Origin: Alphaproteobacteria bacterium
Lineage (GTDB): Bacteria > Pseudomonadota > Alphaproteobacteria > MPNO01
Assembly: GCA_964291675.2 (NCBI GenBank)
Contig: OZ219866.1
Span: forward strand, 3,232,001-3,296,000
Direction of reading: 5' to 3'
Length of the DNA stretch: 64,000 bases
The number at the start of each line of letters is the position of its first letter. Position 1 is the stretch's first letter. The notes beneath the pieces were generated by a model. That model did not search any database, had not been told where the DNA came from, and worked only from the letters and a program-made list of their open reading frames with translations. A program made the translations under genes and the position numbers. Below, piece by piece: positions 1 to 64,000 of the stretch.

Positions 1-1
1 C

Positions 2-136
2 CCGTTCCGCAGGAACGACGAGCTGCTGAACCTGCTGCCGAAGGGCGTCATCGCGTTCCCCGGCTCCGGGATCACCGGAAACCTCGTCGACAAGGCGAGG
101 CAGCTGGGCATACCCGTGTATTCCGTCGCGGCGTGA
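2..136 (+). CDS. 3' end of DUF2493 / YspA-like SLOG-family protein (partial, runs off window)
   Basis: Frame 2 reads PFRRNDELLNLLPKGVIAFPGSGITGNLVDKARQLGIPVYSVAA*. The RN...IAFPG.G.T...V.KA...GIPV pattern is typical of DUF2493 genes on alphaproteobacterial mobile elements. Confidence 0.75.
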   Translation, partial: PFRRNDELLNLLPKGVIAFPGSGITGNLVDKARQLGIPVYSVAA

Positions 137-160
137 TGCGGCACTTCCCCCTCTCCCGGG

Positions 161-818
161 AGCCGGTCCTCGCAAACGTGAGGACCGGCTCCCCCCTTTT
201 GCTCCGTTGCCAGAGCCGCGCATCGACGCTGAGCGTCCGGCGCGGCGCTTCGCGCCGGCGCCGGGCGCTCGCCGGTCGTTCCTCTCCAGCGGCTGTCCCT
301 CCCTTCTCAGCGCGGCGGCTCGCCGTTCTGCGAACGGCATATCGCCGCCGCGCTTCGCGCGCCGCCATCGGCCCCGTATCAGCTCTTCCTTCTCCCCGAA
401 CCCGCATTGGACGCCGCCACCGTTCCGTTTGTGGCGGCCCTGGTGGGGCATTCCCCGAACCCTGTCGCTTGTAGCACAACTTCCATTGTCCCCGGTGACG
501 GCCTGCCGTCGTCCGCGCCGTCGGTCGAAAGGGTTGGGCGCCCGCCCGGTCCTTCGGACCGGTCGCCGGGCTCTATTCCGCCGGGCGCGGCTTCGCCACG
601 CCCGGCTCCACGAAGCCCGCTTCGCGGTCTTCGCCGTTCGGTGACGATCCCTGGCGCTTGCCGGTGCGGACGACAGGGCCCCGTCCTTCCGCCGCCGTGG
701 CTCGGTCGCTCCGCTCCCATCGCCGGCGGCTCTCCCCGATACCTTGTCCAGTCGCCTCGCCGCCCTTCGGCGGCTCGCCTTCCCCCATGGCCTCGCAACA
801 GGCTCGGCGCTTCGCGCC
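161..818. repeat. Cluster of GC-rich hairpins with TTC/GAA loops next to the oriT region
   Basis: Stem-loops centred on GCTTCGC (247, 352, 590, 619, 809) and CCTTCGG (551, 764), plus gccggtcctc-N8-gaggaccggc at ~162-189. Confidence 0.6.
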
Positions 819-1249
819 ATCGCTCTCTCCCACACCGTCATCGAAGATGAACAGCAGCGCTCCCTGCGCCATCGTATTCAGGCCTGCCGCGATCCCGATC
901 GTCCTCGTCGAACACGCAGTGTTCCGCGCTCCCGCGCTCAACTCGTCCAGCCGCTCTCCCCGCCCAGGGTCGTCTTGAGACCAAGCCCGCCCGGCCCGAT
1001 GCGACGTTCTGTCAACGCTCACTCCGATCACGTGACCGTCACGCGCTCCGCCTCTTGCTCGAGCTTGCGCTCTCGCAAGCGGCCTCGCTCTCATTCGAGG
1101 TCCCGCATCAACGGGATCGGTTTCTCCGGATCGTTCCCCATTGCCTCTGCCTCGACCCCCGCTCCAATGGACGGCGTCGCCACTGGAATCGGAGCCCTCA
1201 CGACGAATTTCTCCACCTGAATCGCATTGACGACCAATTTTTTTCGCCG

Positions 1250-1590
1250 TGGTAACGCGTAGCCAAGCCCATACATGTGGTGACTACGTTCCCCGGAGGC
1301 CCCACATATGGTGTTCGCAATGAGGACCGTGCTATGCAGGCAGCATGCTTCGTCGGAAACAAGTCACTGAAAAAGGCAGCTTCTCACACCTGTGCATGCT
1401 GGCGCATGCGGGAGCGAGCCGGAGCCACGGAATCGGCCCACGGGGACGGCACACCACAACACCTATACAAGGATTTTCCGAGCTTTGTCGGGTCGCTTCA
1501 GCCGGTTGCTGAGAGGCTGTGCGTGCCGGATCGCATGAACACCGTCCCGGCAGGAATGGGCACGCACACCAGTCGCCAGCGGGCGGGTGC
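1250..1590. promoter_or_regulatory. Candidate oriT / relaxase promoter region
   Basis: Lower-GC non-coding stretch directly upstream of the MobF relaxase. Imperfect inverted repeats (cgtagcca...tgactacg; catgtgg...ccacatatgg) and a GT-rich minus-strand tract GTATAGGTGTTGTGGTGTG (~1450-1468) loosely resemble MOB-F nic sites. Confidence 0.45.
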
Positions 1591-1593
1591 GCC

Positions 1594-4500
1594 ATGGTAG
1601 CCACCATCGGCCAGATGGCGTCGGCGGAGTACTACCTGGAGAGCCAGCGCTCGTTCCGCCATCCCAACGAGTACTACACGGCGGGCGAGGAGCCGGACGG
1701 CACCTGGTTCAACCCCAGGGGCCTGCTCGGGCTGGAGGACGGGCAGAAGGTGGATTCCGGCCACTTCCACCGCCTCTACTCGGGCTTCTCTCCCGACGGC
1801 TCGGACAAGCTGGTACAGCGGGCCGGCAACCCGGCGCGCTCTCCCGGCGTCGACCTGACGTTCTCGGTGGACAAGAGCGTGTCGTCGCTCTGGGCCCTCG
1901 CCGAGCCGCAGATGCGCCAAGAAATCGAGGCGATGGCGGTGGCCGCCGCCAGGGCGGCGATCGAGGACACCGTGTTCAGGTATTGCGCCTACACCCGTGT
2001 CGGCAGCAACGGCGTGACCCGTCCTTCGGAGGCCGACCTCATGGGAGCCACCTTCGTGCACGGCACGAGCCGGGAGAACGACCCGCAGCTTCACGTCCAC
2101 TGCACGATCTTCAACCTCGCGAGGACCCGGGAGGACGGCAGGTGGCGGGCGCATCACCAGTACCCGGTCTACAGCTGGAAGAAGGCGGCGGGTGCGCTGT
2201 TCCGCGCGTACATGGCCTGGGACCTGCAACAGAACCTGGGCGTGCGCATGGATCAGTACGGTCCCAACGCCGAGTTCACCCGTATCGAGGGGATGCCGGA
2301 GGATTTGCAGTCCTTCTGGTCGAAGCGGCGTAAGGCCATCGTCGCCAAGGCCGGGGAGCTGGGCATTCCCTCGCTCGGCAACGCTTCGCGCATGGCGGGC
2401 GTGAACAAGCTGACCAGGGCGGGCAAGTCACATGACAACGACCCCGAGGTCCGTCACCGCCGCTGGCGCGAGGAAGCGCAAGACTATGTCGAGCGCGAGG
2501 CGCTGATCCGGTCCGTGACAGGCCATAAGGTCGAGATCGGGCGAGAACGGATCCGGGAGCTGACCGACAGGCTCGACGATCTTCCTGCCCACCTTGCGCG
2601 TGAGGAAGCCGTGTTCCGGCGCCCGGACATGGTGGAGGCGGCGGCGAACGCGGCAGCGGGACTGCTGGGCCGGGACGCGGTGGGGACGGCCATCGAGCGG
2701 CTGCGGCGCAACCCGGAGATCGAGCGGCTGGAGCCCAAGAAGCCGACGGCGGAGTCCCTGGCCGGCATGGCTCACACCGAGGTCTACTCCACCCGCCATA
2801 ACCTCGGCCTGGAGCAGGCGGTCAAGGACATGGCCGAGGCCATGGCGGCCGACACCGGCCACGGCCTGCCGGAACAGGCGGTCAAGGAGAAGGTGGAGAC
2901 CCTGCTTGAACGGGGCTATCCGCTGAGCCAGGAGCAGTCGCTGGCGATCCGCCACGCCACCGCGAGGGGCGGCCGGGTCGCGGTGATCGAGGGCGCGGCG
3001 GGCTCGGGCAAGACCACCACCTTGAGGCCCATCACCGACCTTCACAGGGAGCACGGCTACGAGATCGTGCCGACGGCGGTGGCCTGGCGGACGGCGGTGG
3101 CGCTGGGCGACGACTGCGACGCGCGCGCCTACTGCGTCGACAAGCTCCTCAAGCTCGCGGCCAAGGGACAGATCGAGATTGGCGCCAAGACCCTGATCGT
3201 GGTGGACGAGGCGGGGATGCTGTCGACCCGCCAGGCCCATCACATCCTTCAGCTCTCCGAGCGCCACGGCGCCAAGGTGGTGTTCGCCGGCGACACGCGC
3301 CAGCAGCAGCCGGTGGAGGCGGGGCCGGGGTTGAGATTGATCCGCGACGTGGCGGGCAGCGTGCGCGTCGACCGCATCCGGCGCCAGAAGGCGGACCTGG
3401 AGGACGTGCTCGTCCATGTTCACGAGGAGACGCCGGAGCAGGCGCGCTTCCGGGCGGGGCTCACGAACCCGCAGGAGCGTGACGCCATCATGGCCGGCTA
3501 CGAGGCGACGGACCGCAAGCCGGTGTTCACCCCGTGGCAGGTGGCGGTGTCGGAGGCGCTTCGAGACGGCGAGGCCGGGAAAGCCATCGAGGCGTGGCAT
3601 TTGCGGGGCCGCCTTCATCTCTGTCACGACGAGGAGAAGACCCTGGCGAAGCTGGTGGACGACTGGGCGCGGCACGTCAAGGCCGAGCCGGACTCGTCCG
3701 CCGTCGTTCTCGCGCGCACGCGGGCGGAGACGCGCGCGCTGTCGTGGCTGATGCGGGAGCGGGTGCTCGGCAAGACGCCCGATGCGGAGCGCGCCGTCAT
3801 CGAGGTGAGCCGCGAGGTGGACGGGCGCAAGACGGAGCCTCTGGAGATCGCCGTCGGCGACCGGTTGCGCATCGGGGCGACGCAGTGGGAGAAGCTGCTC
3901 TTCAACGGCACCGTGGTCACCGTCGAGCGCATAGAGATGCACCGGGAGGTGCAGCGGGCAGCAGACCCTGCGGTGTCGGACACGGCGGTGTCCCGCAAGG
4001 CCCGGAACCGGCGAGCCGGCGGGGCCGCCGGGCGCGGGGCCGGGACGGAGGCGAGAGACCGCAAGCCCGGAGAGGACGAACCCTCCCTTCTGATCACCGC
4101 CCGCACGGATGATGGGCGCAAGGTGACGTTCCGCCACGACGAGATCCGCGATTTTCACGGCAACGTCCGCCTCGACTACGGCTATGCCATGACCATCGCC
4201 TCCGCCCAGGGGCTCACCGTGGACAGGGCCTTCCTGCTGGTGGACGACCGGCCGGCGCGGGAGACGATCTACCCGGCCGCGACCCGGCACCGGGAGGGGA
4301 TCGACGTCTACGTCAACCGCTCACCCATCGCCTTCGACATCGCCGAGCGGCGGCCGGAGGACAATGCCGACATGCCGGTGACGGACTCGGAAGTCCGCGG
4401 GTATCTGGCCGAGCGCTGGTCGCGCTCCGAGCCCAAGGAGGCGGCGCTCGACTACGTCGCGGGCGGCGCATGGCGCGATCCCCGGGAAGCGGCGCGCAAC

Positions 4501-5691
4501 AGCCGGGCCCGCCCGGACGGCATGCGGCAGGCCGGCACGGCCCAGGCCAACGCCGCCGCGAACGACAACGCGCTGGACCGCATCGCGGGCGAGATCCGCT
4601 ACGCCGTCAACGGCTGGCGTCACGGCGCTGCCGTCGACGCATTCGCGGCCGAGCGGGCCGAAGTTCTGGCCGCCTGGGACGACCTCCGCGCGCGCGTCCG
4701 GGACGAGGGCGAGGCGATCGCGCTCAGCCCGGCCTTCCGCGAGACCCTCGACCGCCACGGCGCGCTGATGAAGCAGGCCGCGTCCTTCACGGCCCGCCCC
4801 CGGACCTTCGAGCGGCTTCTCTCCGAGCGCGCCGGGATCGGCGACGGCGAGCTGCGGGAGCTGCGCGACGTGCATGCCCGGGCCGGCAGCTACCTCCGCT
4901 CCGCCGCCGCCAGGGCGGCGCACACACGGCAGAACACGGAGGGAGCGAGCGAGCAGGCGCGCCAGGACACCGAGACGGAGAGCGAGCACGCGCGTCGGGA
5001 CGGGGAACCGGCTCCCGAGCCCGCACGGCAGACCGCATCCACCGCAGAGACCGCCCATACCGACCGGCCTGCCGCGCAGACGAGCCGGGATACCGGCGCC
5101 GACGCCGCTCCGGTCAGGCCGGCCGCCGAGGCGCCCGCGCGGAGCGAGGCGTCCGGCCCGGACCTGTCCCGGGCGGCCTATCGCCGGCTCCGGCGCAACT
5201 GGCAGGCGCACCTCGACCGGGCCGGGAGGCAGGGCGAGCATCGCTTCGACCTCGACGGCGCCAACGCGCTCATCGAGCGCATCGCCGCCTTCTCCGGGAG
5301 CCAGTGGCTTGCCGCAGAGGCGCGCGCGCGTCTGGAGGAGATCGTCGGGCAGTACCGGGCGCACGCCGCGGCGCGCGAGAGGGTGCGCGGCTTCCTGCGC
5401 GACGTGGAACGCCACTGGCTGCGCTACCGGACCATTACCCACCGCGAACGCGACCTCGACATCCCGCGCCAGGAGCAGCGCTCCTGGCCGATCTGGCTGG
5501 ACCGGAACGAAAGCCTGCTGCGGGAGGGCCGCGCGATCCTCGACGACTTCGCGACCTACCGCGCCCATCTCGACCGCGTCGAAGACGGGCGCGAGCGCCT
5601 GCCGGCAGAGGTCTCCCGGCTGGAACGGTTCTCGTCGGCGTACCGCACGCAGTCCCGGTCCCGCGACAGCGGGCGCTCGTGGAGCATGTGA
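1594..5691 (+). CDS. MobF/TrwC-family conjugative relaxase with RecD-like helicase domain
   Basis: N-terminal AEYYL...NEYYT tyrosine pairs, DLTFS.DKSVS, HUH triad HGTSRENDPQLHVH, helicase motifs GAAGSGKTT, VDEAGM, FAGD..Q, YAMT...AQG.TVD. ATG at 1594 preferred over 1519. Confidence 0.93.
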   Translation: MVATIGQMASAEYYLESQRSFRHPNEYYTAGEEPDGTWFNPRGLLGLEDGQKVDSGHFHRLYSGFSPDGSDKLVQRAGNPARSPGVDLTFSVDKSVSSLWALAEPQMRQEIEAMAVAAARAAIEDTVFRYCAYTRVGSNGVTRPSEADLMGATFVHGTSRENDPQLHVHCTIFNLARTREDGRWRAHHQYPVYSWKKAAGALFRAYMAWDLQQNLGVRMDQYGPNAEFTRIEGMPEDLQSFWSKRRKAIVAKAGELGIPSLGNASRMAGVNKLTRAGKSHDNDPEVRHRRWREEAQDYVEREALIRSVTGHKVEIGRERIRELTDRLDDLPAHLAREEAVFRRPDMVEAAANAAAGLLGRDAVGTAIERLRRNPEIERLEPKKPTAESLAGMAHTEVYSTRHNLGLEQAVKDMAEAMAADTGHGLPEQAVKEKVETLLERGYPLSQEQSLAIRHATARGGRVAVIEGAAGSGKTTTLRPITDLHREHGYEIVPTAVAWRTAVALGDDCDARAYCVDKLLKLAAKGQIEIGAKTLIVVDEAGMLSTRQAHHILQLSERHGAKVVFAGDTRQQQPVEAGPGLRLIRDVAGSVRVDRIRRQKADLEDVLVHVHEETPEQARFRAGLTNPQERDAIMAGYEATDRKPVFTPWQVAVSEALRDGEAGKAIEAWHLRGRLHLCHDEEKTLAKLVDDWARHVKAEPDSSAVVLARTRAETRALSWLMRERVLGKTPDAERAVIEVSREVDGRKTEPLEIAVGDRLRIGATQWEKLLFNGTVVTVERIEMHREVQRAADPAVSDTAVSRKARNRRAGGAAGRGAGTEARDRKPGEDEPSLLITARTDDGRKVTFRHDEIRDFHGNVRLDYGYAMTIASAQGLTVDRAFLLVDDRPARETIYPAATRHREGIDVYVNRSPIAFDIAERRPEDNADMPVTDSEVRGYLAERWSRSEPKEAALDYVAGGAWRDPREAARNSRARPDGMRQAGTAQANAAANDNALDRIAGEIRYAVNGWRHGAAVDAFAAERAEVLAAWDDLRARVRDEGEAIALSPAFRETLDRHGALMKQAASFTARPRTFERLLSERAGIGDGELRELRDVHARAGSYLRSAAARAAHTRQNTEGASEQARQDTETESEHARRDGEPAPEPARQTASTAETAHTDRPAAQTSRDTGADAAPVRPAAEAPARSEASGPDLSRAAYRRLRRNWQAHLDRAGRQGEHRFDLDGANALIERIAAFSGSQWLAAEARARLEEIVGQYRAHAAARERVRGFLRDVERHWLRYRTITHRERDLDIPRQEQRSWPIWLDRNESLLREGRAILDDFATYRAHLDRVEDGRERLPAEVSRLERFSSAYRTQSRSRDSGRSWSM

Positions 5692-5744
5692 GCGCTATGG
5701 GAGAGAGCGGAACGTCCCGGCAATTGTCCGGCGCGAGTGGGGCA

Positions 5745-6472
5745 CTATGACCCGCCGCTCACCAGAACCCCGTAGCCGCCGTTCATCAGCCAGAGCGCGC
5801 GCTTCACCCGCCAGCGCACCCGCGCCTTCATCGAGCCGTCGCGCGACCAGTCCGCGGCAACCCGCCGCCTGCCGTAGAGCTCGATCGCGATCCCGCGCAG
5901 GCTGCGGCCGGCGAGCCTCGCGTCGAGCACCCTCAGCAGCTCCTCGTCGGGGATGCGGAGACGCCGCCTGTCCCGTCTTTTTTGGTCTCGACCGCCGCGA
6001 CCGGCCACAGGTCCCCGGCCCCGTGCAGGCGCACGCCAAGGTCGAGCCCGGTGGCCAGGCCGATCAGCACCCCACCCGCCGGATCGAACTTTTGGCCGTC
6101 ATCGATCCGGATCTGCAAGGATGCCTCGCCCTGCTCGACCTTGACCGCCGCGCCCCCGTCCGCGAGACGCAGCCCCGACAACCGCACCCCCGGCCCCGCC
6201 AGCAGCGCCGTCAGCGGCGGCGCCCCGGGCACGGGGATGCCCCGCAGCGCCGGCGCCTCCGTCCAGAAGGGGGAACCCTCCTCGGCGAGCGGATCCTCCC
6301 ACGCCATCAGTCCCCATGCCGCCGCCGCGCGGTCCGCGGGCGACTGCGTTCGCATCGGAAGCGGTCCGCTCTCCGCCGGCGGCATGGTGTCGGCCGCCGC
6401 CTCCCATTCAGCCGCGTAGTCCGGGTTCCGCTTCAGGAACCGCCAGGCCCTCCCCGCTCCGGTATTGCTCAT
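5745..6472 (-). CDS. FseA-like transcriptional activator (DUF6499 + DUF2285) split by a -1 frameshift at an A6 run
   Basis: 6472-5933 has AWRFLKRNPDY...WGL (DUF6499/Msi172-like) with SD GGAGGAGG. The overlapping -1 frame encodes LRVLDARLAGRSLRGIAIELYG...WS.DGSMKARVRWRVKRA..LMNGGY (DUF2285 HTH). Confidence 0.8.
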
Positions 6473-6621
6473 GATCCTCCTCCTTCGGGTTGCCCTCTCA
6501 CGCAAAGGACCCCGGCCCCTGCCTCCCGCGTGGGAGGACCGGGACCGGGGTCCGGTGGAATAGCCGGCTCAACGCCGTTCCATGGATGTGAACGGAACCG
6601 CGGCGCGCCGCGCGCCGCGCC

Positions 6622-9600
6622 TCACCAGCGCATCGCGCCCCTGAGCATCACCCCGTGCACCGGTGGATCGGCGTCGTTCGCGGGCTCGCTCCGCGTCGCG
6701 TCGAGGCTCACCTCGAAGCCCCCGGCGCTCGCACGAGCCGGCGCGAGCCGCCAGCCGATGCGCCAGTCGCGCGCGCCGCCGTCCGACAGCCCGAAGCCGA
6801 GGTTGGGCGTGCCGGTGAAGGCGCCGCCGAACGCAGGCCACCCGTAGCCGATCTCGCCCTCCAGACGGCGCGACGCATGGAAGCCGCTCGAGCCGTCCTC
6901 GCCCTCGGCGGGCGCAAGGCCCACCAGCGTCTCGCGCCCGAGCAACGCGTCCATCCCGCCCGAAGGCGTGCCGCCCCAGCTCTGGGTCAAGGTCAGCGAG
7001 AGGCCCCGGCCGCTCTCCGGGCGGGGATCCCAGCCGAAGGACGCGCCCGCGCCCCACTCGCGGAAGCCCTCCGCCTGGTGCGCAACCAGCGCCCGCGCCC
7101 GGGCTTCAAAGACCAGCCCGTGCCGCGAATCGGCGAACGCGAGGCCGCCGCCCATGTCGGCGCCCAGGCCCGTCTCCGCATCGCCCCCGTCGCGCCGTAT
7201 CCCGAGCTCGAAGGACGGGGTGAGCGTGGCGCCGTCCCCGCCCAGCGGGAAGGGCCGCGAGCCCTCGAGCCCCGCGCGAACCAGCCACGCGTCCGCGTCC
7301 GCCGCCGCCAGGTTGCCCGACGACGAGCGCACCGCCTCCGAAGACGTCCGGGTGAAACGCGCATCGCCCTTGAGCGCAAGCAGGAGACCGTCGCCGCCCT
7401 CCGGCCGCAGCACCTCGCTGCGCATCCCGGCCGCCCCCATCGTCATGGTGAGGTCCGCCGACAGGCCGGGCCCGTTCCCGCCCTCGGGCGCCTCGGGCGT
7501 CACCGTCACCTCGCCCGCGCCGTGACCCGCCGCCGCCCACAGCGAGAGGCGATCCGTCAGATCGATCCCCGCATAGGGGTAGAGGCCCGTCAGGGTGGCG
7601 TCGATGGCGCCGCCGCAGTTGGGAGCGCAGTCGCCGCCCCTGCGGTAGCCGCCCGCACCGGTGGAATGACCCACGGCCAGGCCCGCCGTCCAGCGTTCGC
7701 TCGCCCAGTCCGCGCCGATCAGGCCCGTGGTCACCTCGCCGTCCACCGTGAGCGATCCCTCGCGGCCGTCAAAGCCCGCGATCGAGCCCCAGCCCCACAG
7801 CGAGGCGAAGCCGCCGCCCTCCGAAGAGCCCCCGGTCAGCGCAAACGACGTGCCCAGCACGAAGTCGCGGCCGCTCAGCGCACGGGTCTCGAACTCACGC
7901 CCGTCCTCGTCGCCATGCCCGCCGAAGCCGGCCGCGCCCCGGCCGTCGGGACCCGTCTGCGACAACCACGCCGTCACCGCCGCCAGACCCGCGCGGGCCT
8001 CGGCATCCTCGCGCCGCTCCCGCGCCGCGTCGGCGTCCTCGTTCAGGGCCGCCGCTTCGCCGTCCCGCCACGACGGCAGCGCCTGGCCCGCGAGGCTCGC
8101 CTCCACGCCCGCCGCGCGCGGCGCGGACAAGCGCGCCTCCACCGCGTCGAGCACCTGGCCCGTCACCGTGCGCCCGAACCGCGCCAGCCACGCCTTCGGA
8201 ACGGGGTCGGAGTTGGTGATGGTCCCCGTCGCGCTCCCGTCCGCGATGGTCGCCCCCGCCGCGTTCGAGAGCGTCAGCGTCAGCGTCTCGCTGCCCTCGT
8301 CATGGGCATCGTCGAGCACCGCCACCGCCACCGTCTTCGCGCTCTCGCCCGCCGCAAAGGTCAGCGTTCCGGACGTGGCCGTGTAGTCCTCGCCCGCCGC
8401 CGCGCTCCCGTCCGACGTTGCATAGTCCACCGTCACTGTCCCGGTCGACGACCGGTCGAGCGTCACCACGAAGTCCAGCGTCGCATCCGTCCCTTCCTCC
8501 GCGCGCGCGTCCGCAACGGACAATGTCCCCGCCGAGGCCGCCGCGCCCGCGCGCACGAACACCGGCGAGAGCGCATAGATCCGGCGATGCAACTGCCGCT
8601 CGGTCGTCGTTCCCGGGTCGTTCAGCTCCACCCCGGCCACCTTCGCCCGGCCGATGGCGATGCGCCCGGCGCTGCCGAGCTCCAGCCCGTCCTGGCCCGT
8701 CCCGTCGCCCGCGCACCCGGTGAACACCCGCACCGAGCGCCCGGGCACCGCCTCGCCGCGCTCGTCGCGCGGCGCGTTGCTCGCCCAGCTCCCGTCGTAG
8801 AGGTCCCCATAGCCGTCGGCCACCTTGTCGCCGCCGAGCCAGTACACCGGAACCCCCGCGCCGGTCGTGCCCGTCTGGTCGCGCGCGTCCACCGCCGCCG
8901 TGCACACCAGCGCCCGGAACTTCGAGCCATGCTCGCGGATGGCCGCATGGCCCGCCGCCGCCAGGCTCCGGGCATGGCCGTCATATGACGAGATCCCCGA
9001 CGCCTCGGCGGTCCGGCTCTGCGACGTCACCACCAGCAGCCGGAAGCCCCCGCCGGGGCCGACGCCCGCCGGCAGCAGGGCCCAGTCGGCCGGGACCTCG
9101 ATCCCATCGATGCGCGGCACGACCGCCACCGGCGCCGCCGCGCGCGTCAGCACCCATTCGCGGAACTGCGTGCCGCCGTCCCGCAGCAGGCGCGCGCCCC
9201 CCGCGTCCGGAACCAGCACCAACAGCTTGGCGCCCTCCGCGCGGCGGTCCTCCCTGTTGAACACCGATACCGTGACCGGGCCCGCCGAGTCGAAATTGCG
9301 CCGGCCGAACTCGGCCCGCCACGTCCCGTCCGCCCCGCGATCCACCTTCGCGCCGTCGACCCGGATCTCGAAATGGTCCTCGTCCGCCGCCGCTTTGCCG
9401 GTCAGCCGCGGATCGGGCGATACCTCCGGATGCATCGCGAAGGTCACCGGAAAGCCGCCCCAGGTCAGCCCGCCCCCGGGCGCCAGGAAGGTGGCCGTCG
9501 CCTCGTCACCCACGTCGATCGCGCTGTCCGAAAGACGCACCTGCAGCGCCGGCGGCGGCGCCGTCGCATCCTCGATCGTGACATAGGCATGCTGGTAATC

Positions 9601-9783
9601 ACCAATTATTCTCAATCTGACCTGAGCTCCGCGGGACACACGAATGGCGAACCGTTCGTCGCCCTCGAGACGGCCGTCCGAATGTATGGCGACATTCGGA
9701 GCCGTCTCTGGTTGATTCACCGTCACCGAGACAAGCCCCTTGGCGGTCTTCTTGCAAGATTGCTGAGGGGCACCCCCCATCAC
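6622..9783 (-). CDS. Autotransporter-like adhesin (Calx-beta + lectin/endostatin-like domain + C-terminal beta-barrel), 5'-truncated
   Basis: Calx-beta motif LSVADA.AEEG...VTVDYAT.DGSA.AGEDY...GTLTF.AGE.KTV.V.VLDD..DEG.E; barrel linker PKAWLARFGRTV; terminal W. No signal peptide. The first ~30 codons derive from a transposon end. Confidence 0.8.
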   Translation of the reverse strand: MMGGAPQQSCKKTAKGLVSVTVNQPETAPNVAIHSDGRLEGDERFAIRVSRGAQVRLRIIGDYQHAYVTIEDATAPPPALQVRLSDSAIDVGDEATATFLAPGGGLTWGGFPVTFAMHPEVSPDPRLTGKAAADEDHFEIRVDGAKVDRGADGTWRAEFGRRNFDSAGPVTVSVFNREDRRAEGAKLLVLVPDAGGARLLRDGGTQFREWVLTRAAAPVAVVPRIDGIEVPADWALLPAGVGPGGGFRLLVVTSQSRTAEASGISSYDGHARSLAAAGHAAIREHGSKFRALVCTAAVDARDQTGTTGAGVPVYWLGGDKVADGYGDLYDGSWASNAPRDERGEAVPGRSVRVFTGCAGDGTGQDGLELGSAGRIAIGRAKVAGVELNDPGTTTERQLHRRIYALSPVFVRAGAAASAGTLSVADARAEEGTDATLDFVVTLDRSSTGTVTVDYATSDGSAAAGEDYTATSGTLTFAAGESAKTVAVAVLDDAHDEGSETLTLTLSNAAGATIADGSATGTITNSDPVPKAWLARFGRTVTGQVLDAVEARLSAPRAAGVEASLAGQALPSWRDGEAAALNEDADAARERREDAEARAGLAAVTAWLSQTGPDGRGAAGFGGHGDEDGREFETRALSGRDFVLGTSFALTGGSSEGGGFASLWGWGSIAGFDGREGSLTVDGEVTTGLIGADWASERWTAGLAVGHSTGAGGYRRGGDCAPNCGGAIDATLTGLYPYAGIDLTDRLSLWAAAGHGAGEVTVTPEAPEGGNGPGLSADLTMTMGAAGMRSEVLRPEGGDGLLLALKGDARFTRTSSEAVRSSSGNLAAADADAWLVRAGLEGSRPFPLGGDGATLTPSFELGIRRDGGDAETGLGADMGGGLAFADSRHGLVFEARARALVAHQAEGFREWGAGASFGWDPRPESGRGLSLTLTQSWGGTPSGGMDALLGRETLVGLAPAEGEDGSSGFHASRRLEGEIGYGWPAFGGAFTGTPNLGFGLSDGGARDWRIGWRLAPARASAGGFEVSLDATRSEPANDADPPVHGVMLRGAMRW

Positions 9784-9842
9784 CCATCAAATAACTTGAG
9801 CGGATTCCCCCGGAATCCCATCAAACAAACTGCGCCCTCTCA
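9689..9842 (-). mobile_element. Orphan end of a transposon related to the 20891-25299 element
   Basis: Aligns with 25148-25299 (shared gcgacatt...gtcaccgagacaagccc...ttcttgcaagat...agcggat...ctgcgcc..ctca). Its terminus TGAGAGGGCGCAGTTTGTTTGATGG matches the end at 20891 at 21/25. Confidence 0.8.
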
Positions 9843-10449
9843 GTCGGGTCCCTGTCGATCACGCCGGCGTCAGTCTCGACGCTCCAGGCACCCAACGCGA
9901 TTCGGCACTTCGAGCGCCGTAACCTGTTCTTGCGGCTCCATAATTTGCCCCAGCAGAACCGCAACCGCTTTTGCAGACTAGGACCGCGTGCAGCAGCGTC
10001 TCGTCACCGTCCAGCGCTGCTCAGACCCAATCAGGTCACGAGCGGTCTTGAGCGCCCTGGAGGTAGAATTCGGATGATTCCCATGGGATTCCATCTTCGA
10101 ACGCCAAGGCCACAGAGCCCGGACGTCGCTCCTTGCCGTCGTCCAGACTTCTCTCGCCCACCTCGGTCGTGCCCGCCCCCATGTGGTCACGTGCGCGATG
10201 TGGCCCAGGGCCGGTGAGGCGACGAAATCGCCGGCAAACGCAAACGGAAGACACGAATGCATGAAGACAGCTATGGTTTGTGTCGCTGGTTTCTTCCTCT
10301 GGACATCCGGTCCCCGCCAGATTCGGCCAGAGCATGGCCTCCAGCAGGCTAAAGGTGGTCCGGCTCTGCGGGCAATGCCGGCAAGCGACGCGTTCCTCCA
10401 CGAATTCACCGGTGTGCCATGGTGTGCCATGGCCTCTCAGCCGACGCCG

Positions 10450-10870
10450 ACGCATCCAGGCCTCGAGGCGTGCGCCCGCCTCGAGACGCCGGGTGTAGCG
10501 GCGAGCCACGACCCGGAGGCGCCGACGCGGTTCGGCGGGCAAGTTCTGGTTGCTCGCGAACTCGCCGATACGCCCGATGAGCTCTGCCGCCCCGTCGAGG
10601 TCGAAGGGGGACATGCCGGAGCGTTCCGCCCGCGCGGCACGACGCTGCCAGTCGGTGCGGAGTTGCCGGTACGCCTCTTCTGAATGCTCCGGCGACGGAG
10701 CTACGGCGGGTTCGGTGGAGATCGGCCGAACCGGGCGCAGCTCTCCCAAGCCCGGCTGCCGGACTTCCGCGGCGCACTCCGGCGGACGGGTAGACGTCTC
10801 AACGGGAGCCTCCGCCTGCGCGAGCTCCTGCGACTGCCCCGTGTCGGTCTGCTTGGAGCGCGCCGCCTAG
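10450..10870 (-). pseudogene. Fragment of the C-terminal domain of a second MobF relaxase
   Basis: EEAYRQLRTDWQRRAARAERSGMSPFDLDGAAELIGRIGEF...LPAEPRRRL is clearly homologous to RAAYRRLRRNWQAHLDRAGRQGEHRFDLDGANALIERIAAF...LAAEARARL in the intact relaxase. Boundaries approximate. Confidence 0.75.
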
Positions 10871-10983
10871 CCGGCGACGGAGCGGCGGTAGCTGCCGGCC
10901 CGGGTATTTACTTCGCTGGCAGAGGAGCACCTCCTTTCATTGACGCCCTCACAGGCTTGCAGGAAGGTGACCATCCTCCGAAT

Positions 10984-13900
10984 TCAGCTAGCCAGCTGAT
11001 AGCGTCGACCGACCTTCTGGATCACAACGCCTTGTCTAGCCGCCACCAACTCGATCGCATTCGCGATTGTGTCCCTGATATGCCATTCTGTTTTCTCGTC
11101 GTGAAGGCTGATGAGGCGCTGAAGCGCCCCGGCATCACCAACCGCTTGGAGCGCGATAATGCCACAAGTCGCCACGTTGTATCGTACCGACGCTACAATT
11201 TTCTCAACCAAGGCTGGAGAGAGGACCGGATTTCGTTGTCTTAACTCTCTCAACGCATGACTAAGCGTGTGTCCCTCCGCATCGCCCTCGATCCACTCTG
11301 GCCCATCCATGTCGTCGATCGCGAAAACCTCCGCTTCCAACTTTTCTCTTGCTCGTTCGCAGCCTAGTTGCGCCGCTACTGTCATCACGGCGAGACGGTC
11401 TCCCGGTGAAAGGTCAGCTTGTTCCAACCATACTTCCAGTAACTCCAGCCATGCAGCGACACCTGGATGAAGGGGCGCGGGATGCAGCGTGCCACTGAAC
11501 CCGAAGTCCATTTCGAAAACGTATAACATGCCTGTGCCCACGGAATTTGCAAATCGCGTCATTTCCTGCGCAGACAACTCTCGCTCTCTCGTTAGTGCCG
11601 CCGCACGTTCAGCAAGCTTTTGCTCAGGAAAATGACCAAATAGTGCGACGGTGGTTGCAGCATACTCTACAGGGATATGCCCGATACTTTCGACAAGATT
11701 AACAAATGCCACTCGATCACCGAAACGAGCTTCAAAGAGTTGTAGAGTCATTTTGATCTCATCATGAATCGACAAATCATAAATACACGTCCGAAAGAAG
11801 GCTTGTCGCGCTTCTGTATCGGGAAGCACGGTGGTGACATCACCCGCTAGCTCCCGCCTGCGCTTTAGTGGAATGGACGTATCACGAAGTAGCTCGCCCA
11901 AGAACCGTGCAGGTTCCGAGTGTACACTGACCAATTGATCCGCCTCATATTGTCGGCTCCAATCATCATGACGGAATGCGGCTAAAGCAAGCTCTATACC
12001 ATCATCTGGAAGTGGCTTTCCGGCGAGCTTATATGCACGCATCCGCGCTTGAGCGGGAAGGCGCAAGTTGCGTGCTATAGAGAGCGCGAGCTCTCGCGAA
12101 ACTGTTCCCTCTGGGAAGTTTGAGAGGAGGCTAGAGATTTCAATAATTTCATCTTCATCTTGTGTCTGGGGGTCCATCTTGTCGGCAATTGCTCTCAACG
12201 CTGTATCTCCGACGGCGCGGAACGCGGGCTTGAGACTGTGATAAGTCATGATGCTACTTCGATCACGCTCGATTATGCTGTTCACTACGCTAAGTGTCAC
12301 GTTGGGGTCATTCAGCTTGGAGATGATGTCCCCAGCTCCGTCGTTGATTAGCCACCGATGGTGTAGCGCCGCGATCATGGCATCGGACGGTGGACTCGAG
12401 AAGCCGTCGGCAAGCAAGCGCCCAACACGCTCGCGAGATCGCGAAGGTGCGTGGACCCAATACTCCACAAGGCGATTGCCGACCTCTTCCCGCAGTTCCC
12501 TACTGACCCTCGCACCGTTGGCGATACAACGGCCGACCAAACGAAGGCCAGTACTGAAGGCATCATCCGGTCGAGCCAACATTGCTTGCATGATTGGCTC
12601 AGGGGCAGAATGTAGTTCAAGTCCGAATTGTATTGCTTGAGCCCAAGGGCGCTGCAAAGCATCCTCAATACGCTGTTCTAGGCTATCCGAATAGCATTCG
12701 ACAAGATGACAAGCAGCAAGATATTCCTGCACGATAGGATACGGAAACTGTAGCCGGATAGTACTCTGTGACTTGAGAATCCCATTCGCCTTGAGCTGCT
12801 CGAATAGTATTTCCGCTTCTGAAGGCGAAGCCGCAATGCGGTTGACTACATCGCGCACCTCTCGTTCGGTCGCACCGATTTCTTGACGTTCAAGACGTTC
12901 GAATGCCAGTACTTCCGCTATCGCTCGAAGGGCTACCGATCGGTCAACTGGATCTTGCACGCGCTTATGCTGGGCAGGATAGAAAAGGGTCTTTAGATAA
13001 GCTTCTATCAGATCTGACCGCTTCAGCGCTTTTTGCTTCCCGAGATCGGTGGTGACCAGTAGCATCACGAGGAAGAGTGGAATTCGCGCGAGCCGATAGA
13101 GGTCCGGGTAGAGTTCAAGGCGATCTGCAATTTTCCAGTCATCCACTGAACCAAAATGGTTCTTCATAGTTGTAGTGAAGCGCTCGATGTCGTCATCGTT
13201 GAGCGCAAGCAACTCCACAATTCTCGCGTCGGGCAGACCCGTTACCACCGCCGAATCTCGTACCGTGAGCATCCATGAGGCGCGAGGATAGCGAGCCGAG
13301 AAGGTTGCGATGCGATGCATGAGCATCGGGCGCGAGCCAGAGGGTACCTCGTCTAAGCCATCCAGCAATAGGACCAGCAACCCCTGCTCGGCAAGCAGGC
13401 GCCAATCAGCGCTCAAATCGAGCTCCTTGCTGGTACTATTGGTCAGGAACGAAATGATGCTGCTGTCGGCCGAAGCCAGCGAGGCTAGCGGAATTGGCAC
13501 TGGTACCAAGGGGCCTTCAGCCAACTTCCCACTAATCGAGGTTAGAAGCGCCGATTTGCCATAGCCCGGACCGGCTACCACCACGACGCGATCAAGATGG
13601 TCATTTGGGAAGCTACGTAGATCAAGGACAACATTTTCGTCCCAACTAACGAATGCTGGGTCCTCGTCCTCGAAACCGGTAGACCGCGTGCCATCATGGT
13701 CGCGTGCGCGGGGCCAAACAAACAGCTCTTCTGCAGGACCGGCGACACCCGTACCCGGCACCTCGATCCTTGAGAGCTCCTTTATTGTTGCCCGATAGGA
13801 ATCGAGACCCCAATCCAGCGGTTCACCAAGCAATAGGCCATGCTCGAGTTTGAGACGACGTCTGAGCGGGGCCGGCTGAAAAAGGCCCCTTCGTCGGGCC

Positions 13901-14505
13901 TCTCCTCCGGCCATATCCCGAAGGATGGGCAGCAGTGTCGGAGGTGGCGACCGGGTCCCCGCTAGACGCCGACGGCCAAGCTCCCGCTCTATTTCGTCCA
14001 AAGCAAGATGCAGAACACTGGTTTGCCGGAGCAATTCGAATGCAGCGGTGCTCGAGCCCAGAATGCTCACGATGCTATTGAGTGCCGAGACTTGCCCAGA
14101 CATAAGGCGGGCTCGAAGTTCGTGCTCGTCGACTGATGACGCCGCGCGCTCGCAAATCGCTGCCACGGCTTCGCTGTCCTTTGACCTTACCTCCACCACA
14201 AGCGTCAGCCGATCATCGCCGCCAAACTTCGTGGAACCGCGCTGAGCGTTGAGGCTGCGCCACAACCCTGACCACGCGCTATTTGCCACCCGAATGCTGA
14301 GCTTGACATTCCGAAACTCACGATGCCCGTCGGCGAACCGCAGTACGATGTCGTCAACCTCTTCAGGAGCCTCAAGCCTAACCTCAACGACACGCTCTCG
14401 GGCAATTTGCTGGTCAAGCACCAGAAGGTCAGCAAGCGCAAGCGCTGCAACACTGTTCTGGTAGAAGATTCCGGTCTGTGTCGCCGCTCCACCCGATTCA
14501 GGCAT
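10984..14505 (-). CDS. NACHT/STAND NTPase with N-terminal Cap4/DUF4297-like PD-(D/E)xK nuclease domain and helical C-terminal sensor; putative NLR/Avs-like anti-phage protein
   Basis: N-term GG...G.FYQ...E...VDDIV......F.NVK; Walker A AGPGYGKS; Walker B LLLDGLDEV; LARIPLFL; F.YPIVQEYLAA; long helical C-terminus; GC lower than flanks. Confidence 0.8.
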   Translation of the reverse strand: MPESGGAATQTGIFYQNSVAALALADLLVLDQQIARERVVEVRLEAPEEVDDIVLRFADGHREFRNVKLSIRVANSAWSGLWRSLNAQRGSTKFGGDDRLTLVVEVRSKDSEAVAAICERAASSVDEHELRARLMSGQVSALNSIVSILGSSTAAFELLRQTSVLHLALDEIERELGRRRLAGTRSPPPTLLPILRDMAGGEARRRGLFQPAPLRRRLKLEHGLLLGEPLDWGLDSYRATIKELSRIEVPGTGVAGPAEELFVWPRARDHDGTRSTGFEDEDPAFVSWDENVVLDLRSFPNDHLDRVVVVAGPGYGKSALLTSISGKLAEGPLVPVPIPLASLASADSSIISFLTNSTSKELDLSADWRLLAEQGLLVLLLDGLDEVPSGSRPMLMHRIATFSARYPRASWMLTVRDSAVVTGLPDARIVELLALNDDDIERFTTTMKNHFGSVDDWKIADRLELYPDLYRLARIPLFLVMLLVTTDLGKQKALKRSDLIEAYLKTLFYPAQHKRVQDPVDRSVALRAIAEVLAFERLERQEIGATEREVRDVVNRIAASPSEAEILFEQLKANGILKSQSTIRLQFPYPIVQEYLAACHLVECYSDSLEQRIEDALQRPWAQAIQFGLELHSAPEPIMQAMLARPDDAFSTGLRLVGRCIANGARVSRELREEVGNRLVEYWVHAPSRSRERVGRLLADGFSSPPSDAMIAALHHRWLINDGAGDIISKLNDPNVTLSVVNSIIERDRSSIMTYHSLKPAFRAVGDTALRAIADKMDPQTQDEDEIIEISSLLSNFPEGTVSRELALSIARNLRLPAQARMRAYKLAGKPLPDDGIELALAAFRHDDWSRQYEADQLVSVHSEPARFLGELLRDTSIPLKRRRELAGDVTTVLPDTEARQAFFRTCIYDLSIHDEIKMTLQLFEARFGDRVAFVNLVESIGHIPVEYAATTVALFGHFPEQKLAERAAALTRERELSAQEMTRFANSVGTGMLYVFEMDFGFSGTLHPAPLHPGVAAWLELLEVWLEQADLSPGDRLAVMTVAAQLGCERAREKLEAEVFAIDDMDGPEWIEGDAEGHTLSHALRELRQRNPVLSPALVEKIVASVRYNVATCGIIALQAVGDAGALQRLISLHDEKTEWHIRDTIANAIELVAARQGVVIQKVGRRYQLAS

Positions 14506-14859
14506 ACATTGTTCCTCTCATTTGAAAGGTTTCCTACGCGTCCGTTGATTGAGACCCCGTGTTGCTAGTAAGTAGTCGTGACCAACTGAACGGTTCGTCG
14601 TTCAGCAAAGTGCGCCCAACGACAATTGCCAGATTCCTCGCTTCGGGCACCACCCAGCCTAGTCGACCTCACTCAATCGGGATAGGCCGACTTCGCCCCG
14701 CCGATACCAGCCGTTCAATCGCTAGCTTCCACACCGTCGGCGACACGCCATGCCTCGACCTCGTGGGACATGCAGCGGTTGTCGCGGACCCGTGACGCCT
14801 ATTCGTCCACTCGATAAGAGAGGTAGAGGACGCAATCGATCCGGTTTCAGGCAAGTGAG

Positions 14860-14917
14860 ACCCAACTTGATGGTGTGGATGCCGTCGGGTGGGGGCATCC
14901 ACACCATCATGTTGGGT
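14860..14917. repeat. 24-bp inverted repeat (23/24) with 10-bp spacer; possible collapsed IS1111/IS110-type end pair
   Basis: ACCCAACTTGATGGTGTGGATGCC-N10-GGCATCCACACCATCATGTTGGGT. Confidence 0.7.
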
Positions 14918-14929
14918 GAGATACGCAAG

Positions 14930-15170
14930 GAGCATGCCCGCCTTCCCTGTCTCCCCGCATGGGCCAGCAGGTTGCGCATTAAGTGGATGCGGCAGCGCGC
15001 GGCCAGGAGGCGTCGAGGATGCGGGTAGTGGCGGTCTTGAGCCCCTTGTGGTAGTCGGAGATCAGCAGCTTGACGCCGCCGAGCCCGCGGCCGGCCAGCG
15101 AGCGCAGGAACGCGGTCCAGAAGGTCTCGGCCTCGTCGTGGCCGATCGCCATGCCGAGCACCTCGCGCCG
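14930..15170 (-). pseudogene. IS256-family transposase fragment (frameshifted)
   Basis: REVLGMAIGHDEAETFWTAFLRSLAGRGLGGVKLLISDYHKGL, then in a shifted frame CRIHLMRNLLAHAG. Confidence 0.85.
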
Positions 15171-15171
15171 G

Positions 15172-15290
15172 CCCAGGGCTACGAGGATCTGATCGATCAC
15201 GATACGCTGCCCCACGATCTGGTGCTGGCTGGCAAGCTGGCGGCGAAGCTGCGGGGCTGCGCGCCGCTGATCGGCAAGCCTCCTACCCCG
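15172..15290 (+). pseudogene. IS1380-family transposase fragment
   Basis: GYEDLIDHDTL.HD.VLAGKLAA...CAPL.GK.T resembles the IS1380 N-terminal motif GYED.NDHD.LR.DP. Confidence 0.65.
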
Positions 15291-15488
15291 CGATGACGAC
15301 AACCCATGGGTGATTGCCAACCACAAGTCGACCTGATATCTCACCGACCTTCAGCAGCCTCGGCACCGTAAACGGTCGCGCGCTGTGCTCGATGATGTTC
15401 GGATCCAGGACCTCCGACAAATTTTGGGAATTATATACTTGACTAAATAAGTCGCGATCCCCATATTCAGTGTGAAGGGAGACGCGAC

Positions 15489-16466
15489 ATGGCCAAGGCC
15501 CCCGGAAAGAACCACCGCGAAGGCATCACCGTCATGGAGATGGCCGACCTGTTCCCGACCGATGAGGCGGCGCGGGAATGGTTCGAGGCGAAGGTCTGGC
15601 CGGACGGGCGGCATTGCCCGCGCTGCGGATCGGTCGAGACGGTCGAGTGCAAGGGAACCCCGCCGATGCCCTACTGGTGCCCGGCGTGCAAGCGGCATTT
15701 CAGCGTCCGTATCGGCACCGTCATGGAGGGATCGCCCCTTCCCCTGCGGAAGTGGGTCTATGCGATCTACCTGCACCTGACGAGCCTCAAGGGCGTCTCC
15801 AGCATGAAGCTGCATCGCGACTTGGGCGTGACCCAGAAAACCGCGTGGTTCATGCTCCAGCGCATCCGCAAGGCGTTCGAGCGCGACGACGACGATCCGC
15901 CCTTCGGCGGGCCGGCGGAAGCGGATGAGGTCTACTTGGGCGGGCTGCGGAAGAACATGCACAAGGACAAGCGAGAAGAGCTGACGGGCCGCGCCGCGGT
16001 CGGGAAAGAGGTCGCGGTCGGCGTGAAGGATCGCTACACCAGCGAGGTCCGGGCCCGGCATGTCCACGGCACGGACGCCGCGCATCTGGCGGGCTTCGCC
16101 GTCGAGACGGCCAAGTTCGGCGCGACGGTCTACAGCGACGATGCCGCCGTTTATCAGACGCTGGCGCCGTGGTACGATCACGAAAGCGTCAATCACTCGG
16201 CTGGCGAGTATGTCCGCCAGCAGGCGCACAAGAACGGGATCGAGAGCTTCCGGTCGATGCTGAAACGGGCGCACAAGGGCATCTATCACAAGTTCAGCTC
16301 GAAGCATCTGCATCGATACATCGCCGACTTCGCCGGGCGTCACAACGTCCGCGAGGCCGACACGCTGTCGCAGATGGCCGGGCTGGCGTTCGGGATGGCG
16401 GGGAAGCGGCCGACCTACGCCTCGCTGATCGCTGACAACGGCTTGCCGAGTAGGGCGCGGGCGTGA
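15489..16466 (+). CDS. IS1595-family (ISXO2-like) DDE transposase
   Basis: Zn ribbon CPRC...CPAC, HTH KGVSSMKLHRDLGVTQKTAW, catalytic EADEVY / VYSD / HKNGIESF, K.L.RY..F..RHN. Confidence 0.92.
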   Translation: MAKAPGKNHREGITVMEMADLFPTDEAAREWFEAKVWPDGRHCPRCGSVETVECKGTPPMPYWCPACKRHFSVRIGTVMEGSPLPLRKWVYAIYLHLTSLKGVSSMKLHRDLGVTQKTAWFMLQRIRKAFERDDDDPPFGGPAEADEVYLGGLRKNMHKDKREELTGRAAVGKEVAVGVKDRYTSEVRARHVHGTDAAHLAGFAVETAKFGATVYSDDAAVYQTLAPWYDHESVNHSAGEYVRQQAHKNGIESFRSMLKRAHKGIYHKFSSKHLHRYIADFAGRHNVREADTLSQMAGLAFGMAGKRPTYASLIADNGLPSRARA

Positions 16467-16480
16467 CGCCGCAAGAACAA

Positions 16481-16729
16481 TCAGTGAAGGTGCGGGCTGG
16501 GGTCGATGCCGGCGCGAAATTTCTCGAGCTCTCGCGCAAGGATGCGGCGCGCCCGAGGCGACAGGGACTGAAACGCTTCCTGTTCTGGAAGCGCATCGAC
16601 GATCCTGCACATGAGCGCGCCAACATCCGGCCCCAAGGCGCCGATTAAGCTGCTGATGATCGTCGCCTGAACCGCGACGATGGAGCGAAGTTCCTCCACT
16701 TCGTCGCGCAAGGGCCGCTTCGTGGTCAT
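16481..16729 (-). CDS. Small hypothetical passenger protein
   Basis: 82-aa ORF with SD (GGGAGA) starting 12 bp downstream of the R-M gene; helical/coiled-coil character. Confidence 0.5.
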   Translation of the reverse strand: MTTKRPLRDEVEELRSIVAVQATIISSLIGALGPDVGALMCRIVDALPEQEAFQSLSPRARRILARELEKFRAGIDPSPHLH

Positions 16730-16741
16730 CGCGTTCTCCCT

Positions 16742-19534
16742 TTAGGCGACTCTGTTGCAAACAGACGGTTCCCGGCTGATTGCGGCCCGCCATTTCGCCA
16801 CTTGTAAGCCGTTTAGGCGCGCAACACGGGCGGCGGCCGAATCGATTTCGATTCGCGCCGGGTCGTCAGCCATGTTTGGCAACGGCTCCAGCCTCGCTTT
16901 TCTGGTTCTCTCGAAGGCGTCAATGAGCGGCTGCAAATCAACCGATTTCGGATTGGGGCATGGAAGGGCGCGCAAGTTTTCAAGAGGAAATGCCGGATAG
17001 GTCAGTTCTTTCGTCCGGCGAGCCAAAAGACCTAATATGCCCGGCGTTGAGTTGAGCCATGCAGCCCATGCCTTTTCGGTTTGCGCCGTGCCTCCATCTA
17101 TAGGGGTGATGGGGCACCATGCGCTTCTAAGTGCCATCTCTCCGGTCCAGACCGCAGTCGTCCGAACAAGATTGATGCGCATTTTGTTGCCGACGAGCAG
17201 CCGTCCGGCCTTCGGCCACAATCGGCGCTCGGCATACCGTTCCTTGCCCTCCCTGGGCCGCATACGGCGATCCGGCGTTGTCTCGATAGACTGCTGCCGA
17301 TCGGTCTCATGCCGCCATAGCAGGGCATATTCGCCGGTCATGCTTTCATCGCTGGGGAACGCATCACGGATTCGCCGACCTTCCGGCCCTACATGCGCCA
17401 TGTCGCGCAACGGGCGAAGCCGGTCCCCCATGAGCGCCTCTATTTCGTCAATCGCCTCGATCAGTTCGGCGTCGTAGAACAGGGCGGCAATCCAGTCGCC
17501 GCGCTTCATCCGGGCGGCGGGCCACACGGTCTCCCGTCCCCACTCCGCCAGATCGCCGTTGTCCCGCAAGCAGCTTTCCAGTGCCAGCGCCTCGGCCTTG
17601 TTCGTCGGGTTGCGGTGAAGCTGAATGAAGCGCGTCGGCTTCGCTTCGTCCCTGGCGGCCGTCGCAACGATCATGCTTTCGTGAATCCTGGTATTCCCCG
17701 AGAAATAGATCCGCGTTGGATCGTGTGCTGTTATGACGGTCTCGATTTGGAAGCGCGTCGCCAGCAGTTCGCGCTCCGCCTGCCCGGAAGGCGCAGTCAT
17801 GGCGGTTGTGGGAAGAACCGTCGCCAGCGTCCGCGCTCCGGTTTTCAGTATCTTGTCGGCCAAGGGAGTGAAGAATGTTCGCGCACTGGTCTGGTCTATG
17901 CCTTTGGCGGCGTCCTTGTCCTGCGCCTCAAGCCGCTCAGCTATATCCTGTTCGCGCTTCTGCACCTGTCTCCGCGCCTCCGGCGTGAGTTGCCGGTTGC
18001 GAATGTCGTTCCGCGTAAAGGGTGGGTTCATTATCACCAAGTCAAACGGATCCGAAATGTCCTTCCCAAATTGCTCACCTTCGCTACGGCCAGTTTCAAT
18101 TTCCTCCTCTGCCTTCGGACGGCCCAAATCCAGCGCCAGTTCGCCGGGGCTGTCCTGCAACAGCAGTTCAAGGGACCCTGCCCATGCGCGCTCGGCGTCA
18201 CCATCTGGGAGCACTCCGTGCTTCGCCGTATAGAGCGGCATTCGGTGATAATCGACGCGCGGCGAACTGAGTGTGAGATTGCAGGCCGCGAGCTGTACGG
18301 CGTGGCGGTTGATGTCGAGGCCATGCAACACCCGCTGGACCATCTCGAGATGCACCATCTCAATCGATGTGCGGTCGTTGGTGGTCGCGCTATGAAGGTC
18401 GCGGACGGCGTGTTGTGCGGCCAGCAACAGCGTTCCGGTCCCGCAAGCCGGGTCGATGATCCGTAGCCGTGCGATTGCCTCGGGATCGCGCCAGTCGCAA
18501 TCCACATGTGAAAGGGCAAGGCGTGCGAGCAACATGGCGGCTGGCGGGGTCGTATAGAACGATCCGTCATACCGCGCACTTTCGAGCAATCGGTGGTAGA
18601 TCGGCCCCGCAACGTCGTATTCCAAGGCCCCGAGGGCGTGTGCGCAAGAGTCCGCAGCGCAGCGCAGCGTTTCGAGAACCCACTCGGTTTCCACTTCGTC
18701 AGGAAGCGCGAGCAAACAGGCGAGAGCCGGTTCAAATATCGGCTTGTAATCGACGGCAAGGATTTGCTCCCATCGTCTCGTCAACAGGCTCTTCGCCGTC
18801 TCGTTCGGCGTTGCCTGTGGAAGCGGAACATCTGACCAGATTGCTTCGAGTCGCCGGTCAAGAAGACAACCGTTAGCGAGCATCACGGACGCTATACGCA
18901 GAACCCTGTCATCGCCTGCTTTCGGCGGCTGCATGTTGAGAGCCAAGGCGAGCAACTCGGTAGCCGCCTCGCGGTGGCTCACCCAGATATTCGCGGACTC
19001 CACGATGATCCCTGTCAGCAGGGTTTCTATGTCGCCGCGGCGATCGGAAACGTTACGGATTTCCGTCGCAAGGGTTGCCGCCCCTCCTCGGCGCCATGCT
19101 TCGCCGCCCGCGCCGGCGAACACCCACTCCAGCCCCTGCGTTTGGCGCAAACAGGATGCTATTTCGGGAGGCGTGAGATCGCCCCTGATCTCATCTGGGT
19201 AGCAAAGAGCGAGAGCAAGCCGCTTCGGTGCGTTCTGTGGCTGATCCTTCGTCCACCGGCGCGCTTGCTCGGACGCTTCTCGTTTCGCCTTGTCGCTAGT
19301 CCCGAATTTCGCTTCGCCGAATATCGTGTGAGGGCAATCGAGAGTCGGACGAATTGTCAGGTCCGGCGTCTTGCTCCGCCCGTGGACACGCTGTTCAGGG
19401 ACCGTCCGGAGATTGTGGTCTTCGGTCAATACCCCGGCAAGGATCGTGTTAATTGCCTCTTCCCGGCTTCCCTTGGCCGCCCCAGACTGCCCCTGTCTCA
19501 GCCTATCCCGGTTTTCGCCGTCCGTCTCGACCAT
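16742..19534 (-). CDS. Type IIG-like fused restriction endonuclease / N6-adenine methyltransferase
   Basis: N-terminal PDLTI...FGEAK (PD-ExK), GSFYTTPPAA, motif I IIDPACGTGTLL, motif IV VIMNPPF, putative C-terminal target-recognition region. Confidence 0.85.
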   Translation of the reverse strand: MVETDGENRDRLRQGQSGAAKGSREEAINTILAGVLTEDHNLRTVPEQRVHGRSKTPDLTIRPTLDCPHTIFGEAKFGTSDKAKREASEQARRWTKDQPQNAPKRLALALCYPDEIRGDLTPPEIASCLRQTQGLEWVFAGAGGEAWRRGGAATLATEIRNVSDRRGDIETLLTGIIVESANIWVSHREAATELLALALNMQPPKAGDDRVLRIASVMLANGCLLDRRLEAIWSDVPLPQATPNETAKSLLTRRWEQILAVDYKPIFEPALACLLALPDEVETEWVLETLRCAADSCAHALGALEYDVAGPIYHRLLESARYDGSFYTTPPAAMLLARLALSHVDCDWRDPEAIARLRIIDPACGTGTLLLAAQHAVRDLHSATTNDRTSIEMVHLEMVQRVLHGLDINRHAVQLAACNLTLSSPRVDYHRMPLYTAKHGVLPDGDAERAWAGSLELLLQDSPGELALDLGRPKAEEEIETGRSEGEQFGKDISDPFDLVIMNPPFTRNDIRNRQLTPEARRQVQKREQDIAERLEAQDKDAAKGIDQTSARTFFTPLADKILKTGARTLATVLPTTAMTAPSGQAERELLATRFQIETVITAHDPTRIYFSGNTRIHESMIVATAARDEAKPTRFIQLHRNPTNKAEALALESCLRDNGDLAEWGRETVWPAARMKRGDWIAALFYDAELIEAIDEIEALMGDRLRPLRDMAHVGPEGRRIRDAFPSDESMTGEYALLWRHETDRQQSIETTPDRRMRPREGKERYAERRLWPKAGRLLVGNKMRINLVRTTAVWTGEMALRSAWCPITPIDGGTAQTEKAWAAWLNSTPGILGLLARRTKELTYPAFPLENLRALPCPNPKSVDLQPLIDAFERTRKARLEPLPNMADDPARIEIDSAAARVARLNGLQVAKWRAAISREPSVCNRVA

Positions 19535-19665
19535 CGCGCCCCTCCCGTGGTAGGAAGGGCGGACGCTACCGGCCTACGGATATTTAGGCAAGTATATAAT
19601 TCCCGAATTCTTCCCGCGCACAGCTAGAGATCCCGGCCGATGAGGAGGAGGGACCGCAATGCCCG

Positions 19666-19713
19666 TGAGCGTGAGCACGATAATCGGTGAGAGGACTTCA
19701 CGGCATTCGATGG
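19666..19713 (+). mobile_element. Diverged orphan end of the 20891-25299 transposon family
   Basis: TGAGCGTGAGCACGATAATCGGTG (17/24 to the 20891 end) followed by GGACTTCACGGCATTCGATGG (17/21 to GGATTTCGCGTTATTCGATGG at 20919). Confidence 0.6.
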
Positions 19714-19961
19714 ACTCCGGGGCCGGTATGGGCGGCAATCGCAAAGCGGTCATTAGCAGCGTGATCGAGTACCCGACACCGCACCATGGCGAGCTACACC
19801 CATCTCGCGTGCAAATTCTGGCCGCATTTGACGGAGATTCCGGCGTTATTTGACGGTCCGGGTCCGGTTTTCAGCCGGCCCTGAGGATCGTCGGCGTGGC
19901 CAGCACTCTGGATTAAAGGGCACGATTAGGCCCAGACCTGGGCCGGGATTGAGGATCTTCT

Positions 19962-20549
19962 TTAGTAACTGCCAGACAGGTCTTTCGGCCACAGCCGGTA
20001 AAGATCAGAGCTGCGCACGCGCAATCCGGTGTAGCCGATTGGCTCCTCGGTCTCTGCAAGAGGATCTGTCACCACCGCTTCATCAATGAGATCGAACCGC
20101 ACTCCTTGGGGCGATGCCGGGTTCTTCGGGACAAATATTCTGATCGGTTTGAGACGTCTACATTGCCGGAGAGAAAGACGTTTGGGCATGCCTCTCTCGC
20201 CTTTGGTCCCGATGACTGGAAGCTTGCCGGTGCACATCGCCTTGTGAAGCACCTCAAAGGCGTGACGGTCGGCCCCATCTCGGTAGGAATGGGGGAACGT
20301 CCGAACGTAATGGTCGACGGCTTCTCGGATCGGCATGTCGAATGAGTGGAGGTCCTTGGCGGGAATCTTCCATTTCTGAAAGCCCAGCCGAATTTCATTC
20401 CGATATGTCGCCAGCAGCCAAAAGAACGCGAGCGCTCCGGCTACAAGCCACCAAGTGCCAGCAGAGACATTCGGCCACGCCATTTCTGCTCCCTGTTCCA
20501 AGCAGAAAATGACGGCCGCCCCGACGAGCAAGCTGAACGCTTTTGGCAT
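19962..20549 (-). CDS. Hypothetical protein with two N-terminal hydrophobic segments
   Basis: 195-aa ORF, SD AAGGGG, hydrophobic N-terminus, lower GC; no recognisable motif. Confidence 0.55.
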   Translation of the reverse strand: MPKAFSLLVGAAVIFCLEQGAEMAWPNVSAGTWWLVAGALAFFWLLATYRNEIRLGFQKWKIPAKDLHSFDMPIREAVDHYVRTFPHSYRDGADRHAFEVLHKAMCTGKLPVIGTKGERGMPKRLSLRQCRRLKPIRIFVPKNPASPQGVRFDLIDEAVVTDPLAETEEPIGYTGLRVRSSDLYRLWPKDLSGSY

Positions 20550-21146
20550 CTGCCCCTTCTGTCAGCGAGAGCATCAAGCGTCAACTCTGAGCTTGGCGGT
20601 GCCGATGAGCGTGTACATCGCCGCCGCGCGCACGGCCGCCTCGGTCCGAGCCGGTGAACAGCCACGACTTCCCGGCCAAAGCGATCGTGCATTCATTCTG
20701 CCCATATCGGGCAGGATTGCGTCATCCACTACCGCTGGCACGCACTGTTCGGCCGTTGAGTACGCTCTGAAGCTATCGAACAGCGTGCCGACGCTCCATC
20801 GCCTCCGTCGAGGTAGAGCCGGGGCTGGTCATCAAGATAATCGCCGGATCGATCCCGCGAATGGCGGAACAGCGCCGCCGGCGGGTCCGGTGAGCGCGCG
20901 CACGTTGTTTGATGGTGCGGATTTCGCGTTATTCGATGGGGATCGTCTGCCGTTTGCAGGAAGGCCGGGCGGGGAGTGTCGCGAGGCCGTCGGCGCTTCA
21001 AGCCGCTTCGCGGCTCCTTCGCTCCGCTACGGCCCTTCGGGTGACCCGCCGCCGTCCCCGCGCCAGAGGGCTGCCATGGCCGTAAGCAGAGCTTTCGGCC
21101 ATTGGCCGATCGCTTCAGGCAGTTTCGTGGGGCATTGTGCGCTGGT

Positions 21147-21202
21147 GTTCCCGTTCCCGTTCCCTGCAACGCTTAAGGGTTCGCCGGAACGGGAACGGGA
21201 AG
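21147..21202. repeat. Symmetric iteron-like array (GTTCCC)x3 - CTTAAG - (GGGAAC-like)x3
   Basis: GTTCCC at 21147, 21153, 21159; CGGAAC/GGGAAC/GGGAAG at 21185-21202. The symmetry axis coincides with palindrome CTTAAG (21172-21177), 14 bp after the AAA_25 stop. Confidence 0.8.
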
Positions 21203-21216
21203 AGGGGCTGCTTCGC

Positions 21217-22206
21217 CTACGGGTTGTGGCTGTCCGTCGGGTTGTCGGCTTGGTTCGCCGCGGTTCCGAGGAAGCGGTAGCGACCTCCCGTCCCGCGCTC
21301 GACCCGTCCCTCGCGCACAAGCCCGTGCAGTGCCGCGGAGACAGTCGCGTTGCGTACCCCGGCGCGTTTTCGGATCTCGGACTGCACGAGTGGGGATTCG
21401 GCTGTCGCGAGCACCTGGGCGATCCGCTGTTCGGCGCTGTCCGGCTGCGGCGGAGCCTGGTGAGGTCCTGTCCGCCGGAGCTGCAGCGCTGGTCCTTCGC
21501 CGTCATCGGCAAGCTCGATCTCGATATTGTTGAGGCCGGGTGCGGCGCGATGCTCGGCGGTCATGACGATCTGCCCGTCGCGCCGGCGCAGGTAGAGATT
21601 GCTGTCGCCCCAGGCATGCAGCTCGCTGCTGCCGCGCAGCGCCTGGCCGGGGCGGCTGGCGCCACTCTTGCGAGCGTGGTGGACGAGCAGCACAGCGGTC
21701 CCGAAGCGGCGCTGCAGGTCGCGCAGGAAGCCGAGGATGGGAGCGACTTCCGCAACCGCGTTCTCGTCGACGCCATGCAGGCGGACCAGGGGATCGAGGA
21801 CGAGGAGGCGCGGTCCGATCCGTTCGACGGTCTCCAGCAGCCGCTGCCGGTCGAGGCGATGATCGAGGCGGAGCGTGGGCACGTCGATGACGGCGATGTC
21901 GAGGGCCTCGAAGTCGGCGCCGGCGGCCCGGGCGATGCCCTTGAGGCGGTCGCGCACGATGTGACCGGCGTCCTCGGCGGCGAAGAGCAACACGGTGCCG
22001 CTTGCCGCGGGGCGGAAGTGGCGCAGGCAGGGCACTCCTGCAGCCACCGCGACGGCGAGGTCCAGCGCGAGGAAGGACTTGCCGCACTTGGGCTCGCCGC
22101 CGACGATGCCGACCCCCTGTTCGCTCCACAGGGCATCGACCAGCCACTGCCGCTCCCGCGGCCGCTCCTCGAGTTCGGCCGGTGGCCGTGTCGGGAAGCC
22201 GGTCAT
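21217..22206 (-). CDS. RecA/SF4-type AAA_25 ATPase (RepA-helicase-like) with C-terminal winged HTH
   Basis: WLVD.LW, Walker A GGEPKCGKS, Walker B LLVLDP, LLVHHARK, LRGSSEL; C-term SEIRKRAGVRNATVSAALHGLVREGRV (wHTH). ATGA overlap with the upstream gene. Confidence 0.85.
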   Translation of the reverse strand: MTGFPTRPPAELEERPRERQWLVDALWSEQGVGIVGGEPKCGKSFLALDLAVAVAAGVPCLRHFRPAASGTVLLFAAEDAGHIVRDRLKGIARAAGADFEALDIAVIDVPTLRLDHRLDRQRLLETVERIGPRLLVLDPLVRLHGVDENAVAEVAPILGFLRDLQRRFGTAVLLVHHARKSGASRPGQALRGSSELHAWGDSNLYLRRRDGQIVMTAEHRAAPGLNNIEIELADDGEGPALQLRRTGPHQAPPQPDSAEQRIAQVLATAESPLVQSEIRKRAGVRNATVSAALHGLVREGRVERGTGGRYRFLGTAANQADNPTDSHNP

Positions 22207-23036
22207 CGCCGGGCCCGCCTGGCTGGCGGTGCCTCGCCGAGGGTCTCGATGAAGAGCTTCTCGTCGAGCACCTCGCGATCCTTCTCGGCACCGGCTGCGA
22301 GCACGGCATCAGCCATGACGGTGAGTGCCCTGGGGTTTCCTGCGGCATGGGTGACGAGGGTGTCCCTGAGCCCGGCGGTCATCAGCGCCGGATTGCCGGC
22401 CTCTTCGAGCAGATGGTCGAGCAGGCCGGCCAGGTCGGCGTCCTCGGTCCGGGTCATCAGCAGACGCTGTCGGATACGCGAGGCGATGGGCTGCAGGTCG
22501 GGCTGGCGGAGCCGGTCGAGCAGGCGGTTGTCACCGGCGAAGACGACGGAGAGGATGGCGCGCGAGTCGAAGTCGGTCGACGCGAGCAGGCGGATCTCGG
22601 AGAACACCGAGGGCAGCAGTTCCTGGGCCTCGTCGATGAGCAACACCGGGCGCATGCGGGTGTCATCGAGATGCGCGAGCCAGCGCTGGCGCAGGTTTTT
22701 GAAGCTGGCCCAGCGATTGTTGTACAGCAGGTCGACGCCAAACAGCTCGCCGATCTCGCGGTAGAAGTCCGACAGTCTCGAGGACGGGTGGGTGATGGCG
22801 GCGACCCTGAGCCCGTCGCATCGCCCGAGCCGGTGGGCGAGCAGGCGCAGGGCAACGCTCTTTCCGGTTCCGGGCTCTCCGGCGATCAGTGCGAAGCCGC
22901 CGTGGCGCACGAGATGGCGTTCGATCCTGAGGCAGAAGCTGTCGACGGCGCCAGTCGCCATCAGGCTGTCGACCGGGAGGTCAGGGGCGAACGGGTTCCA
23001 CTTGAGCCCGTACAGGGTGAGGTGTTCGCGGTTCAT
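22203..23036 (-). CDS. ExeA/TniB/IstB-like AAA+ transposition ATPase
   Basis: YGLKWNPF, Walker A GEPGTGKS, Walker B LLIDEAQ, AAGNPR; coupled to the transposase stop (TGATG). Confidence 0.88.
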   Translation of the reverse strand: MNREHLTLYGLKWNPFAPDLPVDSLMATGAVDSFCLRIERHLVRHGGFALIAGEPGTGKSVALRLLAHRLGRCDGLRVAAITHPSSRLSDFYREIGELFGVDLLYNNRWASFKNLRQRWLAHLDDTRMRPVLLIDEAQELLPSVFSEIRLLASTDFDSRAILSVVFAGDNRLLDRLRQPDLQPIASRIRQRLLMTRTEDADLAGLLDHLLEEAGNPALMTAGLRDTLVTHAAGNPRALTVMADAVLAAGAEKDREVLDEKLFIETLGEAPPARRARR

Positions 23037-24490
23037 CAGCGTTCTCCATCATCGCGGGTGTCATCGAAGGCAAGCCATGCCGGCGGCAGGCCGGTTGCAG
23101 CCTGCGCGTCGAGCATGCTCTTGAGCAGCGGCGGCAGTCCGCCTGTCCCCTCGCCGCCCTTGCCATCGTCGTCGCCGGGGCCGATGGGACGGCGCACACC
23201 ATCGGCGTTGCCGCGCTTGTCGAGGGGATAGAGCGTGCACAGCCGTTCGCCGCCCCGGCCGTCGACCAGATCGACGCTGCTGAGGTCCCAGCGCGCATAG
23301 CGGACCCAGGCCTCGCGCAGGTGGCGCCACGGCGGCGGTATCTGGTAGCGGATGTTCTCGACCGAGACGGTGCCGTCCGAGCGCCGGAGCATGCGCTTCC
23401 TCGTGATGCGGAAGGCCGCCTTGAGCTCGGCCGCGCCGGGGCAGGGCCGCGATGCGTCGACGCTCCCGGCGAGGCGCCGATGCGGCGACATGCCGAGTTC
23501 GCGGTGCTCGCGGCGGTGATAGTCCTGCTCCAGCCAGGCGACGGTGGCGTCGTTGAGCATCTTCAGGGTGAGCGCGTCGACGCCTTCGAGCTGGGCCATC
23601 AGGCGTGATTCGACCGTGCCCCAGAAAGTCTCGATCTTTCCATTTTGATGCGGGCTGTACGCGAGCGTCGTGACCCCCGCGATGCCGAGCCGGAGCAACC
23701 CTTCCTCGACCTCGCCGGCGGTCATCGCCGAGCCGTTGTCGGTCAGCAGGGACCGCGGCAGGCCCCGCTTCATCAACGCCTGGCACAGCCCATGGACGAA
23801 GACCTCTGCGGTCTCGGCGAGATACCACTGAAGGTGGCAGCCGAGCCGGGAGTGGTCGTCGAGAAAGCCCAGAAGGATCGGCGTCTTCCACTCGCCCGAG
23901 GCCGTCAGCACACGACACTTGGCGGTATGCATATCGCTGTGCCACAGGGCGTGGCTGCGCGTGACCTCGTAGCTCAGTACCTCGCGGGCCTGGACAGGCG
24001 GCCGCGCCTCGCTCTCGTGCCACTTGCGCCGGCGCTTGCGCACCAGCCCGCGAGCCCGCATCGCCCGGGTGAGCGTCGCATAGGACGGCATCGGGCCGAG
24101 CGCCGGATCGGCCGCGACCAGCGCCGCCAGGTTCTCATGGTGCAGCTGTGCCGACCACGACGGATGCGCCCGGTACTGATCGCGCAACACCTCGATCAGT
24201 GCCGCCGATATCGCCCGTTCGCGGCCGATGTCGGCCCGTGGCTTTCGGCGAAGCGCCTTGACCGGGTCCTGCTCCTGCGCCCGCGCCTGGTAGTACCAGC
24301 GCTCGATCGTGGAGGCCGAGAAGCGCACCGGCCCCTTGCCGGACGGATGTTCCCACTCGCGTCCGGCCAGCCGCTCCAGCTCGGCCCGCAGCTTCCCCTT
24401 CGGCGGCGGCGAGGCCAGAAGCGGCCCGACCACCGCGAAGCGCAGCCGCGCCCACCGGTCGCGACGCTCGCTCCCGTCGTTGCTGTCCAT
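23036..24490 (-). CDS. DDE (rve) transposase, Mu/TnsB/IS481-like
   Basis: N-terminal HTHs (FSASTIERWY; PSYATLTR), catalytic WHSD, FLDDHSR, LTDNGS, QNGKIETFW, Mu-type C-terminal beta region (DGTVSVENIRY). Confidence 0.9.
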   Translation of the reverse strand: MDSNDGSERRDRWARLRFAVVGPLLASPPPKGKLRAELERLAGREWEHPSGKGPVRFSASTIERWYYQARAQEQDPVKALRRKPRADIGRERAISAALIEVLRDQYRAHPSWSAQLHHENLAALVAADPALGPMPSYATLTRAMRARGLVRKRRRKWHESEARPPVQAREVLSYEVTRSHALWHSDMHTAKCRVLTASGEWKTPILLGFLDDHSRLGCHLQWYLAETAEVFVHGLCQALMKRGLPRSLLTDNGSAMTAGEVEEGLLRLGIAGVTTLAYSPHQNGKIETFWGTVESRLMAQLEGVDALTLKMLNDATVAWLEQDYHRREHRELGMSPHRRLAGSVDASRPCPGAAELKAAFRITRKRMLRRSDGTVSVENIRYQIPPPWRHLREAWVRYARWDLSSVDLVDGRGGERLCTLYPLDKRGNADGVRRPIGPGDDDGKGGEGTGGLPPLLKSMLDAQAATGLPPAWLAFDDTRDDGER

Positions 24491-24539
24491 CCCGGCATCC
24501 CTCCCTCGCCCTGTTGGGGAGATGCCGGTGTAAGAGCCC

Positions 24540-25154
24540 CTATCCGTTCATGACAGAAACGCTTTCTGCGGGCGAAGCCGGCCCGGCGCCGAGCGCGCAA
24601 GAACCGGTCCACGGCATCAGCCAGACCAGGCTCCGCAGCAGCCGCGCCCGCAGGCCCCGGCCCCGCATCAGGCGCAGCAGCCGGCGCACAGGCGCTTCCC
24701 CGGCCGGTGTCGCCAGCTCGCCCCGCTTCGCCGCCCACTCCGGGGTCGCCGGGAAGGCGTCCAGCCACCAGCGACGCCAGCGCTTCAGCGTCGAGACCGG
24801 AACCCCACAGCGCCGCGCGATCGTCTGCAACCGCACCCCGCCGGTCAGCGCCAGTGCGCTCACCAGCAGGAACAGCGCACCGACGTAGAACCTCCGACCG
24901 AAGAAACGCACCGAGGCAGGACGCACCCGGCGCCTGCACACCGAACAGCACAGGCTGAAGCGCCGCACATCGTCCCGAAGATCCGCCGCCAGACCGTACG
25001 GCTTGCGAGGGTAGGCCGCGCTGTGAAGCGTCCCGCCGCAGTGAGGACAGCCCACCGCACGGCAGGCCTCCGCCTCGGCTGCGTCGACCTGCTTCAGAAA
25101 GTCCCAAACCCGGGCGTTGCAGAGGATGGAGTGACGGAACAGCTTGTGCGACAT
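24540..25154 (-). CDS. Zn-ribbon + HTH protein (DUF6431-like), first gene of the transposon
   Basis: CPHCGG...FSLCCSVCRRR..P.SVRF, then IARRCGVPVSTLKRWRRWW (HTH). Confidence 0.75.
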   Translation of the reverse strand: MSHKLFRHSILCNARVWDFLKQVDAAEAEACRAVGCPHCGGTLHSAAYPRKPYGLAADLRDDVRRFSLCCSVCRRRVRPASVRFFGRRFYVGALFLLVSALALTGGVRLQTIARRCGVPVSTLKRWRRWWLDAFPATPEWAAKRGELATPAGEAPVRRLLRLMRGRGLRARLLRSLVWLMPWTGSCALGAGPASPAESVSVMNG

Positions 25155-25299
25155 TGGGGCGTCTCAGTTGATGTAGCTGTCACCGAGACAAGCCCTCCGG
25201 CGGCCTTCTTGCAAGATCGCCGGGGGGCACCTTCCCCAAAACCTCGATTAATCCAAGCGGATCAGCCCCCAATCCCCGCTGAAAGCCTGCGCCTGCTCA

Positions 25300-26141
25300 T
25301 CCGGACCGCCGAACGGCGCATCGTCGCGCACATAGACCCACGCCCGGCCGGTGGCGCACTTGCCCCTGGCCAGCACCGGCACCGGGGTATCGTCGCCGTG
25401 CAGCCGGTCCGCCGCCAGCACATGCGCCGCGATCAGGTCGTGCAAGGGTCGGAGCGCCACGGTGCAGGCGCCGACCTGGTCGGCCAGGGTCGACAGGCTG
25501 AGATCGACGCCTTCGCGCGCGTAACGGTCGCGCTGGCGGTTCAAAGGCTGATGCTGCCCATACTTCTCGAACAGGATCATCGCCAGCAGGTTGGGACCCG
25601 CCCAGCCCCGGGGCGTCGCATGAAACGGCGCCGGCGGCTGGCTGATCTTCTCGCAACGCCGGCAGGTGAACTTCTCGCGCACCGTCTGGATCACCTTCCA
25701 CCGGCGCGGGATCGCCTCCAGCGTCTCGGTGATGTCCTCGCCGATCTTCGACAGCTCCGCCGAGCCGCAGCACGCGCAGGATGTCGGCGCGGGCACCACC
25801 ACCCGCTCGCGCGGCAGCTGCGCAGGCAACGGCTTGCGGGCCGGCCTGCGCCGGGTGAACCCTTCAACCCGCGTGGTCTCCGCCGCCGCCTTCTCGGCCG
25901 CCAGCTCGTCCTCCGTCGCGCTCGCCTCGAGTTCGTCGAGCTGGAGTTCGAGTTGGTCGAGAAGACGCTGCTTGCGCTCCGAGCGAGAGCCGAAGAACTC
26001 GCGCCGGAGCTTCTCGATGGTCAGCTTCAGAAAGGCGATCTCGGCCTCGGCGTCGGACATCTTCGCCTCGGCGTTCGCGGCCCGCGCCTCCGCCGCCGCG
26101 AGGGCCGTCTTCAGGGCTGCGATGTCGGTCCCGTCGGGCAT
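25300..26141 (-). pseudogene. tnpC: IS66 transposase TnpC, 5' part (interrupted)
   Basis: FGSRSE, LPRERVV...CACCGS, K.TCRRCE, KYGQHQPLNRQ, LHGDDTPV.VL. Confidence 0.9.
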
Positions 26142-26209
26142 CGGCGGGATCGAATCACAGCGCCCGATTCGCCGCTACAGCAATCCTGGCGGCCGACCCG
26201 CTTTGCCGC

Positions 26210-26557
26210 TCAGCCCGCGCGCGACGGTCGCCAGGCCTGGACCGGGTTCCGCCAATCGATCCCCTCAAGCAGGGAGCCGAGCTGCGCCGCGCCGATCGAC
26301 ACCGCGCCGCCCGACGTCACCGGCCACTGGAACCGGCCGCGTTCCAGGCGCTTGGCATAGAGCGAGGTCCCAACCCCGTCACTCCAGAGAATCTTGACGA
26401 GGTCGCCTTTGCGTCCGCGGAAAATATAGAGATCGCCCGCGTGAGGGTCGCGACCGAGATCCTCCTGGACCTGGAGCGCCAGCGTGTTCATGCCGCGCCG
26501 CATGTCCGTGACCCCGGTCGCCAGCCAGACACGGACGCCGCCAGGAACCGGGATCAT
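26210..26557 (-). CDS. tnpB: IS66 accessory protein TnpB
   Basis: VWLATGVTDMRRGM..L...D.H.G.LYIFRGR.GD.VKILW.DG.G..LYAKRLE.GRF.WP. Confidence 0.92.
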   Translation of the reverse strand: MIPVPGGVRVWLATGVTDMRRGMNTLALQVQEDLGRDPHAGDLYIFRGRKGDLVKILWSDGVGTSLYAKRLERGRFQWPVTSGGAVSIGAAQLGSLLEGIDWRNPVQAWRPSRAG

Positions 26558-26937
26558 CGCCGCGCCAGAACCGAAAGAACCCGCCCCAGAGCCGCGCCGT
26601 CCACCTCCCGGTCGACAATCACACGCGACCCGTCCGCCAGCGCGATCTCGATCCGCCCCGTCGTCGGCTCGGCGCCCGCACCGGCATCCTTCGGAGGCGA
26701 CAGCATGCGATCCGGCTCGACAACCACCGGCACGAAACCGCCTTGCTCGCGAAACTTCCGGCGCCAGTTGAAAACCAGGTTGGCGTTCAAATCATTGCGC
26801 CGAGCGACCAGCGCGACCGAAACCCCCGGCTGATAGCTCTCCGCAACGATCCGGCGCTTCGCCGCCTCGCTCCAGCGGCGCCGCGAAGCAGCCGGCCGTG
26901 CCGGCAACCGCACCCGCTTCTCCTCTGCATCCGACAT
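26554..26937 (-). CDS. tnpA: IS66 accessory protein TnpA
   Basis: RRRWSEAAKRRIVAES..PG.SV..VARR.DLNANLVFNWRR, FVPV.V, IEI.L.DG.RV.V. Confidence 0.88.
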   Translation of the reverse strand: MSDAEEKRVRLPARPAASRRRWSEAAKRRIVAESYQPGVSVALVARRNDLNANLVFNWRRKFREQGGFVPVVVEPDRMLSPPKDAGAGAEPTTGRIEIALADGSRVIVDREVDGAALGRVLSVLARR

Positions 26938-27042
26938 CTGCGATCGTGTCCACTTGGTCCTCGGTGGACATTTCCCAAGTGTCCACTCCCGATCGCACAG
27001 CCTCACACGGTCACACTAATCCGGGAAGGCGGCCCTCGCCGG

Positions 27043-28013
27043 CTTTCAATTACCCACAATTTCGGCTTGCAGGGTTGCTCCGAGTGTTATGTCGTTCAGA
27101 CGGGAGAGACCGCGCCACATGACGATGTTTCCCGGCGGCGGGTCTTTGGCGCGGGCGAGATAGCCTCCGAGCCGGGCGATCTTGGTGAGATACAACGAGA
27201 GTGTCCTTGGCACGGGGAGATCATGGGCTGGGTCGGGGACCAGGCGATCGAGCATGGTCGTTTCCATGTCGGTCAGCACCAAGGCCGGTTCGAGGTCCGG
27301 CTCGGCCCGGTTGAGCATCGTCAGCCAGAACACGCGCCAGCTTAGGATGCAGAACACCGCGAGCAACCGGACCAGCCGCTCGGCGGTTCGCAATCGTGCC
27401 TGTTCCGCCCGACAGCCAGATTTCAGGATCTTGTGGAAGACCTCAATTTTCCAGCGCATGGCATACCCTTGAACTTCTTGCGGTTCCAGAACTTGACCGC
27501 GGCCATCCCCAAGGGCAGCCCGTCCGTCGTCACCGCCAGGCTCGCGTGCATCAGCAGCCCGCAGACCGTGTGCAGGCGGTCGCGGCCCGCCTTGTCCCGG
27601 CCGCTTGCGCCGCCAAGAGAACTCCGTCGTGTCATGCAGTACCAGAATCGGGCCCGCACTGGCCGCAAAGCGGCGCTGCGTGGCATCGAAATGGCCCCGC
27701 AGAATGTCCTCTTCGCTCACCCGGTCGTTGGAAAAGAACCGATAGGCCGCCTTGGTGCCGGCCCAGTCCTGACATGCCGGAGGAATACTCTCTCCGAACC
27801 CGACTTCCATGCGTGCGACCAGCTCGCGAAGACGACCATCCAAACGACCGTCGCCAAGCCGGCACGTCGCAAGTTCCCGATCAAACCACCGTTCCTCCGT
27901 CATCTGCACCTCTCCCCGCGATTCGGTGCCAGACAAGGAATCTCATTCGATTCCGGCTACAGAACAACTTGTGGTCACAGCCGGTCCAATATCAAGATGT
28001 GGGTAATTGAAAG
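27043..28013 (-). mobile_element. Internally deleted IS4-family (IS50/Tn5-like) element inserted in the IS66 left IR
   Basis: TIR CTTTCAATTACCCACA / TGTGGGTAATTGAAAG, 9-bp TSD CCTCGCCGG (27034-27042; 28014-28022). Transposase pieces LGD.RL..R, KAAYRFF.N, HDTTE, Y..RW.IE.FHKILKSGC, LGGYL.R..DPPPG with frameshifts and a missing middle. Confidence 0.9.
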
Positions 28014-28420
28014 CCTCGCCGGAGGCTTACGTTTCATGGTCGCCCGCGGCAGATCCTCTTTGTCGTGGATGCGGAGAACCTCGCCGGTGGCGGTCGGCGG
28101 AGCAATTGGGTCCACGGGTGCACTCACACCTCATCTGAGTACTGAACTACAGCAGAACTTGAGCTTCTCGCCTGACCCGCAGGCGCATCGACAAACCGGC
28201 GAGGAGCCGTCCTGCCCCTAATCGTCACGCTGGCTCCCACCGTCAGCCACTTGCTCTGCTTCGACCAGCGCTGCCTCCCGCCGAATCATGTGAAAGAAAT
28301 GAGCCGGTACACGAAAATCACGACATTAGGCTGCTGGTGTTGAACTTTCTGCTTGGCATTCAACGGACACCTCACTAACCTGTATTTCAAACTATCCTCA
28401 GAAAGCCGAGGACAGAATCG

Positions 28421-29722
28421 ATGCGGCTAGCGTTGGAAGAAGTGCGTCTTGTCCGGCACTTTGCTCGGGTTGACCAGATCAATTCACGAGGCGGTGAACT
28501 GCCGAGGCACCACTCGACAAGAGATTTTCCCGGTCTTCGCTCAACAATTGCCTTTCTTGTATGTATAATTGTCGGCGTTTCTGACACGAATGTTCAGGCT
28601 AGTAATAATCACTGCCTTCAGCTGATCAAGAATTCGCGAACAGTGTCTACAACAATAAAGGATGAAACAGATTTTTCCGACACAGTGGCACGCTTTTGCA
28701 AGGAGTATTCCCGTTCAATACAATCTGGCGAAAGCAAGAATTACGATGGTAGCTACAAGTTCCTTAAACTATCGTTGGGGCAATCTAGGAGTAACGAGGA
28801 CGTCTTAGCGAAGAGATATTGCCGTCATGATCGCGATAAAGACTTTCGCCGTGCCAGTTATAAGCGATACCTGGAGACCATTGCTCCCGGCGCCTACCAG
28901 GCGTACCTGGCTTGTATCGATTCAACCGAGGTGTCTTTCAGCCTTCTGAGCCCTCCGACTCCAAGTAGTCTTGAACTGGTAGTTCAATATAGAACTGATG
29001 ACTCAAACGCATCGACGACATTGAGTTGGTCTTCGCCGTCTAGACCTAATGTCAATTGCATATGGGAGAACGTTGAGCATCAGAATTCTACCACGACAAG
29101 CCTTGCATCGAACCGAAAAACTCGATTGATGTGCACTCGTAAGGATGTTAGAGCTGCGCCTATCGCACAGCCAGACCATGTGAATGTTGTTCGAATAGAC
29201 GGAGGAAAAGGGGATATCAACATACCTTGGCAAAAATACAATAATAACAATGAGCCAATTGCGACTCTTGGAGACATTGGAAGACAGCTTGACCGCAAGC
29301 TTCAACATATGCAAGATGAGATTGAGACACTCAAGAGTCTAACCAAAGTGTTGAAAGAACGCTCGCAAATCTCCAAGAAAAGAATAAACCAATATTTCAA
29401 TCGAAAATGGTACAATGTGAAACGTGATCGCAAGAAAAACACTTGCTACAAGAACGAATCGGCTTATCCAATTGAAGTGGCGGCCAGCACATCAATAGGT
29501 AAAGGGAACTTTTGTAATGTCCAATTGTTTATCGGTAAACACCGGTTGGTTAAACAATCTGACAATAATCCAGATTGGGCTAAGGTTTGTGCGATTGTCG
29601 CAACTGTCCCACCCAAGAAGGTGTACAAAGTCAGTGCCGATGGTTACAAAAAGGGACACATAATATTGTGGAGTGAGCTGAGGGCTGTCGGGGACGCCGT
29701 CAAGAAAGTTCGTTGTCCTTAG
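28421..29722 (+). CDS. Low-GC, Cys-rich putative secreted protein with coiled coil and C-terminal phage tail-fibre-tip-like domain
   Basis: Hydrophobic IAFLVCIIVGVS..NVQA segment (true start may be downstream of 28421); heptads LDRKLQHMQDEIETLKSL; C-term W.NV...R.....Y.N.S.YPI.V...VPP...Y.V......WSELR. Confidence 0.65.
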   Translation: MRLALEEVRLVRHFARVDQINSRGGELPRHHSTRDFPGLRSTIAFLVCIIVGVSDTNVQASNNHCLQLIKNSRTVSTTIKDETDFSDTVARFCKEYSRSIQSGESKNYDGSYKFLKLSLGQSRSNEDVLAKRYCRHDRDKDFRRASYKRYLETIAPGAYQAYLACIDSTEVSFSLLSPPTPSSLELVVQYRTDDSNASTTLSWSSPSRPNVNCIWENVEHQNSTTTSLASNRKTRLMCTRKDVRAAPIAQPDHVNVVRIDGGKGDINIPWQKYNNNNEPIATLGDIGRQLDRKLQHMQDEIETLKSLTKVLKERSQISKKRINQYFNRKWYNVKRDRKKNTCYKNESAYPIEVAASTSIGKGNFCNVQLFIGKHRLVKQSDNNPDWAKVCAIVATVPPKKVYKVSADGYKKGHIILWSELRAVGDAVKKVRCP

Positions 29723-30071
29723 CACACACCATGCAACGGCACCTAACTGATTGTACAGATACGGTATTTGGTTGGGATGCCGCCAGCGGGCGCCCGGTAG
29801 TCGGCCGATCAACCCGTCCACATCGGGGGTTTGGTAGTTCCTTCGTATCTCGCACAACTGGTGGCGTTAATTGGCCATGATTTCGTAGGCCCTGGCCCTT
29901 GAGACGTTGTTCATTCCGCTGGCACCCCCAGCCCGCCCCGGAATGTGACCCGGGGCGGGCTCAGTCTGCACCCTGCTTTGGGGTTCGGCGGATGGGCTCG
30001 CGTCCTTGGTGTATGAAGTTCGGCTCCGGGCACCGGTTAATCAAGAAGGGTGCGGTAGCTACTTTCACCGC

Positions 30072-30455
30072 ATGTGATCGGTTGGGGTCAAGGCGCTGAA
30101 TAATCGGTTGAGCGAATATTTCCGGCTCGCGGCCTCGGGCGAGACCTTACTGGTGACCGACGGCAACCGTGTCGCGGCGAAGCTCGGCGCGCTGCGGGAA
30201 GCTGGAGCCTGGTCTTCGCCGATGCTTTCCTTGCTGAGACGGTGTGGTCGGGCGTGCTTGCACCGCCGGCATTGACGGGATCGGGGACCGCCGCCCAAGC
30301 CCGCCCCGGTCGCCGGTCTGGACGAAGATCCAGCCAAACTCGACGAGAGCCGGTGCGACCGGTGATCTTTCCTGACACGTCGGTCGGGCTGGCCTGGCTG
30401 CAGACGGAGGACCGCTGGCCCTGGCGGCCCTCTGGGACGAGAAACGAGTCTCCAT
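30072..30455 (+). pseudogene. Degenerate Phd/YefM antitoxin + truncated VapC (PIN) toxin
   Basis: M*SVGVKALNNRLSEYFRLAASGETLLVTD..RV (stop at codon 2, later frameshifts); overlapping GTG 30362 IFPDTSV.LA.L..EDR (PIN start) cut at ~30456; GTAGCTAC palindrome upstream. Confidence 0.7.
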
Positions 30456-30824
30456 TGTCAGCGCCGATTGACAGTCAAGAGCCGAGTTTCTCGCTGTTGA
30501 GCCACGCCGTGGACGATCGTCATCGCCCTTGCTGAGTGTTCGCAGAATTAATGCACAATCCCAAAGCGGAGCCATGTGCGGCAAAGATGCTCTTTACCTC
30601 CCCACCGAAGACCGATCGGGTTTCCGCATTCGAATGGATGGTATAGCGGGCGGTGGGACAGAGCTGTGACGAAGGATCCATCCGGGCCTCGTTCAATCAG
30701 AGTAAATGGTCGGTCGACCGGCATTCGGTGCGGGTATGAACCAACTTCAACAATAGGATTTCAAAACTGCGCGTAGTTTGATCGGTTTATCATTGCCTCC
30801 GAGGCGGATGGGGACTCTGGATCA

Positions 30825-31433
30825 ATGGATATTCGGCCTGACGAGCGCGTCGCGGTCTTCATCGACGGCGCCAACGTGCACGCCACGACGCGCGCGCTCG
30901 GCTTCGACATCGACTTCCGCAAGCTGCTGGAGATCATGGCGGCGCGCGGCCGGCTGGTGCGGGCGTATTACTATACCGCGCTGGTCGAGGTCGAGGATCA
31001 CTCGCCCGTCCGTCCGCTGGTCGACTGGCTCGAATACAACGGCTACACGACCGTCACCAAGCCCGCGAAGGAATTCGCCGACGCCACCGGGCGGCGCCGG
31101 GTCAAAGGCAATATGGGCGTAGAGATCGCGGTCGACATGATGGCGATGGCGGGGAAGGTCGATCACGCTGTGCTGTTCTCCTGCGACGGCGACTTCCACC
31201 GCCTGGTGGAGGCGGTTCAGCGCACCGGCGCGCGGGTGAGCGTAGTCTCGACGCGGCGCACGTCGCCGCCGGCGGTGGCGGACGACCTGCGCCGCCAGGC
31301 CGACGCGTTCGTCGAGCTCGACGACCTCGCGCCACTGATCTCGCGCGAGCGTCCGGTCTCGCGCAAGCGTCCGGCGGAGCTCCGCGCGCCCACCCGGGCG
31401 CGGCCTGGACCGGACGAAGCTGGGTTCGGGTAA
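30825..31433 (+). CDS. NYN-domain (LabA/DUF88) protein
   Basis: VFIDGAN, RAYYY, KGNM.VEIAVD, LFS.DGDF, L.RQAD.F. Confidence 0.9.
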   Translation: MDIRPDERVAVFIDGANVHATTRALGFDIDFRKLLEIMAARGRLVRAYYYTALVEVEDHSPVRPLVDWLEYNGYTTVTKPAKEFADATGRRRVKGNMGVEIAVDMMAMAGKVDHAVLFSCDGDFHRLVEAVQRTGARVSVVSTRRTSPPAVADDLRRQADAFVELDDLAPLISRERPVSRKRPAELRAPTRARPGPDEAGFG

Positions 31434-31541
31434 GGGAAGGGGCGACGCCGATCCAATGTCCCGTCCGTTGCGGCGGAAGGCGCGGGCAGGTATTGCTTCA
31501 GCCACGTGACGATCGTTTGACACAGATGGGGAAATCGACCG

Positions 31542-32078
31542 GTGGCGAAGAGATTGGCGAGCACGGCGGCCACGCTCTCGGCGTTGATCGCAGAAGTCGA
31601 GGCCGAGGCTTATGCTCGCGGACGGGCCGACGCGCGGAACGAGCTGCTGGAGGCGCTGAGCACAGGGAAAGTGACGAAGCGGCAGACGCAGGCAGAGCGC
31701 GGTGGACGGGCAGCGAAGGCGACGCGTCGGACCCGCGGACGCGGGCGTGCGCCGCGCGGCTCGGTGCGCCGGTTCGTCGAACGGGTGCTCGGCGAACATC
31801 CGGGCTCGACGGTGGACGAAATCGTCGGCCGTGCCGCCGACGATATCGAGCGTTCGATCAAGGCGTCGTCGATCCGGGTCGAATTGCGCAACGGACGGGC
31901 ACAGCAACGCTACCTTTCCAACAACCGCCGCTGGTCGCTGGCGCCGGCCGATGCAGGCATCGAGGAAGACGTGTCCGGGGCCGGCGGGGAGGACACGCCG
32001 ACCGACCGGGTTGCCGTACCGACGGAGACCGCAGCCGAAGGGAAGGAAGACGGCGGCAAGCTCGGCCTGTCCTGGTGA
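31542..32078 (+). CDS. Hypothetical DNA-binding protein (helical N-terminus, basic linker, wHTH-like C-terminus)
   Basis: RAPRGSVRRFVERVLGEHPGSTVDEI...SSIRVELR...RY....RWSL resembles a winged helix. Confidence 0.5.
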   Translation: MAKRLASTAATLSALIAEVEAEAYARGRADARNELLEALSTGKVTKRQTQAERGGRAAKATRRTRGRGRAPRGSVRRFVERVLGEHPGSTVDEIVGRAADDIERSIKASSIRVELRNGRAQQRYLSNNRRWSLAPADAGIEEDVSGAGGEDTPTDRVAVPTETAAEGKEDGGKLGLSW

Positions 32079-32495
32079 TCCGCACACCCGGCATGGACAC
32101 CCCAACCGCCCCGGAATCAACCGCGACTGACAGGGTCCCTACGACCCGACGATGAATTTGCCCCCTACAACAGCCGCTATCGAGTCTGCCGCCAGGTCCA
32201 TGTGTTGGCATAGTGTTGATTCGATGCCGCCAATATCCTGCACCACCCATCCAGCCCTTCCGGTGGAAGACCGTAACTCTATGGTATCGCCGATATATTG
32301 GTACCGCGTCTGCAAATGCTGAGTGATCCTAGGCAGTTACTCACATTAAAGTGAAACATTAGGCCCACCTCCGGCCGTGCCCAACCGGCCCCGGGAAAGC
32401 CGCCGGAGCGCCGCCCGTATCGCATTTCTCCGGTTCCGGCCTATATTGTGGGCTGGAAGGCAGGACTATACCGCGCCCGGCGGTGGGGAGGTGCG

Positions 32496-33365
32496 ATGAC
32501 CACGCGGTCCATTCTCGCTTTGCTGATCGAGCCGGAGACCGACCGGGCGGTGCTGCACGCGGCCGGCGCGATCGCCAGGGACTTTTCCGCCCATGTCGCG
32601 GTCACCCATGTGCGCGAGCGCCCGCGGGCGATCGCCGCGATGGGCTATGAGGGCATCCACGCCTATGTCAGCCACGACCTGGAGGCCGAGCATATCGAGC
32701 GGGCCAACGAGATCGAGGCCGCCTCGCGCGGGCATTTCGACGCCTTCGTCGGCGAGACCGGGTTCGAGATCCGCACCCGCGCGGGGCACTCCGACCAGCC
32801 GTCGGTGAGCTGGGAGGCGATCGACGAGTTCGGCCCCGACGTGGTCGCCAGGCGGGGCGGCGCCTACGATTTGATCGTCGTCGGCCGGCCGCTCGGCGGG
32901 CCGACCAATCTCGACCTGCTGAGCGTCGAATCGGCGATCTTCGCCACCGGGCGGCCGGTCCTGGTGACCCCGCCCGACCCGCCCGAGCATATCGGCGAGA
33001 CCGTGCTGGTCGGCTGGAACCGGAGCGGCCCGGCGGCGCGCGCGTTCCACGCCGCCAAGGCGCTGCTGCTGGAGCGCTCGAGGAAGGTGCGCCTGCTGTC
33101 GGTCTCGACCGGCGCCAAGCAGGGGCCGCCCGCCGAGGCGATCAGCGAGAACCTCGCCTGGCACGGCATCGAGGCCGAGATCCGCGAGCTGTCGCCCGAC
33201 TACCGCTCGATCGGCGAGGTGCTGCTCGCCGAGGCCAGCGCGATCGGCGCCGACCTCCTGGTGATGGGCGCGTTCTCGCGCAGCCGGCTGCGCCAGCTCA
33301 TCCTCGGCGGGGTGACCCAGCACGTGCTGACCCGGGCCGAGATGCCGGTCTTCATGGCGCATTGA
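32496..33365 (+). CDS. Universal stress protein (tandem USP)
   Basis: DLIVVGRP, TGRPVLV.P, VLVGWN.S..AARA, ADLLVMGAFSRSRLRQ.ILGGVT..VL.....PVFMAH. Confidence 0.92.
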   Translation: MTTRSILALLIEPETDRAVLHAAGAIARDFSAHVAVTHVRERPRAIAAMGYEGIHAYVSHDLEAEHIERANEIEAASRGHFDAFVGETGFEIRTRAGHSDQPSVSWEAIDEFGPDVVARRGGAYDLIVVGRPLGGPTNLDLLSVESAIFATGRPVLVTPPDPPEHIGETVLVGWNRSGPAARAFHAAKALLLERSRKVRLLSVSTGAKQGPPAEAISENLAWHGIEAEIRELSPDYRSIGEVLLAEASAIGADLLVMGAFSRSRLRQLILGGVTQHVLTRAEMPVFMAH

Positions 33366-34788
33366 GCGGCGCCGGGCGGGCGCGGCCCAGCACAAGCTCG
33401 AAGCGCCCGGCGACCGCCATCGCCAGCCGGTCGGCGCCCCACTTGGCGACCACCTGGAGGCCCACCGGAAGCCCGTCCCGGTCGAACCCGCAGGGGATCG
33501 AGACCGCCGGCTGGCCCGACAGGTTGAACGGGTAGGTGTAGGGCGTCCAGCTCACCCAGGGGAGCGGCGCGTCCGCCTCGCCGCCCGGCGGCACCTCGTC
33601 CCCGGCGGCGAAGGCGGTGAGCGGCATCGTCGGCGTGACCAGCACGTCGCAGGCTTCCAGGAGCGCGGCGAGCGCCGCGTTGTGCCGGCGCCGGCCGTCG
33701 ATAGCGCCGAGCAAATCGCCCGTCGAATAGCCGCGCGCCAGCGCCGCGCAGCGCACCAGCCCGGGGTCCATCTCCGCCCCCCGCGCGGCGATCGTGTCGG
33801 CGAAGCCGAACCCCCGCCCGGTCACCCACAAAGTCTCGAAGACGCCGCGCGGCAGCGGGAGGTCGAGCGCGGTCTCCGACCAGGCCGCCGGCACCGCGCG
33901 CTTGAGCCGCGCCACCGCGCCCGCGAAGACCGCGGCCACGCCGGCCCCGGGCGCGACCCCGAACGGCGCGGCGGCGACCGCCACCCGCAGCCCTCCCGCG
34001 CGCAGCCGGGCGAGCGCCTCGCGCGGGGCGGCATCGGGCGCGCCGTAGGACAGCGGGTCGCGCGGGTCCGGCCCCGCGGTCGCCGCGACCGCCAGCGCCG
34101 CGTCCCCGACCGAGCGCGCCAGCGGCCCGACATGGGAGAGCGAGCCGGTCACCGTCCCGGGCCAGACCGGAATCCGGCCCAGCGTCGGCTTCACGCCGAC
34201 GATCCCGCAGAACGCGGCCGGGATGCGGATCGACCCGCCGGCGTCCGAGCCGAGCGCGACCGGCACCGCGCCCGACGCCACGGTGGCCGCCGAGCCCGCG
34301 CTGGAGCCGCCCGGGTCGCGGGAGGCGTCCCACGGGTTGCGGGTGATGCCGGTCAGCGGCGAATTCCCGGTCCCCTTCCAGCCGAATTCCGGCATGGCGG
34401 TCTTGCCGACGATCACCGCGCCGGCCGCCAGCACGCGCTCGATCGTCGGCGCGTTCTCCGCCACCGGATCGTCCGATGCGGTGCGCGAGCCGCGCGAGAC
34501 CGGATGCCCGGCGAGGTAGAAGTTGTCCTTCACCGCGATCGGCACCCCGTGCAGCGTCCCCCGGGGACGGCCCGCGCGGGCCTCGGCCTCGCGCTCCGCC
34601 GCGGCGGCGAGCGCGTCGCGGTCGAGCAGGCGCACATAGGCGTTGATCCGGGGCTCCGCGTCCCGCGCCGCTGCCAGCGCGTGCTCGGCGAGATGGACCG
34701 GCGAGACCGCGCCGTCGGCGACCAGGCGCGCCGCGCGCCTGGCCGTGAGCCGGCGGTAGCGGGCGGGCGAGAGCTCGGCGTAGCTCAT
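33352..34788 (-). CDS. Amidase (amidase-signature family)
   Basis: LHGVPIAVKD, GKT..PEFG, PGGSSAGSAA, GSDAGGSIRIPA.FCG. Confidence 0.93.
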   Translation of the reverse strand: MSYAELSPARYRRLTARRAARLVADGAVSPVHLAEHALAAARDAEPRINAYVRLLDRDALAAAAEREAEARAGRPRGTLHGVPIAVKDNFYLAGHPVSRGSRTASDDPVAENAPTIERVLAAGAVIVGKTAMPEFGWKGTGNSPLTGITRNPWDASRDPGGSSAGSAATVASGAVPVALGSDAGGSIRIPAAFCGIVGVKPTLGRIPVWPGTVTGSLSHVGPLARSVGDAALAVAATAGPDPRDPLSYGAPDAAPREALARLRAGGLRVAVAAAPFGVAPGAGVAAVFAGAVARLKRAVPAAWSETALDLPLPRGVFETLWVTGRGFGFADTIAARGAEMDPGLVRCAALARGYSTGDLLGAIDGRRRHNAALAALLEACDVLVTPTMPLTAFAAGDEVPPGGEADAPLPWVSWTPYTYPFNLSGQPAVSIPCGFDRDGLPVGLQVVAKWGADRLAMAVAGRFELVLGRARPAPLNAP

Positions 34789-35972
34789 GCCTCGCCGAGC
34801 AGGTTGAGCGCCGCCAGCGCGTTGATCCTTGTGGCGGTCGCGATGTCGGCGAGCGCCAGCGACTCGTCCGGCTGGTAGACCGGCTCGCCGCCCGGGCCGA
34901 AGATCGCGGTCTCGCAGAGCGCGCCGAAGCTCGCCGTGTCGCCGAGCCAGGAGCCGCCGACGAAGACGGGCGGCCGTCCCATCACCGCTTCCCACGCCTC
35001 GGCGAGGCAGCGCACCACGGGCGCATTCGTGGGAACCATGAAGGAGCTCTTCTCGTCGGCGAGCACGAGCTCGGCCCTGATCTCCGGGTCGCGCGCCTGC
35101 GCCCGCCCGATCGCGCCCTCGATCAGCCCCCGCACCTCGTCGGGCGCCACGCCCGGCTGCGGGCGCGTGTCGACGCGGATGGTGCAGCGGTCGGGGATCA
35201 TCGACGGCCCGCCCGGGAACAGCCCGCCGTATATGCGCCCGACCGCGATATGGAGCTCGGGGCCGACCAGGGCCTTCATCTCGTCCGAGATATCCGGGAA
35301 GTGGCGGAGCTTCGCGATCTCGTCGGCCACCGGCAGCATCTTCTCGATCGCGTTGACCGCCAGATCCTTGTGGCAGGTATGGGCGGAGAGGCCGACCGTC
35401 GAGACGTCGAAATAGTAGCGCCCGCGATGGGCGACGTAGATCTCCATGCCGGTCAGCTCGCCGAGGATGCAGTGGTCGAAGCGGTGCCGGCGGAACAGGT
35501 CGATGCTGCCGGTCTGGTCGCCCATGTGGTCGCACACCGCCGCAAAGGTGATCTTTCCCGAGAACGCGGCGCCCGAGTCGAGGACGGTCTTGATCGCGCC
35601 GATCTGGCAGCCCAGCCCGGCCTTCATGTCCATCACCCCGTGGCCGAACATCCTGCCGTCCTCGATGGCGCCGTCGAACGGGTCGCGGGTCCAGCCCTCG
35701 CAGACCGGCTTGGTGTCGAGATGGCCGGTGAACAGGAGGTGCGGGCCGGGCCTGCCCGAATCGACCTCCCACAGCGTGTTCGAGCGGCCGTCGAACACCT
35801 CCTCGCGCCACACCCGGCCGACGCCGATCTCGCGGATTCGCTCCTCCAGCTCGGCGGCAAGGGTGGCCTCCCTGCCGCAGGTGCTGTCGGTCCGCACCAG
35901 GCCCTGGGTGACGTCGACCGAGAGCGAGTCCTGCAAGGCTCCCGTCACGCGTTCCAGCACATCCGTCCGCAT
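34785..35972 (-). CDS. M20-family metallopeptidase/deacylase (ArgE/DapE-like)
   Basis: FTGHLDT, G.G..DMKAG, G.SAH, NAIEKM, FGPG. The usual DEE motif reads DHM and the C-terminal His is replaced. Confidence 0.85.
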   Translation of the reverse strand: MRTDVLERVTGALQDSLSVDVTQGLVRTDSTCGREATLAAELEERIREIGVGRVWREEVFDGRSNTLWEVDSGRPGPHLLFTGHLDTKPVCEGWTRDPFDGAIEDGRMFGHGVMDMKAGLGCQIGAIKTVLDSGAAFSGKITFAAVCDHMGDQTGSIDLFRRHRFDHCILGELTGMEIYVAHRGRYYFDVSTVGLSAHTCHKDLAVNAIEKMLPVADEIAKLRHFPDISDEMKALVGPELHIAVGRIYGGLFPGGPSMIPDRCTIRVDTRPQPGVAPDEVRGLIEGAIGRAQARDPEIRAELVLADEKSSFMVPTNAPVVRCLAEAWEAVMGRPPVFVGGSWLGDTASFGALCETAIFGPGGEPVYQPDESLALADIATATRINALAALNLLGEA

Positions 35973-36050
35973 CGCCGGCTCCTCCCCAAACCCCGCCCGA
36001 TTATGCGGAGCGGCGGGCCGCATTGCATCCGCCTTCGAGCGCCACCCCTT

Positions 36051-36361
36051 CGTCACGCCCGGCCCCCGGATCGAGTCCGGGGGCGATCCGGGCACCCACT
36101 GGCGCCGCCGCCTCTCCCGACGCGGCGTGGTACCCGGTGGCGCCAGTGGTTGCGCGGATCGAGTCCGCGCATGGGTGGCCGGATCAAGTCCGGCCATGAC
36201 GGGGGGGAGGGAGCGCCATGCCTACCCCCCCTCGTCATGCCCGGACTTGATCCGGGCACCCACTGGCGCCGCCACCCCTCCCGACCCGCCGCCGTGCGCG
36301 CGGAGCGGCTGCATGGGTGGCCGGATCACCCCCGGACTCGATCCGGGGGCCGGGCATGACG
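36051..36361. repeat. Two REP-like (CGTCA(T/C)G) palindrome doublets
   Basis: cgtcatgcccggacttgatccgggcaccca ... tgggtggccggatcaagtccggccatgacg type units in inverted pairs, two with an extra cccccggatcgagtccggggg hairpin. Confidence 0.8.
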
Positions 36362-36451
36362 GAGAGGGGCGGGGGCGGTGTCGGGGGACCGCGCCGGTTC
36401 CATCGGCAACCCGCACGCGCTAGCGTGGGCGCCGCGCCGCGGGAGGGCAGC

Positions 36452-37450
36452 ATGCGTTTCGGGATGACGACGATGGCGGTCGAGCCGCCGGACCGGTTCC
36501 GCCGGCTGGTCGAGACCGCCGAGGACGGCGGCTGCGACTATCTCTGGGTCTGCGATTCGTCGCTGCACGCGCGCGACGTCTACAGCTATCTCACCGTCGC
36601 CGCGCTGCACTCCGAGAGGCTGCGCATCGGCCCCAACTGCACCCACCCCTATACGCGCCACCCGGCGATCAACCTGAACGCCATGGCGACCGTCCACGAG
36701 CTGTCCGGCGGGCGCGGCATCGTCGCGGTCGCGACCGGCGACCGGCCGGTGATGGAGCTCGGCTATCCGATGGCGCGGGTCGCCGTGGTGCGCGAGATGA
36801 TCGGGGTGATGCGGGCGCTGGAGACCGGCGAGACGGTGACGCGCGACGGCGAGACCTTCGCGCTCAAGGACGCGCGGCTCTCTTTCGACCTGCCGGCGCC
36901 GCTCCCGGTCTATCTCGCGGCGTCGGGGCCGCGCATGCTGCGCATGGGGGGCGAGCTCGCCGACGGCGTGCTGTTTCTCGCGGGCGTCCACGAGGACTGC
37001 ATCGCCTACGCGATGGAACGCATCCGCGAGGGCGCCGAAGCCGCCGGGCGCGATGCGAGCGCGATCGACATCGGCTGCACGGTCTACGGCTCGCTGCAGG
37101 ACGACGCCGACGCCGCGCGGGCGCTGTGCCGGCCGATGGCCGCCTGGTTCCCGCAGACCTCGCGCCAGTACGCCGAAATCGCCGGCGTGCCGGAGCAGCG
37201 GATCGAGAACATCAGGGCGGCCTATGCCGGCGGGCATTTCGACCAGGCGAAGGCGGCGATGGACTTCGTCACCGAGGACATGATCGACGCCTTCACCGTC
37301 GGCGGGCCGCCGGATGTGTGGATCGACCGGCTGGGGCGCATCGCCGCGCTCGGCGTCGAGCACATCAACGTGTTCCTGCTCGGCCCCGACCGCGCGGCGA
37401 TGGGCGAGCGCCTGGTCAGGGACGTGTTTCCGCATATCGGGAGGGGCTGA
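36452..37450 (+). CDS. LLM-class flavin-dependent oxidoreductase (Mer-like)
   Basis: LWVCDS, RHPA...NA.ATV.ELSGGR, VYLAASGPRML..GGE.ADGV. Confidence 0.9.
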   Translation: MRFGMTTMAVEPPDRFRRLVETAEDGGCDYLWVCDSSLHARDVYSYLTVAALHSERLRIGPNCTHPYTRHPAINLNAMATVHELSGGRGIVAVATGDRPVMELGYPMARVAVVREMIGVMRALETGETVTRDGETFALKDARLSFDLPAPLPVYLAASGPRMLRMGGELADGVLFLAGVHEDCIAYAMERIREGAEAAGRDASAIDIGCTVYGSLQDDADAARALCRPMAAWFPQTSRQYAEIAGVPEQRIENIRAAYAGGHFDQAKAAMDFVTEDMIDAFTVGGPPDVWIDRLGRIAALGVEHINVFLLGPDRAAMGERLVRDVFPHIGRG

Positions 37451-37451
37451 C

Positions 37452-38249
37452 ATGCCGCGCGCCACGGTCAACGGGGTCTCGCTCAACTACGACGAATGGG
37501 GCGCCGGCCATCCGCTGCTCCTGCTGATGGGGTTCGGCGACGGGCTGCACGCCTGGGCGAACCAGATCCCCGCCTTCGCGCAAGAATTCCGCACCATAGC
37601 GCTCGACCACCGGGGGAGCGGCGAATCGGAGGCGCCGCGGGGCGGCTACTCGATCCCGCAATTCGCCGACGACGCGATCGGCCTGCTGGACCGGCTCGGC
37701 GTCGAGCGGGCGCATGTGCTCGGCTACTCGATGGGCGGGCGCGTCGGCCAGGACATGGCCGCGCGCCACCCCGGCCGGGTCTCCGCCCTGGTGCTCGCCG
37801 CCTCCGCCGCCAAGGCCAATCCGCTCAACGTCTACAGCCTGCGCGCCTCGGCCTGGCTGTACGAGACCCACGGCCCCGAGGCGGCGGCGGCGTTCGGCCC
37901 GCTGATCTCCTTTACCCACGACTATTTCCGGGACCGTCTCGACTCCCTCACCGAGGAGCTCGGCGCGCCGGTCTACGAGCCGATGCCGCTGCACGCCTAT
38001 CGCGGCCACGTCGAGGCCATCGAGAGCCACGATTCGACCCCCATCCTCGGGCGCATCGCCGCGCCGACGCTGGTGCTGATGGGGGATGCGGAGTGGCTCA
38101 ACCCGATGGCCGACCAGCAGGCGATGCTCGACGGGATCCCGGGCGCCACGCTCCGCGTGCTGGAGAATGGCGGGCACGGCTTCCTGTGGGAGATTCCGGA
38201 CGCGTTCAACCGGGCGGTGATCGACTTCCTCGCCCCGCTGACGCCGTGA
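37452..38249 (+). CDS. Alpha/beta hydrolase
   Basis: DHRGSGES, GYSMGG nucleophile elbow, PTLVLMG, GGH. Confidence 0.92.
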   Translation: MPRATVNGVSLNYDEWGAGHPLLLLMGFGDGLHAWANQIPAFAQEFRTIALDHRGSGESEAPRGGYSIPQFADDAIGLLDRLGVERAHVLGYSMGGRVGQDMAARHPGRVSALVLAASAAKANPLNVYSLRASAWLYETHGPEAAAAFGPLISFTHDYFRDRLDSLTEELGAPVYEPMPLHAYRGHVEAIESHDSTPILGRIAAPTLVLMGDAEWLNPMADQQAMLDGIPGATLRVLENGGHGFLWEIPDAFNRAVIDFLAPLTP

Positions 38250-38330
38250 TGCGCCGTCCAATTGGCGACGGTGTTGACGAACTAGGATTAATAGTACAAT
38301 ACGCTATTAGCGTGTGACACTAATGAGCGC

Positions 38331-38612
38331 ATGATCCGGAGTTTCAGGAACGCTGATACGGAAGCCGTCGCGAACCGGGAGTGGTGCAGGAGATTCCCTG
38401 CGGCAATCCAGCGCCGCGCGCAGGCCAAGCTGATGATGCTCAACAACGCCAGGGACCTGAACGATCTGCGGGTTCCCCGGGGAAACCGCCTTGAAGCGCT
38501 CTCCGGAGACCGCAAGGGCCAGCACAGCATCCGTATCAACGAACGGTGGCGGGTGTGCTTTTCCTGGCGTCAGGGAGATGCATTTGACGTCGAGATCGTC
38601 GACTACCACTGA
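38331..38612 (+). CDS. higB: HigB (RelE/ParE-family, plasmid-killer type) toxin
   Basis: MIRSF, DLRVP.GNRLE.L.GDRKGQHSIRIN..WR.CF.W....A.DVEIVDYH; operator-like palindrome attag...ctaat upstream. Confidence 0.93.
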   Translation: MIRSFRNADTEAVANREWCRRFPAAIQRRAQAKLMMLNNARDLNDLRVPRGNRLEALSGDRKGQHSIRINERWRVCFSWRQGDAFDVEIVDYH

Positions 38613-38624
38613 GGACGTTGGACC

Positions 38625-38945
38625 ATGACCGAGTCGACCTCATCGGGACGCAGGAAGCTGCCCCCAATTCACCCCGGCGAAATCCTGAGCGACGAGTTTC
38701 TGGTTCCGATGAAGATCACACAGTACCGGCTGGCCAAGGCGCTCGGCGTGGACCCGAGGCGCGTGCACGCGATCGTTCACGGCGAGCGGTCGATCACCGC
38801 GGAGACCGCGCTGCTGTTCTCCCGGTTCTTCGGGAACTCGGCCGAGTTCTGGATCGGCCTCCAGAGCCAGTACGATCTGGAGCGGGAACGGGACCGACTG
38901 GAAGACAGGCTCGACAGGGTGCCCGCCCACCGCGCCGGGGCCTGA
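38625..38945 (+). CDS. higA: HigA antitoxin (XRE HTH)
   Basis: PIHPGEIL.DEFL.PM.ITQYRLAK, G.RSITAETAL...FFG.S.EFW..LQ..YDL. Confidence 0.93.
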   Translation: MTESTSSGRRKLPPIHPGEILSDEFLVPMKITQYRLAKALGVDPRRVHAIVHGERSITAETALLFSRFFGNSAEFWIGLQSQYDLERERDRLEDRLDRVPAHRAGA

Positions 38946-39205
38946 CCCGACTCACGGCCGAACCCCGCTTATCGGTCTTCGACGGCGACGGACGCCCGCC
39001 GAAGGGCGACGGCGGGCATTGCGAGGCCCGAATCGGGTTCCGCCCCGCCGGCCGGCGGGGCGGTCACAACGGCGAGAGGTCCGGGCAAGGCGCTTGCGCG
39101 CACCTATGCAATCTAGGATAGAATACAAACAACAAAAAGTAATCAAGACGTGTTGACTGACCCGCGCCGGGCGGTCGGACGGGTCACAGGGAGGGAGTAG
39201 TCAGT

Positions 39206-42200
39206 GTGTCATACCGGTCTTTTGTGGCGGCATGGTCCCGGCGCGCGCGCCGGGTGGGGGAGAGTTGCCGGGGGGCTCCGCGACGCGGAGGGATGAGCGG
39301 GCGGCGGGGCGCCGGGTCCGGGCGCGCGGCGCGGACGGGCCGCGCCTGCCGGCTCGCGGCCGGCCTCCTCCTGCTCGGCGCCGGTACGGCCCTGCCGGGC
39401 ACGGCCCTTGCCGAGGTGCTGGTGAGCAATCTCCGGCAAAGCGGTGTTAAGGGAGAGTCGCTCGGGATCCATGACTTCGCCGTGCGGTTCACCACCGGCC
39501 CCGGCGCCAGCGGCTACAAGATCACCAGCATCTGGGTGGAGTTCGGCGTTCAAGAAGGCGGGACCGCCGCCGTTCCGACGGTCAGGCTCTTCTCCGGGTC
39601 GCCGACCGGAACCGAGCTGGCCGAATTCACCGGCCCAACGGTGCTGCAAGGAAACCGAACGACCGAGAGGTTCACACCGAACGTGACCGTCACGCTGGCG
39701 AACCAGACCGACTACTGGGTGAGGGTCGCATATGAGGGAACGGGCGCCGGCGAGGACGCCAGCCTGGTCCTGACCAGAGACGGAGGAGAGGACGCCAGCT
39801 CGAATCCGGGCTGGAGCATCGCCGACAGGGTCCTGCAGCGTGCCGCCGGCTCGACCGGCAGTTTCAGGCGCTATACCGATGTGGAATTTCCTCTGACCAA
39901 GTGGGCCGGCAGGATCCGCGTCGACGGCAACGTCAGGCCCGACAACTCCCCCGCCACCGGCAAGCCCGCCATCTCCGGCACCGCGCGGGTGGGCCAGCTC
40001 CTGACTGCCGACAGGGGCACTATCGCCGACGACAACGGGGTGCCGGACGTCTTCGAATACCAGTGGTTTCGGGTCGTCGGGGGGGCCGACACGGAAATCC
40101 CCGGCGCGACCGAGAAGACCTACAGGCTGACCGACGACGAAGAGGGCAGGCAGCTCCGGGTGGCGCTCTCCTTCGTCGACAATGACGGCTACCCGGAGGG
40201 GCCGCTGGCGAGCGATCCCTACCCGACGGGCGCGACTGTCGAGCCGCAACAGAGGAACTACCCCGCCACCGGCAAGCCCGCCATTTCCGGAATTGCGCGG
40301 GTGGGCCAGACCCTGACCGCCGACAGGGGCACCGTCGACGACCGCAACGGGATGCCGGACGTCTTCGAGTACCAGTGGATACGGGTCGTCGGGGGGACAG
40401 ACAGGGACATCCCCGGCGCGACCGAGAGAACCTACGCGCTGACCGCCGACGACGAGGGCAACAAGCTCCGGGTGGCGCTCTCCTTCGTCGACAATGACGG
40501 CTACCCGGAGGGGCCGCTGGCGAGCGACCCCTACCCGACGATCGGGAACGTCGATCCGCGGCCGGCCAACATCCCCGCCACCGGCAAGCCGACGATCTCC
40601 GGCACCGCGCGGGTGGGCCAGGTGCTGACCGCCGACAGGGGCACCGTCGACGATGCCAACGGGATGCCGGACAGCTTCGACTACCAGTGGTTCCGGGTCG
40701 ACGGGCAGACCGAGACGGAGATCCCCGGCGCGACCGGAATGACCTACAGTCTGACCGCCGACGACCAGGACAAGCAGTTCAGGGTGACGCTCTCCTTCGT
40801 CGACAACGACGGCTATCCGGAGGCGCGCACCAGCGACCCCTACCCGGCGGGCGACGGTGTCGACCCGCCGCCGCCGAACTCCCCGGCCACCGGCAAGCCC
40901 GTCATCTCCGGCACCGCGCGGGTGGGCCAGGTGCTGACCGCCGACAGGGGCACGATCGCCGACGCCAACGGGGTGCCGGACGTCTTCGAATACCAGTGGA
41001 TCCGGGTCGACGGGGACAGCGAGACGGAGATCGCCGGCGCGACCGAGAAGACCTACAGGCTGACCGCCGCCGACCAGGACAAGCAGTTGAGGGTGACGCT
41101 CTCCTTCGTCGACAACGACGGCTACCCGGAGGCGCGCACCAGCGACCCCTACCCGGCGGGCGACGATGTCGACCCGCCGCCGGCGAACTCCCCCGCCACC
41201 GGCAAGCCGGTCATCTCCGGCACCGCGCGGGTGGGCCAGGTGCTGACCGCCGACAGGGGCACGATCGAGGACGCCAACGGGGTGCCGGACGTCTTCGACT
41301 ACCAGTGGATCCGGGTCGACGGGGAGAGCGAGACGGAGATCGCCGGCGCGAACGGGATGACCTACAGGCTGACCGCCGCCGACGAGGGCAAGCAGTTCCG
41401 GGTGACGCTCTCCTTCGTCGACAACGACGGCTACCCGGAGGGGCCGCTGGCGAGCGACCCCTACCCGACGATCGGGAACGTCGCCCCACGGCCGGCGAAC
41501 TCCCCCGCCACCGGCAAGCCCGTCATCTCCGGCATTGCGCAGGTGGGCCGGGTCCTGACCGCCGACAGGGGCACGATCGAGGACGCCAACGGGGTGCCTG
41601 ACAGCTTCGACTACCAGTGGATCCGGGTCGACGGGCAGAGCGAGACGGAGATCGCCGGCGCGAACGGGATGACCTACAGGCTGACCGCCGCCGACGAGGG
41701 CAAGCAGTTCCGGGTGACGCTCTCCTTCGTCGACAATGACGGCTACCCGGAGGCGCGGACCAGCGACCCCTATCCTTCGGACAGCGCCGTCCTGCCCGCC
41801 GTCGACGAGGTGTACGGCGGCGACGCGATCCCCAACGGGTGGCTCGCGCGCTTCGCCCGCACGGTGGGCGCGCAGGCGGTGGACGCAATCGAGGCGCGGC
41901 TCGCGGCGCCGCGCCGGCCGGGCCTGGCGGGCAGCGTCGCGGGCCAGAGCGTGAGCGGGCCCGCGGACGCCGCGCCGGGCGAGCGTTCGCCGGCGCTCGC
42001 CGATCGGTCGGGCGGCGCGGTCTTCGGCTCGCGGACGGTGTCGGGCCGCGAGGCGCTCGCCGCCACGGCCTTCGCGTTCGGCCGGGACGGCGCCGACGGC
42101 GGCGGCGCGGCGTTCTGGGGCCGCGGCACGGCTACCCGCTTCGAGGGGCGCAAGCTCGGGGCCGTCTTCGACGGCGAGGTGAGCAACGCGATGCTGGGCG

Positions 42201-43333
42201 CGGACGGATCGTGGGGAAGGGCGCTGGCCGGGATCGTGGTGTCGCTCGCGCGGGGCCAGGGCGGCTACCGCGCGCCCGCGGACAGCGGGGCGGCGGAGGC
42301 GCGGCTCGCCACGGTCTTCCCGTACGGGCGCTATACGCTGTCGGAGCGGATCACGCTGTGGGGCATGGCGGGCTACGGCGCGGGCTCCATGACGCTGACG
42401 CCGGAGGCGCGGGAGACGATGCGGCCCGATATCGACTTCGGGATGGTGGCGGTCGGCGCGCGCGGCGTGCTGGTGGATGGCGGCGAGGACGGGCCGACCG
42501 TCGCGGCGAAGACGGACGCGATGGCGGTGCGCGCGCGAGCCGACCGGGTGCCGGCGCTGACGGAGACGGAGGCGGAGGTGACGCGGCTGCGCTTCGGTCT
42601 GGAGGCCGAGCGGCGCTTCGCGCTGGGCGGCGCGGCGGTGCTGACGCCGGCGCTGTCGCTCGGGCTGCGCCGCGACGGGGGCGACGCCGAGACCGGCACC
42701 GGCGCCGATATCGGCGCCGGGCTCGCGCTGTCGGACCCGGCGCGCGGCCTCTCGGCGGAGGTCCGGGCGCGCGGGCTGCTGACCCACGAGGCGGGGGGCT
42801 TCCGCGAGCGCGGCCTCTCGGCCGAGCTGAGCTGGGAGGCGGCGCCAGAGGACGAGCGCGGCCTCTCGCTCAGCCTGGCGCAGACGCTGGGCGGGCCGGC
42901 CGAGGGCGGGGCCGAGGCGTTGCTCGCGCGCCCGGCACCGGCGGGGATCGGGCCGGACGACGCGGAAGGCGATCTCGCCCGGCGCCGCTTCGAGGCGCGT
43001 CTCGGCTACGGCTTCGCGGTGTGGGGCGCGCGCTGGACGGCAAGGCCCGAGCTCGGCCTCGGCCTCTCCGACAGGCAGCGCGAGCTCCGCCTCGGCGGGC
43101 GGCTGTTCGAGCGGGCGGCCACCGGCCTCGCCGTCACGCTTGCCGTGGACGGCGCGAGGCGCGAGCGCGTGGACGGCACCGCCGGGGCGGAGCACGAGCT
43201 CGGCCTCGCCCTCGGCTGGCGCCTCGCCGCCCCGCGCGACGGGAGCGCGGCGTTCGAGATGCGCATCGAGGCGGCTCGCCGGGACGTCCCGCGCGACAAC
43301 GCGATCGGCCTCGCCGCCGCCGCGCGCTGGTAG
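39206..43333 (+). CDS. Autotransporter-like adhesin: signal peptide, choice-of-anchor-R-like domain, six Ig-like repeats, C-terminal beta-barrel
   Basis: Signal ...LLLLGAGTALPGTALA-EVLVSNL; FAVRFTTG...GY.I.SI; repeats ATGKP.ISG.ARVGQ.LTAD...YQW.RV...I.GA...TY.LT..D....RV.LSFVD.DGY.E; WLARFARTV linker; terminal W. Start codon uncertain. Confidence 0.85.
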   Translation: MSYRSFVAAWSRRARRVGESCRGAPRRGGMSGRRGAGSGRAARTGRACRLAAGLLLLGAGTALPGTALAEVLVSNLRQSGVKGESLGIHDFAVRFTTGPGASGYKITSIWVEFGVQEGGTAAVPTVRLFSGSPTGTELAEFTGPTVLQGNRTTERFTPNVTVTLANQTDYWVRVAYEGTGAGEDASLVLTRDGGEDASSNPGWSIADRVLQRAAGSTGSFRRYTDVEFPLTKWAGRIRVDGNVRPDNSPATGKPAISGTARVGQLLTADRGTIADDNGVPDVFEYQWFRVVGGADTEIPGATEKTYRLTDDEEGRQLRVALSFVDNDGYPEGPLASDPYPTGATVEPQQRNYPATGKPAISGIARVGQTLTADRGTVDDRNGMPDVFEYQWIRVVGGTDRDIPGATERTYALTADDEGNKLRVALSFVDNDGYPEGPLASDPYPTIGNVDPRPANIPATGKPTISGTARVGQVLTADRGTVDDANGMPDSFDYQWFRVDGQTETEIPGATGMTYSLTADDQDKQFRVTLSFVDNDGYPEARTSDPYPAGDGVDPPPPNSPATGKPVISGTARVGQVLTADRGTIADANGVPDVFEYQWIRVDGDSETEIAGATEKTYRLTAADQDKQLRVTLSFVDNDGYPEARTSDPYPAGDDVDPPPANSPATGKPVISGTARVGQVLTADRGTIEDANGVPDVFDYQWIRVDGESETEIAGANGMTYRLTAADEGKQFRVTLSFVDNDGYPEGPLASDPYPTIGNVAPRPANSPATGKPVISGIAQVGRVLTADRGTIEDANGVPDSFDYQWIRVDGQSETEIAGANGMTYRLTAADEGKQFRVTLSFVDNDGYPEARTSDPYPSDSAVLPAVDEVYGGDAIPNGWLARFARTVGAQAVDAIEARLAAPRRPGLAGSVAGQSVSGPADAAPGERSPALADRSGGAVFGSRTVSGREALAATAFAFGRDGADGGGAAFWGRGTATRFEGRKLGAVFDGEVSNAMLGADGSWGRALAGIVVSLARGQGGYRAPADSGAAEARLATVFPYGRYTLSERITLWGMAGYGAGSMTLTPEARETMRPDIDFGMVAVGARGVLVDGGEDGPTVAAKTDAMAVRARADRVPALTETEAEVTRLRFGLEAERRFALGGAAVLTPALSLGLRRDGGDAETGTGADIGAGLALSDPARGLSAEVRARGLLTHEAGGFRERGLSAELSWEAAPEDERGLSLSLAQTLGGPAEGGAEALLARPAPAGIGPDDAEGDLARRRFEARLGYGFAVWGARWTARPELGLGLSDRQRELRLGGRLFERAATGLAVTLAVDGARRERVDGTAGAEHELGLALGWRLAAPRDGSAAFEMRIEAARRDVPRDNAIGLAAAARW
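39944..41775 (+). repeat. Six intragenic tandem repeats of 309/312 bp
   Basis: Unit starts at 39944, 40256, 40568, 40877, 41186, 41498 (periods 312, 312, 309, 309, 312). Confidence 0.92.
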
Positions 43334-43447
43334 CGCGCGGGATACCGGTCCGCCCGGACCCGGCTTGCCTGCGGTGCCGCGGGGTGCGAGGCTCCTGGCT
43401 CCGATCCCAACCGGCCCGCCAGGGGCCAGCAGAAGGAAGAACGCGGC

Positions 43448-44515
43448 ATGGCCAAACACCCCTTTCCGGTCTTCGACGGCGACGGGCACGTGCTGGAGGA
43501 CAACGACGAGCTGCTGCAGCACTACGAGGGAAGGTTCGAGAACATGCGGATGCAGCGGACCTTCGGGATCTGGCCGAGCCTCGACGGCTGGTCGCGCGGC
43601 GTGATCAACTCAACCGAGGACGCCGAGCGCCGCTACTTCCACACCAACGCCGAGGTGTGGCGCGAGATGGTCGACGTGATCGGGATCGAGGGCACGGTGC
43701 TGTACCCGACCGCCGGGCTCGCCTGCGGGCTGATCTCCGACGTCGAGTGGGCGGCCGCCACGGCGACGGCCTACAACAACTGGCTGGAGGCCCGCTACAC
43801 CAGCCAGGACGAGCGGTTCCACGGCGCCGGCATGCTGGCGGTGCAGGACCCGGAAGCCGCGGCGGCCGAGATCGCGCGCTGCAAGACCGAGCGGGTGCGC
43901 TTCCCGGCCTGCGTGCTGCCGTCGATGACGATTTTGGGCAAGACCTACGGCGACGAGTTCTTCGCGCCGATCTTCGAGGCGGCCGAGAAGCACGCCATGC
44001 CGCTCGCCATCCACGGCGCGCCGAGCCGCGGGCTCGGCTTCGACCACTTTACCGAGTTCGTCAAGGTGCACACGCTGGAACACCCGTTTCCGCTGATGAT
44101 CCAGCTCACCGACATCGTCTTCTCGGGCGTGTTCGACCGCTGGCCCGGGCTCCGCATCGCCTTCCTCGAGGGCGGCTGCACCTGGGTGCCGTTCATGATG
44201 GACCGGATGGACTACGAGTACGACTCGATCTTCGGCGCCGGCGCGCGCAAGCGGCTGAGCAAGCGGCCGTCGGACTATATCCGCGAGGGCGACAATTTCT
44301 GGGTGGCGATGGAGCTCGGCGAGCGCGGGCTCAAATACGCGATCGACGCGATGGGCTCGGAGCGCATCCTGTACGCCTCGGACTATCCGCACGAGCCGAC
44401 CGAGGAGGATCTGACCACCGAGCTGCCGGAGTTCATCGCCTCCAACGACTACAGCGAGGCGGTCAAGCGGAACCTGCTCTACAACAACATGATCGAGTTC
44501 TACCGGCTCGGCTGA
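43448..44515 (+). CDS. Amidohydrolase_2-family protein (decarboxylase/hydratase-like)
   Basis: FDGDGHV.E, AYNNWL, LAIHG, SGVFDRWP.LRIAFLEGG..W.PF, YASDYPH. Confidence 0.88.
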   Translation: MAKHPFPVFDGDGHVLEDNDELLQHYEGRFENMRMQRTFGIWPSLDGWSRGVINSTEDAERRYFHTNAEVWREMVDVIGIEGTVLYPTAGLACGLISDVEWAAATATAYNNWLEARYTSQDERFHGAGMLAVQDPEAAAAEIARCKTERVRFPACVLPSMTILGKTYGDEFFAPIFEAAEKHAMPLAIHGAPSRGLGFDHFTEFVKVHTLEHPFPLMIQLTDIVFSGVFDRWPGLRIAFLEGGCTWVPFMMDRMDYEYDSIFGAGARKRLSKRPSDYIREGDNFWVAMELGERGLKYAIDAMGSERILYASDYPHEPTEEDLTTELPEFIASNDYSEAVKRNLLYNNMIEFYRLG

Positions 44516-44516
44516 G

Positions 44517-44630
44517 CCGTCCCTCGATACGGCCCTTCGGGCCTACTCGGGATGAGGGTCTTCTCCCGTTGCCCGCTCACTCACACCCTCATCCTGAGTA
44601 GCCGCCCGGAGGGCGGCGTATCGAAGGACG
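44517..44630. repeat. REP-like inverted pair between convergent genes (likely bidirectional terminator)
   Basis: cgtccctcgatacg...ctactcgggatgaggg and ccctcatcctgagtag...cgtatcgaaggacg are mutual reverse complements. Confidence 0.75.
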
Positions 44631-44631
44631 C

Positions 44632-45105
44632 CTACAGCGGCACGGCGAGCAGGTTGTCGATCGCGAAGGTGTCGGCGACGACGATCTTCCTGCGGAAGCG
44701 CGCGCGGCCGGCCTCGAACACGATCTCGTCCTCGTACTTGCCGGTCGAGTAGATCCGGGTCTCGCCCTCCTCGGTCGAGTGCAGCACGAGATAGCTCGCC
44801 GACGTCTCGAACGCGCCCGCGCGCTCGACGTGCACGCGGATATTGGCGATCAGGTGGCGGATGTGGAGATACGGGTAGGTCAGGGTGTCCCGCAGCACCG
44901 TCACCCGGTCCTCCACCGCGCCCCGCGAATCGCAGTAGATCATCGCCCCCGGCAGGCCGAGCTCCCGGTTCTCGCGCGACTGCACCTCGTAGCGGCAGTT
45001 CTCGGCGAAGAATTCGGGCCAGTCCTCGAAGCGGCGCTCGTCGAGGCAGAGCGCGTAGTCGCTGTACAGGTCGAGGATGGCGAAGACGGTGGCGTCAGCC
45101 GCCAT
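44632..45105 (-). CDS. Aromatic ring-hydroxylating oxygenase beta subunit
   Basis: Y...LD..RFE.WP.FF...C.Y...SREN...GLP, DRV, RHLI.N, G.Y.D, LL.VPL. Confidence 0.9.
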   Translation of the reverse strand: MAADATVFAILDLYSDYALCLDERRFEDWPEFFAENCRYEVQSRENRELGLPGAMIYCDSRGAVEDRVTVLRDTLTYPYLHIRHLIANIRVHVERAGAFETSASYLVLHSTEEGETRIYSTGKYEDEIVFEAGRARFRRKIVVADTFAIDNLLAVPL

Positions 45106-46378
45106 TGGCGGCCGCCGCGTCGAAGCCCACCGCCCTGCGGTAGTACTGCCAGAAGCCGCGCAGCGCGACCTCCTGGGCGAGCGTGTCTCGGTCGCCCACC
45201 GCGCCGCGCCCGCCCATCTCGATGAACGAGTGCTCGCCGGTCTGGGTCCGCGTGCCCTGCTGCACCAGGCGGGCGGCCTCGCCGTCCTCCATCGAGATAT
45301 AGCCCGCCGGGCCGATCATGTTGGCCAGCCTGAGCTTGTCCTCGTGCTCGCTCTGGCTGCCGCCCTCGTAGCCGAAATAGGTCCAGTAGATCTCGAATTT
45401 CTCCGGCCCCTTGGGGCGCACGTGGCGGATCTGGAAGGCGTTGTCGACCTGGGCCACGACCAGCGAGGGGAAGATCGAGAGGATCACCGTCGTGGTGCTG
45501 TCGCCGAGCGATCTCTCGGTGCCGATGATGCGCGGGTCCTTGAGCGCGTAGTCCGGGCGGTACTTCGTGTTGGTCCTGTACTGCTCGACCAGCAGCGCGT
45601 GGTCCTTGGCGTCGTCCGGGTCGGTCTCGACATGGATGCAGTTGTTCTTGCCGTCGGCGTCGAGATAGGTGCCGCCGGTCATCGCCGGGGTCTGGATGCC
45701 GAAGCTGACATGGAACAGATGCAGCAGCGGCGCGTGGTAGGGATCGCGCGTGTTCTCGGCGTACAGCTTCCAGTTGGCCTCCACCACCTGGCGGAAATAG
45801 CCGAGGACGCGGATCGGCCGGGCGGTGATGCGCTCGATATGGCGCAATGCGACCGGGCCGAGATAGTCTTCCAGCGGCTCGGGCTCCGCGGCGAAGCAGC
45901 CGAACACCAGCCCGCGGACCGACGCGGTGCGGAGCTTGCGCATGCCGCGCCCGGCGATGTCGAAATCGTCCGGCATGCCGCCCTTGCCCTTGACCCCCTT
46001 CTGCTGCGGCACCGCGAGCAGGTTCCCCGCATGGTCGTAGCACCACATGTGGTAGGGGCAGTTGAATTGCCTGGCATTGCCGCGCAGCCTTGTGACCACC
46101 TGCGCCCCGCGATGGGCGCAGCGGTTCTCGAAGGCGTGGATCGCGCCGTCCTTGCCGCGCACCGCGACCACGCGGCGCTCGCCGAAATAGGTGGTCGTGT
46201 AGTCGCCCTCGTTCGGGATCTCGTGCTCCAGCGCGAGATACTGCCAGTGCCCGCCGGCGAAGATGCGGTCGAGCTCGATGTCGTAGAGCGCGCGGTCGTT
46301 GAACACCTCGAACGGCACCCGGGTGCAGTCCTCGGCGGTCCATCGGATATCGAGCCCGGTGCGGCGGGGCGCGGTCAT
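45095..46378 (-). CDS. Rieske aromatic ring-hydroxylating oxygenase alpha subunit (salicylate/anthranilate/terephthalate-like group)
   Basis: Rieske NRCAHRG...CPYH.W.Y; Fe site NWKLY.EN..DPYHA.LLH; GPAGYISMEDGE. Confidence 0.92.
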   Translation of the reverse strand: MTAPRRTGLDIRWTAEDCTRVPFEVFNDRALYDIELDRIFAGGHWQYLALEHEIPNEGDYTTTYFGERRVVAVRGKDGAIHAFENRCAHRGAQVVTRLRGNARQFNCPYHMWCYDHAGNLLAVPQQKGVKGKGGMPDDFDIAGRGMRKLRTASVRGLVFGCFAAEPEPLEDYLGPVALRHIERITARPIRVLGYFRQVVEANWKLYAENTRDPYHAPLLHLFHVSFGIQTPAMTGGTYLDADGKNNCIHVETDPDDAKDHALLVEQYRTNTKYRPDYALKDPRIIGTERSLGDSTTTVILSIFPSLVVAQVDNAFQIRHVRPKGPEKFEIYWTYFGYEGGSQSEHEDKLRLANMIGPAGYISMEDGEAARLVQQGTRTQTGEHSFIEMGGRGAVGDRDTLAQEVALRGFWQYYRRAVGFDAAAANGG

Positions 46379-46487
46379 CGGCGGTGCTCCGCATGTGAGG
46401 CGACCGCCGGATGGTGGCCCGATTCCGCGTGACACGCAATGCACGCCGGGCGCATCATCGGCGGGTTGCGGCGAGGGAGGCCGAGCG

Positions 46488-46967
46488 ATGAATGCGACCG
46501 GACCGACAGGATTGCTATCGATGGCGGCGGCCTGCCTGTTCTCGGCCGCGGTGGCCGCGGCGCCGTCCAGCGACCCGCCGCAGAGCGCCCCCGCCAGTCC
46601 GCACTACGCGAAGGCGGCCGAGCTGATCGAGGCGGAGAGATTCGCCGAAGCCCTGCCGCTTCTGAAGCAGGCCGAGGCGGCCGAGCCCGACAATGCGGAC
46701 GTGCACAACTATCTCGGCTATGCGCATCGCAAGCTGAAGAGCTACGACGCCGCGCTGAAGCACTACCGGATCGCGCTCCGCCTCGCGCCGAGGCACCGCG
46801 GCGCCAACGAGTATCTCGGCGAGCTCTACCTCGTGCTCGGCGACCTCGCCAAGGCCGAGGAGCGCCTCGCCGTGCTCGACAAGGCCTGCCTGTTCGGCTG
46901 CGAGGAATACACCGAGCTCAAGGACGCCATCGCCGCCTTTAAGGCGCGGATGGGCAAGCAAGAATGA
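46488..46967 (+). CDS. Exported TPR-repeat protein
   Basis: Signal-like N-terminus; PDNADVHNYLGYA.RK, P.HRGANEYLGELY, C..GCEEY..L. Confidence 0.85.
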   Translation: MNATGPTGLLSMAAACLFSAAVAAAPSSDPPQSAPASPHYAKAAELIEAERFAEALPLLKQAEAAEPDNADVHNYLGYAHRKLKSYDAALKHYRIALRLAPRHRGANEYLGELYLVLGDLAKAEERLAVLDKACLFGCEEYTELKDAIAAFKARMGKQE

Positions 46968-48094
46968 CGAAGGGAAACCCGCCCTTCCGGGCGGATCACG
47001 TCGGCAGCCTGCTGCGACCCGAGAAGCTGAAGGCCGCGCGGGACCGGCTGGAAGGCGACCACCACACGCGCGTGAGCGACAGCCGGCGCTTCGACGAGCT
47101 GCGGGAGATCGAGGACGAGGCGATCGTCGACGCGATCGCGCTTCAGGAGGGTGTCGGGCTCGGCGCCGTCACCGACGGCGAGTTTCGGCGGCGATCCTGG
47201 TGGCAGGACTTCGTGCTGGAGCTGGACGGCACCTATATCGACTTCGCCGAATTCGCGATCGAGTTCACCGACCCGCAAGGCAACCGGCTGCCCGCTCCGG
47301 TCGCGCATGTGAACGGCAAGATCCGGCGCAGCCGGTCGATAAACCGGGACTCGTTCCTGTTCCTGAACGACCGTAGCGAGGGAGTCGTCAAGATCACGAT
47401 GCCCTCGCCGCCGATCGTCCATTTCTTCGGCGGCAGGCTGGCCGTCGACGAGTCGGTCTACCCCGATCTCGACGAGTTCTGGTCCGACCTCGCGCGCGCC
47501 TATCGCGAGGAAATCGCCGATCTCGCGGATGCGGGCTGCGGCTATGTCCAGCTCGACGAGTGCATTCTCGCGCTCATGTGCGATCCGAAGTTCCGCGGCC
47601 AGTTGGAAGCGCGCGGCGACGACCCGGAGTCCCTGCTGAAGACCTATGCGATGGTGATCAACGAGGCGCTTTCGGACCGCCCGGACGGCGTGTTCGTGTC
47701 GATGCATCTCTGCCGCGGGAACAACCGGGGCCACTGGCTCGGCGAGGGCGGCTACGACTACGTCTCGGATCTGCTGTTCAACGGGATCGATGTGAGCGCC
47801 TATTTCATGGAATACGACTCGCCCCGCGCCGGCGATTTCGGTCCGCTCGCGCGCCTGCCCACGGGCAAGACCGCCGTGCTGGGCCTGGTGACCACCAAAT
47901 CGCCCGAGCTGGAAGACCCCGATGCGCTCAAGCGTCGCATCGACGCGGCCGCCCGCGTCGCGCCGCTGGAGCAGCTGGCGCTCAGCCCGCAATGCGGCTT
48001 CGCCAGCCACTTTCTGGGCAACCCGCTGAGCGAGGACGATCAACGGCGCAAGCTCGACCTCGTGGTCCGCGTGGCCGAGGATGTCTGGAACTGA
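46964..48094 (+). CDS. Cobalamin-independent methionine synthase II family (MetE C-terminal-like)
   Basis: FRADHVGSLLRP, TDGEFRR, QLDE, HLCRGN, MEYD, LSPQCGF. Confidence 0.92.
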   Translation: MTKGNPPFRADHVGSLLRPEKLKAARDRLEGDHHTRVSDSRRFDELREIEDEAIVDAIALQEGVGLGAVTDGEFRRRSWWQDFVLELDGTYIDFAEFAIEFTDPQGNRLPAPVAHVNGKIRRSRSINRDSFLFLNDRSEGVVKITMPSPPIVHFFGGRLAVDESVYPDLDEFWSDLARAYREEIADLADAGCGYVQLDECILALMCDPKFRGQLEARGDDPESLLKTYAMVINEALSDRPDGVFVSMHLCRGNNRGHWLGEGGYDYVSDLLFNGIDVSAYFMEYDSPRAGDFGPLARLPTGKTAVLGLVTTKSPELEDPDALKRRIDAAARVAPLEQLALSPQCGFASHFLGNPLSEDDQRRKLDLVVRVAEDVWN

Positions 48095-48139
48095 AGGCCC
48101 GTCCGGGCAAGCGGGCTAACACGAAGGAGGAACGGAACG

Positions 48140-49165
48140 ATGCGCTTTGTTCGATCGAATTTGCTCGCCCTGATTGCCGGCGCCGCAGCAACGAGCCTGC
48201 CGGCCTCGGCCGACACCGTGCTCAAGTTCTCCTGGTTCGGTCCACCGGTCGCCGATTTCAACAAGAACGGCGTGTTCAAGTGGGGCGACGAGGTCGGCAA
48301 GGTGACCGAGGGGAGGGTGCGGATTGAGTTCCTCGCCAAAGCCGCCGGCGCGCCGCCCGCGCATTTCGACCTGATCAGGGACGGGGTGGTCGACGCCGCC
48401 TACTATTTGCCCGGCATCACGCGCGGCCGCTTCGTGTTGCATCAGGCGGCGGAGTTCCCCTTCGGCGGCTCCGACGCGGCGACGAATTCGGTGGTCTACT
48501 GGCGAACCTACAAGAAGCATTTCGAGAAAGCGGGCGAGCACGAGGAAGTCCAGGTTCTGACGGCGCTCACCCACGGGCCGGGGCTGATCCACAACTCCAA
48601 ACGGCCGATCGCATCCGCCAAGGATCTCGAGGGTCTGAAGTTCCGCGTGCCCGGCGAGACCATCGGGACGCTGGCGAAGACGCTGGGGGCCGTCCCCATG
48701 TTCGCCAGCATCGGCCAGGTGCCGCAGCTGGTGACCCGCGGCGTCGCCGATGGCGTGTTTCTGCCCTGGAACGCGATCGGAGACTTCAAGCTGGCCAAGA
48801 TCCTGAAATTCACCACCATCGTGCCCGGCGGGATCTACAACGTCACCTTCCACGTGGCGGCGAACCCGAAGAAATGGGCGGCGCTTTCCGCCGCCGACCG
48901 CGCGGCGATCATGAAGATTTCCGGCGAGGCCGGCGCCAGGGCGATCGGCGGCTCCTGGGATGTCGGCGACCGGCGGGGCGCCGCGTACTCGAAATCGAGC
49001 GACGCGCAATGGACGGAGATGGATGCCGGCTTCCGGGCGCAGGTGGACAAGGCCTTCCGCCCGATGCGCGATGCCTGGGTAAAGGCCGCCAAGGCGAAGG
49101 GCGTGGATGGCGAGGCGGCGCTTGCCTATATGCGCGAACAGCGCGCCGCGCTCGGCGGGAAATAG
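48140..49165 (+). CDS. dctP: TRAP transporter substrate-binding protein
   Basis: Signal peptide; DGVVD, DL.GLKFRV.G, LGA.P, GV.DG, N.KKW..LS. Confidence 0.88.
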   Translation: MRFVRSNLLALIAGAAATSLPASADTVLKFSWFGPPVADFNKNGVFKWGDEVGKVTEGRVRIEFLAKAAGAPPAHFDLIRDGVVDAAYYLPGITRGRFVLHQAAEFPFGGSDAATNSVVYWRTYKKHFEKAGEHEEVQVLTALTHGPGLIHNSKRPIASAKDLEGLKFRVPGETIGTLAKTLGAVPMFASIGQVPQLVTRGVADGVFLPWNAIGDFKLAKILKFTTIVPGGIYNVTFHVAANPKKWAALSAADRAAIMKISGEAGARAIGGSWDVGDRRGAAYSKSSDAQWTEMDAGFRAQVDKAFRPMRDAWVKAAKAKGVDGEAALAYMREQRAALGGK

Positions 49166-49202
49166 CGGAGTCTCGTCTCTCCGGCTCTGCCTCGTGGCCG
49201 GC

Positions 49203-49703
49203 ATGCTTCGCGTCGCATCGACCATTGCCGGCGGCCGCGCCTACGCCTTCCTCTGCGGCGCGACGCTGTTCGTTCTCCTGGGGCTGACGGTGCTGGATGT
49301 GGGCGGGCGGGAAGTATTGAACCGCCCGCTTCCCGGCGGCTACGAGATCAGCGAGCTGGCCCTGCTGGCGCTGTTCTTCCTGGCGCTTCCCGCGACCACG
49401 CTGCGCGACGAGCACATCACGGTAACCCTGGTCGATCGCTGGCTTACCGACCGGGGGCGGAGGTCGCTCTGCGCGCTCGGCGACCTGCTGACCCTCGCGG
49501 TGCTCGCCGCCCTGGCCCCGTTCCTGTGGCGTCAGGCCGAGGGGATGGCCCAGTACGGCGACGTGACGCTGTATCTGCAGATCCGGACCGCGCCCTTCGT
49601 CCATTTCGCCGCGATACTCACCGGGTCGACGGCTCTCCTCGCCGCAACCCGCCTGGTCTCCCGCGGGTTGGCCGCGCCCGCCCGTCCCGGACCAGGGCGA
49701 TAG
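49203..49703 (+). CDS. dctQ: TRAP transporter small permease
   Basis: DVGGR..LNRP.PG.YEI, HI.V.L; four TM segments; lies between dctP and dctM. Confidence 0.85.
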   Translation: MLRVASTIAGGRAYAFLCGATLFVLLGLTVLDVGGREVLNRPLPGGYEISELALLALFFLALPATTLRDEHITVTLVDRWLTDRGRRSLCALGDLLTLAVLAALAPFLWRQAEGMAQYGDVTLYLQIRTAPFVHFAAILTGSTALLAATRLVSRGLAAPARPGPGR

Positions 49704-49709
49704 CGCCCG

Positions 49710-50999
49710 ATGGAGCTGGCCGCCGCGGGCTTCCTGGTTCTCTTCTTTCTCGTCTTCCTGCGGGTGCCGGTTGCGGTCGCCATGATCTCCATCGGGATCG
49801 TCGGCTTCGCTGCGGTCAACGGATGGGGACCCGCCCTGATTTCTTCGGCGCACGCATTGGTCGACGCCTCCAGGCAGTACTCGCTGACCGTGATCCCCCT
49901 GTTTCTCCTGATGGGCAACATCATCGCCCGGGCGCGCTTCGCCGAAGACCTCTACGCCGCATGCGAGGCATGGATCGGGCATCGCCCCGGCGGTCTTGCC
50001 CGCGCGACGATCGTCTCCTGCGGCGCATTCAGCGCCGTCTGCGGCAGCTCGCTCGCCACCACCGCCACGATGAGCCGGGTTGCGTTGCCGCCGATGCGCC
50101 AGCTCGGCTATGCGCCGTCGCTGGCGGCCGGGTCGATCGCCGCCGGTGGAACGCTCGGCATATTGATCCCGCCAAGCGTCATCATGGTCCTGTACGGGAT
50201 CATGACCAACACCGACATCTCGAAGCTGTTCATCGCGGGGATCCTGCCCGGCCTGCTCGGTGTCTTTCTGTACGTTCGGACCATCTCGATCCTGACCCGG
50301 CTGCGGCCCGGGATCGGCCCGCCGAGCGACCCCGCGGGCTGGGCGGCGCGCTGGCGTTCGGTGGCCGCGGTGTGGGAAGTCGTCCTGTTGTTCGTCCTGG
50401 TTATCGGCGGCATCTATGCCGGAGCGTTCACGCCGACCGAAGCCGCCGGCGTGGGCGCGGGTGGCGCGCTGCTCGCCGCGGTTCTCCGCCGCCGGATCGG
50501 CGCCCGGGCCATCGGCGAGGCGCTTTACGAAACGGCGCGAATGACCGCCGGGATCTTTCTCATCCTGGTCGGCGCGCTGGTCTTCTCGAACTTCCTCAAC
50601 ATGACCCCGCTACCCAAGGCGCTCGCGGGGCTTGCCGTCGATTTCGGCACCCATCCGCTGCTGATCGTGGTCTGCGTCTCGATGATCTACGTGCTGCTCG
50701 GCTGCATCCTCGACAGCATTTCGATGATCCTGCTGACCATCCCGCTGTTCTTTCCCGTGGTCAAGGAGGCGGGCATCGACCCGATATGGTTCGGCGTGCT
50801 GGTCGTCGTGGTCACGGAAATCAGCCTGATCACCCCGCCCATCGGGATGAACATCTTCGTCCTCAACGCCACCGCGACCGACGTCCCGATCTCCACGATC
50901 TACCGCGGCGTCACGCCCTTCGTCCTTGCCGACGTCTGCCGTCTCGGCCTGATGATCGCCTTCCCGGCGATCGCGACGGTCTTGCCGTCGCTGATGTAG
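49710..50999 (+). CDS. dctM: TRAP transporter large permease
   Basis: IPLFLLMG, GSS.AT, GGTLGILIPPS, FTPTEAA, ITPPIGMN. Confidence 0.93.
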   Translation: MELAAAGFLVLFFLVFLRVPVAVAMISIGIVGFAAVNGWGPALISSAHALVDASRQYSLTVIPLFLLMGNIIARARFAEDLYAACEAWIGHRPGGLARATIVSCGAFSAVCGSSLATTATMSRVALPPMRQLGYAPSLAAGSIAAGGTLGILIPPSVIMVLYGIMTNTDISKLFIAGILPGLLGVFLYVRTISILTRLRPGIGPPSDPAGWAARWRSVAAVWEVVLLFVLVIGGIYAGAFTPTEAAGVGAGGALLAAVLRRRIGARAIGEALYETARMTAGIFLILVGALVFSNFLNMTPLPKALAGLAVDFGTHPLLIVVCVSMIYVLLGCILDSISMILLTIPLFFPVVKEAGIDPIWFGVLVVVVTEISLITPPIGMNIFVLNATATDVPISTIYRGVTPFVLADVCRLGLMIAFPAIATVLPSLM

Positions 51000-51008
51000 G
51001 GGGCGGGG

Positions 51009-52409
51009 CTACACCACCGGCCAGCGCGAGATCGGCTTGACGTTGGCGCGCTCGATCAGCCGTGGCGCGAGCTCGCGGCAGCGCGCGTGCACCTCCCCGA
51101 GATCCATGGTGGCGAGCTCGCGGTTCTGCATCAGGATCCTGCCGTCGACCATCACCGTGTCGACGCAGTCGCCGCTCGCCGCATAGACCAGGCTGTAGAC
51201 CAGATTGTAGCTCGGCACCCATTCCGGGCGGTCGATGTCGAGCAGGATCAGGTCGGCCTTGCGGCCGGGCTCGACGGCGCCGAGCTCGTCCTCCCAGCCG
51301 GTCGCCCTGGCGCCGTCCAGCGTCGCCATCTCGATCACCTCTTCCGCGGTTATGACCTCCGGGTCGAGGCGCGCGTCCTTGGGCAGGGTGGCGGCGAGGA
51401 ACATCGCCTGGAACATGTCCTTGTGGTCGGCCGAGTTCACCCCGTCGCAGCCCAAGGCCACCGTCACCCCCTTCTCGCGCATCTCCAGGAACTTGCCCAT
51501 GCGGGTGGTCCCCTTGGCGAGCTTGAGCGCCGCCGGCGGGTTCTGGCACACCTTGGCGTCGGTCTCGGCCAGCATGTCGACCTCGAAGGATTCGACCGCC
51601 GTCATGTGGTTGAGATAGACGTTGGGGCCGAGCGCGCCGATCTCGTACATGTGCTCGACCGGGCGGTGGCCGGTCGCCCTGAGCTCGCTCGCCACCTCCT
51701 CCTGCGAGCTCGCCTTGTGCATCAGCGCGAAGGTGCCGTACTCGGCGGCGATCTCCTTGGCGCCCTTGGTCAGCGCGTCGGAGCAGGTGCCGACCCCCTC
51801 GATGGTGGCGAACACGCGGATGCGGCCGTCGGCCGAACGGTCCCAGCTGCGGATATTGGACTCGGTGATCTCCAGCGCCTCGTCCAGCGTCATGGGCAGG
51901 AAGTAGTCCGGGCATTTCTGCCCGTCCGGGCCGTCATGGTCCCACACCCAGCTCCCGGTGGTGGCCCGCATCCCGGTCTCCTCGATCGCTTTCAGCGTGC
52001 TGGCGAGGAACTTGCAGCCGGGCTCGACGAAGCAGGTGGTGCCCGAGCGGATCATCTCCGCCATCAGGCACTTGGCATACCAGTACTCGTCCTCCTCGGT
52101 GATCGCATCGAGATAGGGGTAGCACCAGTGCTTGAGCCAGTCGCTGGTCCGCAGGTTGTCCGGTATCAGCCCGCGCGCGAGCTCGATCAGATGGGCGTGG
52201 CCGTCGATCAGCCCCGGCATGACCAGCTTGAGCGAGGCGTCGACGGTTCGCGCCGCGCTGTAGGCGGCATCGAGCTCGGCCGTCTTGCCGACCGCGACGA
52301 TGCGGTCGCCCCGCACCGCCACCGCGCCGTCGGTGAGGATGCGCCGCTCCTCGTCGACGGTGAGGATCGTGCCGTTCCTGATCAGGATATCGACGGATTC
52401 GGGCGCCAT
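51009..52409 (-). CDS. Metal-dependent amidohydrolase (MTA/SAH deaminase-like)
   Basis: MPGLIDGHAH, SGTT, VALG.DG, EMATL.GA, G..E.G.KADL. Confidence 0.88.
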   Translation of the reverse strand: MAPESVDILIRNGTILTVDEERRILTDGAVAVRGDRIVAVGKTAELDAAYSAARTVDASLKLVMPGLIDGHAHLIELARGLIPDNLRTSDWLKHWCYPYLDAITEEDEYWYAKCLMAEMIRSGTTCFVEPGCKFLASTLKAIEETGMRATTGSWVWDHDGPDGQKCPDYFLPMTLDEALEITESNIRSWDRSADGRIRVFATIEGVGTCSDALTKGAKEIAAEYGTFALMHKASSQEEVASELRATGHRPVEHMYEIGALGPNVYLNHMTAVESFEVDMLAETDAKVCQNPPAALKLAKGTTRMGKFLEMREKGVTVALGCDGVNSADHKDMFQAMFLAATLPKDARLDPEVITAEEVIEMATLDGARATGWEDELGAVEPGRKADLILLDIDRPEWVPSYNLVYSLVYAASGDCVDTVMVDGRILMQNRELATMDLGEVHARCRELAPRLIERANVKPISRWPVV

Positions 52410-52481
52410 GGCTGCCTCCCTGCTTGCGGGAAGCCTAGCCGCCGCCCGCGGGCGCGGCAATGCGGGCGGTGGGAGCTCCGC

Positions 52482-52946
52482 CTAGGCTTGCAGCGAAGCC
52501 AGAACGTCCTGTGGAGCCAGCTCGGGCAAAGCGAAAGGGTCGATCACCCTGACCTGGCCGAGTAGCTGGCCGTGCTGCAAATCCTCCGTCAGGAGCGCCG
52601 AACACGCACAGGAGTGCGCCGCCGCGACGATCAGGGCGTCCCACCACGACAGCATGTAGCGTTCCTGGATTCGCCAGGCCCTTTCCAGGATCGCCAAGTC
52701 TATCGCTACCGGTTGCCATGGAGCGAGGTCGCGGACGATGGCGCGCGCCTTTTCGGCGTCGAAGGCCGGCTTCACCTTGCGCGTCAGCGTGGAGTAAAGC
52801 TCCTGCAGCACCTGGAAGCTGATGCGCGCGGCGCGGTGGTGCCCGAGATACGCGATCCAATTCTCGGCGCGGGACTGCTTGACCGGATCCGAATCGTGTT
52901 GCCAGTAGACGAGGACGTTGGTGTCAACGAGGACCGGGCCGGTCAT
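52482..52946 (-). CDS. PIN-domain (VapC-like) toxin
   Basis: VDTNVLVY, S.QVLQE, SWWDALIVAAA, LLTEDLQHG. Confidence 0.9.
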   Translation of the reverse strand: MTGPVLVDTNVLVYWQHDSDPVKQSRAENWIAYLGHHRAARISFQVLQELYSTLTRKVKPAFDAEKARAIVRDLAPWQPVAIDLAILERAWRIQERYMLSWWDALIVAAAHSCACSALLTEDLQHGQLLGQVRVIDPFALPELAPQDVLASLQA

Positions 52947-53166
52947 ACAATTCCTCGCGCGTTGGCCGGCGTCCGTCGACCCAGCTAAACTTGCGCGGCT
53001 TGTGGGCCAGGAGTCGTTCCATAGCGAGGTCGTATTCGTCCTCCCTCCGCCGCATCCCTTCCAGCAGCTCGGCAAGCCATTTGGACACGCTGCGCTCATC
53101 CTGGGCGGCCCGGACCCGGAGCCACGCCGCAGTTTCTTCCGGCAATGTGACGGTGACGTTCTTCAT
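52924..53166 (-). CDS. RHH/CopG-type antitoxin
   Basis: MKNVTVTL.EE...W.RV.AA....SVS, TREELYDR; overlaps the PIN gene; tandem palindromes CACGAATTTCGTG / CACGAAACCCGTG at 53169-53197. Confidence 0.85.
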   Translation of the reverse strand: MKNVTVTLPEETAAWLRVRAAQDERSVSKWLAELLEGMRRREDEYDLAMERLLAHKPRKFSWVDGRRPTREELYDRPGPR

Positions 53167-53218
53167 GTCACGAATTTCGTGTAACACGAAACCCGTGTCA
53201 ACGGGTTTCGTACGGGGG

Positions 53219-53425
53219 TCACCGCGCCGGCTGCGCGGCGAAGCGCCCGCGGATCTCCCCGCGCATCTCCGAGACCTCGCGGGCCAGATCGTCGACCTTG
53301 CCTTCGAGCCTGTCCACCCTGCTTTCGAGCCTGAGAAACAGCCGGAACATGAATATCGCGAACGTCCCGCCGGCGGCGAGCAGCGTCGCGAATCCGCCCA
53401 GCATGGTGACGATCTCGGCGCTCAC
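53219..53425 (-). CDS. Small membrane-anchored coiled-coil protein
   Basis: Hydrophobic N-terminus then heptads RLESRVDRLEGKVDDLAREVSEMRG. Confidence 0.6.
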   Translation of the reverse strand: MSAEIVTMLGGFATLLAAGGTFAIFMFRLFLRLESRVDRLEGKVDDLAREVSEMRGEIRGRFAAQPAR

Positions 53426-53502
53426 GTCTCAACCATAGCGGGTATTGCTTCCGTCATCCAGCCGCGATCCGCCGGCGCGGCGACGCGTGGTAATCTGGCG
53501 TC

Positions 53503-54108
53503 ATGAAGGACCCCTACGAAGTGCTCGGCATCGAGCCCGGCGCGACGCTGGACGAGGTCAAGCGCGCCTACCGGGCGCTCGCCAAGGCGCTGCACCCCGA
53601 CGCCAACCCGGGCGATAGGGTGGCGGCCAACCGGTTCCGCGAGGCGACGGAAGCCTACGACCTGCTGAGCGATCCCGGGCGCCGGGCCGAGTTCGATTCC
53701 GGCGGCTGGCGGCGCGGCCATGCCGACGGGTTCGGGCCCGAGGGCGATGCGTTCCACTTCGACGACGGGATCGGCGAGCGCCCGATCGACCTGTTCGGCG
53801 ACATCGCCGGCAACCGGCGCGGCCGGGTGTTCGGCGCGGCCAGCACCTCGCTCGCCTTGCCCGGCGAGGATTTGGCCGAGACCGTCGGCATCACCCTCAG
53901 GGAGGCGGAGGAGGGGACCCGCAAGGTGGTCGAGCTGGTCACCGGGGCGCGGGTCGAGGTGATCGTCGCCCCCGGCACCGAGAGCGGCCGCACGCTGACC
54001 TTCGAGGGGCTGGGCCTGCCCGGGATCGGCGGCGCGCCGCCCGGCAACCTCAACGTGGTGGTCGAGATCCTGCCCGCGCCGATGCTCGACGGCGACGGCT
54101 CAGGCTGA
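53503..54108 (+). CDS. DnaJ-domain protein (CbpA-like, short)
   Basis: DPYEVLG, HPD motif, AYD.LSDP..R..FD; DnaJ_C-like G.G.PG..G..PG.L.V. Confidence 0.9.
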   Translation: MKDPYEVLGIEPGATLDEVKRAYRALAKALHPDANPGDRVAANRFREATEAYDLLSDPGRRAEFDSGGWRRGHADGFGPEGDAFHFDDGIGERPIDLFGDIAGNRRGRVFGAASTSLALPGEDLAETVGITLREAEEGTRKVVELVTGARVEVIVAPGTESGRTLTFEGLGLPGIGGAPPGNLNVVVEILPAPMLDGDGSG

Positions 54109-54975
54109 GCGGGTCATGCGGGCGTCGCGCCAGGTGCAGTAATAGGTGCAGCCGAAAAGCAGCGCGGCCCCCACCCAGGTCCAGACGCTCGGCAGCTCGT
54201 CGAAGAACACGAAGCCGATCAGCGCCACCATCGGCAGCCTCAGATAGAGCACCGGCGAGACCAGGCTCGCCTCCGCCGCGGCGAGCGAGTTGGTGATGCA
54301 GACCTGCGCGCCCAGCGCGGCCATGGCGAAGGCGAGGATCCACGGAATGTCGGCGAGCGTCGGCGTCACCCAGGTGACCGCCGCCGGGATCGCCGCGATC
54401 GGAATCTGCATGACGAAGCCGTAGAACAGGATGGTGCGAATGCCGTCGTCCCGTGCCAGAAAGCGGGTCGAGACGTCCACCACCCCGAACAGCAGCGCCG
54501 CGGCGAGCGCGATGGCGACGCCCGCGTTCACCTCCGCGAAGCCCGGGCGGACGATGATCAGCACGCCGACGAAGCCGAGCACGGTTGCGATCCAGCGATG
54601 CGCGTAGGCGCGCTCCTTGAGCAGGATGACCGCGAAGATCAGGGTGAAGATCGGCAGGGTGAACTGGAGCGCCACCGCATCGGCGATGGTGATCAGCCGC
54701 ACCGCGTAGTAGCCGCAGAACATCGCCGAATAGGCGAACGCGGCGCGCACGGCATAGAGCCGGAGATTGTTCGTCCTGAGCCCCGCCCGCCCGACCCGGG
54801 CGAGCCAGGGCAGGAGCACCGCGATCCCGAAGACCAGGCGGAAGACGACGATCTCGAATGTCGAGTAGGTGGCCGACAGATGGCGGACCAAAGCGAGCGC
54901 CACCGAGAAGGCGACCGCCGCGCCGAACATCCAGAGCACCCCGACGACCGGGTTGTGGCGACCGGCCAAGCTCAC
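54100..54975 (-). CDS. DMT/EamA-family transporter
   Basis: EIVVFR, F.LP.F, LKE, GFVGVLII.RPG, F.E.P; about ten TM segments; GTGA overlap with the upstream gene. Confidence 0.88.
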   Translation of the reverse strand: MSLAGRHNPVVGVLWMFGAAVAFSVALALVRHLSATYSTFEIVVFRLVFGIAVLLPWLARVGRAGLRTNNLRLYAVRAAFAYSAMFCGYYAVRLITIADAVALQFTLPIFTLIFAVILLKERAYAHRWIATVLGFVGVLIIVRPGFAEVNAGVAIALAAALLFGVVDVSTRFLARDDGIRTILFYGFVMQIPIAAIPAAVTWVTPTLADIPWILAFAMAALGAQVCITNSLAAAEASLVSPVLYLRLPMVALIGFVFFDELPSVWTWVGAALLFGCTYYCTWRDARMTRSA

Positions 54976-57287
54976 CCGCCGCCGTTCAGCGCCCGCCAGA
55001 TGCGCTCCGGCGTGGCGGGCAGCGGGACATCCGCCACCCCGCGCGCGGCGAGCGCGTCGGCGACGGCGTTCAGCGTCGCCGGCAGCGCGCCGGTCGGCCC
55101 CGATTCGCCCACCCCCTTGGCGCCGATCGGATTGGAGGCGGTGGGAACTCCCGCGCTCGCCACCGCGAAGGCGGCGAGGTCGTCCGCGCGCGGCAGGGCG
55201 TAGTCCAAGAACGAGCCGGTCAGCAACTGTCCGCTCTCCGGGTCGGAGCGGATCTCCTCCATGAGCGCCTGACCGATCCCCTGGGCGATGCCGCCATGCA
55301 GCTGCCCGGCATAGAGCATCGGGTTGATCACCCGCCCGGCGTCGGAGATCCCGACATAGGCGACGACCTCGACGGCGCCGGTCTCGGGGTCGATCTCGAC
55401 CTCGCAGACCTGCGCCGAGCTCGGCCAGTTCCAGTACCGCGGCGCGTACCGGGCAGCGGCGTCGAGACCGGGTTCGAGCCCGTCCGGCAAGGGTTCCGCC
55501 GCGGCGGCGGCGATTTCTGCGAGGGTGACCGACCGGTCGGTGCCGGCGACCGCGAATCGCGCTTCCCCATAGGCTATGTCCGCCTCGGCCGCTTCCAGCA
55601 TGTGTGCGGCGATTCGCTTCCCCTTGCCGATCACCTTGTCGGCGGCGAGGCGGATCGCCGATCCGGCGATCGCCGTCGAGCGCGAGTTGAAGGTGCCGCG
55701 GCCGTGGGCGACGAGGTCGGTGTCGCCCTGGACGAAGCGGATGTCGCCCGGCGAAACACCGAGGCACTCGCACAATATCTGCCGGAAGATCGTTGCATGG
55801 CCCTGGCCGTGATCGACCGTTCCGGTCGCGAGCGTCAGCACGCCCGAGGGGTCGATGCGGATCTCGGCGGTCTCGACGATCGGGGTCGAGGTCTTCTTGA
55901 CCGTGTTGGCGAAGCCGAAGCCGCGCAGCCTGCCGCGCGCTTCCGCCGCGCGTCTTCGCGCCGGGAACCCTTCATGGTCGGCCGCTTCCAGCGCGCGCTC
56001 GAGATTGGCCGGGAAGTCGCCGCAATCGTAGACATAGCCGAGCGCGTTGGTCCACGGCATGCGGTCGGGCGTGACGGTGTTGATGCGCCTGAGCGCCGCC
56101 GCCGGCATCCCGAGCTCGCGGGCGGCGAGGTCGACCAGCCGCTCCAGCACGAACGCCGCCTCGGGCGCGCCCGAGCCGCGATAGGGCGAGGTCGGGGCGG
56201 TGTGTGTGTGCACGCCCCGTACCGCGACATGCACCGCCGGCGTGCGGTAGACCCCGGCGAGCGTGCCGAGATTGCCGACGGGCGGGCGCGGACCGCGGGT
56301 CGACAGGTAGGCGCCGAGATTGGCGGCGGTCGAGACCTGGAGCGCCACGAACCGCCCGTCGGCGTCGAGCCCGAGCGCGGCCTCGGTCGCGCATTCGCGC
56401 GCATGGTCGTCGCTCGCCATGCCCTCGGCGCGGGTCGAGAGCCATTTGACCGGGCGCCCGAGCTTGCGCGCCGCCCACAGCACCAGGACCATCTCCGGGT
56501 AGTTGGGCCCGCGCGTCCCGAAGCTGCCGCCGATGTCGCCGCACACGACGCGGACCCGGGCTTCCGCCACGCCGAACACCGCGCGGGCGAGATCCCGCCG
56601 CAGCGTATGCGGGTTCTGCGCCCCCGAATGGAGGGTGTAGCGGCCCTCATGCCGGTCATAGGCGCCGATGCAGCCGCGCGGCTCGATCATCGCCCCGGTG
56701 ATCCGGTTGACCGCGAAGCGGCGGCGGACCACATGCGCCGCCCGCTCAAGCGCCGCCGCGACGGCACCGGCGTCGCCCTCCTCGTGGGCGAAGGCGACGT
56801 TGTCCGGGCAGAACGGCCACACCGCCGGCGCATGACGCCCGAGCGCCTGTTCGACGGTGGCGACCGAAGGCAGCGGCCGGTAATCCACGTCGATGCGTTC
56901 CGCCGCATCCATCGCGCGATCGAGGGTCTCGGCGACGACGAAGGCGACCGCGTCGCCCACGAACCGCACCCGGTCGCGGACCAGCGCAGGCCGCGGCGGG
57001 TCGATCATCGGCGTTCCGTCGGGCCGGTTGCGCCTGTCCTCGCAGGGCAGGCAGCCATGCTCGTCCGCCTCCCAGTCCCTGCCGTCGAGCACCGCGAGCA
57101 CGCCCGGCATGCGCGCCGCGTCCACCGTGTCGATCCCGGCGATCGCCGCATGCGCGTGGGGCGAGCGCAGCACGACGCCATGCGCGAGCCCGGAAAGGTC
57201 CAGGTCGTCGAGATAGCGCCCGCCGCCGGTCAGCAGCCGCCGGTCGTCCGCCCGGGCGACCGGGGCGCCGATCCCGTGTTCCGTCAT
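54972..57287 (-). CDS. Xanthine dehydrogenase-family molybdopterin-binding large subunit (CoxL-like)
   Basis: LRSPHAHA.I, IEPRG, GGSFG, PYRGSG, GQGH.T, GQLHGG..QG.GQAL.E, KGVGE.G, P.TPE.IW. Confidence 0.92.
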   Translation of the reverse strand: MTEHGIGAPVARADDRRLLTGGGRYLDDLDLSGLAHGVVLRSPHAHAAIAGIDTVDAARMPGVLAVLDGRDWEADEHGCLPCEDRRNRPDGTPMIDPPRPALVRDRVRFVGDAVAFVVAETLDRAMDAAERIDVDYRPLPSVATVEQALGRHAPAVWPFCPDNVAFAHEEGDAGAVAAALERAAHVVRRRFAVNRITGAMIEPRGCIGAYDRHEGRYTLHSGAQNPHTLRRDLARAVFGVAEARVRVVCGDIGGSFGTRGPNYPEMVLVLWAARKLGRPVKWLSTRAEGMASDDHARECATEAALGLDADGRFVALQVSTAANLGAYLSTRGPRPPVGNLGTLAGVYRTPAVHVAVRGVHTHTAPTSPYRGSGAPEAAFVLERLVDLAARELGMPAAALRRINTVTPDRMPWTNALGYVYDCGDFPANLERALEAADHEGFPARRRAAEARGRLRGFGFANTVKKTSTPIVETAEIRIDPSGVLTLATGTVDHGQGHATIFRQILCECLGVSPGDIRFVQGDTDLVAHGRGTFNSRSTAIAGSAIRLAADKVIGKGKRIAAHMLEAAEADIAYGEARFAVAGTDRSVTLAEIAAAAAEPLPDGLEPGLDAAARYAPRYWNWPSSAQVCEVEIDPETGAVEVVAYVGISDAGRVINPMLYAGQLHGGIAQGIGQALMEEIRSDPESGQLLTGSFLDYALPRADDLAAFAVASAGVPTASNPIGAKGVGESGPTGALPATLNAVADALAARGVADVPLPATPERIWRALNGGG

Positions 57288-57315
57288 CGCGGACCGGCGC
57301 CGCGCGGGCGCTGCG

Positions 57316-58488
57316 CTATTCGGCCGCGACGAGCTCCGGCCGCTCGATATGCGATTCGTGCAGCGCCGGCATCACCTCGGCGGCGAACTTCTCCATGTTC
57401 CTGCGCGTGAGGTCGGCCGGCAGGGTGCCGAACTGGCAGAGCGCGAGCACGTTGCCGAGCGCCACCCGGCGCTGGCAGTCGAGCAGCTTCTCGCGCACCG
57501 TGTCCGGGCTGCCGATCACCACCACCTCGTCCTCGATCAGCGATTCCACGGTCTGGCTGCGGCTCAGGCTCGACTTGTGCTTGCGCACGTTCTTCAGCGA
57601 GGCGATCGAGGTGTAGCCCGGCGGCAGCAGCATCTCCGGCGGGTTGCGCAGGAACTTGTTGGCGAAGGCCTCGATATGCGGCCTCGCCTCGTCGCGCGCC
57701 TGCTCGTCGGTATCGGCGACATAGATCGGCACCAGCCAACCGAGCTGGTCGGGGCTCGCCTCGTAGCCGTGTTCGCGCGCCTTGTCGCGATAGGCGTCCA
57801 TGAACCGCTTGACCGCGCGGAACGGGCTGTAGGTCTGGAGGTAGGTGTATTTGCGGTCCGGGTGCGCGGTCCACTCGATGGTCTCGGTCGAGCCCTGCGA
57901 GGGGCACCAGATCGGCGGGTGCGGGTCCTGGTAGGGGCGCGGCCACAGATTGACGTATTCGAAATGGTAGTGCTCGCCCTCGAAGGAGAACGGGCCTTCC
58001 TCGGTCCAGGCGCGGATCACCAGATCGTGCGCCTCGTGGAAGCGGTCGTGCGAGAAGGCCGGGTTGGCGCCCATCGAGTAGTACTCGCAGCCGATGCCGC
58101 GCACCATGCCGCTGATCAGCCGCCCGCCTGAGATGCAGTCGATCATCGCATGCTCTTCGGCGAGCGTCAGCGGGTGCTCGCGGATGCCGAAGGCCGAGCC
58201 CACGATGGCGATCTTGACCCGCTCGGTGCGCCGCGCCAGCGCCGCCGCGGTGACGATCGGCGACGGCATGATGCCGTAGGCGTTCTGGTGGTGCTCGTTG
58301 ACGCAGAGCCCGTCGAAGCCGAGCTCCTCGCCGTATTCCAGCTCGTCGAGATAGCGATTGTAGAGCTCGTGTCCCTTCTTGGGGTCGAAATAGCTGTTCG
58401 GCAGCACCACCCAGGCCGAGCGGTACTTCTTGTCGTAGTCAAGGTCGAGATAGGCGTAGGGCATCAAATGAAAGAGGAAGACCTTCAT
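57316..58488 (-). CDS. LLM-class flavin-dependent oxidoreductase (luciferase-like)
   Basis: GFDG..VNEHH, AEE.AMID.ISGGRL..G.VRG, WPRP.Q.PHPP.W, FA.EV.P.L. Confidence 0.92.
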   Translation of the reverse strand: MKVFLFHLMPYAYLDLDYDKKYRSAWVVLPNSYFDPKKGHELYNRYLDELEYGEELGFDGLCVNEHHQNAYGIMPSPIVTAAALARRTERVKIAIVGSAFGIREHPLTLAEEHAMIDCISGGRLISGMVRGIGCEYYSMGANPAFSHDRFHEAHDLVIRAWTEEGPFSFEGEHYHFEYVNLWPRPYQDPHPPIWCPSQGSTETIEWTAHPDRKYTYLQTYSPFRAVKRFMDAYRDKAREHGYEASPDQLGWLVPIYVADTDEQARDEARPHIEAFANKFLRNPPEMLLPPGYTSIASLKNVRKHKSSLSRSQTVESLIEDEVVVIGSPDTVREKLLDCQRRVALGNVLALCQFGTLPADLTRRNMEKFAAEVMPALHESHIERPELVAAE

Positions 58489-58591
58489 CGCGCGCATCCT
58501 GTCCTGTGGGCCCGGCGAGTGTAGGGGAACGGGGCGGGGCTCTCAACAAAGCGCCGGTGGGTCAACGCAATTCGACCGGTGTCCGTTGCGC

Positions 58592-58849
58592 CTATCCGCC
58601 GCCGGGAGTGCCTGTACGATCGACTGCGGCAGCCCCCCAGGCGAGGGCAGCCCGAACGTCCGCATCGCTCAGATAGGGATAGTCGGCCAGCAGCTCGGCC
58701 GGCGACACGCCGGACGCCAAAATCTGCAGGATATCGGAAACCCGAACCCGGGTTCCGCGAATACGCGGGCGTCCGCCGCAGATCGCGGGGTCGATGTCGA
58801 CTCGCCCCGAACCGGTCGGTAAATCGACGCCGGATGCGAGCATTTGCAC
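58592..58849 (-). CDS. DUF433 protein (antitoxin-like), 5' end uncertain
   Basis: IDPAICGGRP.IRGTRV.V..IL..LA.G....ELL.DYP.L...DV.AAL. Confidence 0.85.
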   Translation of the reverse strand: MQMLASGVDLPTGSGRVDIDPAICGGRPRIRGTRVRVSDILQILASGVSPAELLADYPYLSDADVRAALAWGAAAVDRTGTPGGG

Positions 58850-58859
58850 CTCCGAATTC

Positions 58860-58946
58860 TGGTACGGGTGGCCGGACTCGAACCGGCAAGTCCTTGCGGA
58901 CAGCGGCTTTTGAGGCCGCCGCGTCTACCAATTCCGCCACACCCGC
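58860..58946 (-). tRNA. tRNA-Leu(CAA)
   Basis: GCGGGTG-TGGCGGAATTGGTAGACGC-G-GCGGC-CTCAAAA-GCCGC-long variable arm-GCCGG-TTCGAGT-CCGGC-CACCCGT-A-CCA. Confidence 0.96.
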
Positions 58947-59072
58947 GACCCGCGCCGCACTGTGCCGCAAATCGCCTCGCATCTCAACGGATCGTTGCCG
59001 CGTGTGGCGCGGCCCATTGTCCTGACGTCTTGGCGGGAGCGCCAACACCCGCTCGTCATGCCACCCCCCTCC

Positions 59073-59120
59073 CGTCATGCCTGGCCCCCGGATCAAGTCC
59101 GGCGGTGTTCCGGCCATGTC
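59073..59120. repeat. Degenerate REP-like unit of the 36051-36361 family
   Basis: cgtcatgcctggcccccggatcaagtccggcgg...ccggccat. Confidence 0.6.
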
Positions 59121-59197
59121 GGGTGGGGGGACTTGGCGCGAGGGCACACGGGGTTCCGAAACAGGCACTATAGTCGCGGCGCGGCGGGGAGGGCGGC

Positions 59198-59779
59198 GTG
59201 CTGAGACGCCTGTACGACTGGACGATGGGGCTGGCCGGGCGCAAGCGTGCGGTCTGGGCGCTGGCGGCCGTGGCCTTCGTCGAGGGCTGGTTCTTCCCGA
59301 TCCCGCCCGACGTGCTGCTGATCCCGATGGTGCTGGCGGCGCGCGACCGGGCGTGGCGGTACGCGGCGGTCTGCACCGCGGCCTCGGTGGCGGGCGGGGC
59401 GTTCGGCTACGCCATCGGCCTGTTCCTGTTCGAGACGGCGGCGCGGCCGATTCTCGCCTTCTACGGCTACGGCGAGGCTTTTGCCGCGTTCGGCGCGCGC
59501 TACAACGAATGGGGCGCGTGGATCGTGTTCGGCGCGGGCTTCACCCCGTTCCCCTACAAGGTGGTCGCCATCGCGAGCGGCGCGACGCGGCTCGACCCGG
59601 CGGTTTTCGTTGCCGCCTCGGTGGTGGCGCGCGGGCTCCGCTTCCTCGTCGTGGCGGCGCTGCTCTACTGGATCGGCCCGCCGATCCGCGCCTTCATCGA
59701 ACGCCGGCTCGGGCTGGTGACCGCCGTCTTCGCCGCCCTCTTGCTTGGCGGCTTCGTCCTTGCCAAATACGCCCTGTGA
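59198..59779 (+). CDS. YqaA/DedA-family membrane protein
   Basis: F.E..FFPIPPD.LLIPM, SV.GG.FGY.IG, GFTPFPYKV..IASG, RG.RF. Confidence 0.92.
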   Translation: MLRRLYDWTMGLAGRKRAVWALAAVAFVEGWFFPIPPDVLLIPMVLAARDRAWRYAAVCTAASVAGGAFGYAIGLFLFETAARPILAFYGYGEAFAAFGARYNEWGAWIVFGAGFTPFPYKVVAIASGATRLDPAVFVAASVVARGLRFLVVAALLYWIGPPIRAFIERRLGLVTAVFAALLLGGFVLAKYAL

Positions 59780-60267
59780 CGATCGAGAAATCCGCCCCCG
59801 CCGCGATCCTCGCCGCCAGCGCCCTGATCCTCGGGACCGCGCTCGCCTCGCAATATGCCGGCGGGCTCGCGCCCTGCGAGCTCTGCATCTGGCAGCGCTG
59901 GCCCTACGCGGCGGCGATCGGGCTGTCGCTGGTGGCGCTGACCGCGCTGCGGCGCCCGGCCGCGCGCTCGGCCGTGGTCGCGCTCTGCGGGCTTGCCTTC
60001 GCGGTGGGCGGAGCGGTCGCGTTCTACCATCTCGGGGTGGAGCAGGGCTGGTTCCGCGGCCCCGCCGGCTGCTCGGCCGCGGCCATCGACGCAACGACGA
60101 TCGAGGAGCTGAGGCGCCAGCTCGAAGCGGCCCCCGTGGTGCGCTGCGACGAGGTACCATGGTCGCTGATGGGGATCTCGCTCGCCGGCTTCAACCTGAT
60201 CGCCTCGGCCGTGCTGGCAGCGGGCTGTTTCCTGCTCGTCGCGCGGTCCTGGCGGCGGCCCGCATGA
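59776..60267 (+). CDS. dsbB: Disulfide bond formation protein B family
   Basis: PCELCIWQRWPY, YH.GVE..W..GP..C, VVRCDEV.W...G.SLA..N. Confidence 0.9.
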   Translation: MTIEKSAPAAILAASALILGTALASQYAGGLAPCELCIWQRWPYAAAIGLSLVALTALRRPAARSAVVALCGLAFAVGGAVAFYHLGVEQGWFRGPAGCSAAAIDATTIEELRRQLEAAPVVRCDEVPWSLMGISLAGFNLIASAVLAAGCFLLVARSWRRPA

Positions 60268-60821
60268 GCAAGCGTCTGACCGCGGAGGACCGGCTGCCCG
60301 GCGACCCGGACCGGGCGGAGACCGTCGCCCGCATGATCCGCGTCGACCAGGCCGGCGAGTACGGGGCGGTGCGCATCTATGCCGGGCAGCGCGCGTTCCT
60401 CCCGCCGGGCGCCGCGGCCGACGCGGTCGACGAGATGGCCGCCAAGGAAGCCGAACACCTCGCGGCGTTCGACGCGATGGTCGCCGAGCGCGGCGTCCGC
60501 CCGACCGCGCTGATGCCCCTCTGGCATGTCGCCGGCTACGCGCTCGGCGCGGCGACCGCGCTGATGGGCGAGCGCGCCGCGATGGCCTGCACCGAGGCGA
60601 TCGAGGAGGTGATCGACCGCCACTACGCCGAGCAGTCCGCCGCGCTCGGCGAGGACGAGGCCGAGCTCCGCGCCACCATCGACGAGTTCCGCGCCGACGA
60701 GATCGAGCACCGCGACCTCGCCGTCGCGCACGCGGCGCACGACGCGCCCGGCTACCGTTTGTTGACCGACGCGGTCAAGACCGGCTCGCGGATCGCGATC
60801 TGGCTGTCGACGCGGGTGTAG
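60264..60821 (+). CDS. coq7: Demethoxyubiquinone hydroxylase (di-iron)
   Basis: MIRVDQAGEYGAVRIY.GQ, E..H, RPT.L.P.W, AMACT.A.EEVI..HY, DE.EH. Confidence 0.93.
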   Translation: MSKRLTAEDRLPGDPDRAETVARMIRVDQAGEYGAVRIYAGQRAFLPPGAAADAVDEMAAKEAEHLAAFDAMVAERGVRPTALMPLWHVAGYALGAATALMGERAAMACTEAIEEVIDRHYAEQSAALGEDEAELRATIDEFRADEIEHRDLAVAHAAHDAPGYRLLTDAVKTGSRIAIWLSTRV

Positions 60822-60830
60822 GCGGCCGCC

Positions 60831-61196
60831 TCAGGCGAGGGCGTATTCCTGAACCAGGATATCGGCGGGAAGGCCCCACTCGGTGGACAGCGCACGGATC
60901 ATCGGCAAGGTCAGTGGACGGCGGCGGTTCAGCACCTCCGAGGCATGCGGCTGCGATCCGATCAGCACGGCAAGGTCCCTTTGGCGCAGCCCGCGTGCTT
61001 CCATGACGTGTTCGATCAGTGAAATCGGGTCCGGTGCTTCTATCGGCCAATGTACCGCTTCGTATGCTTCCACGAGGGTGACGAGAACTTCGAGCTCGTC
61101 GGCTTCCGGCGTATCCGGCGCGGCGTCCAACAAGCGGTCGATCGCCGACAGCGCCGCGTCGTAGTCGGCTTCGCTCCTGATCGGTCTAACGGTCAT
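60831..61196 (-). CDS. higA: HigA-type antitoxin (HTH)
   Basis: PIRSEADY..AL, LVTLVEAYE..HWPI..PDP, SEVLNR.RPLTL.MIR.L. Confidence 0.9.
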   Translation of the reverse strand: MTVRPIRSEADYDAALSAIDRLLDAAPDTPEADELEVLVTLVEAYEAVHWPIEAPDPISLIEHVMEARGLRQRDLAVLIGSQPHASEVLNRRRPLTLPMIRALSTEWGLPADILVQEYALA

Positions 61197-61205
61197 GCCG
61201 ATCTC

Positions 61206-61499
61206 CTAGACGTTGCGTGCGTCGATCGCGTCGTACTCGGCATGCGTGCCCAGAAAGCGGACGTACCCGGTACGGCGGGCGTAGTGGAAAAGCACGATGA
61301 GCCTGTACCTGTTTCCACCGATATTGAACACGACCCGGTCATTGCCGACGAAACTCGCGTTGCGGTACGCCGATTTCACGTCCGCGGGCGAGGCCCAGTC
61401 GGCTTTCCTCGCCATCGCGTACCAGGCCTTGAGCGGTTGCTCCGACCCGGGTTCCCGGGACCAATAGTCGCGCAAGGCTCTCTTCGCGATGATCCGCAC
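61206..61499 (-). CDS. higB: HigB-family mRNA interferase toxin
   Basis: MRIIAK..LR.YW, L.AWY, VFNIGGN.YRLIV, FLGTHAEYD.ID; operator-like ATCCCGAAACGGGAT at 61515-61529. Confidence 0.92.
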   Translation of the reverse strand: MRIIAKRALRDYWSREPGSEQPLKAWYAMARKADWASPADVKSAYRNASFVGNDRVVFNIGGNRYRLIVLFHYARRTGYVRFLGTHAEYDAIDARNV

Positions 61500-61571
61500 G
61501 ACTCAAATCTAAGTATCCCGAAACGGGATGTAAAGGGTTGGGGCGCCCGGACTCGAACCGCTATCGGGTTT

Positions 61572-62156
61572 TCAAAACCCCGCCATCTCCCGGTCGATGC
61601 GCCGCATGAAGCGCTGGATGCGCGCGGGCGAGGGCCGGTGCAGGTCGTAGAGCGCGAGATAGCGCACCCGCGCGCCCCTGGCGAGGAACCATTTCATGTA
61701 GCGGGTGAACATCTTGCGCGGCGGGTCGCCGAACCAGCGCAGGATGGGCCGGTCGCGCCCATAGGTGACGATCGCCGCGAGCGACCGGATGTGGCGCAAA
61801 TTGGGGTGGAGCCGGCCATGCTCGTCCTGGCGGAACGAGACCCCGGGGACCATGACCCGGTCGAAGAACCCCTTGAGGATGGCCGGCGGGCCGAGCGTCC
61901 AGGTCGGGAACACGAAGACCAGCCCTTCGGCGGCGAACAGGCGCTCCGCATGGCCCGCTGTGCGCGCCCGGTTCGCCTCCTCGTCGAAATAGGCCGCGCG
62001 CTCCTCCGCCGTCAGCACCGGGTCGAAGCCCTCGGCGTAGAGGTCGCAGAGATCGACGCTGTGGCCCGCGCGTTCGAGCGCCGCGACGGCGCGGTCGCGG
62101 AGCGCGGCGTTGAGGCTGTCGGCGCCGGGATGGGCGAAGACGAGGAGGATATTCAC
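61572..62156 (-). CDS. NAD(P)H-dependent oxidoreductase (Flavodoxin_2 / MdaB-KefF-like)
   Basis: VFAHP..DS.N, DLYAEGFDP, FP.W..G.PA.LKGFFDRV. Confidence 0.9.
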   Translation of the reverse strand: MNILLVFAHPGADSLNAALRDRAVAALERAGHSVDLCDLYAEGFDPVLTAEERAAYFDEEANRARTAGHAERLFAAEGLVFVFPTWTLGPPAILKGFFDRVMVPGVSFRQDEHGRLHPNLRHIRSLAAIVTYGRDRPILRWFGDPPRKMFTRYMKWFLARGARVRYLALYDLHRPSPARIQRFMRRIDREMAGF

Positions 62157-64000
62157 GCGCGGACGATGGGCGGCGGGGCGAAGGCGCTGACCTCGGGCGC
62201 CGGCCCGTCGAACCGCTCGACCTCGACCAGGGCGGTCTGCGCCGCGCTGCACTGGGTGAGCGCGGATGTCGGCTTGTCGATGGTGAGCACGTTGGGGTTG
62301 CCGTGCTTCTCCAGGCTGCCCGGAATCGCCGGATCGTCCGGGTCGAACCACGCGCCGGTGGCGAGCTCCACCACGCCGGGGCGGATCGCATCGCTCGCCA
62401 GCGCGCCCGCGAGGCAGGCGCCGCGGTCGTTGTACAGGCGGACGATGTCGCCGTCGGCGATGCCCCGCGAAGCGGCATCGACCGGGTTCATCCGCACCGC
62501 CTCGCGTCCCGCCACCTTGGCGGCGCGGCTCACCGAACCGCAGTCGAGCTGGCTGTGGAGCCGCGCGCGCGGCTGGTTCGAGACCAGATGGAGGGGGAAT
62601 CGGGCCGCCTTCGCCCCGCCCAGCCATTCGACCGGCTCCATCCATGTCGGATGGCCGGGAACGTCGTCATAGCCGAACCCGGCGATGGTCTCGGACCAGA
62701 TTTCGATCCTGCCGGACGGGGTCTTGAGCGGCGCCGCTTCCGGCTCGGCGCGGAAATCGGCGAACGGGATCGGCGGCGCGTCCGGCAGCGGAAGCTCGAA
62801 ATAACCCTCCTCCCAGAACGCGTCGAAGCCCGGCATCTCGATCCCGTCCCTGGCGACGCGCTGGCGGTAGATGTCGTAGAGATGGCGCAGCCATTCGGTC
62901 TCGCTTCTCCCCTCGGTGAACGAATCGGCGAAGCCCAGCCGCCCGGCGAGCGCGGCGTAGATGTCGTACTCGTTGCGCGCCCCGCCGACCGGGTCGATCG
63001 CCTGCTGGCTGGCGAAGACGAAGCGGTCGAAGTTCGACGCCGCGATGTCGTTGCGCTCCAGCGTCGTCGTGCAGGGCAGCACGATGTCGGCGCGCTTGGC
63101 GGCGGGAGTCCACCAGGGCTCGTGGATGACGATGGTCTCCGGCTTCGCCCAGCCCCTGAGCAGGTTGTTGAGGTCCTGCTGCTTGTGGAACGGGTTGCCG
63201 CCGCACCAGTAGACCAGCCGGATGTCCGGATAGCGCCGTTCCTCGCCGTTGAAGCTGTAGGCCGCGCCCGGGTTGAGCAGCATGTCGGCGAGCCTGGCGA
63301 CCGGGATCCAGCTCTCGACGGCGTTCCGGCCCGCCGGGAGCTTGGGCGGGGCGACCTGCCGGGTCGGCGCGCCGATGCCGTGAATGGCGCCGTAGCCGAA
63401 GCCGAAACCGCCGCCGGGGAGGCCGATCTGGCCCAGCATGGCGGCCAGGGCGATGGTCATCCAGTAGGGCTGCTCGCCGTGGTCGGCGCGCTGCACCGAC
63501 CAGCTCACGGCGATCAGGGTCCGCGACGACGCCATCTTGCGGGCGAGGCCGCGGATCGCCCCCGCCGGCATTTCGGCGATCGCCGCGGCCCAGTCGGCGT
63601 CCTTGGCGGTCCCGTCCGCCTCGCCCAGCAGGTACGCCGCGAGCCGCTCGAAACCGGTGCAGCAGCGCGCGAGGAAATCCGTGTCGTGCAGGTCTTCCAC
63701 CAGCAGCGTGTGGGCGAGGCCCAGCATCACCGCGAGATCGGTGTTGGGGCGGATGGCATGCCATTCGGCCGCGACCTCTTCGGCGGTGTCGTCGCGGATC
63801 GGGCCGATGCAGACGAACTCGGTTCCCGACTCGACGGCACGACGCTGCCAATCCGCCGCCTCGTGCGCGCCGACGCCGCCCTGGTTGACGTTGGCGTTCT
63901 TGGGCGCCATGCCGCCGAAAGCGACGATGAGCTCGGTATGCTCGACGATCGTGGGCCAGGTGTTGACCGGGCCGACCACCGGGCTCATCGAGCCCACGAT
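62153..64000 (-). CDS. Molybdopterin (bis-MGD) oxidoreductase, BisC/TorA/DorA family (partial)
   Basis: IRPNTD.A.MLG, QRADHGEQP.W, LGQIGLPGGG, W.GGNPFH, ADIVLP.TT.LERND, TPSG.IE, RLHSQ, GNPN.LT.D. Confidence 0.92.
   Translation of the reverse strand: MVGSMSPVVGPVNTWPTIVEHTELIVAFGGMAPKNANVNQGGVGAHEAADWQRRAVESGTEFVCIGPIRDDTAEEVAAEWHAIRPNTDLAVMLGLAHTLLVEDLHDTDFLARCCTGFERLAAYLLGEADGTAKDADWAAAIAEMPAGAIRGLARKMASSRTLIAVSWSVQRADHGEQPYWMTIALAAMLGQIGLPGGGFGFGYGAIHGIGAPTRQVAPPKLPAGRNAVESWIPVARLADMLLNPGAAYSFNGEERRYPDIRLVYWCGGNPFHKQQDLNNLLRGWAKPETIVIHEPWWTPAAKRADIVLPCTTTLERNDIAASNFDRFVFASQQAIDPVGGARNEYDIYAALAGRLGFADSFTEGRSETEWLRHLYDIYRQRVARDGIEMPGFDAFWEEGYFELPLPDAPPIPFADFRAEPEAAPLKTPSGRIEIWSETIAGFGYDDVPGHPTWMEPVEWLGGAKAARFPLHLVSNQPRARLHSQLDCGSVSRAAKVAGREAVRMNPVDAASRGIADGDIVRLYNDRGACLAGALASDAIRPGVVELATGAWFDPDDPAIPGSLEKHGNPNVLTIDKPTSALTQCSAAQTALVEVERFDGPAPEVSAFAPPPIVRA

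Follow-up and report, generated by a model that had tools for sequence, protein, structure and literature searches.

What kind of mobile element occupies positions 20891-25299 of the window (the whole 64,000-nucleotide stretch of DNA that was analysed), and what is a presumed helicase gene doing inside it? A search of the genome of origin showed that this 4409-bp element occurs there in four copies, all 100% identical, and that the matches cover exactly bases 1-4409, with none extending past either end in any of the four. All copies start with TGAGCGCGCGCA and finish with TGCGCCTGCTCA, giving the termini TGAG...CTCA. The window copy is flanked by the target duplication TCCGG (20886-20890, with the same five bases past the opposite end at 25300-25304), two other copies by ACCGG and CGGGT, and the fourth by ACAG, only 4 bp. 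The four-copy comparison and both flanks confirm the ends and the TCCGG duplication of the original prediction, and its description of an intact-looking transposon with a DDE transposase and an AAA+ partner is borne out; the element has also been active recently. Of 59 copies of seven element types, 29 have a duplication of 5 bp, 18 one of 4 bp and a single copy one of 6 bp; in the other 11 it is no longer than 3 bp. Matching duplications flanking most copies would be equally expected from simple insertion. Public runs mapped on the stretch revealed no circle and no other joints, rare forms being below the reach of these data.

The insertion site is an IS66 TnpC gene. Translated alone, the upstream flank ends in ...RDDAPFGGP with two bases left over, while translation of the downstream flank starts with PDPPAALF in the same frame; a second TnpC of the genome, 86% identical, reads ...RDDRPFGGPDPPAALFRYARDRSG... 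over the junction point. The claim that the frame rejoins perfectly upon removal of the element holds locally at the junction, but the host gene is broken again shortly afterwards. The match to the second copy is lost about 16 codons past the junction and a stop follows after 53 codons, showing that this TnpC has been damaged a second time.

Both ends of the element carry repeated sequences, as alignment of the two ends of seven element types showed two 12-mer repeats per end. The end next to the helicase-like gene (20891-20939, minus strand, TGAG terminus) contains the direct 12-mers GTTGTTTGATGG (20904-20915) and GTTATTCGATGG (20928-20939), which are kept in six related element types, whereas the opposite end (25155-25299, minus strand, CTCA terminus) has two such sites and a GTCTC...GAGAC inverted repeat. 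The 12-mers are presumably bound by the transposase, and the conserved stretch with the inverted repeat, which precedes the start of ORF1, is presumed to be a promoter or operator.

All four genes lie on the minus strand. ORF1 (24540-25154, 204 aa, 352 homologues) encodes a Cys-rich protein with an HTH_23 domain, and its invariant cysteines (Cys36/39/69/70/73) suggest a Zn ribbon. It looks like a divergent DUF6431 protein (E 2e-4 to one member). A likeness to TniQ had been suggested; the structure comparison, made with a poor model (pLDDT 66.6), returned no Foldseek match at E <= 0.001, and the PDB sequence search was also empty. The transposase TnpA (23036-24490, 484 aa, rve domain) has the triad D186/D251/E287 invariant in an alignment of 68 relatives and matches the transposase family PHROG 310 at 2.3e-38. 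Its best NCBIfam match is the IS481 family (8.8e-33), the label that NCBI also gives to TnpA of Tn6049, yet its 114 bits fall well short of the family cut-off of 224. IS481 elements are single-gene elements and are not known to have an AAA+ helper. A Mu-transpos_C domain was found by domain search in a second transposon lineage only (see below) and not in the window's TnpA. The next gene (22203-23036, 277 aa) encodes an AAA_22 ATPase resembling the MuB/TniB/ExeA helpers (Pfam AAA_22 2.4e-21; PHROG 296 'DNA transposition protein' 2.6e-20), with a score of 16.5 to Pfam TniB that is below the cut-off of 22.4. The last gene, AAA_25 (21217-22206), encodes the presumed helicase. The predicted translational coupling agrees with the gene overlaps, 1 nt between TnpA and AAA_22 and 4 nt between AAA_22 and AAA_25, and in relatives the element ends consistently enclose the AAA_25 gene.

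The original prediction of a wholly undescribed family does not stand, since three of the four genes, the gene order and the type of ends match a named transposon, Tn6049 of Cupriavidus metallidurans. Identity is about 50% for TnpA, 51% for the AAA_22 ATPase and about 40% for ORF1, and Tn6049 has the same order of ORF1, TnpA and AAA ATPase (there named 'gspA'). Both elements have short imperfect TG...CA inverted ends; those of Tn6049 are 12-bp repeats with a 4-bp duplication, according to the accessible text of PMC4739549. Both are also multi-copy, Tn6049 being present 12 times in strain CH34 (accessible text of PMC2864759). The gene set is nevertheless shared only in part: Tn6049 is 3.5 kb long and has a 71-aa ORF in fourth position, without AAA_25, a Toprim gene or the hairpin tail described below, and more distant relatives likewise have an ORF of 65-71 aa there. 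This ORF and AAA_25 were never found together. The helicase is thus not a universal core gene, and transposition itself cannot need it, given 12 copies of Tn6049 without AAA_25 and distant relatives with the small ORF instead. Tn6049 also occurs on Pseudomonas aeruginosa pHS87a, with a relative on Paraburkholderia phytofirmans pBPHYT01. The accessible parts of the Tn6049 literature gave no mechanism, and our literature search found no paper describing an AAA_25-carrying transposon family.

The AAA_25 protein (329 aa, Pfam AAA_25 1.1e-37) was predicted to be an SF4-type ATPase, and the comparisons agree. Its profile matched RepA of RSF1010 in the PDB at 8e-18, and in a Foldseek search its AlphaFold2 model (pLDDT 91.6) matched DnaB and RepA at about 1e-11 (RepA 2e-11, target-normalised TM 0.76), as well as RadA. 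The RecA-fold core aligns with this hexameric replicative helicase (1g8y) at residues 33-210 and retains its nucleotide-binding and catalytic stretches, with GePKxxKS, AED, LDP, HHARK and RGSS corresponding to GAGKS, AED, LDT, HHASK and RGSS of RepA; K43, E78, D138 and R191 do not vary among 69 sequences. Phage primase/helicase families were matched among the PHROGs. Identity to RepA is only about 20%, and the transposon protein alone has a C-terminal winged helix, as indicated by weak Pfam matches and a helix-helix-helix-strand-strand pattern in the model. RepA also has a different setting, a plasmid replicon with a RepB primase and a RepC initiator. RecA-fold ATPases include non-helicases, and two of these, KaiC and Rad51, are found at lower ranks of the fold list, which counts against the helicase reading.

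Several observations indicate that the element maintains this gene. AAA_22 stands directly upstream of AAA_25 in 80/80 genome loci and 76/80 metagenome loci (the remaining four have <100 bp of contig there), although AAA_25 itself served to select these loci and their counts are therefore no measure of TnpA relatives that lack it. Outside the window's own genome, five of five TnpA copies of its lineage (lineage 1) in the same bacterial order adjoin AAA_25, and decayed copies in one genome (G062) retain AAA_25 fragments. The dN/dS ratio, from 21 pairs per gene, is 0.31 for AAA_25 and 0.30 for TnpA, with values of 0.40 in AAA_22 and 0.34 in ORF1. AAA_25 has also been transferred from one transposon lineage to another. 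Lineage 2 is only 28% identical to the window element in TnpA and 27% in AAA_22, but 72% in AAA_25 and 83-85% in the non-coding tail behind it. In the gene trees, lineage-2 AAA_25 nests within lineage-1 diversity (clade support 96), while the branch of lineage-2 TnpA is 2.19 changes per site long. Within lineage 1 the trees are mosaic, type A being nearest to the window's TnpA and basal for AAA_25, and the 4-nt overlap of AAA_22 and AAA_25 is present in both lineages. AAA_25 thus behaves as an exchangeable end module, which in 14/80 genome loci and at one place in a same-genus genome continues directly into a primase-like DUF3991/Toprim_2 gene.

The non-coding tail (20966-21121, minus strand) contains hairpin 2 and a long stem that bears three GNA-loop mini-hairpins (CCCGAAGGG, GCGGAGC and GCGAAGC). 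Its mean pairwise identity of 0.88-0.91 matches that of the best coding stretches, and compensatory pairs were observed. It was absent from the Toprim-bearing elements, is lacking in some AAA_25 elements (L041 and L073), and was seen in none of 58 divergent metagenome elements tested. Between tail and gene, directly after the AAA_25 stop codon, lies hairpin 1 (21148-21201, minus strand; 27-nt arms, 81% complementary), a putative terminator or protein site with compensatory changes in relatives (CC/GG to AC/GT) and the sole part of the tail region also present in Toprim-bearing and some metagenome elements.

Taken together, we favour, at a probability of about 55%, an active transposon of the Tn6049 kind whose exchangeable helicase module drives DNA synthesis at the transposition intermediate, and is helpful but not required. 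By homology, the transposase would bind the subterminal sites, nick the 3' ends and join them to target DNA cut with a stagger of 4-5 bp; the AAA_22 protein would pick or activate the target, and ORF1 may act as a DNA-binding protein with a regulatory or accessory role. The end module would supply a ring-helicase-type ATPase like RSF1010 RepA and DnaB, with a winged helix, and in some relatives a hairpin-rich non-coding tail or the primase-like gene. Loading of the helicase would most likely take place at the fork-like intermediate of strand transfer or at the hairpin tail, although the tail cannot be a general loading site since some AAA_25 elements lack it. Once loaded, the helicase would drive the DNA synthesis needed to copy the element or to fill in the gaps, and make the element less dependent on the host restart primosome, a benefit to the element that the chemistry of the family would not need. 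Two points count against this explanation: a resolvase that could act on cointegrates is missing from the element, and the matching duplications, as noted, suit simple insertion equally well. The Tn6049 type is named but barely studied, and a replication-type helicase gene of its own is unusual for a bacterial transposon.

The lower-ranking KaiC and Rad51-paralogue matches, the winged helix for DNA binding and the exact positional replacement of the 65-71-aa ORF would also suit an ATP-driven DNA-binding switch that is not a helicase and stands in for the small ORF of Tn6049; such a switch might select targets, regulate immunity or copy number, or dismantle the transposase complex by remodelling it. 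We consider this unlikely, as ring helicases come out top in both the sequence and the fold comparison and every RepA-type catalytic position is kept. Replication also fits better than regulation because the primase-like gene joins AAA_25 in 14/80 loci. The exchange between lineages with <30% identical transposases, the mosaic lineage-1 trees and the success of relatives without the module (Tn6049 in CH34, accessible text of PMC2864759) could instead reflect a selfish passenger that spreads by recombination at the ends of resident transposons, bringing no benefit to transposition. This is likewise unlikely, since purifying selection on AAA_25 equals that on the transposase, the 4-nt overlap is maintained in both lineages, and none of the five lineage-1 copies in the order is AAA_25-free, even the decayed ones in G062 keeping fragments.

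Excision as a circle followed by replication in the manner of a small plasmid, with AAA_25 as Rep helicase and the hairpin tail as origin, is very unlikely. GNA-loop mini-hairpins are linked to single-strand origins, and the three stable ones in the tail, the resemblance to a plasmid helicase and the primase-like gene of some variants would fit such a circle. However, the element has no initiator gene, many AAA_25 elements lack the tail, and tblastn with AAA_25 gave no match in 72,556 plasmid records. Transposons of the Tn7 and Mu kinds frequently bear cargo at one end, but that AAA_25 is such cargo benefiting the host, for example in anti-phage defence or repair, is hardly credible for a 4.4-kb element with no other cargo: the gene is invariant across loci rather than variable, its translation is coupled to that of the transposition genes, and it had no match in PADLOC.

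Several known systems resemble the element. Mu (MuA/MuB), Tn552 and Tn5053/Tn402 (TniA/TniB) also combine a DDE transposase of the rve type and an AAA+ helper, and the best PHROGs of the window's pair are the transposase and 'DNA transposition protein' of transposable phages. These elements have TG...CA ends, each with several sites, and duplications of about 5 bp, and the window element has TG...CA ends, repeated sites and 4-5-bp duplications too, but it lacks TniQ, resolvase and TnsA. To our knowledge, none of them carries a helicase. Self-synthesising transposons such as casposons and Polintons are mobile and bring their own replication proteins, combining a protein-primed DNA polymerase with Cas1 or a retroviral-type integrase. 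The window element differs in having no polymerase, and its type instead joins a helicase, accompanied or not by the primase-like gene, to a DDE/AAA+ core of the Mu type.

The element at 20891-25299 of the window is a discrete mobile unit that has been active recently. A search of its own genome returned four places that match bases 1-4409 of the element exactly (100% identity), and all four copies start with TGAGCGCGCGCA and finish with TGCGCCTGCTCA. The copy in the window is bordered by the target duplication TCCGG, two others by ACCGG and CGGGT, and the fourth by 4 bp only (ACAG). The exact boundaries proposed from the sequence were therefore borne out, by the four identical 4409-bp copies with their common start and finish and by the TCCGG duplication. 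A fifth copy in the same genome (C1:13-2889; C1 and C2 are contigs of this genome) is of a second element type with 77% identity. The contig start truncates it, the reading frame of its transposase breaks near residue 199, and the match contains two TGA codons. In the contigs of a public run (X1) the word depth was ~11 on the element as compared to 3 on the flank, a figure that is not a copy number but is consistent with four chromosomal copies. Matching four public runs (X1, X2, X3 and X21) to this region showed no joints; they comprise one set of Hi-C reads, of which 0 aligned, and sets of contigs, in which rare circles would not be visible.

Three of the four copies lie within IS66-type elements (one in tnpC, one ahead of tnpA and one between tnpA and tnpB), namely the window copy, with IS66 flanks at 25248-27006 and 20729-20890, and the copies at C2:3463700-3466100 and C1:900450-902950. 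The original prediction was that the interrupted TnpC frame rejoins perfectly when the element is removed. This held at the junction, where the two flanks, translated separately, read ...RDDAPFGGP (+2 nt) and then PDPPAALF... in the same frame, and a TnpC of 86% identity at another place in the genome spans the junction as ...FGGPDPPAALF.... Beyond the junction it did not hold, as the window TnpC diverges from the 86% copy ~16 codons on and ends after 53 codons; the IS66 host gene has thus been damaged a second time. A targeting preference for IS66 was considered and not favoured: in other genomes IS66 genes lie near no more than 4 loci, and the insertions look like nesting in IS-rich DNA rather than targeting. 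Two different IS66-type TnpC genes (44% identical; C2:~3466090 and C1:~902780) both stop after ...AERA(L/M)R(G/P)IA and continue into the same foreign sequence, and another element seems to have inserted twice at this one conserved TnpC position.

The element has four genes on the minus strand, of which TnpA and AAA_22 overlap by 1 nt and AAA_22 and AAA_25 by 4 nt. ORF1 (24540-25154, 204 aa) has an HTH_23 domain and five invariant cysteines, and we found 352 homologues of ~204 aa each. It gave no match to Pfam DUF6431 (PF20020) even at E <= 10, and the protein in the same place in lineage 2, a set of transposons with a divergent TnpA and a similar AAA_25, scored E 0.2. By blastp, ORF1 matched an annotated DUF6431 protein that occupies the same position (E 2e-4), and in the Atlas clusters nearest to it DUF6431 is present in 32-74% of members (scores 0.94-0.97); HTH domains occur in these clusters too. 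A likeness to TniQ/TnsD was looked for and none was seen, neither by an ORF1 profile against the PDB, where nothing fell below E 0.03 and no TniQ was among the matches, nor by Foldseek, which gave no match at E <= 0.001 from a poor model (pLDDT 66.6) whose quality is too low to exclude such a fold.

TnpA (23036-24490, minus strand, 484 aa) matches rve with 28 bits, below the Pfam cut-off of 32.6, and its D186, D251, E287 triad is invariant in 68 rows of relatives. Against the IS481 NCBIfam equivalog it reaches 114 bits with a cut-off of 224, and an IS481 element has a single gene where there are four here. The next gene encodes an AAA_22 ATPase (22203-23036, minus strand, 277 aa; Pfam AAA_22 2.4e-21), for which Pfam TniB gave just 16.5 bits (cut-off 22.4) and ShTnsC E 0.13. 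Searched against the PDB by sequence, the two proteins gave weak integrase, Cdc6 and TnsC matches and none stronger. Both do match transposition families of transposable phages in PHROGs, TnpA the transposases of PHROG 310 (2e-38) and the ATPase the 'DNA transposition protein' of PHROG 296 (2.6e-20), and by this homology they are a Mu-type pair. The element thereby resembles transposons of the Mu/Tn552/Tn5053 type, with an rve transposase carrying a D, D, E triad (at the sub-cut-off rve score) and an AAA+ helper of the MuB/TniB/TnsC kind (AAA_22, PHROG 296). No domain of a Tn5053 resolvase or Tn7 TnsA was found in its four ORFs (Pfam, NCBIfam), which leave no space for another gene.

The fourth gene, AAA_25 (21217-22206, minus strand), encodes a 329-aa ATPase with a C-terminal winged helix, which had been predicted to be a RecA/SF4-type helicase comparable to RepA of RSF1010. 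The likeness to such ATPases was upheld at several levels. A profile of 69 sequences matched RSF1010 RepA best in the PDB (1g8y, 8e-18), followed by DnaB, Z-alpha-type winged helices (over residues ~257-312) and RadA. K43, E78, D138, R142, E148 and R191 are invariant in the 69 sequences, H176/H177 are at least 90% conserved, and the invariant residues are in register with the nucleotide-binding and catalytic stretches of RepA, which we take to be Walker A and B, the catalytic Glu, the His sensor and the Arg finger. This was further supported by an AlphaFold model (pLDDT 91.6), for which Foldseek returned DnaB (1e-11), RepA (2e-11, target-normalised TM 0.76) and RadA, then Rad51 and KaiC. In PHROGs the protein matched phage primase/helicase families. 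As judged from sequence and model, AAA_25 is thus like the RepA-DnaB type of SF4 ring helicases, with a RecA-fold core and the conserved positions kept.

Several lines of evidence say that AAA_25 belongs to the element throughout a large clade. Within the taxonomic order of the window's organism, three other genomes have AAA_25 relatives immediately behind AAA_22 and TnpA, and all TnpA copies of lineage 1, the transposase lineage of the window, found outside its own genome adjoin AAA_25 (5/5). A scan with an AAA_25 alignment, using one genome per species, gave 358 relatives, and the gene context was examined at the best 80 of these loci. AAA_22 lies directly upstream of AAA_25 in all 80, and the transposase is also visible in 75, the other five being truncated by the contig or locus start. 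For a scan of metagenomes the queries were AAA_25 proteins further removed from that of the window (52-57% identity), and 76 of 80 loci again have AAA_22 upstream; in the remaining 4 the contig offers <100 bp on that side. TnpA (~50%) and ORF1 are present wherever the contig extends far enough. As all of these loci were picked via AAA_25, they show that AAA_25 of this kind resides in such transposons but give no measure of how many of the transposons carry it. When 400 reference genomes of the phylum were sampled with TnpA, a single genome was found, a holder of the named transposon Tn6049, and 400 genomes of the class sampled with AAA_25 gave 3 further genomes at E <= 1e-15 (3-5 candidates scored per genome in both samplings). 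In PLSDB plasmids, megablast of the whole element gave no match, and neither did tblastn of AAA_25 against plasmids.

Seven multi-copy element types, with 59 copies in total and up to 20 per genome, have TGAG...CTCA ends that enclose AAA_25, as had been predicted; their sizes are 4384-4429 bp, with one type of 5185 bp. The expected 5-bp duplication was found for only 29 of the 59 copies, the others having 4 bp (n=18), 6 bp (n=1) or <=3 bp (n=11), and the target is best described as staggered by 4-5 bp. One copy of element type A (L067) measures 6458 bp, as compared to 4384 bp, with ~2.07 kb extra between its ends. Three reciprocal pairs of copies with swapped half-duplications (x..y / y..x; L049/L050, L086/L088, L054/L064) were considered as evidence of replication and dropped, because the partners of each pair are on different contigs; such pairs could stem from replication, from copies recombining with one another, or from repeats joined during assembly.

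The original prediction took the element as a whole for a candidate uncharacterised family, and this was not sustained. A tblastn search of plasmids with TnpA turned up genes of ~50% identity in Cupriavidus metallidurans CH34 and relatives, where the annotated regions, with an ORF1 homologue, TnpA, an AAA ATPase and a 71-aa ORF, correspond to Tn6049. Tn6049 measures 3.5 kb, is present 12 times in CH34 and encodes a 'gspA' ATPase (PMC2864759); its imperfect ends (TGTGC..., 12 bp) come with a direct repeat of 4 bp (PMC4739549). ORF1 is 41% identical to its Tn6049 counterpart over 132 aa (E 4e-29), which likewise lies directly upstream of the transposase, and 39% identical over 184 aa (E 4e-34) to that of a relative in P. 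phytofirmans. TnpA is 50% and the 'gspA' ATPase 51% identical, with equal order and gene overlap. Both transposons have imperfect TG...CA ends (TGAGC..GCGCA at both ends of the element), and the 4-bp repeat of Tn6049 has its like in 18 of our 59 copies. With three genes out of four and the type of ends in agreement, the element is by sequence a member of the named but unstudied Tn6049 kind. What sets it apart is the fourth gene: Tn6049 measures 3.5 kb and has a 71-aa ORF in this position, as compared to 4409 bp and the 329-aa AAA_25 here. Tn6049 is already in print, and for the version with the AAA_25 helicase no paper was found in a literature search for a DDE/AAA+ transposon carrying such a gene, in which the query 'AAA_25' mostly matched accession numbers.

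The small ORFs and AAA_25 are distinct. In more remote relatives on plasmids (C. necator, A. caldus, M. intracellulare), a DUF6431 protein and a DDE gene are accompanied by an AAA ATPase and a 65-aa ORF. P. phytofirmans, C. necator and A. caldus have small ORFs that are homologous to one another (E 7e-14 to 2e-4). The 71-aa ORF of Tn6049 matched none of the other small ORFs, no small ORF resembles AAA_25, and no match to a small ORF was found in any AAA_25 locus. An origin of the winged helix from an enlarged small ORF was also considered and rejected, as the small ORFs of Tn6049-type relatives are dissimilar to AAA_25 (best E 0.12).

Modules have been exchanged between these transposons. In lineage 2 TnpA, with a Mu-transpos_C domain, is 28% and AAA_22 27% identical to the proteins of the window, a DUF6431-like gene is upstream, and the ends are TGTTG...CAACA with duplications of 5, 5 and 4 bp, whereas AAA_25 is 72% identical and the 4-nt overlap is likewise kept. 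In the trees the lineage-2 AAA_25 is nested within lineage-1 diversity (clade support 96), whereas the TnpAs of the two lineages are split by branches of 2.19 changes per site. Lineage 1 itself has conflicting gene trees and mosaic identities, with for example 96% for AAA_22 and 72-76% for TnpA at one locus (L077). A TnpA tree of 61 rows places Tn6049 and the P. phytofirmans relative inside a clade whose other sampled members all have AAA_25, with an outgroup that has a small ORF. As the sampling is biased towards loci chosen by AAA_25, we read this placement only as repeated replacement of the fourth position. A further addition, a 289-aa DUF3991/Toprim_2 primase-like protein encoded after AAA_25, was found in 14 of the 80 genome loci (L086:9103-9972 and 13 more) and once in a genome of the same genus (L040:3239-4108); these five-gene variants measure 5185 bp.

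Between the AAA_25 stop and the nearby end lies a non-coding tail rich in hairpins. Each element end has two related 12-mers, on the AAA_25 side GTTGTTTGATGG (20904-20915) and GTTATTCGATGG (20928-20939). They are followed by a second hairpin and a long stem with three GNA-loop mini-hairpins (~20966-21121), where conservation is 0.88-0.91, level with the best coding parts, and by hairpin 1 (21148-21201), which shows compensatory changes. The tail is common to lineage 2 and moves with AAA_25 (83-85% identity); it is shortened in two loci (L073 and L041), and none of the 58 divergent elements tested from metagenomes has it. The Toprim variants are without the conserved mini-hairpins, so that tail and Toprim gene are mutually exclusive in the loci seen. 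Rfam gave nothing on the element but a chance miRNA match (E 0.77). The triple mini-hairpin occurs once more, its stem altered by a compensatory change, in an intergenic stretch outside any transposon copy (C2:78714-78759, within locus L007:1380-1560), where more GCGAAGC-type hairpins are also visible.

On a bolder reading, with a probability of roughly 0.3, these transposons may form a widespread Mu-type DDE clade with its own partial replisome, consisting of a RepA-like ring helicase, in some members with a Toprim primase-like protein and in others with single-stranded DNA mini-hairpins. The fork-like strand-transfer intermediate would then be replicated by machinery that the element loads instead of by PriA restart of the host, and the fourth position would be a plug-in slot. 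From their homology, TnpA would perform Mu-type 3'-end transfer, and the AAA_22 protein would serve as a target or activation factor. The RepA-like AAA_25 would most likely act on a fork-like transposition intermediate, possibly guided by its own winged helix and the tail hairpins, and in the five-gene variants the primase-like protein would join it.

AAA_25 is not strictly required, since Tn6049 and others spread without it, and one unlikely reading is that the AAA_25 module is a selfish passenger, which moves with its tail between chassis. All four genes are conserved and under selection, with dN/dS of AAA_25 (0.31) equal to that of TnpA (0.30). About as doubtful as the passenger is an AAA_25 that is an ATP-driven regulator or selector. 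We consider it improbable that an excised circle of the element replicates, and hardly probable that AAA_25 is cargo of benefit to the host; PADLOC gave no match for AAA_25, ORF1 or TnpA.

If the bolder reading of an element-borne partial replisome is true, these would be bacterial 'self-primed' replicative transposons, and small ORF, helicase, and helicase with primase would be interchangeable solutions to one step, held in the plug-in slot. To our knowledge, the hand-over of the strand-transfer intermediate of replicative DDE transposons to the replisome is known in detail only for phage Mu, where it is by host factors. With a ring helicase of its own, at times accompanied by a primase-like protein, an element on such a small chassis (4.4-5.2 kb) would offer a natural system for dissecting this hand-over. 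The family is abundant, with 41,290 AAA_25 representatives at E <= 1e-3, 487 clusters (50% identity) at E <= 1e-30 and some genomes with 20 or more copies. It is annotated merely as 'AAA family ATPase' (the sole source name met for AAA_25 relatives), 'hypothetical' or 'IS481 family transposase', and recognising it would therefore improve the annotation of many environmental genomes and would help account for assembly breaks and rearrangements in them.

Elsewhere in the window, at 9689-9842, lies a solo end of a related element, which is 73% identical to the ORF1-side end, finishes in CTCTCA and keeps a conserved promoter-like stretch with no adjoining transposon genes. A 930-aa ORF on the minus strand (16742-19534) has DPACGTG and NPPF stretches, which presumably are N6-adenine DNA methyltransferase motifs.
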